Source of the DNA: Octopus bimaculoides
Taxonomy: Eukaryota
Reading direction: 5' to 3'
Assembly: GCF_001194135.2 (NCBI RefSeq)
Contig: NC_068993.1
Span: 1,567,642 to 1,610,201, forward strand
Length of the DNA stretch: 42,560 nucleotides
Part shown: positions 1 to 42,560 of the stretch, piece by piece
Position numbering within the stretch: the stretch's first letter is position 1
How the letters are laid out: the number at the start of each line of letters is the position of its first letter
Translations under genes and position numbers: made by a program
Notes under the pieces: generated by a model
The model's database searches: none
Told to the model about the DNA's origin: nothing
What the model saw: only the letters and a program-made list of their open reading frames with translations

Positions 1-237
1 TATATATATATATATTTGCATGTCCTTGTCATCTCCTGTCCTTGCCATCTCTTAGCCTTGCCAGTTCCTGCTCTCCTGTTAAACTGTCCAACTCATGCCA
101 ACATGAAAATGGGAATAAAAGGATGATATAATCGCACACACACACACACACAATAGTGCACAAAATTGGATTCTAAAAATAGATCTGGTACTTCCAAAAT
201 ATTTTAACATTTTCTTGGATTCTTTCTTTCTTTCCAG

Positions 238-315
238 CTGTCCACAGATTCATCGTTAACCGAACGAGCTCATCTGGAACAGAAAGTGGAAGATCTCAGT
301 TGCCAGTTAAGTCTA
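238..315 (+). CDS. CEP135: CEP135-like exon (LSTDSSLTERAHLEQKVEDLSCQLSL), phase 0-0
   Basis: Pyrimidine tract tctttctttctttccag| and donor |gtgagt; 78 nt open coiled-coil-like frame. Confidence 0.75.
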
Positions 316-2464
316 GTGAGTTATTTCGTTTGTACCTTTGTCTGCTTTATCTGTTAAAACTGGTGAAATAAGCAAGCAGAGTTCAATTTCTGCTAAGCTT
401 GACTTTACCTTTCATCCTTTTGGGGGTCAATAAAATAAGGACCAGTAAAGCACTGGGGTCAGCGGAATCAACTAGTCCCCTCCCTGCAAATTTCAAGCTT
501 TGTGCTTTTAGTAGAAAGGATTATTATTATTATTATTATTTTACTGGTTCCATTTATTGGTCTGTGCCCATGCTGGGGCACCTACCTTCAGTGAATTTGG
601 TTGATTATAATGACCTGGGACTGTTTTGGTGGGTTTGGTTTCTTTATTGAGTTTACTTCTGTAGACATGTTTGTGGTTCTCTACTACTACTACTACTACT
701 ACTACTTACATTTTCTTTTCTGTAATTTATGCAACAACAACAACAAACAGAGTGAAGTTGAGCGAGATGAGTTGCAGTTACGTGTCAACAATCTGAAAGA
801 TGACGTCCATTCGTTGGAAGAGCGAATCAAGAATCAGGCAGTTCAATATCAGGATTCACAGGAAGAACTTTCCAAACAAAGGATGACAGCAACACAAATG
901 AGGTGAGGATGATGATGATGATGGTGATGGTGATTGTGATGAAGGTGATGATGGTGAGGATGATGATTCTGATCATGAAGGTGATGGTAGTGGTGGTGGT
1001 GGTGGTGGTGGTATTGTTGATGAGGATGATGATGCTGATGACAAAGCCGGTGGTGGTGGTGGTGGTGGTGATATGCTGGTTTTGTTTTGTTTGTTTTTCT
1101 ATTATCATTACCACCACAACTACTACTGTCACTATACCATTATAAGCACCATTACCATACCACCACCACCACCACCACCATCAGCACCATCACCATATCA
1201 TCAGCTCCATCACCAGAACTAATGCTAGCACCATTACAAGGTGCTACTAGAGGTAAATTCCTCACCTCTTCAGAACTACTTTCTCTTTAACTTCACTATC
1301 TTTACCATTCCTGTATATGTGTGTTTGTGTATGATATATATATNNNNNNNNNNNNNNNNNNNNNNNNNNNNNNNNNNNNNNNNNNNNNNNNNNNNNNNNN
1401 NNNNNNNNNNNNNNNNNNNNNNNNNNNNNNNNNNNNNNNNNNNNNNNNNNNNNNNNNNNNNNNNNNNNNNNNNNNNNNNNNNNNNNNNNNNNNNNNNNNN
1501 NNNNNNNNNNNNNNNNNNNNNNNNNNNNNNNNNNNNNNNNNNNNNNNNNNNNNNNNNNNNNNNNNNNNNNNNNNNNNNNNNNNNNNNNNNNNNNNNNNNN
1601 NNNNNNNNNNNNNNNNNNNNNNNNNNNNNNNNNNNNNNNNNNNNNNNNNNNNNNNNNNNNNNNNNNNNNNNNNNNNNNNNNNNNNNNNNNNNNNNNNNNN
1701 NNNNNNNNNNNNNNNNNNNNNNNNNNNNNNNNNNNNNNNNNNNNNNNNNNNNNNNNNNNNNNNNNNNNNNNNNNNNNNNNNNNNNNNNNNNNNNNNNNNN
1801 NNNNNNNNNNNNNNNNNNNNNNNNNNNNNNNNNNNNNNNNNNNNNNNNNNNNNNNNNNNNNNNNNNNNNNNNNNNNNNNNNNNNNNNNNNNNNNNNNNNN
1901 NNNNNNNNNNNNNNNNNNNNNNNNNNNNNNNNNNNNNNNNNNNNNNNNNNNNNNNNNNNNNNNNNNNNNNNNNNNNNNNNNNNNNNNNNNNNNNNNNNNN
2001 NNNNNNNNNNNNNNNNNNNNNNNNNNNNNNNNNNNNNNNNNNNNNNNNNNNNNNNNNNNNNNNNNNNNNNNNNNNNNNNNNNNNNNNNNNNNNNNNNNNN
2101 NNNNNNNNNNNNNNNNNNNNNNNNNNNNNNNNNNNNNNNNNNNNNNNNNNNNNNNNNNNNNNNNNNNNNNNNNNNNNNNNNNNNNNNNNNNNNNNNNTAT
2201 ATATATATATATATTACATTAGAGGAAAAATGAAAACCATTTGTGTGTGTGGGTGGGTAGGTGTAATATATTTTATTATTTTGCTTAGGCTTAGTGATAC
2301 TACTAACCTGGTGTTAGAACTCAATATACATTTGGTTCAGCTGTTTTGAAGCTATGGAAAGTGATACACAAGCATTCAACCATGAGTGCATTGCGTCCTA
2401 TAGCAGAAACAGATGTAAGCTGATGAAGTACTTAAGATAATCATTTATTCCTTTGTCATTCTAA

Positions 2465-2503
<39 letters not shown>

Positions 2504-3508
2504 GAATTTTTCATTCTTCAGAATCTACTGACTCATTTTTCTATAAAATATGAAATGTTATTTCTTTAAAAGACTTTTAGCTGAAGAGGCAGAGCGTTCT
2601 TTGTCTGAAATCCAACGCCGTTTAAACCATCGTGAAGAAGACATTCGTAATCAAACGCACAAAATAAGCAATTTAGAAGAACAACTGCAAGAATATGAGA
2701 AAGTTTCACACCAGAGTCGCAATGAAATCAACCAGCTCCAGTCTACGATTAATGCCATGGATCGAGAGAAAGATTCTTTACAGATGACTGTTGATGAAAA
2801 AACAGAACGTTTGGCTGTTTTTAGAGAGGAACTTCTTGCAAAGGTTTGTTAATTATTTCTGTGGCATTATGTCGTCAGCTCATAATGAGCTGTAATTATT
2901 TTGGAGATTCTTTTTAATTTCTTTTAGTTTATTGTGTTACATCTCCACTCCTTTTGTTTTCATATAATTCGGTTTTGTCTACGTCCACACAACTTGGAAT
3001 TGTTATTGTTTGTGTGAAGCAACTCTGCTAGTTCAAATTCCACCGAGATCGACTTTGCCTTTCATGCTTTCGGGGTCAATTAAATAAGTACCAGTTATGT
3101 ACTGGGGATCAATGTAATTAACTTAATCCCTTCCCCCAAATTTCAGGCCTTGTGCCTCCAGTAGAAAGGATTATTATTATTATTATTAAAAGGTGGCGAG
3201 CTGGCAGACTCGTTAGCACATCAGGCAAAATGCTTAGTGGCATTTCTTCTAATCTTTAGATTCTGAGTTCAAATTCTGCTGAGGTTGACTTTGTCTTTTA
3301 TCCTTTCATGGTTGATTAAATAAGTATCAGTTAAACATAGAGATCAATGTAATCAACTTGTCCCCTCCCCACAAATTTCAGGCCTTGTGCCTTTCGTAGA
3401 AAGGATTATTATTATTATTATCATTATTATTATTATATATTTAAAAAAATATGAAAGAATAAAAAATGAAATAATATGAATTATTATTGCTGTTGTTGTT
3501 GTTCATAT

Positions 3509-3544
<36 letters not shown>

Positions 3545-6500
3545 GATGTTTGGTGGTCAGGATAATCCTGGGTCTGTGGGAGTTCCTTGATTGGCCCCAG
3601 CTGAAGTTTCTCCCATATCAGAGAGGACTGCATCAGTCATGTGATCACATACTTTGCATACTTTTATTGCATTTCACAGTCTTTCCCATTTCTTCTCCCC
3701 CGTCCTTTATATAAATCTCCACACAAATTGTTCACTATCCTTCTTGTTGTCTGTTCCTCTCATCTAAACCCCTGTGGCTAATAAAGGAAACCATTATTAT
3801 TGTTGTTGTTGTTATCCTCTCATTAGTCATGAGTATGGAAGTTCAATTCTATGGTTTCTTAGAACGGTTCACTGAGTTCAACTTGTTTCCCTTATGTGCT
3901 TTCATTGTTTTCTTTTTGTCTTTTTCAGGACAGAACCATAAGCGAATTTAAAGTGCAAATCAGTCAGCTTGAATCTCAGCTTGAGTGAGTGGCTTCTTTA
4001 CAATCCAATCCTCTCCTCCTCCTCTTCCTCCTCCTCCTCCTCCTCCTCCTCTCCATGCTAGCATGGGTTCGGATGGTTTGACAGGAGCTGATGAAGCAGT
4101 GGATGGTGCTCAGCTCCACTGTCTGTTTAGGCATGGTTTTTTATGCCTGGACGCCCTTACTAATACTGGCCTCTTACACTTATCCTACAATGTCATTCTA
4201 AAAATAAACACTCACATCATTGAAATCTTGAAACTCTGAGATAATGTCTGATTAACACAAAACAATCTGAATAAATTAGCATTACATTGGACAGAATAAT
4301 CTGCATGCCAAAGGGTTAATATTCTGTCGTTCTTCTGCTGTTGTAATATTCTGTCATTCTTCTTCTGTTGTAATATTCTGTTGTAATATTCTGTCATTCT
4401 TCTTCTGTTGTAATATTCTGTTGTAATATCCTGTCATTCTTCTGTTGTAATATTCTGTCATTCTGCTGTTGTAATATTCTGTCGTTCTGCTGTTGTAATA
4501 TTTTGTCATTCTTCTTCTGTTGTAATATTCTGTCATTGTTGTTTTGTTGTAGACATGTGAACAGCAGTCTTTCTCTAAAAGAACGTGAGATGAAGAGTAT
4601 AAAGAGGCAGCTTGATAAGATGTCTGATGAATTCAATGAAACCAGTCGCAATAAAGATGCAGTTCTACGTGAGAATAAACGGCTTCAAGAAGACTTAGCT
4701 GTAATGACCAGTGAAAATCAAGTAGGAAATTTTTGCTTGTAAAATAGTTCTACAGAATTTTAATGCTATTCATTTAATAATTCGGACATATATATACGAG
4801 GTGGTGAAGCATGATGTTCAAACTTTGGGCCTTACAGAGGCAACGACTAGTGACCAAGGTCTCTGGTGATATGCTGTGCTTGAGAAGATTCATCAAGCCC
4901 ACTGAAATCATAATTGTGGCCATTTGGGAGCAAGTTGAACTAGAAATTATGTGTACAAATAAATGTACTTTAAAGTTTAGAGTTCCACATAGATTAACCT
5001 AATCCAGTCTGCTTCCTGTAAAACTGTTAATTGACTACTAATCTGAGTAATATTACTAGTTATAAGCCACAGAGCAAATGTTTGGGAAATAAGGATAAAC
5101 ACAGGTTGACATTAAAGTTCTTACGTGCATTTCACCATTCTGGTTGTTTAGAGCCCTGTGATAGATGTCCCAAATGCATTTTGATGCTCAATTATTCAAT
5201 GGATCCTCAGGGAACACTTTATTGTGTCAAGTTACAGATAATTATGTCTAAAATTGGATGGATGGATGATGAGGCAATTTATATGCTGAAAATGAGAAGA
5301 ATAAGCAAAATAGTTTTGTATTAATGTGTTGCGATATGTTGGTGAGACTTGAAGATGTTTTCCCTCTGTTTTCTGTCAGGTCATCAATAAAGATCTGCAA
5401 AATTGTTTAGAAGAGAAAGATTCTTTAAAGAAGCAAATTCAAAGCTACATGATGGAAGTGCAAAGAGTTGGCGATTTGCTGTCATCAAAGGTCAGTGTTT
5501 TACTTTAAAAGTTCTGTGAATATTTTGGATTAATGTCAGAAATGTTCCTAATTTAGAAGAGATTTAAAGTAAATTTGAAACAAAGCAAAATTGGTTGTGT
5601 CTCTTTCAGGAACAGGAACGCTCTGACTTGTTGGAGCAATATCGTACTTTGTCTGCTGAAGCGGAGCAGTACCAAAATACCAATCATCAACTGGAGACTG
5701 AGGGTTCAAATCTTCGTTTAGAAGTTATTTCGAAAGAATCTGAAATTAGAATGCTTAAAGAGAAGATGGAACGCATGGATATAGAAATTCATGAGGTTAG
5801 TTTGAAATACATTTTCCTTACGTCTTCAATTCTTTATAGATTTTAGCACCCAATCCAGTAGCGTAATAATTAATCCCAAAAATAAATTAATGAACTTGAT
5901 GTAATCAACTAAATCACCTCCCACCTTCCTGCAAAAAATTGCTGGTCTTGTGCCAAAATATGAAACTCTTGTTGTTGTTTTCACTTTGTAAATATGCAGC
6001 TTTTTGTATTCTTTGTGATATTTTCCAAATCATCCAAACAATAAGGTTGAATCCAATAATGGCAACTCAAGATTGGACTGTTCCAAAATCAAAGAAAAGA
6101 AGTTCCCATTCCACTTTAGTGCTTCTGGTTGGATCAAGTCTCTCCCGGCAAAATACAAACACATCCATAAGATCTGATCTTATGATCATATGAGATGGAA
6201 AAACCAGAAGATCTTTACAATATTGTCCTTTGTCTTTTATAGCACCTCGGAGCACAGCAAGCTTATGAACTCCAAGTTTCCAATTTGAATCGTACTTTGT
6301 CAAAACTAGAAGAGAATCTTCAGCAGTATGATGATGAGAAACAAAATTTGACTCAAGATATTAATGCTGTCCGAGATCTTTGTTGCCGCTTGGAAGCATC
6401 CAAAGAGTCATTACAGAGACAGGTTACAGCTGTTTCTGTGGAAAAAGAACAGGTAGGGCTAATTAAACTAATCAAGTTTATTCAATTAAATCATCACATC

Positions 6501-7056
6501 AATAAATGTTTTGTGTATGTAATAGATTTTTGCGGTTTGGGTGGGGGTGAGGGGGTTCATTGTATCTATTCCCAGGCAATGTTGGGGGCCAAGTAAGAGA
6601 GTTTATGTTAAATATTTGCTGACCAGTGAAATCCATTCGAATCCTTTTATTAAAATGTTGAAGCAAGATCCAAAGAGGTGCAGATTTTCTTTTTTGAAGT
6701 TGTTTTGAAATAAATTCAAAGATTTCAAAAATCCAGTTCCATAAATGTTTATATCAGTGGTATGAGGAAGAACACAAGCACCTGTTCCAATGATTCTCAA
6801 ATGGGTGGTATTTGGCTCCCAGGTGTGGAATTTCAAGTCTAAGGAGAGAAATTTTTGCCAGGGAGGAGTGTCACAGAAGCAATTCCACAATTGGGAAAGA
6901 ATGCACCTTGTGCACTGAGTGTGTTCATTTATACATAGACACACACACACACGGACATCTTGAAAGTAAATAGATTCCTCCCCTCTCTCTTTATATATTA
7001 CACACACACACGCACACAATGAGGAGTGCCTATTTACTTTTGAGATATCTGATGTC

Positions 7057-7119
<63 letters not shown>

Positions 7120-10100
7120 NNNNNNNNNNNNNNNNNNNNNNNNNNNNNNNNNNNNNNNNNNNNNNNNNNNNNNNNNNNNNNNNNNNNNNNNNNNNNNNNN
7201 NNNNNNNNNNNNNNNNNNNNNNNNNNNNNNNNNNNNNNNNNNNNNNNNNNNNNNNNNNNNNNNNNNTATCAATGGTAAAAATTCAGAATTATGAATAAGA
7301 AAAAACATCTTTAAAAGTTTCAATGTTGACAAGTTTAAATGTTCATAACAGACAAATTTATAATTATGAATTAGAAAAACATGTTTAAAATTTTCGATGT
7401 TAACAAGTTCAAATGTTCATAACAGTCAATAATACTAAAACTGTGCATCAAATTGATGCATATATTTACATATTTATATATATTTATATATTTATATATA
7501 TTTATATATTTATATATATTTATATATTTATATATATTTATATATATTTATATATTTATATATATTTATATATATTTATATATTTGGGATAATTCTTTAT
7601 TTGTGCTTTTGTCTCATTCATTGAGATATAAGTTTCACAGAAAACTTCTTTGCCTTTAATACAAATCTTGAAGAGGATGTTTTTGCCTGTTATCTACATG
7701 TGTGTGTATATATAGACATGTATGACCCCAGTCACTTTATGTATCAACTTCAAAACAATGAAAGGTATATTCAACCTCTACTGAATTTGAACCCAAGGCT
7801 AGGAGAACTGCAACAAATACTGCAAGGCCCTCCATCCAACTTTCTAATGAATCCGATGAGTTGTTGCCTCGTACCTGTGTTGGCACCTGCTCTTCTTTTA
7901 TATTCTGTTTCACCTGTTGTAGTAATTCCATATAGAAGTGTTTTTCTAATCATTGTCTTATTCAATGGAATTCTTCTGATGGAAAATTAAGTGATTTTCT
8001 ATTTTCCTGCCAGTTACATTCCCAAATCCTTGATATGAAACAAGAGGCCGACACATTACGCGAACAGCTTTCTACCGAAAGAAAAAGTGTTAAAAATTTG
8101 GAAGAATTGCTTCAGAATAACAGAGAAAAGGAATTCCATTCCCAATTGGAATTTCAAGAACGTAATGCTGAACTGAAACAGTTAAAAGATCGATTGACTC
8201 TTAATGAAAGTAAACTGTGAGTCACGTCTATTGAAAATGTATTTCGTTGTTGTTGTTTTGCCTTAGGTTAGTCTTAGGACAAGAGGCGTTCCAGAAGTGA
8301 CCACCTTGTTTTTTTTTTTTTTAATCCCCCCCTTAGATGTAGTGTTTCTAGGACTGCAATATTCAATGTGTTCTTTCCAAAAGACATGAATTTATGACTT
8401 GATGGAGATTTGACTGCTATGTCCAGCAAATCAAGTGTTTGCATAGAGCCTTCCTTGTTGTCTTGATATTGCTGTTGTTGTTGCTGCTGTTGTTGTTGTT
8501 GTTATTGTTGTTGGTGCTTCTGTTGTTGCTGCTGGTTAACCCCCAACTTAACTCAAATTGAGCCGGCCATGACCATCCCATCTTTTTCCTAAATCCAAGG
8601 AACCTACCACTACATTGTCTAACACATACATTTTCTAAGAAGTATAAAGTGATTTAAAAGCAATTTGGTTCCTATTTCTAGCAAGTTGAATAACCACATA
8701 CAGGTTCCCTTAGCTCACTATTTCTTGGTTGTCTGTTATATATTGCTATTGTTGTTTAACCCTAGGTCAGGCTTGGTGCAGCAGACTTAGGATTTAAAAT
8801 GGTTCTATCCTGTGAGGGGTCCAACTGAAAATCTCCTTCATTTAATCTCTTCTACTCACTCCTCATCCACTCATCTTCTCCACCCTTGCAGCTTCTCCAT
8901 CTCCCTACACTCACCTTTCATCATGCCAGTGTTAAGGGCAGCAACCCTTAAGTTTTGCTCCTGACCCAGAAGAAGAGACTTTTTGCTAGCATTTGGCTTG
9001 TTGGGTCTTCATAATCTGCATCAAAAATAAATAATTTTGTCTTCTTTTAGTCAAAGCCAGAGCAGAGACATTGCTTCTCTTCGGACAAGGAATATTGAAC
9101 TGGAAGGAGATATAGAACGCTTCCGACGACAGCTAACCAGTGAGAAATTTGAACGGTATGCAATAAGTTGCTGTTAAAATAGCAACATTTTAGTTTTTAT
9201 AAAAATCACTTGTGAAATTTATCGTTTTTTTCTCTCATCATCCAGATCATAGCTATCTGGGAAGTTCATCATCAATTTTGCTACAGACTTAAAAAAAACC
9301 CAACTAATTAGTTATTGTTATAATTACAGAAAATTTAATTAGAGCTAATTAAGCAGGGAGAAAAAAAACTGATATTAGTGATTATCTTAAATGCATGGGA
9401 AATAACTGTATGTGTTCTGGTCTTATTATGGTCTCTTCAGCAAGTCAGATTTTACCCTGAACTTACTGAAGTAGTAATAGAAGTGAATGTACAAGTATGT
9501 AGACTTATTAGACTAGTAAACTAGAATTGGTTAAATAATCTAGAGATGTCATCCACATAAATACCAATTTTTTTAGCTACTTTAGAAAAGTTCTTTGCTA
9601 CCGACTTTCTTCCAATTTTTCTAATCCTGTTTCTTAATTTTGTATGGGTATATCTACAGTACTCTTCCATCAAAATGTCCCCTTCCACCTGCCTTGAACC
9701 ATGCCCCAACTAAAGATCTATTTGGTGACCCTTAAGAGACTACCCTCTGTATCCTAAGTTTCCTTCTCCTCTTCCCGTTTGTCAAATGTTTCTCTAAACC
9801 TGTGGCTTTCACTGACTCTTTAAGATTCCATATCTTCCTTCTTCGACCATCTTATAAATGCAAGAGAAAGAGCTAATTAGGAAAAGAATTAGTTTAGAGA
9901 AGATGCTGTTCAGGTTTGTGTTAGGGTTAGGGTTAGGGTTAGGGTGGGATACTTCTGACACAGCTTTCTTGTAAACCAACCACAGAAGGAATTCCTAGCT
10001 CTAGATGATACTCATTGACTTTGCAGAAAGCCTTTGATAAAGTACCATGTGTAGTTTGGTGGTTGCTATGAAAGCTATCTGCAGATGAATGATTTATGAC

Positions 10101-10769
10101 AGATGTGTTTACCATGTATAGGATTGGTGTCAGAAAGTTAGAGTTAGCAATGAATTCCGTGAAGAATTTATCATGCAAGCCATTATCAGTCAGGCTTCTA
10201 AGAGTCCCTATTTTTTTTCTAATTAGTGAGCGTGCTGTACAAGAACTTCGTCGTCATGGTATTTCCCCACCAATTACTGGAGATTATTCAAGTATTTCCA
10301 GATCCACAAGTCCATCCAAGTAAGTTATTATTTTCTCTTCAGTTGATTTCGTTGAAATAAGTTTAACTTTTCCCCACTTTTGAGTTTCATTCCTCAGTCA
10401 TTTTCCATTTGGTTTACTGTTTTCTTCAGCAGGGGTTGGCAACAAAAGGGTCAAACTAAAGCTAAATGCACTGGACAGTCCTTGCTCCTCTTCATGAGCC
10501 AGTTCTAGTTGTAGGTGCTGCTTGTTTGAGTCGCTTTCATTGCAACTCTAAATAGCAGTGAATAAAATCAATGACTTATTAATTAGAAACTAAAAAACCT
10601 GATTGTATGTCAGGAGGAACCTTTTTAGTTTTTCTAATCTGATTGTGTTTTTATGTCTTTATTTTGTAGATTCTCCAAAGCAAACAATCTGAGCAGTCTC
10701 TTAACGCCTCCTGTGAGCTCAGTCAGTGAGAAGACCACGGTTTTAGGGAAAGGTACCAAGTCACTTTAG
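238..10769 (+). CDS. CEP135: CEP135-like centrosomal coiled-coil protein, 3' part (5' exons lie outside the window): join(238-315,751-902,2573-2843,3929-3984,4553-4721,5380-5490,5610-5795,6243-6452,8014-8216,9051-9155,10227-10319,10670-10769)
   Basis: Twelve exons joined by hand with GT..AG ends and compatible phases give one stop-free frame. Peptides RENKRLQEDLAVMTSENQ, NNREKEFHSQL, LKDRLTLNESKL and RRQLTSEKFERERAVQELRRHG match the human CEP135 C-terminus as I recall it (RENRRLQDDLATMARENQ, TNRDKEFHSHL, LKEKLTLSESKL, KRQISTERYERERAIQEMRRHG). An exon hidden in the 1344-2197 gap cannot be excluded. Confidence 0.9.
378..540 (+). mobile_element. tRNA-derived SINE, 5'-decayed, with (TAT)n tail
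   Basis: GAGTTCAATTTCTGC...CTTTCATCCTTTTGGGGGTCAATAAAATAAGGACCAGT...AGTAGAAAGGATTATTAT; homologous to the copies at 3025, 3191, 17063 and 40837. Confidence 0.75.
751..902 (+). CDS. CEP135: CEP135-like exon (SEVERDELQLRV...QRMTATQMR), phase 0-2
   Basis: caacaaacag| acceptor, |gtgagg donor; heptad-like composition within ORF 601-906. Confidence 0.8.
903..1230. repeat. Compound trinucleotide tracts: (GAT/GGT)n followed by (CAC/CAT)n
   Basis: Read directly. Confidence 0.9.
1344..2197. other. Assembly gap (other gaps: 7120-7266, 17879-18779, 29551-30363, 36030-36521)
   Basis: N runs. Three begin at (TA)n tracts, one lies inside the satellite, and one lies inside the duplicated methyltransferase exon. 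Confidence 1.
2573..2843 (+). CDS. CEP135: CEP135-like exon (LLAEEAERSLSEIQ...REELLAK), phase 2-0
   Basis: Phase requires the tttaaaag| acceptor at 2572; |gtttgt donor; ORF 2550-2852. The 5' boundary is less certain than the 3'. Confidence 0.8.
3025..3187 (+). mobile_element. tRNA-derived SINE (5'-truncated), first of a head-to-tail pair
   Basis: AGTTCAAATTCCACCGAGATCGACTTTGCCTTTCAT...AGTAGAAAGGATTATTAT. Confidence 0.8.
3191..3440 (+). mobile_element. Full-length tRNA-derived SINE with (TAT)n tail
   Basis: Head GGTGGCGAGCTGGCAGACTCGTTAG (A-box-like) and GAGTTCAAATTCT (B-box-like), shared body and tail. Confidence 0.85.
3929..3984 (+). CDS. CEP135: CEP135-like short exon (DRTISEFKVQISQLESQLE), phase 0-2
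   Basis: tctttttcag| acceptor, |gtgagt donor; phases bridge the flanking exons. Confidence 0.8.
4050..4170 (-). mobile_element. Older, inverted copy of the GAT-tailed retroposon end
   Basis: CCATGCTAGCATGGGTTCGGATGGTTTGAC...GGACGCCCTTACTAATAC is a diverged reverse complement of the 41692 element. Confidence 0.6.
4318..4550 (+). repeat. Minisatellite of 10 units (27,27,13,27,13,24,24,24,27,27 bp; AATATTCTGTCATTCTTCTTCTGTTGT) abutting a splice acceptor
   Basis: Units counted directly; the last unit runs into the AG at 4551-4552. Confidence 0.95.
4553..4721 (+). CDS. CEP135: CEP135-like exon (HVNSSLSLKER...RLQEDLAVMTSENQ), phase 2-0
   Basis: ttgttgtag| acceptor, |gtagga donor; CEP135-like peptide. 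Confidence 0.88.
5380..5490 (+). CDS. CEP135: CEP135-like exon (VINKDLQNCLEEKDSLKKQIQSYMMEVQRVGDLLSSK), phase 0-0; absent from the ORF track
   Basis: ttttctgtcag| acceptor, |gtcagt donor; 111 nt open; resembles the recalled human segment KYITEVSRWESLMAAK. Confidence 0.85.
5610..5795 (+). CDS. CEP135: CEP135-like exon (EQERSDLLEQYRTL...DIEIHE), phase 0-0
   Basis: ctctttcag| acceptor, |gttagt donor; ORF 5595-5846. Confidence 0.88.
6243..6452 (+). CDS. CEP135: CEP135-like exon (HLGAQQAYELQVSNL...VSVEKEQ), phase 0-0
   Basis: gtcttttatag| acceptor, |gtaggg donor; matches the recalled HINAHHAYESQI...LRELCIKLD segment. Confidence 0.88.
7466..7584. repeat. AT-only decamer tandem (ATATATTTAT)n
   Basis: Read directly. 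Confidence 0.9.
8014..8216 (+). CDS. CEP135: CEP135-like exon (LHSQILDMKQE...LTLNESKL), phase 0-2
   Basis: ttttcctgccag| acceptor, |gtgagt donor; NREKEFHSQL motif. Confidence 0.9.
9051..9155 (+). CDS. CEP135: CEP135-like exon (QSQSRDIASLRTRNIELEGDIERFRRQLTSEKFER), phase 2-2; absent from the ORF track
   Basis: gtcttcttttag| acceptor, |gtatgc donor; homologous to the recalled TSQSRENTMLR...STERYER segment. Confidence 0.88.
9921..9944 (+). repeat. Interstitial telomeric repeat (TTAGGG)4
   Basis: Four perfect units read directly. Confidence 0.9.
9950..10205 (+). mobile_element. Decayed RTE-clade LINE reverse-transcriptase fragment in a CEP135 intron
   Basis: With frameshifts reads KAFDKVPCVVWWLL*KL and KVRVSNEFREEF, matching the RTE RT pattern KAFDRVP..IWW.MRKLG...KVRVGNEYSEEF. 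Confidence 0.7.
10227..10319 (+). CDS. CEP135: CEP135-like exon (ERAVQELRRHGISPPITGDYSSISRSTSPSK), phase 2-2
   Basis: ttttttttctaattag| acceptor, |gtaagt donor; ERAVQELRRHG motif. Confidence 0.88.
10670..10769 (+). CDS. CEP135: Probable terminal CEP135-like exon (FSKANNLSSLLTPPVSSVSEKTTVLGKGTKSL*)
   Basis: Strong acceptor tttattttgtag|, phase fits the previous donor, TAG at 10767-10769; no homology support for the peptide itself. Confidence 0.6.
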
Positions 10770-10928
10770 ACAGACCAAAGTTTAGTATTTCCAACGTTAT
10801 CTCCTTCTTCCACTGATGCTGCTGTATAAGACCAGGATTGGAATCTAGTAACGATGTTTATTAACGAGTGTCTGACTCGCAAACTTAGTTGAACCATAGC
10901 TAGTCTTAGTGAAGGGTATGTACCAGAT

Positions 10929-10963
<35 letters not shown>

Positions 10964-11203
10964 TTTGTTACTACATCACACGACACACACATGCACAGCA
11001 AACATACAAATACACACACACAACACATACATGCATATAAACACACACACGCGCACATACTCACACACACACACATATTCTAAAGTCTCAGTTTCATGGC
11101 TTCTTCTTTCCCTTAGAAACTTTTTCATAATTAATAGATTCATTTTTTTACAATTTTAATTATCATTAACCTTGTATATTATTGTACAGTCTTCTTGCAG
11201 GAG

Positions 11204-11280
11204 TACACAGGGTGTCCATAAATTACCTTTACAATTTGAAGTGTGGAAGTTGTTAAGATAATGTATGGACACTCTGTATA
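11204..11280. mobile_element. About 77 bp Tc1/mariner-type MITE
   Basis: Ends TACACAGGGTGTCCATA and TATGGACACTCTGTATA are 15/17 reverse complements. Confidence 0.55.
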
Positions 11281-13559
11281 TTTGTGTGTGATGTAATGTA
11301 TATTGATATGTATGCATGCTTGTGTGTTTGTTTATGTGTGTGTGTGTGTGCATGTTAGTGTGTCTTTGATAGAGTCCCCAATATAATTAATTACTGATCA
11401 ATATTTTGTTGGCCCCCACCCCCAAGCCACCTTCTTCTGTTTCATGATAACCTCGATGTCCATGTCCCCTTTCCAGATCATTTTCTGTTACCCTAACAAA
11501 TTGTATTCCCCTTTCCTCCCCGTCCCCCACCTCAATATTTCAAGATATTCTTTACCAACTGAAGTAAATTGATGTCTCTTAGGTTTCACACTCAATTCTT
11601 CCTTCTTTCTATCCCACACCGGAGATTGCTTTCCAATTCTCAAAGACCTTTCAAATTAAAAAAAACAAACAAAATGGCTTCTGTTGTGTTTTAGGAATTG
11701 TAAAATCTCAATTAAACAAATAATTGTATTAATAAGCTAAGAATGTTTATTAGGCATTTATTGATAAGCTTGGTTTGTTTAGAGAATATATTTGTATATA
11801 TGTATATATATTTAATGTGTGTTTGTTGACCTGAGTGATGGCAAAGAGCAATGAGTGTGAAATGTATATATAATGTGATATTATGTATATATTGACTATC
11901 AAGTGTATATAATGTTTGATGTATATGTTAAGTATTGTATATTATACACTGTATATATGTGAATATGTTCATTTACATTTTGTTGTTAGTTTATGAACAT
12001 CTGTGTATGTATGTGTGTGTGTATATATATATATGTGTGTGTGTGTACATGTGTGTGTGTATATATGTGTGTGTGTGTGTGTACAGTGTAAAACTCAGAT
12101 GAAGATAAAATTGAATATGTTATGTAAATAGAGTGTAGATTGATTCATTAAAGAATTGACTGCGTGCATGTGTGTGTGTGTGCATACGCATGTGTGTGTG
12201 TATGAATATATACTCATGGATGTGTATGTGTGTGTCTGTGAGTATACATATTTATTTGGGATGTATGTATATATTGATGTTTTGTTCTCTCTATGTACTT
12301 GTTTGTGTTTGTGTGTGTGTCTGTATGTGATATGTACTTTGTTGTGTGTATCCGTATGTGTAAATATGATAGGTTGATACTCCATTCCAGATAAAATTTC
12401 CCCCAAATTCTAGAACTCATTTTCTACATTAGCTGTCCTGAAGCATATAGAATTTAAATGTCCAAATACTCAACAGGACATCAGTTGTGGATATAAAGTA
12501 ACAAGCTATGATAACTAAAACTGTTTTCAACTTTTAAGTCTAAAAAGATTAATATTTTTTAATTAATGTTATCGATTAAAAGTTGTTTAATTTTCCCTTC
12601 CAGACATTCCAGTAACATCTTTCTACTCAACCCTTCTAATCTCATCAATGTTTATCATATGATTGATTGTTTGAAAACTGTTTTGGAATCAATAAATTTT
12701 TTCCTCTGTCTCTCTCAGACTATAAACTCTGACCTTTTAAATCATGACCTATTTTTACATCATTCTTAATCCCTTAATGTATGTCTTGAGCCTTTGATAT
12801 CTGGATCTTGACCCTTGAGACTTTGATATATAAACCTTGATTCACTGATGCAACAATTTTCACCTGTTTTAATCGATAACATACTAAACAAATTGCCAAA
12901 ACTGTTATGACATACCATGACTATTTTAAATGTTTTATTCTTTTTATTACATAGAAAAACAAAATGAGTGTATGTGTTGCACTTGGCCTCAAAGGAACAC
13001 ATATGCACCAATGTTGTGCCTTAAAACACTAAAGTTTCCTAAATACCCTGGTATTTTCTGAGTCACCTCAAAGACATGCAGCACACCTGCAGGCAATCTA
13101 TGGCACAATAATCCCCACAAAGCACATTGATTGACAATTGCTACATCAATATATAAGTGTTGAGCCTTTGATGTAGGGGGATGTGGATCCATTAATAGAT
13201 AGAGTCAATGACTTTATATTACACCATGCTTTCATACATTTCATCATATATAAACATTACCATGTTCTTCAACATATGAAAGGAATATATATATATAAAA
13301 GCACGGAAGGTAAAAGATATATATGCAAATAAAAGTACAAAATATATAGAACGGCCTATCAAGAAAAGGTATATACAATCGACTAAAAATAAGTAATCAA
13401 AATGAATTACTAAAGTGTGTAAAGCAACTAAAAAAACTAAAAAATAAAAAAATAACTAAAAAGATATATCAAAATAGTTCATTTCTGAAAAAAACCCATT
13501 GTAGGTTGAAGTCCAAGGAGCATAAAAAGTTCCACAAAATCAGGTCAAAACACACCTAT

Positions 13560-14096
13560 GGCCTTTTTGGTAGTTCACTGCCGCAGTCCGGTTGCGAGTT
13601 AAAGCACATCTCAGCAATGACCCCCTCATCAGGATGAACAGGAATTTCACAAAAGTTACAATACAGGTGCAGAAACTTATTTAAAGATAACAACTTATAG
13701 CAGGACCAGTCTAAAATTTTATAACACACACACAAAAAAAAATAATAATTTGATGGCCAAACATGTAGGTGGTTGCTAATCATAGGAATTTTACTATCCA
13801 GTTTAGAAACCCGGTAGGCAAACTAAATACTATTTACCACATCTAGCTTTACTTCTATTTACTTTCAGAACAGTAGAAGAAAACTTATGGTTGCAGAAAG
13901 GGATCACCTCTGTAAATTTATTTAATGTTTTAGGCCCAAAGGACCTAAGGATGGCAAGAGATTCCCTTATACGCAACTTACACTTGTTAATATTAACTCT
14001 AATATTAGGGGCTCTCAAGATTATAGACCATTCAAGAGAGGAACTTTTATTATTCTACTTTAAACCATGTATATAAGAGGCAAGAGTAGTAGAGTT
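13560..14096 (-). mobile_element. Penelope-like element remnant: C-terminus of GIY-YIG endonuclease plus 3' flank
   Basis: Frame 14096-13830 reads NSTTLASYIHGLK*NNKSSSLEWSIILRAPNIRVNINKCKLRIRESLAILRSFGPKTLNKFTEVIPFCNHK. This fits the PLE pattern NSTxLSxYIWxLK...WSI..RA...C.LC..E.L.IL......LNK.SE....C.H as recalled. CTGATGA lies downstream at 13632-13626. Confidence 0.7.
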
Positions 14097-14639
14097 ACAA
14101 TATTTTTCATCTGAAAATAAATTCATGTGGGTCCTATACCTTGCTTTAAAATTGACAGTACTACTTATGTAAAACTGATCCAAATTACCCCCCTCTTTAA
14201 CAATGCATTTATAAATAACATTTGTAGTCAGACTGAATCTGTCAAGGGGATGTAACCTAGGGTTTCTACAATTACAGGATTTTTAGTCACTTAACATGCT
14301 TTAGTAATTCATTTTGATTACTTATTTTTAGTTGATTGTATATACCTTTTCTTGATAGGCCGTTCTATATATTTTGTACTTTTATATATGTATTCCTTTT
14401 ATATGTTGAGGGCCATGGTAATGTTTATATATGATCAAATGTGTGGAAGTGTGGTGTTATATAAAGTCGTTGACCTGAATTTGTTGTTTGTTCTCTGATT
14501 AATTTTTTTTTTTGTCTCTGTCTCATTTACATTTGAACACTTCTTTTTCGCAGTCCTATAAACCCTTTTGTTTCCATAAAAGTAATGCACACACACACAT
14601 ATACACACACAGACACACACACACACTGAGGGGGCCAAC

Positions 14640-14810
14640 CTCACTAGTGCTGGTGCTACAAAAAGTACTCTATACACTTTGCATGATGAAAGGCATCAAG
14701 CCATAGAAACCCTGCCAAAGAAGACATTGGAACATGATGCAGTCCTCTGATCCATCAGATCCTATCAAACCATCCACTTATGCCTATATAAAAGATGGTG
14801 ATGATGAAAA
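14640..14810 (+). mobile_element. Highly decayed copy of the GAT-tailed retroposon end
   Basis: AGTGCTGGTGCTACAAAAAGTAC...AAGGCATCAAGCCATAGAAACCCTGCCAAA...GGTGATGATGA. Confidence 0.45.
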
Positions 14811-14917
14811 CATAAAAAATTTAATTAGTGGTTGATTGAAAAGTTTGTTCCCACACAGGAATGAGTATCTTGTACCCTAAGTTAAAATTCAATATTTAAA
14901 TTATCTGATTACATATA

Positions 14918-16189
14918 TCAGGCTGAGTAAAAAGTAAGCAACGTTTTGAAACATGAAATTCATTAAAATATATTTCAATGCTGCGGATATTTTATTCATC
15001 AAAATAAGTATCATTACAATCAACACATTTTTGCCAATGAGTTACAAGTTGGATTATTCAGGTAAGGTAAAAACCTGGAGTTCTGGTGCTGATGAAGTCT
15101 TTGAACACACTTTGATTTTTAAACTCCTTCTCTCGCAGGAAACCATCAAGATGCTTGAAAAAGTGGAAGTCGGTAGGAGAAAGGTCTGGGGAATTAACTG
15201 GGTGGGGAAGAACTTTGTAGCCAAGCTCCTTCAACTGCTGGAGCGTCATTAGTGAAACGTGTGGTGGAGCCTTGTCATGAAGAATGATTGGCCCTCTTTT
15301 GTTCACCAGTCTGGGATGGAGGAGTAGGAGTTTTTCATTCATTTTGACAACTTCATGGCAATATGTTTCTGTAGTAATAGGTTTTCCAGCTTTTAAGAAG
15401 TTATAGTGGATGAGTCCAGTCATACACCACCAAACAGTCACCGTAACCTTCTTTTTGAAGAGCTCAGGTTTAGAGGAGGTGTTCGACACTTTATTTTGGT
15501 CCAACCACTGCGAAGAATCTACTATTGTACAGAATCTACTTTTCATTGCAAGTTACAATACGGTCGAGAAATGGGTCAGTCTAGTTACAGAGAAGAAGTG
15601 ACAAGCAAATTTCATATCTGTGCATTTTCTAAATTTTCATTCAAATCGTGTGGTAACCATTTGTCAAGCCTTTTTTGATTTTCTGATCGCATGCAATGGT
15701 TGCAGGTATTTTCCTGGCTAACTTGAAGATCTTTTGCCAGTTCTTGAGTGGTTTTACGTGGATCTTTCTCAATGACAGTCCTTAATTGACCGTCATCGAT
15801 GACAGGTGGGCGTCCACTACACTCACGATCTTCAAGGCTCAGGTCTCCACTGCGAACTCATTTAAACCATTTTTGAGCTGACCACTCACTGGTCATTTCC
15901 TCCCCAAACGTTACGTTGATAATGTGAGCAGTTTCAGCTGCTTTACGTCCTTTCTTGAAGTTGAATAGCAAAATTGGTCGAATACTGTGCTTTGACAGTT
16001 CCATTTCAGATGATTGTAACAACAGCGAAAAAAGAATATCAATGTTAATTTATTGATGCATTCGGGCAAAACTGTGTCTGCATTATCAGACCATTGCAAA
16101 ATAATGTTTTAAAAAAATTCAAAATTCTGCAAAAATTTGGTACAAATTCTTCATGGTTCAAAACGTTGCTTACTTTTTTCACAACCTGA
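14918..16189 (-). mobile_element. Full-length (1272 bp) defective mariner DD34D transposon
   Basis: About 40 bp TIRs (TCAGGCTGAGTAAAAAGTAAGCAACGTTTTGAAACATGAA and TCAGGTTGTGAAAAAAGTAAGCAACGTTTTGAACCATGAA) each flanked by TA. Transposase from ATG 16004 contains WLPHDL, RIVTCNEK*, LHDKAPPH and SPDLSPTDFHFF, with 34 residues between the 2nd and 3rd D. Stops and frameshifts present. Confidence 0.95.
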
Positions 16190-16220
16190 TATATATAATA
16201 TTATTATATATGTATGTATA

Positions 16221-16278
<58 letters not shown>

Positions 16279-16690
16279 GTTGTTAAAGAGGACAACAAAC
16301 GTTAAGGCAAGACAAACATCTCAAGACGGAATATTCCATACTTTGGGATATCCCAGGAACAGCTGTAAGATTGAATTTTTTCCAATAATAATAATAACAT
16401 ATATGACTTGAGATAATATACACACATACATACATACATGTACCTACACACATACACTCAAAGCTAAAAAGCAGAAAACATGACAGAAGAGCCTTTTGAT
16501 CAAAACTATTGGATGCTGATGGGAGGGGGGGTTGTGGACTGAGAAGTAGGGGGGAAATCTATACCTGAATATGTATACTAGCAGTCTTGAAGTTTCAGTG
16601 CAGAAACGGTGTGTTTCTTAAGCAGCATCATACATCAGTGTTGCTAATTTTTTTGCAACCAGAACAGGGCTGCAACTAAAAGACAGGGTT

Positions 16691-16758
<68 letters not shown>

Positions 16759-17062
16759 CAAGCATATCTATTTACTTTCGCTTACAATGTATCAGATTTG
16801 TAAGCATAAAAGGGAAACAATAAATGGGAAGAGAAGATGTACTTTTACAATCACCCACCCATAACGGGTTTCATACTTGTGTTTAGAAGGTGAAAGGGAG
16901 GAACTGAGAGAGAGAGAGAGAGAGTGATATCCTTTACAGCAAAGTGAAAGGAAGAAAGTAAAAAGCTAAATTGCTGCAACATACCTTATGTATATAGATA
17001 TGTCATTATGTGTGTGTGTGTGTGTGTGTGTGTGTTCTTATAACTACTTATGGAGAGGCACA

Positions 17063-17215
17063 GTAGTGCTGAACTGGCAGTCATTTGAGATGAAATGCTT
17101 TGCAGTATTTATTCCAACAGTCTGTGCTCTGGGTTCAAATTCTGCCTGACTCAACCTTGCATTTTATCCTTTTGAGGGTCAATAAAAAAGGACCAATCTA
17201 GTGCAGAGGATTGAC
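17063..17215 (+). mobile_element. Decayed copy of the same SINE family
   Basis: GAACTGGCAG...GGGTTCAAATTCTGCC...ATCCTTTTGAGGGTCAATAAAAAAGGACCA. Confidence 0.6.
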
Positions 17216-17820
17216 AGAACTGTAAGAAATATGGGACCAGATATATTGTGGTATTTGTTACATTTCTTTAGACTTTATGTTCAAGCCTCATCTTGGCCTA
17301 CTTGCACAATGCATTTAGAAGTGCCATGTGGCATCTTGGGTGCCTTTAGTGGAATCTTTTCTGTTGGCAGCATTCAAGCCAGGCCTACAGTTCAAGGATA
17401 ACCCCCTCCCTTCCTCCCCCTCTCCCACTAGTCTTGGAGGTGCTGTAAAGAGTCCCGAGATCTGCCTTCCCATCTGACTATAAAAAGTTGCAAGTGTATA
17501 ATATACTAAATATATGTGCGTATATATACATGTGTATCAAGTAAAGAGAAGCAACCATATAAATGTACAATTCTCTTGTTTACATTACGTTGGTCATTAC
17601 ATAATTTCGAACAGCCGTGTTTTGGTTGAATAAAAATGGTGGCCCTGATCAATGAAAATTATTCAGTGTTTTGCCACGAACTTAAACGTCTACCAATACA
17701 TAATTGAGTTAGTATGGACATTTCCCATCAACCTTAGGCTCTACTTTGTATTGAGTACTCTAATTACTGTTTAATGGTAACACATGCACACACATACATA
17801 GACATACATATACATACACA

Positions 17821-17878
<58 letters not shown>

Positions 17879-19650
17879 NNNNNNNNNNNNNNNNNNNNNN
17901 NNNNNNNNNNNNNNNNNNNNNNNNNNNNNNNNNNNNNNNNNNNNNNNNNNNNNNNNNNNNNNNNNNNNNNNNNNNNNNNNNNNNNNNNNNNNNNNNNNNN
18001 NNNNNNNNNNNNNNNNNNNNNNNNNNNNNNNNNNNNNNNNNNNNNNNNNNNNNNNNNNNNNNNNNNNNNNNNNNNNNNNNNNNNNNNNNNNNNNNNNNNN
18101 NNNNNNNNNNNNNNNNNNNNNNNNNNNNNNNNNNNNNNNNNNNNNNNNNNNNNNNNNNNNNNNNNNNNNNNNNNNNNNNNNNNNNNNNNNNNNNNNNNNN
18201 NNNNNNNNNNNNNNNNNNNNNNNNNNNNNNNNNNNNNNNNNNNNNNNNNNNNNNNNNNNNNNNNNNNNNNNNNNNNNNNNNNNNNNNNNNNNNNNNNNNN
18301 NNNNNNNNNNNNNNNNNNNNNNNNNNNNNNNNNNNNNNNNNNNNNNNNNNNNNNNNNNNNNNNNNNNNNNNNNNNNNNNNNNNNNNNNNNNNNNNNNNNN
18401 NNNNNNNNNNNNNNNNNNNNNNNNNNNNNNNNNNNNNNNNNNNNNNNNNNNNNNNNNNNNNNNNNNNNNNNNNNNNNNNNNNNNNNNNNNNNNNNNNNNN
18501 NNNNNNNNNNNNNNNNNNNNNNNNNNNNNNNNNNNNNNNNNNNNNNNNNNNNNNNNNNNNNNNNNNNNNNNNNNNNNNNNNNNNNNNNNNNNNNNNNNNN
18601 NNNNNNNNNNNNNNNNNNNNNNNNNNNNNNNNNNNNNNNNNNNNNNNNNNNNNNNNNNNNNNNNNNNNNNNNNNNNNNNNNNNNNNNNNNNNNNNNNNNN
18701 NNNNNNNNNNNNNNNNNNNNNNNNNNNNNNNNNNNNNNNNNNNNNNNNNNNNNNNNNNNNNNNNNNNNNNNNNNNNNNNCCATCTAACAACCACACATCT
18801 TCCTTCTACCTCCTTCACACCTCCACCGTATACTTCATCCTTAAGATCCATAAGATCCTGAAAACACCAGCCACTCCATCATCTATACTTGTAACTGCCC
18901 CACACAACTTATCCTCTCCTACCTCGACACTCTCTTTCCCTCCAACATCCAGCCATGCTCTCTGCCTCTTCTACTCTCTTCTCGTCCCTTGGCCCCCTCC
19001 CACTACATTTTGATCATGGACACCAATTCTTTATAAATTGTCAACCTCCACAATGAAGGCCTCCATGCCAACTCCAAAACACTTCCTTCTGCATCACTCT
19101 TCGTCCAAGCACCTCTACCCTCCTTTGTCTACCACACCCTCTCTGCACTCTTAATAATTTTCCTTTGTAGAAAAGATCTATGAACAATTCCTGGAGTGAC
19201 TATTCTTTATCAAAACATTAACTTTGTAGTTTTGGTCTGTTTTGGCATCTGACTATGGCAGATATATGGTAAATTAAGCAATTTTTCAAAAAGTAACGGT
19301 ACAATGTTTGTAGTTTCTGATTTTGAAGTGGATTTGATGTGTGAGTGTGGACGAGACAGAACCTTTTGTTAGAAACAACAGTTCAAATTAACATTCTGTC
19401 TCAAATATGAAACCAGTGTATGTTAGAATAAAGAAAACGAAACCTAATCTTTAATTGGACATAAATGTTTGAAGCAATGATTAAACGATACATGAGATGT
19501 TTATGCATACGCAGTTGTTTTGAATTCCATCATTTCTAGCTCAAGGCTAACTTTCTTTGAATATATTCCAACTTTCAAGCCCAATGGGAATTAACACGTA
19601 CTTTAAGAAATTATTATCTCTTATATTTAATTGTTTATGTTAAGATTTTA

Positions 19651-19687
19651 TTTACTCCATGTACCCAGACTTTGTGGACACCCTGTA
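19651..19687 (-). mobile_element. Solo Tc1/mariner-like TIR (TACAGGGTGTCCACAAAGTCTGGGTACATGG on -)
   Basis: Shares the CAGGGTGTCCA terminus with the 11204 MITE; no partner found. Confidence 0.4.
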
Positions 19688-21712
19688 CATAGTATTGTTT
19701 TGAATATTTTTTTTACCATCTTTCAGTTTAAGGGAATGCTTTGTAACAGGATTTCTTTATGTTTCTCAAGGCTTTCCTCCAGTCTCTATTTGATTGTATT
19801 TTTTTATGACCCCATTATTAATGCTTTTGAAATAACTCAATCTTCATCCATGGAAAACGTTCATTCTGTTTATTTTTTTGCACGCTTCATGCTTCATGAA
19901 ATTTCCTCTAAATTTAATGAATGGCCCTGTTTCAATCATCATATTGCAGCATAGACTCTGCTGAAATTCCTCTCTCCTTTTATTATATATACGTGCTTTT
20001 GAACGTAGCAGGGAACAGCTAGCATTTGGCCACTATTTGGATCCTGTTGTGTCCATTACTCTGAATGGTTGGTATTGGTGCAATTTGTCTCTTACTCAAT
20101 CGTGTCACCTGTAGCATATACCTAAAATCACATGGGACAACCTGTTCTCAACCCCGTTTGAGCCTACTGCTCCTTATAAGAATTCACCTTTACCTCGTTT
20201 CGAAGTTTTTTGGTTCCAGACCTTTTAAGGTCTTTCCATTGACCACAGAAGACACAGCCAGTTCCAGCAACAACTCTGGACAACATCAGCTGAGACTGAC
20301 CAACTTTGTCGTCTGCATCATCTCTCTACATACACAGCTCAGCAAGCAATTCACCCAGGTTCCAACACTTCATTATTCGTAAATTACTTCATCATGGATC
20401 AACAACGAATCTACAACCTGCATGAACACTTGTATCAACTGACCCAGGCAGCAGCATCACAGCCATGACTTCACGTACGATCTGTACCAGTAACCGGCTC
20501 AACATATTGTGATATTGGATATGAAGAAATATGAAAAAAAACAAGAAACACATGTGGAAGGGGTCATACCATTTATTGATTATTCTTTAAAAGGGATCAA
20601 AAAGAGAAAAAAGACAAAACCGAAAAAAGAAAAAAAAAAAATTAAGGAAAATTGCAGAGAATTGGAGAAACCTGCAATAAACTCCTTGTTCCTCTAAAAA
20701 CGGTAAATGGGTGTCTTAAAATAGTAAGTAACCTCAGTTAATATTCAAAAAAGAGTGAAAACGAGAGAAAAATTGAAGTTGGTGGGGTGGGCTAGATTGA
20801 TGGAAGGAGACAAGAGGAGGAGGAGGAGGAGAGAAAGAAACAAAAAAAAAATGCAAAATAAAAGTTGTAGGGGTGAAGTGAGAAGGTCGTTATTTAACCC
20901 TTGGTCACTCTCTCCCATTCAGCAGAATTATCCTCAAAAGATCATTCTTGCTGTGATTATCTCACATTTTTGGTGGTTATGGGACTGCCAGCACACACAC
21001 CCACACACATAGAGAGTTCCGGGGGGGGGGGGATATTGCAATATAGCACAAAACAAATTTTGAATCTCAGAGGGTGAATGTTCTCCCAGAAAGGGCTGTG
21101 ATTAGTATTTTTCTTTTCAGTGAGAGAACCTTCAAATTCACAGGCCCTGTCCAAGTTCCCTGGACCATATTTAAGCTCTTTGCACCACAGACAAATGTAC
21201 CAGCTGCACCCCTTTCTTACTGGCTCATCATCATCATTTATGGTCTTCTTTCCACATATCTGGGGACACACGCATATATATTAATACATACATATATATA
21301 TATATAGTTATATACAAATATATATATATATACATACATACACATTTATATACACACACAAACGCATATTTATAGTCATACATAGAAATATACGCATACA
21401 TGTATGAGTGTATGTAAATATTTAAAAGTATTAAGAGAAGCAGGTAGCCCTATAAACATAGGGATTGCAGCATGAACAACACATGGAAGCCATTGCAAAA
21501 CATACAAAGACAAACTACCATTTATTGTCAAATAGATGCATTGTCACGTGATCACTGGCAAAATCTCAATGCATCTGATCTATGAGTTTGTTCTATGTAT
21601 GCTTTGTTTGGTTTACCCCTAAAACTCTGGTTTGAACTGCAACTGAACGTATGATGTTGAGATTGCCTACCAGAAGTGGCTATAGGTGGTTTCTCTTTGA
21701 GCAGGTAGATAA

Positions 21713-21871
21713 AGATTGAAGTAAAAATGAAAAGGCAAACTGTTTGGCATCACTTGAAAAAGACATTTAATTTAGAGAGAGAAGATAAATGATATAAAGA
21801 GTCTCTATCTAAATTAAATGTCTTTTTTAAAGTGATGCCAAATGGTTTGCTTTTTTATTTTACTTTAATCT
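21713..21871. repeat. Long imperfect inverted repeat (arms about 70 bp, loop 19 nt)
   Basis: TTTGGCATCACTTGAAAAAGACATTTAATTTAGAGAGAGA pairs with TCTCTATCTAAATTAAATGTCTTTTTTAAAGTGATGCCAAA. Confidence 0.9.
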
Positions 21872-23214
21872 CTATACATACATACATACATACACACATA
21901 TATATATATATAGATAGATAGATAGATAGAAGCATGCATATATATGGAGGTTTTTCAGTTTCCATCTACCTAATCTACTCACAGGGCTGTGGTCAGCCCT
22001 ACAATACAGTAAAAGACTATATATATATACACACACATATATACATTTAGGCCACCATAAATTATATATACAAATATATATATACATGCAAACACATTTA
22101 TATATAGACATATCTCTCTCTCTTGTAGTGCAACCGAGCACAGTATACCATAAGTTCATTATTACACACACACGTATATTCTCGTTCACATAACATCTAT
22201 ATATATGTTATGTGAACGATAATATTTTGAAGACAAAGGTGTTCAGTATTTAATTTCATATATATATAAATATGTGTGTGTATGTGTAACTGATGAACTA
22301 AATACAATTTACATTAAAAATTTAGTTTATTTTGATCAAAATACCAGCATCTTCAGAGCAAAATTTTTGAATGCTGTTTGCTTGCTTTACTGCCTCTGAC
22401 TGTCACTCACTCCCACTATGTCTCTTGTTTTACTCTTTTCCCCCTATTGTGGCTCATGAGACACACATTGCCTTTTATTAGAAGTACGAAGATATATATA
22501 CACTTGTGTTCCAAAGTTGTTTGTTGTTTTTCCTATGTGGGTCGGTCGCTCTGGTTGGAAGCCCCAAACTATGAACACGACCACGCTGATCACTACCTCC
22601 CTATCAACTTAGCTTGGAATCTCTTATGGCCATTCTTGACACCATCGACCTTGTCCAGCACAAAGAATTCAGAGTTTAAATCCAAATTCATTTGAGCCCT
22701 ACTATGTCACTTCTATATTTAGCACATCAAGCTCTCACCTAATGTCTGTATGCATACATACATATATATGTTGACCAACAAACTCACTGATAAGATGGAA
22801 TGTAATTTTGTCAGAGACCATGTTGTAATCCATGTGATGAAAAATGTCCCCAAATAACAAATAATGTCTAACACTTTAGCATTTAAACTGACCATTTCTG
22901 GCCCAAATGTTCTTCCTGTTTTATATCCAAACTGACCACATCCAACCCCTTGCACCTACCCTACAATGCCATTATAAAATTGTACAAATGCACCATTGAA
23001 ATCTCAAAGTGACAAGATATTCCATGATTAATTGAAAACAATGTGGATAAATAAGTTTTGTATTTGAATGTTAAAAGGGTTAAGTGAAGTGTCTGGATGT
23101 CTTTGGATGGCAGCCATGTGTCTCCCATGCTGCAATTATCATTATTTTAGCTCTAAGACACAGCCATAGACCAAACCACTTGCCTGATAAGTAAATCTCT
23201 AAAATCTCTCTCAC

Positions 23215-23316
23215 CCTCACTCACTCACTCACTCACTCACTCACGCACTCACTCACGCACTCACTCACGCACTCACTCACTCACTCACGCACTCACTCAC
23301 TCACGCACACACACAC

Positions 23317-23386
<70 letters not shown>
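23215..23386. repeat. Compound microsatellite (CACT/CACG)n grading into (CA)n
   Basis: Read directly. Confidence 0.9.
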
Positions 23387-23388
<2 letters not shown>

Positions 23389-23649
23389 ATATACTTAAAT
23401 TATTAATTATTCTCTTCGTTTTCGTATCAGAATCTGTTTTGAATGAGATTGTGACTGTGTAAAGGTTGAAAGGAAAGTAGAGGTGGGGTACAGGCAGAGA
23501 AGAGAGACAAAGGCAAAATGGGAGGAGGAGGAGGATGAGGTACAGACAGACAGGAAGAGAGGAGGCAGTGGCAGAATGGGGGGAGGAGGAGAGATAAAGA
23601 AGGATAAAAGATGGAAAGACGATTGGAACAATAGAGAAAAAAGGGACAA

Positions 23650-23655
23650 TTTATT
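23650..23655 (-). terminator. Candidate poly(A) signal AATAAA 16 nt after the METTL7-like stop
   Basis: TTTATT on +; position only, no transcript evidence. Confidence 0.3.
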
Positions 23656-23670
23656 AGAGATTGGAAACCA

Positions 23671-23901
23671 TTATTTTGTGGCGCTGCCAACCAATGTTGT
23701 GCTTATCAGCGGCAGGGTATCAACAGTGACCTTAGTGTATTTTTGTGTAGCAAAACCAGTTGATTCCACAGTTTCCCAGGGTCGTCGAGTCAGGTGGCAG
23801 TTGCCAAACATGCACTTCCATGACCCATGCAGCAAAACTTGGAAAAACTTAATTGTAGAGCTGGTTGCCTCAACATGTTCCCAATATATGAAAATTCCAC
23901 C
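23671..23901 (-). CDS. METTL7A: METTL7A/B-like methyltransferase exon 2 (GGIFIYWEHV...GNCHLTR...VGSATK*); spliced protein 256 aa, intron 23902-27699
   Basis: ttgtttcttgcag| acceptor, phase 0; family C-terminal pattern GG-x-F-x-x-x-EHV ... C-x-LTR ... GF ... G-x-A-x-K-stop. Confidence 0.88.
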   Translation of the reverse strand, partial: GGIFIYWEHVEATSSTIKFFQVLLHGSWKCMFGNCHLTRRPWETVESTGFATQKYTKVTVDTLPLISTTLVGSATK

Positions 23902-25444
23902 CTGCAAGAAACAAAAAGAAATAAAATAATGATTTGCCACAAGGACAATGGATGAGAAAACATTACAAAGACAAGAACTGTGAAGGTTTGCACTGAAACT
24001 GAAAGTAAAATACAAAATATACACATTAAACAAAATTCTTTAGAATGTCTTTAGAATAGGAGGGAATGTCACTAAGGGGTCAATCAAATGACCCCACAGG
24101 CTCAGAATTACCTTGATAGCAGGTAGCCGCTTCCAGTTTCGATTTTCTGGTCAACAATGGTCCAATTCATTCAGGCTGTCCCCCCACCCGCAACTTTGCC
24201 CTCCATTTCACCAACTTTATTAGAAGCAGCACTTCTCTGTCTGCTCGATCCAGGTCTGCAGCTCCCACAAAGAACCAAACCTGCTCACCATCCAGGAACC
24301 TTCATAAATAGTGCAGCCTTTACATGACATCGTGTCCAGCAGGATATAACAGCCTAGTCTCCCTCGTATCATGATATATCCTAAAGAAGCAAGAGCATGT
24401 TGCATTATTATGAGATATTCTGTGGCTGGAAGAAATGATGGGATTATCCCAAAATGATTGCATGACCAATCTGGATTAACCCTTTAGCAATAAATTGTTT
24501 ATACTCCTACAACACAAAAAAATATCTTAACAATTGTTTTTTGTACAATTCCTAATATTTAATTATAAAAACACAATAGAATTTTTAATCACTGAATGGT
24601 CATAGGGGCCCACTAAAGTAGAATTGGAATAAAGGGGGTTCATGGGGAAAAAAGGGTCGAGGACCCTAATCACAAATATGTGACTTGTCTCAAATGACAC
24701 ATTTACAAACACTACCGTAACCCAACTCCTAATTGATGAATCATCATCTATTTACTCCCATCATCCACTAATCCTTTTGATGCAAGCCCATTCTGAGATT
24801 ACCCCTGATTCTAAGATATACATTTCTTGTTTTAAAGAGATCTGAATTAAAACCTTCCACCAAAATCTATGTTAATTTAAGTTCCAAATACAAATTTTAG
24901 AGTAGCAAGAATTACATTTTTCATAATAACATAACAGTTATTGTTCAAACTTTTATTTGATGACCAAGTTTGCCTCATAAAACTTGTCTGATGCTTCTTA
25001 CTTTAAAATCGTATTTTTTTAATAATGTTCACCTGACATTTAAAACATCTCTTTGGTTCACTGCATGACCTACATAAAGATTGTATGAAAAACACGCATC
25101 CACTGAAATTACAATAAACTACATGTACACTACTACAATGTATGTGGAGAAACACACACACACACACAGACTTCAACATAAGCAGAGATATACACACCAT
25201 CGCTGTATAAGCAGTATCAAAAGGTTTATGCTTCAAAGCATATTAGAATGATATCAGATATATCCAGTTCAGTATATTGAAGCACTGCTTTACTGTTAGG
25301 TGCCCTTTCTTCTATTAACCCTTTACCTGCTTTTCAAGTAAGGGGTTTTCTTTGAAGGTGCAAAATCAGTGGATGATTTGTTGACAAGAAAGGATAGCAA
25401 TATCACTGCTTGTGGCTTAGTGATTTTCGGACAAGTGTGAATGT

Positions 25445-25484
<40 letters not shown>

Positions 25485-25613
25485 GGTTACTTTTGATTTC
25501 TGTCTACCAAATGTTACTTACAAGGTTTTAACTAATCCAGGTTAATATTTGTTATGATCGATATAATTAATGATGAAGAAACACAAAGAAGGAAAGAAAA
25601 TGAGAGAAGAGAG

Positions 25614-25645
<32 letters not shown>

Positions 25646-25937
25646 ACAGGGAGGAGAGAGAGAGAGAGAGAGTAGAGGGGAAAGAGAAAGATAGACTAAA
25701 CTGCATACAAATATATTTGTTAAATTCTGGCGTTTCTTTTCATTATGGCCCACCATTTTGATAGAATGACAACTTTGTATATTTTAATTAGGCATGAACA
25801 CCTGTGTCCATGGAGACAGGTGGGCAGACTAAGACACTGTTTTGTGTTGAATGTGAAGGCTATTGAATTCTTCACTTGTCTCAGTCGTGGAATTCATAGC
25901 AACTTTAGATGCAAAAAACTTGGATATGGTTAGTGCA

Positions 25938-26180
25938 CATTATTTACATTTGATGGATATTTGTCCTCATCTTGTTTGTTGTTAACACAACGTTTCGGCT
26001 GATATACCCTCCAGCCTTCATCATGTGTCTTAGGGAAATTTTGAACCTGGGTTCTCATTCCTAAGTTTTTTTTCAATGTTATTATTATTATTATTATTAT
26101 TATTCACTGCCTGGAATTGAACTTGGAAACTTGGGGTTAGTAGTCTGCGCTCTTAATCACTATGCCATATGCCCGTGGGC

Positions 26181-26215
<35 letters not shown>

Positions 26216-26350
26216 CATAATAATAATAATAATAATAATAATAATATTGGAGGGTATTTCAGTTAACAAGAAACAAGATGAGGACAAATATCCGTCAAAT
26301 GTAAATAATGTAAATAATGTACATAATTCCTCATTTCTTAAATATAGAAC
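25938..26350 (-). mobile_element. Palindromic non-autonomous element: tRNA-like head plus hammerhead-motif tail on -, with an internally deleted mirror arm on +
   Basis: 25938-25986 and 26262-26310 are 47/49 reverse complements; central TATGCCC-gt-GGGCATA at 26168-26183; A/B-box-like TGGCATAGTGA and AGTTCAATTCC on -. Confidence 0.75.
25984..26029 (-). ncRNA. Minimal type I hammerhead ribozyme fold with a C3-to-A core substitution (probably inactive)
   Basis: On -: GACAC-ATGATGA-A-GGCTG gagggtatat CAGCC-GAA-ACGT-T-GTGTT. Stem I (5 bp with one G-U), stem II (5 bp) and a palindromic ACGT stem III are all readable. Confidence 0.65.
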
Positions 26351-27699
26351 GATGGTCAGTGCAGTTGTGAACTCACTGGACCAAGGTGTTTGCTGCTGTC
26401 CATATATGAGCAGTAAGACAAAGGTTTCGGTCCTCAGATTATTAGTTCTTCTGCCTGGGGCCCCTGTGTGCCACCTGAACCTTTTTTTGATACCAGGACG
26501 TTTTGCAGGATTACGGTTCACCATTAGTTGGATTACAAATCCAATCAATGACTCTTGTCAGAAACTGGGATTTGTCTTGATTCTTGTACGATTTGGGAGT
26601 CGCAGTTTAGGATGTTTGGTGATGATGCTTGATTTTCTGAGTTAGATTCTGTGTGTCATACTCTCTTCTCTGAGGATCCAACTAGGGGGATGGCTCATGG
26701 TGGTCGAGCACATGGATCATGGCTCATGGTGGATGAGGAATCATATTGCAGAAATGGGGACTGAATGGAGGGTTGCATGGAGGGATGACCTGAGCAAATA
26801 CCAACAAATGGTGGACCCCACAGCATGATGCAGCAGAACATGGCCCCTCCACACATGCCTGTCTTTTATTAAGAAACCTATCCAAATAAATCATAAAAGA
26901 ACTTACATAGGCAAATAATTCCTACAGAACATGTATTCCACTCTCTGATATTGATTCATAAAAGTTGAAAAGGAGTGGTTATATGATCGGCTAGAAATAG
27001 CAGCCAAATTAGTGGCTTATGGCGATCTTGGTGTATAATGTTTTCTTTCAGCTATGTTATTAAAAACATTGCTATAGCAATAAAACTTTGAAAGCAACGA
27101 AGAAAATATTGTTGTAAAACTAGAATTCATAGACAATACTCGATTACAGAAAGCTCATAGGTGTAATTAACAGTGAAATGAAGTATTTTGATATAATTGA
27201 ATCGCAAATCGAAAGTAGAAAACGAACGTTATTCAGAAAGATTGTTGAAATAATTGGCAAGCTTCGCAAAAAAAAAAAAAAAAAGATTAAAAAAATTTTT
27301 CTAAGGATATCAATAATTTTCGGAGAACATATTTTCCAATGTTTAGTGTATTTAAAAGTTAATTAGCTGTGTAGAAATATTAACAAATAATTAATAAAAG
27401 GTAACATTCCAAACGCTTTTGAGAATTCTTTTGTGACGCATCTGTTAAGTCGGAAGAATTCGGATATCGATCGTATAAAGGATTAGCAAGAAAATACACA
27501 TAAAGATATAAATTTCTAACAAAGGAACAAAACCACAGTCTTAAAAGTGTTTAAATTTGATATTTTTTTAAACATACTCACAACACCCTATGAATTGGCG
27601 CTTCACCGAATGTACAGGTACCCTGCTGGATTTGAACTCAGATACGGTAATGCATTTTCTTCGAAACACACGCATTTACACTTATATGGAATTACTTAC

Positions 27700-28239
27700 T
27701 TTCCGAAGGACTCTTTTTATTTCATTCAGAACCTTTTCCACATCTCCAACGGAACACAGACACATGGTAGATATAACGACATCGACGGTACCAGTTTTGA
27801 TAAAAGACATGTCTTCGGCAGGCGAACAGTAGAACTTTTTGAGCGTCAGGTGCAGATATTTCTTTATGTTTTTCTTCACTGCCACTTCATAAATATCTTC
27901 AAGGTCCAGAGCATATACATTGCAGCCTTCTGGATAATGAGGGAAGTTCGCACCATCTCCGATACCGATTTCCAAAACGTCGAGATTCTCAGAAATTTCT
28001 TTCTTTTTCATGCGAAGAGGCTGGAAGAAGTTATCCAGTTCTTCTTTATGCTTCTCCGCTACCTTGCGCCAGTACTCTGCCATTACGTAGGATAGTAACC
28101 TTTGTCTGCAGGTATTTAAGGCTTGTTTGATGAGATTCGAAAGCATATAGACTAAAAGAATGATTCCAAATAATATAAGGATGAACATGGCAAATGGATT
28201 TGAAGAAATCCCAGCGTCTGTAGAGTCTTCTGAAGACAT
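27700..28239 (-). CDS. METTL7A: METTL7A/B-like (TMT1 thiol-methyltransferase family) class I SAM-dependent methyltransferase, copy 1, exon 1 (180 codons)
   Basis: N-terminal hydrophobic segment, motif I VLEIGIGDGANF, then GTVDVVISTMCLCSV and EIKRVLRK followed by a gtaagt donor (phase 0). The intron position matches my recollection of human METTL7A (after RVLRP). A versus B orthology is not resolvable. Confidence 0.9.
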
Positions 28240-28485
28240 TTTGGGTGTGTTTTAAGAAGCAGAATAATCTTCAAAAGATATTTACAAAATTAGGGACAGC
28301 TTTTAACAGCGAACGAACGAACAACCGTTGGAAATGAAAGTTGAATCATGAAATGTAAATAAAGAAAACGCTGCTCTAAAAAAATTCTGATGATTTTGTT
28401 ATGTGAACGACTGATAAAGTTGTGTTTATGAATTAAGATTCTCAGGCATTCTTTCTCATGGTTCCTACCCTCTCGTGAATGGAGT

Positions 28486-28499
28486 GCAGCCAATGGTTG
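28486..28499 (-). promoter_or_regulatory. CCAAT-box island (GCAGCCAATGGTTG on +) upstream of METTL7-like copy 1
   Basis: Identical 14-mer upstream of both copies while the flanks have diverged; about 250 bp from the ATG. Confidence 0.5.
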
Positions 28500-28661
28500 T
28501 GCGTTGCCATTCAGAAGCGTTGCAGCAGATAAAAAAGGGGAAAGGCGAGACACAAATAAAATAATTTTCAAAACATTTCTCTTATATCAAGTATTTAGTT
28601 TTGGGCTGCAGGGCTAATTAGCCCTCTGCAGTTCGCACTGAGTGCAGCCTTTAAGCTAATT

Positions 28662-28718
<57 letters not shown>
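28662..28718. repeat. (CTAT)n microsatellite
   Basis: Read directly. Confidence 0.9.
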
Positions 28719-29240
28719 AGGTCCTCCAGCATAACCACAGCCGCTTGGCTGAAACACATAAAAGAATATATCTAATATAATAAATGCGAAAACTAATTAC
28801 TGTGTCAGCTTGTCACACTTTGACTCCCTCTCTCACTATTCAATGACACTTCATCGTGTTGGGGTAACAGTAAAAGGAGGCGCTGGGACAGGGAGGGCGG
28901 TGGCGAAGAGGGAGGGAGAGAGAGAGAGAGAAAGAAAGAAAATGAAAGGGTGAGAAAGAGAGACAAAGAAATGTAGGGAGAGTTGATGTTTCATTAAAAA
29001 TAGTAGTGTTGATGGTGGGAGTATTAATGAGAGAGAGAGAAAGAGAGAGAGAAAGTGGATATGTGAGAGAAAGAGGGAGATGATATACAACTTTTTAGGA
29101 CAGAAATTCCTGTGGTGAGCATATTGGAAACATTAAGAGAAAAGAAGGGGAGTGCCAAGAAAGTATTTTCTCTCTGAACAGTTGCAGTTATTTTTAGAAT
29201 ACTTTATTACAATGAAGAATTTGATACCAAATACTCCAAA

Positions 29241-30500
29241 CATGAAATCTTTCGAGCGGGATCGTTTGCCAGTGCCCCTGGACTGGCTCATGTGCGAGCG
29301 ACACCTGAAATCTTTCGAGCGGGATCGTTGCCAGTGCCCCTGGACTGGCTCATGTGCGAGTGACACATGACATCTTTCGAGTGGGATCGTGCCAGAGCCC
29401 CTGGACTGGCTCATGTGCGGGCGACACATGATATCTTTCGAGCGAGATCGTTGCCGGTGCCCCTGGACTGACTCTTGTGCGGGTGACACATGAAATGTTT
29501 GAGCGGGTTCGTTGCCAGTGCCCCTGGACTGGCTCTTGTGCGGGTGACACNNNNNNNNNNNNNNNNNNNNNNNNNNNNNNNNNNNNNNNNNNNNNNNNNN
29601 NNNNNNNNNNNNNNNNNNNNNNNNNNNNNNNNNNNNNNNNNNNNNNNNNNNNNNNNNNNNNNNNNNNNNNNNNNNNNNNNNNNNNNNNNNNNNNNNNNNN
29701 NNNNNNNNNNNNNNNNNNNNNNNNNNNNNNNNNNNNNNNNNNNNNNNNNNNNNNNNNNNNNNNNNNNNNNNNNNNNNNNNNNNNNNNNNNNNNNNNNNNN
29801 NNNNNNNNNNNNNNNNNNNNNNNNNNNNNNNNNNNNNNNNNNNNNNNNNNNNNNNNNNNNNNNNNNNNNNNNNNNNNNNNNNNNNNNNNNNNNNNNNNNN
29901 NNNNNNNNNNNNNNNNNNNNNNNNNNNNNNNNNNNNNNNNNNNNNNNNNNNNNNNNNNNNNNNNNNNNNNNNNNNNNNNNNNNNNNNNNNNNNNNNNNNN
30001 NNNNNNNNNNNNNNNNNNNNNNNNNNNNNNNNNNNNNNNNNNNNNNNNNNNNNNNNNNNNNNNNNNNNNNNNNNNNNNNNNNNNNNNNNNNNNNNNNNNN
30101 NNNNNNNNNNNNNNNNNNNNNNNNNNNNNNNNNNNNNNNNNNNNNNNNNNNNNNNNNNNNNNNNNNNNNNNNNNNNNNNNNNNNNNNNNNNNNNNNNNNN
30201 NNNNNNNNNNNNNNNNNNNNNNNNNNNNNNNNNNNNNNNNNNNNNNNNNNNNNNNNNNNNNNNNNNNNNNNNNNNNNNNNNNNNNNNNNNNNNNNNNNNN
30301 NNNNNNNNNNNNNNNNNNNNNNNNNNNNNNNNNNNNNNNNNNNNNNNNNNNNNNNNNNNNNNNTTGCCAGTGCCCCTGGACTGGCTCATGTGCGAGCGAC
30401 ACCTGAAATCTTTCGAGCGGGATCGTTGCCAGTGCCCCTGGACTGGCTCTTGTGCGGGTGGCACATAAAAGACACCGTTTCGAGCGTGGCCGTTTTCGTG
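29241..30500 (+). repeat. 61-62 bp tandem satellite (unit about GCCAGTGCCCCTGGACTGGCTCATGTGCGAGCGACACCTGAAATCTTTCGAGCGGGATCGTT) spanning an N gap
   Basis: Unit starts at 29268, 29330, 29391, 29453, 29514, then 30366 and 30428; gap 29551-30363 is flanked by units on both sides. Confidence 0.95.
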
Positions 30501-30698
30501 CGGGTGACACGTAAAAGCACCCACTACACTCTCTGAGTGGTTGGCGTTAGGAAGGGCATCCAGCTGTAGAAACTCTGCCAAATTAGATTGGAGCCTGGTG
30601 TTGCCATCCGGTTTCACCAGTCCTCAGTCAAATCGTCCAACTCATGCTAGCATGGAAAGCGGACGTTAAACGATGATGATGATGATGATGATGATGAT
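30500..30698 (+). mobile_element. Retroposon 3' end with (GAT)n tail (LINE 3' UTR or LINE-tailed SINE)
   Basis: GAGTGGTTGGCGTTAGGAAGGGCATCCAGC...CATGGAAAGCGGACGTTAAAC(GAT)n; near-identical copy at 41692. Confidence 0.85.
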
Positions 30699-31585
30699 TA
30701 GGATACCGTTCTTGTCTCTCAGTGGCAGCACCCAAACAATTTTTATGATTACCATCAAATTCTTTCATAAAACCAGAATGGTCAATAAGAGCTGGTGCTG
30801 AGCATTCATTTTGTGTTGTTATTATGGAACAAGCACAAGAATCTTGGGTCTAATTCCTGAAATTTGGTGTAGAATTCAAAGTACTGTTGACTGCATGACT
30901 AAACATGATGTATATTTAAACAGAAGCCCTCCATAGTTTAACATCACATACATGTGACTGTTGCACTTCCAACAACCCTGCCATCACCACCACCACATTG
31001 AGCAAAACCCATTGACAATTTGAATATTCTTTTGTGATAAAACAACAGCTGGTGTACTTCCATATTTGGCATTCACTCTCAATTTACTCAATAATTACAT
31101 TATTATTTTATCAATTCCAGCCACTGCTGATGTTATTTTTCCAATTCATTTTGTAAAGAATATTTCAAAATAATTATACAAAGAACCATTTCCTTCTACC
31201 TCGACCAATTTACAACAACTTTGCAGTTAACTACTTTATTATTTTCATTTTACTTTTTCATGCTTTTTTTTTAAATAGATTCCCCCACCACCACCAAAGG
31301 ACAAGAATGTGCATTATAGCATGGTTTGACCTTTCATAAATTTCATGTGAAAAGCCAAAAAGAAAAACAAACTAAATTGCATTTACTGCCATTCTGTGTT
31401 GTGCTGCACAGAAAGCTGTCTTTGAGAGATTCCAGTGGAATTTCAGTCGCTCCTCACCCCGCCCAACTCTTCTTCTCATCGTTGGGGAAGGGAATGTTGT
31501 GAGAGGCCATCTGTAAGCTTGATAGACAGGATTTCCATGTTCGTTAGTAAGATTTTATATTACATAATACACGCATACATGACAT

Positions 31586-31915
31586 GATGATGATAGCTTC
31601 CCCCTCGTTATCGAGTATGGCCATTGCACGAAGCTTAACTTAACGGTGCTGTGATCAAATGTGACTTTTTAGCCCAGCCAAAGATCTGCAATGTCTTGCA
31701 CAGAGTTGGCATCCAAAACCTTTACTGGCAGTAGCTGGCTGTTGTTGTAATTGGGCTCCATGTACCTTTGCGTGTCGTTTAAGTCCTCCTGCTGAATCAC
31801 ACTCCCTTCCACACGCCCGACAGACGTGATTAGTATGGTGTGTAGCATCATCACCAGCGGCCTGGTGGTCAATCATCGGTCTTGCTTTATGACTACGAAG
31901 ATGACTCACGAGTCC
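31586..31915 (-). mobile_element. 3' end of an RTE-clade LINE with two C2H2-type zinc fingers and an ATC tail
   Basis: CRACGRECDSAGGLKRHAKVH and CQLCARHCRSLAGLKSHI*, then a short UTR ending GGCCATACTCGATAACGAGGGGGAAGCTATCATCATCAT; the upstream side is cut by an (ATAC)n tract. Confidence 0.7.
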
Positions 31916-32846
31916 AGCATACATACATACATACATACAAACAAACAAACAAGGACAGACACACAGCAGATGTTTGAATGTTTCATGAAGAAATACAACA
32001 GAGAAGTCAGTCCTAATTAAACTACATGATTGTACTTGCATGGTTGTCTCATATTTTAAGACAGTACAGTATATTTTGAGGGAAATTTTGAAGGCAAGCA
32101 ACATTGCAGAGGCACATTCACTGACTGTAGTTAAACAACCTGTTTGTAGCAGACACTTCAACAGGTTTTTATCAGCTTTGCTTTGACTAACCACAGGACA
32201 GTGACCCGGCAGCCATTTTAGTCAAACAAAGCTTATTTTAAGCTGCATTATTCTCTTGGCTCTTCAAGTTGCAGTAACAACCAAGAAAAAAGAAGTAGCA
32301 CACACATAAAGGAGTGATTATTCACCGAGTTATGGTTGTTGTTTAAATAATAAGACATCTTTAACTGAATAAAATAACAAACTAACAAAGAAAAAAAAAT
32401 GCTAGTTTTAAAATCAATGCAGTAGTTGTGTTGACAAGTAATATTCATAGCCACTTCAACATGGTTGGCCATTCGATTGGACTCTAATGCAATTTTTTTA
32501 ACTCCAAGAGGACATCTCCTTTAGCTGGTTAATGATGCACAGTTGCAATTGATAAAATGTCATCTTGGGATTAAAAAATCACAGTAGAGTCCACTCGAAT
32601 GGACAGCCATATTGATGTGGCTACTAATATTACTTAAAGAACAAAATAATCAGGAGGAAAGCTTTTCACACGGCAAAGTGGAAAGCTGAATAAGAAACCT
32701 GATGGGCTTTTGTACCTGATCCAGATAAAAGTTATTCAACATTGCTCTTTGCTTTGTTAGAAACTCTCTTTTCCTTTTTGGTTTGTTATTCTAATTCTGT
32801 ATCACAATGCTTCAAGCAAACTGTAATACACTTGAAAATGATACAT

Positions 32847-33169
32847 GAACTTGACTGAGATCTCTTACACCATCCGTTATATTCTCCTGGCATTGCGCCA
32901 TCTGACTACCACTTATTTTTGTCTCTACATAATTCATTGCAAGGAAAAACATTTAAAGATTTCGATGGAGTCAAAATGCATCTAGATAACTTTATCCTTT
33001 AAAACCAGTGCAATTTTATGCTGATAGAATATCTAAATTGCCTGATAGATGAGTAAAGGTCATTACTAATAATGGAAATTATTTCAATGAATAAAATTTA
33101 TTGAAAGGTCAATTATTCATATCTCTTTTTGCATTTTAAAAAATGCTCAGAACTTTCCAGGCAACCTAA
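32847..33169 (+). mobile_element. 3' fragment of a second mariner family with its terminal inverted repeat
   Basis: Translates LLHHPLYSPGIAPSDYHLFLSLHNSL...SKLPDR*VKVITNNGNYF, then a TIR-like end AAAAAATGCTCAGAACTTTCCAGGCAACCTAA. Confidence 0.85.
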
Positions 33170-33234
33170 CAGAACTAGCCACTGACCTGTTTAAAAAATT
33201 TTTTTTGACCTCTCTATCTATTTGTCTATCTGTC

Positions 33235-33965
33235 TATAATGTTGCTATACCAATCGCTGGGTAGGACCCCCTCATGGACAACCTAATTAACTATACAGGT
33301 GACGACGCCACATCCTTCCCCACCGGATATTTGAAACATCACAGTGGTGATTCCTAACGAGCCGGGGGCTTTCCCTGTCTTCATGTCCTTAATTGCTTTA
33401 TCTACTAAGCTACAGTCGATTCAGATAGCTGGTCCCTCAATTGGGTCAACATTTGGCAGACACTCATCCCCACCTTCATTCTCCATGTTCAGCAGTCTTT
33501 CATAATGGCATCTCCAAGCCTCTTTCTTTGCAGAATCGTTAAACACAAGTGCACCATCATCCATGTGGACACATTTCTCTCCTATGACATCATGATTTCC
33601 TCTCACACAATGTCTTGCAATCCGAAACACTCTAGTCCTCACGTCACAGAATATAGGCAAACTTTCTCTTTTCTCCTTCTCCCTTGGCTAGATATATCTG
33701 TTTCCTTCTGGCTATTTGATACAATTCCCTGCTACCCCCACACTTCCAGCCCTTCCAGGCCTGTTTCTTTGCTCTAATGACCTTGTCTACCGCATCATTC
33801 CACCACCACGTCACCATAGGTCTGGAGGGAACTTTACACCAACCACAGATTTTGTCTGTGGCATTCAGCAAGCTGTCTCGCAGGAATTCCCAGTTGCCCT
33901 CTATGTTACAAGTCTGTAGTTCCTCCTCCCTCTCGTCAAATTTCTCAGTTAGGGTATCCCTAAAT
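33235..33965 (-). mobile_element. RTE-clade LINE ORF fragment (linker between endonuclease and RT)
   Basis: WEFLRDSLLNATDKICGWCK..TWWWNDAVDKVIRAKKQAWK, KKEAWRCHYERLLN and KAIKDMKTGKAPGS; disrupted by stops and frameshifts. Confidence 0.85.
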
Positions 33966-34019
33966 TCCAGACAATATAAAGGGCCATCATCTTGTAAGGT
34001 GAAGAATGATGTCTTAGAA

Positions 34020-34360
34020 CCATAACTATTCCTTTCCGACTGGGAACGAAGGACTTCAGCCAGTTATAAAGATCATCTTTCACAACATTGCCGAGAGTTT
34101 TACTACGAGTCATTTGTGTGACACAGAATTGAAGGCTTTAGCAAAGCCAAGATAGATAACATCTATCCATGAGCCACCATCAGTAATTTGGGTGATGTCC
34201 TCAAGAAACTTGATGAGTTGGCTACAGCAGCTGGAGTTAGGGACAAATCCAAATTGTGAGGGTCAAGAAAGAGCTGTGAGAACTCCAAAAGTTCCAGAGT
34301 GTTTCTCTAACACACGATTCCATCAGTTTGGCGATGCAGCTAGTAAGGCTGATATAAGGA
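34020..34360 (-). mobile_element. CR1/L2-type LINE reverse-transcriptase fragment
   Basis: ISLTSCIAKLMESCVRE, QFGFVPNSSCCSQL and IDVIYLGFAKAFNSVSHK*LVVKL are typical CR1-group RT motifs. Confidence 0.85.
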
Positions 34361-35144
34361 AAAATAAGACTAGGTCGAAAATGCTAAAATAATTTTATCA
34401 TGAAGAACATTTTAGTACCAATTTCAGTCTTTGCGACTTTTTCAACTTAGAGTAAAGCACAAAAAGCAATTAAATTTTGGAAAACTATTAAATGAAATGT
34501 TTTTTAAAAACATTTCCATAGTTTTCAAATGCAAGGGACATTTTCCTATTTTTCTGTCTGTTCTATGTCTCTTTATTACTTACGTGAGTTCTTCGTAGCA
34601 GGTACCTGGTAGTAGTAATCTAATATTTGATATGTGTGTCTATGTTTTGTAAGTGCATGTGTGTGTATGGGGGAGAGCCTGCATTATCTGTGTTCTCTGT
34701 TCATACATGTTCGTTTATTTTGTTTTTATTTATTTGTTCATGTGTTTATACCTACTTTTTTTTCTTTTTTCTTGAGGGATACGCATGCGCAAATGTAGAC
34801 ACACACAATAGGAATACAAAATACAAAATGGCTGATCGTTAGCAAGGAGGGACACACATATAAGAAAGAAGAAAGCACAGGACCACTCATGAGGTCACAG
34901 AAGTGTGACGAAAGAACTCTGACCGAAATACAATTAATGTAATGTAATGTGATATAAAGCTGAAGCAAATTAACACCAAATATACAGTGCTTGTGTTTTT
35001 ACTGGCTAAACTGGCAACATGACCAACCCCATAAATATATATATATTAATATAGTATATATATATATATTAATATAGTATATATATATATATATATATCG
35101 TCCGTAAAATCCGAAAGAAGCACACTTTAATATGTAGAGCAGTA

Positions 35145-35212
<68 letters not shown>

Positions 35213-36521
35213 ACATACATATCTATATACATTAGAGAGAGAGAGAGAGAGGGAAAAGTAAACGTAAAACTGTGATCGGAAGCGACGAACCATCCTTCGC
35301 TTCGCTTTTTCAAGGCTGCTGCACGTATCAGGTTGACGAAATACGTTGCGATGAATAATATGCGTTTGTGAGAATTTTAGACTCTTTTAATAACTGTCAA
35401 TAAATGGAACCAGCATAAAGGTGTTGCAGGCGTAACCATACAGTCAGCGTAATGTTTGATAAATATATAATTTATCTAAAAATATTAAGCACTGATTGAT
35501 AGTCATGTCTCGAATCCATTTTCGTGTGGCGTACAATAAACCAAAACCAAAACATCAAATTAACACTTTCCTATCAATATAATCAACCACTTCGATGTTA
35601 TATCAATCGACAAACACACATCGGCTTTTATTCAGAAACCTTTCCAAATAAATTGTGAAATAACTTACATAGGCAAATAATTCCTACAGAACATGTATTC
35701 CACTCTCTGATATTGATTCATAAAAGTTGAAAAGGAGTGGTTATATGATCGGCTAGAAATAGCAGCCAAATTAGTGGCTTATGGCGATCTTGGTGTATAA
35801 TGTTTTCTTTCAGTATCGCTACTAATAATATTGCTACAGCAATAAAATTTTTCTAAAGCTATAAATAATTTTCGGAAAACACATTTTCCAATATTTAGTG
35901 TATTTAAAAGTTAATTAGATGTGTAGAAATATTAACAAATAATTAATAAAAGGTAACATTCCAAACGCTTTTGAGAATTCTTTTGTGACGCACCTGTTAA
36001 GTCGGAAGAATTCGGATATCGATCGTATANNNNNNNNNNNNNNNNNNNNNNNNNNNNNNNNNNNNNNNNNNNNNNNNNNNNNNNNNNNNNNNNNNNNNNN
36101 NNNNNNNNNNNNNNNNNNNNNNNNNNNNNNNNNNNNNNNNNNNNNNNNNNNNNNNNNNNNNNNNNNNNNNNNNNNNNNNNNNNNNNNNNNNNNNNNNNNN
36201 NNNNNNNNNNNNNNNNNNNNNNNNNNNNNNNNNNNNNNNNNNNNNNNNNNNNNNNNNNNNNNNNNNNNNNNNNNNNNNNNNNNNNNNNNNNNNNNNNNNN
36301 NNNNNNNNNNNNNNNNNNNNNNNNNNNNNNNNNNNNNNNNNNNNNNNNNNNNNNNNNNNNNNNNNNNNNNNNNNNNNNNNNNNNNNNNNNNNNNNNNNNN
36401 NNNNNNNNNNNNNNNNNNNNNNNNNNNNNNNNNNNNNNNNNNNNNNNNNNNNNNNNNNNNNNNNNNNNNNNNNNNNNNNNNNNNNNNNNNNNNNNNNNNN
36501 NNNNNNNNNNNNNNNNNNNNN

Positions 36522-36736
36522 AAGAAGTTGTCCAGTTCTTCTTTATGCTTCTCCGTTATCTTGCGCCAGTACCCTGCCATTAATACGGTTTGTGTTTTCA
36601 GTCTGAAAGTATTTAAGGCTTGTTTGATGGGATTCGAAAGCATATAGACTAAAAGAATGATTCCAAATAATATAAGGATGAACATGGCAAATGGATTTGA
36701 AGAAATCCCAGCGTCTGTAGAGTCTTCTGAAGACAT
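36522..36736 (-). CDS. METTL7-like copy 2, visible first 71 codons of exon 1 (the rest lies in gap 36030-36521)
   Basis: Same ATG context and N-terminus as copy 1 with 12 amino-acid differences in 71 residues; the intronic sequence beyond the gap (35625-36029) is homologous to copy-1 intron 26865-27477. Confidence 0.8.
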
Positions 36737-37034
36737 TTTGGGTGTGTTTTAAGAAGCAGAATAATCTTCAAAAGATATTTACAAAATTAGGGACAGCTTT
36801 TAACAGCGAACGAACGAACAACCGTTGAAAATTTTGAAAATGCAAGTTGAATAATGAAATGTAAACAAACAGTGAAATGTATGTTGCGTATGGCAGTATT
36901 GAAACGCGTCGTCTGCTCTATAAATTCTTCTTTTTTCCTTATGTGAACGACCGACGAAGGTTTGTTTACGAAAGAAATGCAGTCACTGTATTGACGACAC
37001 TAGTTGTTCTTTCTTATCGTCACTGCCTTCACAT

Positions 37035-37055
37035 GATTGGCGCAGCCAATGGTTG
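37035..37055 (-). promoter_or_regulatory. Paired CCAAT boxes (GATTGG + GCAGCCAATGGTTG) upstream of METTL7-like copy 2
   Basis: Same 14-mer as at 28486 plus an oppositely oriented ATTGG at 37036-37040; about 300 bp from the ATG. Confidence 0.5.
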
Positions 37056-37284
37056 CTGACCTCTGTGGCGGCGAGCAGCTGTCATGATTCCCTGTACAGT
37101 CGTGACTTGAATTATTATAATCGCATTAAACAGAGACAATGCACGATAAATACAACACGCGGAGAAATCATCAAATAAAGCTCTTCAGATGGAATGCGAC
37201 ATTGATAAGAAAATACTGAGAAGGAATAAATTAAAATGATTCAAAGCCGAAGTTTCGAAATATACACCCCCACCCTGCCTTTGT

Positions 37285-37313
37285 TGTTTTTGTTGTTGTT
37301 GTTGTTATTATCA

Positions 37314-37407
<94 letters not shown>

Positions 37408-37490
37408 CTCTTCATCACAGGCTTTGTTGGAATTCCTGGAGTCTTACATGCGTAACGGACTTACTATTGTTGTCATTACTGGTATCGGTG

Positions 37491-37542
<52 letters not shown>

Positions 37543-37562
37543 GTTGTTGTTGTTGTTGTTGT
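37285..37562. repeat. Long (TAT)n and (TGT)n microsatellites
   Basis: Read directly; these produce the poly-L, poly-Y and poly-C ORF artefacts. Confidence 0.9.
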
Positions 37563-37829
37563 TATCTTGAAAATTTCTTCGCCTACTCATGACAGTTCTG
37601 TAGAAAACATGTTGCTATCACATGTTGCCTCCGTGTACTGGCAAATGTTCAAATTTAAATATTTAGCATTTTCTTTCCTTTTCTTGTAATTTAATGCGAT
37701 TTCGGTGAACGGAAACAGCAGTGATTTTTACATTTTATTATTATAATTTTTTTTACTTATTTCGAAACCGTAAGTGGTTACAATTATGAAGAACAAAAAA
37801 ACTTTTTTTTCATTCAATTTTGTCTGGGT

Positions 37830-37903
<74 letters not shown>

Positions 37904-38300
37904 CATGAAGACCAGAGGCTTGGAGTGTTTTGGATTGCAAGAGTGTGCCGGAGAAATTTATGATGTTGTGAGAGAGAAGTGTGTTCGCATGGATGATAAT
38001 GATGATGCTGTTGATGATGATGATGATGATGTTTGAATACTGAATTTTTCTGCTCCATAACACATAAATCAGAGAAGTGGGCTATCAACATCTCTATAGA
38101 TTTCCTGAAGAATAAGTCCTAACCCTGAAATATTGGAAAATCAAAGAATGGAACTAAAAGTTGATGAACACCACCTATTAATCCCCTCCATTTTCTTATT
38201 GCTCTCTCTATATAAATATATACCCATGCATATATATGCATATATATATATATATATGTATTTATATTCACATATATATGTGTATATATAAATGTTCATA

Positions 38301-38627
38301 GTGAAGGCGCATGGCTCAGTGGTTAGAGCGTTGAGCTTACGACTGTGAGGTTGTGACTTCGAATCCCGGAGCGGGCTGCGTGTTGTTCTTGAGCAAGACA
38401 CTTTATTCCACGTTGCTCCAGTTCACTCAGCTGTGGAAATGAGTTGTGACGTCACTGGTGCCAAGCTGTATCGGCCCCTTTGCCTTTGCCTTGGATAACA
38501 CTGGTGGCGTCGAGAGGGGAGGCCGGTGACTCCTGGTCTTCCATAAACAACCTTGCCCGGACTTGTGCCTGGGAGGGTAACTTCCTAGGTGCAATCCCAT
38601 GGTCAGTCATGTCCGAAGGGGGTTTCA

Positions 38628-38630
<3 letters not shown>
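38301..38630 (+). mobile_element. Second tRNA-derived SINE family with a CORE/Meta-like central domain, inserted in a TA-rich tract
   Basis: A-box TGGCTCAGTGG and B-box-like CTTCGAATCCC, followed by GTTCTTGAGCAAGACACTTTATTCCACGTTGCTCCAGTTCACTCAGCTG; no tRNA 3' acceptor arm. Confidence 0.85.
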
Positions 38631-38678
<48 letters not shown>

Positions 38679-39566
38679 CACACACATATATATATTATTT
38701 ATATTATTATATGACTGAACGCTACGCATCCATTTCCAAGTAAGTTTATCTTAATAATTTTGATGCGACTCTCTGTACTGTTCTCTCTCCCCTTTCGTTT
38801 CCTCTCTCTTCCTTTTTCTAATTCTTTTTATCTCCCCTTCTCACCCTTTCGTTTTTTTCTCTCTCTCATCCTTTCTCTAATTCTTTTCCTCTCCCCGTCA
38901 CTATTCTCTATCTGTCCATCTCTCTTTCTCACTCTTCCCCCCTTTACTCTCTCGTTGCTCACACGTGACCACCGGCCATCTTTCTTTTCCAAACTCTAGT
39001 TTCTTTCTTTCCTTTTAATCTGCCACACAGACCACACGCATACTTCTCTGTCTCCTCTCCTATCTTTTCTCCTGTCAAATCTTGTTCCTCCAGTATTCAT
39101 AACTAGAGTCCGGAACTCTCGTAGGAAAGAAAAAATTCGCCACCGGGGGAGGTAAATGATATTTTGAAATGTTGTGTCTTTGGTTAAATTATAATCTCTG
39201 GTTTGAAACTCCCTTATTTGTCCGCTTTTCATTTTTTTTAAAAAATAAGATACGTTAAAAAAAATTAACTTTTATTTATAAATTTTATTTTATAGAATCT
39301 CAGATTTTTCCCCAAGTCACTGAGGTTTCAGCATGCAAGTCCTATAACTCGGTTAGAGATCCGATCACTGACTTACTGAGTTACGGAACTTACAGCGTGC
39401 CTCTTAAATTTCCTTCTACCTGATACAGCTCAACCCCCCCAGAAGTCACATGATGTCCCATAGATACTCGCTTCTTGAATTGTTGCATTTCAGAAAATAT
39501 TTCAGAGTCGACTCAAGACAATCTGGTCTTGAAATAGTCTTTTATTATTCCAATGTAGGAACATAA

Positions 39567-39601
<35 letters not shown>

Positions 39602-39689
39602 TTTCCCCCCCCTTTTCCTTGGGTTTCCACATAGACCCATTCCTTCCAATTTTATTTAATTCTCCCTAAGGTTTTCTTTTGTCATTTAT

Positions 39690-39892
39690 CTTTTACTTGC
39701 TTCAGTCATTTGGCTGCGCACATGCTGGGGCACGCCCCGAGGAAGTTTAGTCGAATCAATCGACCCCAGCCGTTTTTCCCCATTAAAGCTTGGTACTTAG
39801 TCTATCGTTCTTTGTTTTGCCAAAACCGGTAAGTTAAGTGGGCGTAAACACTCCAACACCGGTTATCAAGCGGTGGTGTGGGACAAACATGT

Positions 39893-39895
<3 letters not shown>
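39690..39895. mobile_element. Interspersed repeat ending in a (CA)n tract; a decayed relative lies at about 541-625
   Basis: TTTTACTTGCTTCAGTCATTTGGCTGCGCACATGCTGGGGCAC...ATCGACCCCAG...TCAAGCGGTGGTGTGGGACAAAC; recognised from memory as a common octopus repeat, not verified. Confidence 0.55.
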
Positions 39896-39942
<47 letters not shown>

Positions 39943-40030
39943 ACGTACGTAGGTACGTATGTACGTACCTATGTACGTACATACGTATGCATGTACGTAC
40001 GTACGTACGTATGTATGTTTGTATGTATGT
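39895..40030. repeat. (CA)n joined to a self-complementary (CGTA/TGTA)n tract
   Basis: Read directly. Confidence 0.85.
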
Positions 40031-40836
40031 TCTGCTGATGTGAATATCTCTTAGAAAATCAAAGAGAAAGAAGATAATTATGAACAACTGTTCCGAAACG
40101 TCCAGCCTCTATATCCGGATTACAAATTTACATTTATACCAATAATAATAATTGGAACACTTGGATTTGTAAGTAACTGCCTGACTGTCAGACTGGATAA
40201 GCTTGGATTTTCAGAAAAAGAAATCAACCAACTAACTTACATGTTACTTTTACAATCTGTAAATTATGCAAGACTTTTCTCAAGTTTAAAATGTGACATT
40301 GTTCTCGTTATATCTTGAAATTTGAAGAAATTTATCTCTTTTCAGATGTATGACGATGGAATGCCAAGGTGAAAAACAAAGCAATAAAAACGAAACAAAA
40401 TAAACAGAAAACAAACAAACCGAGAAGCAACAAACAAAACACCCCTATAATTTATAGGGTCTCTGAGACAAGTGGGAGGAGAAGGGGAGAAAAGGATGAT
40501 GGTATCCGCAAACAGACCTGGACCGAATACTTTCAACAAACTGCTAAAAGTATCCAGTATGCCATATAGTGGTATTGAACCAAGAGATGGGTTAACTCTC
40601 ACCCAGGGAGGTCATGGTGGGATTTGAATTAAGAAGGCAAAAAGTCAGAACAAATAGCATAAGGTATCTAGTCTCATGTGATTTCAGTTCCATGAATCCC
40701 TACGTTGGAATGGTACTTAATTTTAAAATCGATCCCGATTGGACGAAAGGCAAGGTTAACTTCGATGCTATTTGAACTCGGAGCATTGAGAACCAGAACA
40801 AATAATGGTTTCAAGTTTTACCACATGGGCAGCAAT

Positions 40837-41000
40837 TTTGGTGAAGGGGTCAAGTCGATTACATCAACCCCACTTATCGACCCCGAAAGAATGAAAGCAA
40901 AGTCGACCTCGGCGGAATTTGAACTCAGAACGGAGCAGCAGACGAAACACCGCTAAGCATTTCGTCCGGCCTGCTAACGATTCTGCCAGCTCACCACCTT
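40837..41000 (-). mobile_element. Well-preserved inverted copy of the same SINE family
   Basis: Reverse complement begins AAGGTGGTGAGCTGGCAGAATCGTTAGCAGGCCGGACGAAATGCTTAGCGG...GAGTTCAAATTCCGCCGAGGTCGACTTTG; further decayed copies at about 40540-40790. Confidence 0.85.
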
Positions 41001-41691
41001 AGAACCGAATCAAATAATGCGAAGCATTCTGTTCAATGTTATCAAGATTCTCGGACATAACTACTGTTTATTTCCTCATAGCTTTTTAAAAAAAATCTGT
41101 TTTTAACGTTGAGGCCGCGATCTGTTTTCGACAGTAATCTACGTGGATAACATTAAAAAAAAAAAAAAAAATGGAAGTGTTGCTGATCATTCTCTCGCCG
41201 TCCCGTCACTCATTTCTATAACTTAAAAAGAAAAGTTTTTTCCCGTTTTATTGTTTTCTTTTGAGATTTATATATGCTGAGGGCGATTTAGCTGTTACTT
41301 GTTACGTTTGGTTCAAACATCAACGATCGAGCGGGTATCTTGTGAGCAAGTGGACAAAGGGAGATAACTTAATGCTAACAACTTTTGCAGCCGTTTTCAA
41401 GTAGGAATTCCAGCAAAAATATTTCCACACCAGATGCCTTGTTGCAGGATTAAGTTTTATTAATACTTAATCGTATATACATATACATGACGTAGTCCTA
41501 GCTACATTTATCTCTAATACTCACTCTTTCTCTCTCTCTCACACATACACACAAAGAAATATAACGAAAAACAACTGCAGAAAAACCCCCAGAAAACAAA
41601 AGACCTCCAAGGAATCTCTTGTCTGTTTTGCTGCAGCAAACGACATACAACTGGTATACAACTCCGCTGATACGAACACGTTGCTTCAGAT

Positions 41692-41863
41692 ACTCTCTGA
41701 GTGGTTGGCGTTAGGAAGGGCATCCAGCTGTAGAAACTCTGCCAAATTAGACTGGGAGCCTGGTGTTGCCATCCGGTTTCACCAGTCCTCAGTCAAATCG
41801 TCCAACCCATGCTAGCATGGAAAGCGGACGTTAAACGATGATGATGATGATGATGATGATGAT
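41692..41863 (+). mobile_element. 5'-truncated young copy of the same (GAT)n-tailed retroposon end
   Basis: Differs from 30528-30698 by two substitutions and a 1-nt indel on visual alignment. Confidence 0.85.
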
Positions 41864-41950
41864 AGAATTAAAATTAAAACTCAAATTCAGCAATCAACTT
41901 TTTTTTACATACACATACATAGTTATAAATTCAATTTAAAATGTATATAT

Positions 41951-41985
41951 ATATTGGGTTGGTGCATAATTATTGCAGTTTTTGT
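41951..41985 (+). mobile_element. Solo mariner-type TIR (TTGGGTTGGTGCATAATTATTGCAGTTTTT) after a TA tract
   Basis: Resembles the Hsmar1/MADE1-type TIR as recalled; no partner TIR or transposase seen in the window. Confidence 0.5.
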
Positions 41986-42560
41986 TTCAACAAATTTTAT
42001 TCAGCAAGAACAATAACAATGTCTTGCAAACAACTCGCACATGCAAGTGTTACCAGTCGAGAACTCCACATACCGGAAGCCAGCAAGTGTTTGGAGTCAT
42101 CAGGAGAGAATGCATGCCGTTTCAGGGCCTACCTCTCGACGGCATCAATGCCCCCCACCACCTAACTGATATGAGACCCTGCTTGCTAGATCAGCTGGTT
42201 ATTAAAACAAAGCTCAATATTTCTCTAGCCATCGGCCATTTCTTTTGTGCTTATATTTCATGTTATTGATATTTTGATGCTTATAAAATATACAACATTC
42301 TCTATGATGCTTAACCTTAACTCTTCATTTAATGTGGATCAATAGATGTTTTCTGCTGGGATTTCCTGCCTAATGTGGCAGAAAAACTGCCAAAGGAAAA
42401 ACATTAATAAGTGATGAACAAAAAAAAAAGAAAAGATTCAATTAAAGTGGTTAAGAAGATGGGTTGTCATTATGAGGCCCTTGTGTGATTGATGGCGTTT
42501 GCTTTGTAAGCAAAGCTTGATAAGCATGGGTTATATATTTATGTGTATATATATATATAT

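Follow-up and report, generated by a model that had tools for sequence, protein, structure and literature searches.

One last exon and two candidate first exons at a putative METTL7/TMT1-like methyltransferase locus of Octopus bimaculoides

The vertebrate UGT1A locus carries up to 13 tandem first-exon cassettes, each with its own promoter, ATG, and donor, ahead of one downstream constant region. Each first exon encodes the larger N-terminal part of a membrane-bound enzyme that conjugates small molecules, and the pseudo-exons among them differ between species. In the clustered protocadherin alpha and gamma loci, variable first exons with individual promoters are spliced to shared constant exons, skipping the variable exons that lie downstream. 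These clusters comprise dozens of exons, choose promoters stochastically through CTCF/enhancer looping, and serve cell identity. Proteins of the METTL7/TMT1 family localize to membranes or lipid droplets, and the human paralogs TMT1A and TMT1B are separate complete genes (PMC10339810). A literature search found no description of shared-exon cassettes for this family.

The window, meaning the whole 42,560-nt stretch analyzed here, comes from Octopus bimaculoides chromosome CM046613.1. Its annotated METTL7B-like gene lies on the minus strand and joins the first exon of a proximal cassette (copy 1) to a single exon 2 (Table 1). The product has 256 residues and 100% identity to XP_014768656.1, titled 'thiol S-methyltransferase METTL7B [Octopus bimaculoides]'. 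Exon 1 encodes a hydrophobic anchor at the N-terminus together with SAM-binding motifs I, post-I, and II, and ends at a phase 0 donor (AAA/GTAAGT). Exon 2 begins at the acceptor tttctttttgtttcttgcag/GG, which shows one difference in 40 bases from O. sinensis and O. vulgaris, and encodes motif III (GGIFIYWEH), GNCHLTRRPWET, and the C-terminus. Pfam Methyltransf_11 matches residues 89-185 of the copy-1 protein (E 1.3e-15), Methyltransf_25, _23, _31, and _12 match it as well, and solved methyltransferases match it weakly. The anchor, read from the translation at residues ~15-34 (PFAMFILILFGIILLVYMLS), precedes the catalytic domain. Assignment as a METTL7/TMT1-like thiol methyltransferase is putative and follows NCBI and UniRef names.

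The original prediction described two first-exon cassettes in the same orientation, with ATGs at 28239 and 36736. Alignment bears this out on the minus strand, where 28025-28363 matches 36522-36869 (90.8% identity, E 1e-139), 27289-27477 matches 35841-36029 (95.2%), and 26863-27089 matches 35625-35851 (93.9%), a similarity far beyond chance. Homology had been placed as ending in the intron at about 26865 and 35625 and was found to end at 26863 and 35625; the copy-1 intron carries ~200 extra bases (27090-27288) relative to copy 2. What can be read of the repeat in copy 2 comprises the proximal promoter, 215 nt from the start of exon 1, and ~0.4 kb of intron. The claim that the promoter is duplicated as well holds for ~130 bp 5' of the ATG, where identity is strong, but fails beyond about -130, where the copies have little in common except an ATTGG/CCAAT motif. 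Each copy has its own ATG, and the conserved block upstream of it contains CCAAT/ATTGG motifs; these blocks are putative promoters.

Table 1. Features of the locus, in window coordinates
Feature	Position	Strand	Details
Exon 2	23671-23901	minus	231 nt including TAA; 76 codons plus stop
Intron of copy-1 (beta) transcript	23902-27699	minus	first ~840 nt (27699-26863) common with copy 2 except ~200 nt
Copy-1 exon 1, beta-type	28239-27700	minus	ATG 28239; 540 nt, 180 codons, phase 0
Beta-type divergent patch, copy 1	28086-28133	minus	nt +107 to +154, codons 36-52; CRQRLLSYVMAEYW
Copy-1 5' UTR and proximal promoter	28240-28500	minus	one ATTGG (inverted CCAAT) at 28496-28490
Inter-cassette spacer	28501-35200		satellite-flanked gap, multi-copy repeats, ORF fragments
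Satellite-flanked gap	29551-30363		both flanks the same 61-bp satellite
C2H2 zinc-finger ORF	31655-32194	minus	in spacer
Mariner C-terminal relic	~32830-33020	plus	in spacer
Retroelement-like ORF fragments	33421-33871	minus	in spacer
Copy-2 intron, readable part	35201-36029	minus	36029-35625 paralogous to copy-1 intron
Assembly gap inside copy 2	36030-36521		identical gap in GCA_001194135.2
Copy-2 exon 1, readable part, alpha-type	36736-36522	minus	ATG 36736; 215 nt, 71 codons
Alpha-type patch, copy 2	36630-36583	minus	FRLKTQTVLMAGYW
Copy-2 5' UTR and proximal promoter	36737-37054	minus	double CCAAT box AACCATTGGCTGCGCCAATCA at 37054-37034

Comparison with other octopus assemblies, which the original prediction had proposed, shows the same cassette order and a single exon 2 in O. 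vulgaris (L001) and O. sinensis (L004 and L005), all loci without gaps. Cassettes Z (alpha), A (alpha), B (beta), and C (beta) lie there in one orientation, four being present in O. sinensis and at least three in O. vulgaris. Cassette A alone is intact in these species, with 180 codons followed by GTAAGT. A -1 frameshift disrupts cassette Z at codon 159, the homology of B ends after about codon 66, and C remains homologous as far as codon 139 before meeting a stop. About 10 kb downstream of Z in O. sinensis lies a ~490-bp copy of the sequence immediately 3' of exon 2. The donor after codon 180 reads GTAAGTA in A of both species and GTAAGTG in the Logan cassette L003. Two 256-residue proteins, XP_029644128.1 (O. 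sinensis) and CAI9731828.1 (O. vulgaris), consist of A plus exon 2, and their annotated genes span 31 and 38 kb, respectively. A second O. vulgaris isoform, CAI9731829.1, also crosses the A-to-exon-2 junction, and we infer that it derives from PASA, since alternative forms in that annotation were added solely via PASA assemblies of Iso-Seq and RNA-seq data (PMC10700109).

Judged from flanking synteny and a diagnostic patch, copy 2 is the ortholog of the distal cassette A and copy 1 that of B/C. Upstream of copy 2, 38158-36737 is syntenic with the sequence upstream of O. sinensis A, and upstream of copy 1, 29126-28373 is orthologous to the sequence 5' of cassettes B and C in O. sinensis. Within the introns, 35781-35201 is orthologous (88%) to the intron following O. 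sinensis A, and 26169-24484 to sequence 3' of O. sinensis B and C. At codons ~43-55, the patch takes the alpha form in copy 2, L003, A, and Z, whereas copy 1, B, and C carry the beta form. It forms an island of old divergence (15 mismatches in 48 nt between copies 1 and 2) amid stretches homogenized within the species (1 mismatch in the preceding 200 nt; the first 106 nt of copy 2 are homogenized with functional copy 1), suggesting that the two types are being kept distinct. Because annotated proteins join the distal alpha cassette to the single exon 2, and copy 2 is the ortholog of that cassette, splicing of the distal cassette over a downstream one onto the shared last exon is supported within the genus by annotated models. 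The layout is at least about 34 million years old, preceding the split of O. bimaculoides and O. vulgaris (~34 My).

The assembly gap in copy 2 takes with it the donor and 325 of the 540 exon bases (60%). Since both flanks come from one cassette, in order and orientation, and the 492 N are close in size to the 547 nt of the corresponding copy-1 stretch, the gap is expected to hold codons 72-180 (325 nt), the copy-2 donor, and ~220 nt of intron. The exon partly hidden there is probably intact, 540 nt long, and followed by a GT donor, and copy 2 probably remains usable in O. bimaculoides.

On balance, we lean toward one METTL7/TMT1-like gene with two ancient alternative first exons, each under its own promoter and both dependent on the single last exon. 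The distal alpha exon (copy 2) and the proximal beta exon (copy 1) would be tandem-duplicated alternative first exons, with transcription beginning at either promoter. In both transcripts, the phase 0 donor after codon 180 would pair with the sole matching acceptor, at 23902, and a transcript started at copy 2 would remove copy 1 within a ~12.3-kb intron. The copy-2 product would have 256 residues, the last 76 in common with the annotated protein and the first 180 different; the latter would take in the membrane anchor and juxtamembrane patch along with the half of the Rossmann fold that binds SAM. The common ancestor likely used both first exons, because alpha alone is intact in O. sinensis and O. 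vulgaris, and O. bimaculoides has an intact beta. In the sister lineage, a single type survives and three of four cassettes are dead; the locus there is thus not a working multi-isoform cluster, long-term joint use is not the rule, and survival of one type is a common outcome.

Three other explanations bear on copy 2. It might be a separate complete gene in an ordinary tandem pair, its own exon 2 hidden in a gap or too diverged. Two assembly gaps do lie downstream of the copy-2 start, and the ~490-bp copy in O. sinensis might be the footprint of an old whole-gene duplication. However, neither tblastn (E<=10) nor blastn (word size 7, O. sinensis exon-2 region as query) finds an exon 2 in the window other than 23901-23671, in agreement with the single exon 2 originally described. 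No second exon 2 was found in L001, L004, or L005, none follows Z or lies between A and B/C at the O. sinensis and O. vulgaris loci, which are free of gaps, and the spacer contains no exon-2 relic. Exon 1 and intron sequence suffice to explain the gap within copy 2. The spacer gap is very unlikely to hide an exon, since it is flanked by satellite and lies within 30696-29244, an insertion absent from O. sinensis, where the flanks map to adjacent bases (L005 22683/22682). An exon 2 hidden in a gap, which the original prediction had kept as an alternative, is accordingly disfavored, and a separate gene is largely refuted and highly improbable. The spacer had been called transposon debris, which suits its mariner relic, weak RVT_1 match (E 0.017), and repeats, but several of its blocks are single-copy orthologous sequence in common with O. 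sinensis. An assembly artefact, with copy 2 a mis-scaffolded contig, haplotig, or collapsed paralog rather than a true neighbor of copy 1, might be suspected in a short-read assembly whose gap splits the copy-2 cassette over two contigs and in which the copies scarcely differ over ~200 nt around the ATG. The order alpha, beta, exon 2 with matching unique flanks in two independent gap-free assemblies makes this scarcely credible, as do the alpha-type patch and upstream sequence of copy 2, neither of them an allelic variant of copy 1.

Reciprocal decay is doubtful yet must be taken seriously. Under this explanation, both first exons existed ancestrally, but only beta is still in use in O. bimaculoides, and copy 2 persists as a relic that is silent or non-coding and may be broken in the gap; the locus would then encode one enzyme, mirroring the loss of beta in O. 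sinensis and O. vulgaris. Consistent with decay, one isoform is annotated, the deposited annotation GCA_001194135.2 has no gene model on copy 2 (the gap would hinder one anyway), and no copy-2-type O. bimaculoides protein was matched in the protein collection searched. Copy 2 compared with A gives a dN/dS of about 1.2 over 71 codons, with no constraint signal, a value that is not diagnostic, given a dN/dS of 0.80 in the shared exon 2. The slow copy-2 branch does not differ significantly from a matched intron control (2/215 versus 9/287 sites, Fisher p=0.13), and the death of three of the four sister-lineage cassettes indicates that such loss is frequent. On the other hand, the dead sister cassettes show obvious lesions, and CCAAT boxes are gone from Z, B, and C, whereas copy 2 has no stop or frameshift across its 71 readable codons and keeps the exact double CCAAT box of the alpha cassettes (A in O. 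sinensis and O. vulgaris, and L003). When the 13 differences between copy 2 and A are polarized with L003, just 2 fall on the copy-2 branch, which amounts to 2 lineage-specific changes across 215 nt in about 34 My, and the gap size fits an undeleted exon. Absence of a visible defect, the CCAAT box, and few lineage-specific changes are nevertheless weak tests of copy-2 function.

The reading with two alternative first exons can be extended, tentatively, to a fuller proposal that is rather unlikely to be right in every part: octopuses would have kept a UGT1A-like module for at least about 34 My, its two first exons unlike chiefly in a conversion-protected juxtamembrane patch and both spliced to one catalytic C-terminal exon, yielding two enzymes in O. 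bimaculoides. These enzymes might differ in localization or substrate range, a xenobiotic or H2S thiol methyltransferase would be affected, and lineages such as O. vulgaris would later have fixed one version.

Like vertebrate TMT1A/TMT1B (METTL7A/METTL7B), the octopus protein has ~250 residues, an N-terminal anchor, and a SAM-dependent class I methyltransferase domain, but the octopus locus has shared-exon cassettes where the human paralogs are separate genes. The UGT1A-style design of the original prediction is matched in layout: tandem first exons in the same orientation, one constant region, a first exon encoding the larger N-terminal part, and some dead cassettes. It is not matched in scale, since O. 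bimaculoides has two cassettes (O. sinensis four, 3 of them dead) as opposed to up to 13. The octopus constant part is a single 76-codon exon, and the variable exon carries the SAM motifs, whereas the UGT1A cofactor site is in the constant exons. The likeness is one of layout alone, and use of multiple cassettes within one octopus species is a proposal drawn from sequence. As in protocadherin clusters, gene conversion appears to homogenize some stretches of the variable exons and to leave others distinct, but the octopus locus gives no sign of dozens of exons, stochastic promoter choice through CTCF/enhancer looping, or a role in cell identity. The simplest description is a tandem-duplicated alternative exon, in which copying of the promoter together with exon 1 and the proximal intron would generate two mutually exclusive first coding exons; with two cassettes, the locus stands nearer to this than to a large variable-exon cluster. 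Unlike tandem-duplicated exons generally, the octopus versions can be dated to before a ~34-My split, and different versions have survived in different lineages.

Copy 1, the proximal first exon of the methyltransferase locus, and exon 2, its last exon, together encode a 256-aa protein with 100% identity to XP_014768656.1, annotated as 'thiol S-methyltransferase METTL7B [Octopus bimaculoides]'. The protein contains a Methyltransf_11 domain (Pfam, E 1.3e-15). Its first 180 residues comprise a hydrophobic anchor (residues ~15-34), then a divergent juxtamembrane patch, and the sequences VLEIGIGDG, ALD and VDVVIST, which, going by the usual motif pattern of class I methyltransferases and by the Pfam match, we take to be SAM-binding motifs I, post-I and II. 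The 76 residues of exon 2 include GGIFIYWEH, presumably motif III on the same grounds, and a conserved GNCHLTRRPWET segment. A protein search with the 256-aa query retrieves octopus relatives and one distant methyltransferase and nothing else, and a PDB sequence search retrieves distant methyltransferases alone, with no TMT1 structure among them. The window (42,560 bp, 36.5% G+C, five N runs) is, from 13671 to 38239, the reverse complement of CM046613.1 (GCA_001194135.2) positions 1,581,312-1,605,880, identical including the gaps.

The distal first exon, copy 2, is collinear with copy 1 in three blastn blocks of the same orientation. A ~200-nt stretch of copy 1 is missing from copy 2. The homology stops at 26863/35625, confirming the original prediction that it ends within the intron (about 26865 vs 35625), and the remaining coordinates and descriptions in that prediction (the two ATGs, the shared orientation, one exon 2) are also correct. 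Relative to the ATG, the two copies differ at 1 base between -95 and +106, at 15 of 48 bases between +107 and +154, and at 4 of 61 between +155 and +215; upstream of about -130 the alignment is patchy. Copy 2 carries a double CCAAT box, AACCATTGGCTGCGCCAATCA, at 37054-37034, of which copy 1 retains the ATTGG half alone (28496-28490).

Exons of the methyltransferase locus and blocks of similarity between its two first-exon copies
Feature	Position	Strand or orientation	Description
Copy-1 exon 1	28239-27700	-	ORF of 540 nt, 180 codons, then AAA/GTAAGT donor
Exon 2	23901-23671	-	231 nt including TAA; acceptor tttctttttgtttcttgcag
Copy-2 first exon, readable part	36736-36522	-	same frame as copy 1; 215 nt, 71 codons, no stop
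blastn block 1	28025-28363 vs 36522-36869	same orientation	90.8%
blastn block 2	27289-27477 vs 35841-36029	same orientation	95.2%
blastn block 3	26863-27089 vs 35625-35851	same orientation	93.9%

The corresponding loci of O. vulgaris (L001) and O. sinensis (L004 and L005) also have multiple cassettes and one exon 2, as the proposed comparison with other octopus assemblies makes plain. The genes span 38.3 kb in O. vulgaris (L001; CAI9731828.1, 256 aa, 81% identity) and 31 kb in O. sinensis (L005; XP_029644128.1, 256 aa), and neither the L001 nor the L005 locus contains gaps. In both species, tblastn detects a distal intact first exon (A), the fragments B (73 aa) and C (139 aa) and, at the far end, a single exon 2. 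In the nucleotide alignment GTAAGT directly follows the 180 codons of A, homology in B is lost past about codon 66, and C loses homology past codon 139 and then reaches a stop. Because only A is intact, a complete methyltransferase in these species needs a join from A to the one exon 2 that passes over B and C, and both annotations make this join. A second O. vulgaris isoform, CAI9731829.1, starts at M76 and uses the same junction. Alternative forms entered the O. vulgaris annotation solely when PASA updated it with assemblies of Iso-Seq and RNA-seq data (PMC10700109), which we take as indirect transcript support for the junction between A and exon 2.

Several other models and copies lie at these loci. 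Cassette Z of O. sinensis (XP_029643875.1, 170 aa) has the orientation of A and sits 20.9 kb upstream of it. Z consists of exon 1 only (L004 10001-10513), is frameshifted by -1 at codon 159 and has no exon 2 within 10 kb; though annotated as protein-coding, it looks like a dead cassette. XP_036364186.1 (141 aa; CM016871.1 of O. sinensis, L005 17757-33425) is a chimera of B (residues 1-57) and C (residues 58-141), two paralogous pseudo-exons joined at homologous positions over a distance of ~15 kb. It ends at the C truncation (…CSFL*) and is probably no real protein but an artefact of the gene model. A ~490-bp copy (91%; L004 20002-20495 vs L005 41323-41808, also L001 92-328), ~10 kb downstream of Z and ~10 kb upstream of A, corresponds to sequence that begins 270 bp past the stop codon of exon 2, and its homology begins exactly where the alignment of O. 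bimaculoides with O. sinensis ends. This copy could be the footprint of an old whole-gene tandem duplication with later loss of exon 2, or a dispersed repeat. An 86-bp intron segment (window 35878-35963 and 27326-27411) shares 93-94% identity with O. sinensis sequence near B (L005 18363-18447) and 81% with sequence near Z, in surrounding intron of ~88%, and is absent from the intron after A; conservation of an intronic element could explain it, as could a patch that is slow by chance.

The divergent patch and the flanking DNA sort the cassettes into two types. The alpha-type patch (…RLKTQTV.MAGYW…) occurs in copy 2, in Z and A of O. sinensis, in A of O. vulgaris and in an octopod genomic contig from Logan (L003), and the beta-type patch (…[QR/LK]xLS[YF]V…) in copy 1, B and C. 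Window 38158-36522 matches sequence upstream of A, and copy-2 intron 35781-35201 is 88% identical to the intron following A, a match that extends past the end of the likeness between copies 1 and 2. Likewise, window 29126-28373 has its counterpart upstream of B and C, and copy-1 intron 26169-24484 has its counterpart downstream of each. The exon-2 region, 24494-23399, is 88% identical to L005 40200-41324. Judged by these sequence matches, copy 2 is orthologous to A and copy 1 to B/C.

An intact first exon is of alpha type alone in O. sinensis and O. vulgaris; the beta exon is intact and annotated in O. bimaculoides, and one exon 2 only is found in each of the three genomes. This is explained most simply if two first exons, both usable and both feeding one last exon, were present in the common ancestor. 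The two cassette types can be dated to before the split between O. bimaculoides and O. vulgaris, for which PMC10700109 gives ~34 My. The predicted shared-last-exon design stands as a real arrangement, old in the genus and with a cassette-skipping splice annotated from A to exon 2 in O. sinensis and O. vulgaris, and its joint use by both copies of O. bimaculoides stays putative. In the first ~130 nt, species-specific substitutions are common to all cassettes of a species, which argues for gene conversion there, with the patch kept distinct. When differences between copy 2 and A are polarised with L003, 2 of 13 fall on the copy-2 branch and 11 on the A lineage; the N-terminal part of A, the sole live cassette of O. 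sinensis and O. vulgaris, has changed unusually fast. The A-lineage changes (first 215 nt, L005 10001-10215) are mostly nonsynonymous, and three adjacent ones (nt 186-189) also occur in Z, which suggests a conversion event. Exon 2 is fast-evolving as well: between O. bimaculoides and O. sinensis dN/dS is 0.80 and 18 of 76 residues are changed (23671-23901 vs L005 40822-41052), which may reflect co-evolution with the first exon in use, or weak constraint. Its acceptor, GGIFIYWEH and GNCHLTRRPWET are kept in O. sinensis, with 1 difference in the 40 bases shown of acceptor context.

The single exon 2 withstands scrutiny of the gaps. As had been claimed, tblastn with the full protein (E<=10) finds no second exon 2 across the window, nor does blastn at word size 7 with the O. 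sinensis exon-2 region as query. The flanks of gap 36030-36521 are two parts of one cassette in the right order and orientation, and the copy-1 equivalent measures 547 nt against 492 N. Because flanks and length match, this gap should hold copy-2 codons 72-180, the donor and ~220 nt of intron. The 813-N gap at 29551-30363 is bordered on both sides by a 61-bp satellite (29240-29550 and 30364-30494), of which ~5 copies with 89% matches are read on one side, and is very unlikely to hold an exon because it lies within satellite DNA. Compared with O. sinensis, the whole segment 30696-29244 is inserted DNA, its flanks mapping to adjacent positions L005 22683/22682. A hidden exon 2 is rejected on these search results and on the expected contents of the two gaps; an assembly artefact behind copy 2 is also rejected.

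A 162-aa ORF at 15058-15546 (-) matches Pfam Transposase_1 (E 1.3e-17) and represents a fragment of a mariner-type transposase; a related C-terminal relic lies between the cassettes at ~32830-33020 (+; pairwise E 2e-9). A 179-aa ORF at 31655-32194 (-), probably a retroelement ORF tail with sub-threshold Pfam matches only, ends in a pair of C2H2-like zinc-finger motifs, HVCRACGRECDSAGGLKRHAKVH and FGCQLCARHCRSLAGLKSHI. Pfam searches of the inter-cassette ORFs yield C2H2 zinc-finger matches, one RVT_1 match below threshold and nothing else. The region of the 179-aa ORF, 32498-31918, has two orthologous O. sinensis copies (L005 20094-20663 and 34314-34881, 88%). A ~170-200-bp dispersed repeat (41692-41863 and 30496-30694), probably a SINE or MITE-like element, has at least 8 copies at 76-88% identity, in both orientations, in a 51-kb stretch of the O. 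sinensis locus. No tRNA or tRNA-like gene is found in the window by ARAGORN. The multi-copy repeat 30424-30698 adjoins the 61-bp satellite, and the two form an insertion specific to O. bimaculoides in the comparison with O. sinensis, where copies of the repeat with satellite-like tails are present too (L004 ~14744-15176).

In the proposed mechanism, promoter choice would set which first exon is used, and the phase-0 donor past codon 180 would pair with the acceptor at 23902. A copy-2 transcript would thereby join codon 180 of copy 2 to GGTGGAATT of exon 2. Because no acceptor is seen upstream of copy 1, copy 1 would be removed with the intron in such transcripts. The variable part would be 180 residues and the constant part 76.

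The balance of the sequence evidence tips slightly toward copy 2 being a live alternative first exon in O. bimaculoides. The other reading, a silent relic produced by reciprocal loss, is possible but somewhat doubtful. In favour of a live exon are a readable third that contains no lesion, a promoter motif exactly as in live alpha cassettes and lost from dead ones, and a gap length that fits the expected exon and intron; the few L003-polarised differences on the copy-2 branch point the same way.

Other observations either favour a relic or are neutral. Over the 71 readable codons, dN/dS (Nei-Gojobori) between copy 2 and A is about 1.2, a test that does not discriminate because the whole gene evolves fast (exon 1 0.44, exon 2 0.80). 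The copy-2 branch has 2 changes in 215 sites vs 9 in 287 for a matched intron block, ~3-fold slower and not significant (p=0.13), so that this slow branch, even with the L003 outgroup and intron control, is suggestive only. The deposited annotation calls no gene on copy 2; with the donor in the gap, spliced reads would not have been placeable there. The protein collection and exact-protein look-ups give no copy-2 protein or cDNA-like contig, returning genomic records and the 2.4-kb Logan contig only.

For annotation, three RefSeq/ENA 'proteins' of the sister loci (the 141-aa model, the 170-aa model and the exon-1-only forms) are cassette relics or chimeras, and the O. bimaculoides gene model may miss an isoform owing to the gap. 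The arrangement is most accurately called a tandemly duplicated alternative first exon; events of this kind are common. Vertebrates diversify UGT1A detoxification enzymes by alternative promoter-plus-first-exon cassettes and a shared catalytic exon. Our literature search finds shared-exon cassettes unreported for the TMT1/METTL7 family, no paper combining METTL7 and octopus or treating the octopus gene, and nothing on invertebrate variable first exons. In human, TMT1A and TMT1B each have their own gene (PMC10339810). If both exons are live, the locus would be an invertebrate instance of the UGT1A-type design in a family for which no report was found. Even with one live exon per species, it is a clean, datable case of two ancestral first exons, of which descendants retained different ones with the same last exon common to all. 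In principle the layout matches UGT1A and the clustered protocadherins, with first exons that have promoters of their own (putatively so in octopus) and a shared downstream exon, and with cassette pseudo-exons and partial homogenisation as further points of likeness. The octopus locus is small by comparison, with two cassettes, and the likeness is one of layout. The division of function is also reversed relative to UGT1A, where the constant exons bind the cofactor, a role that falls to the variable exon in octopus.
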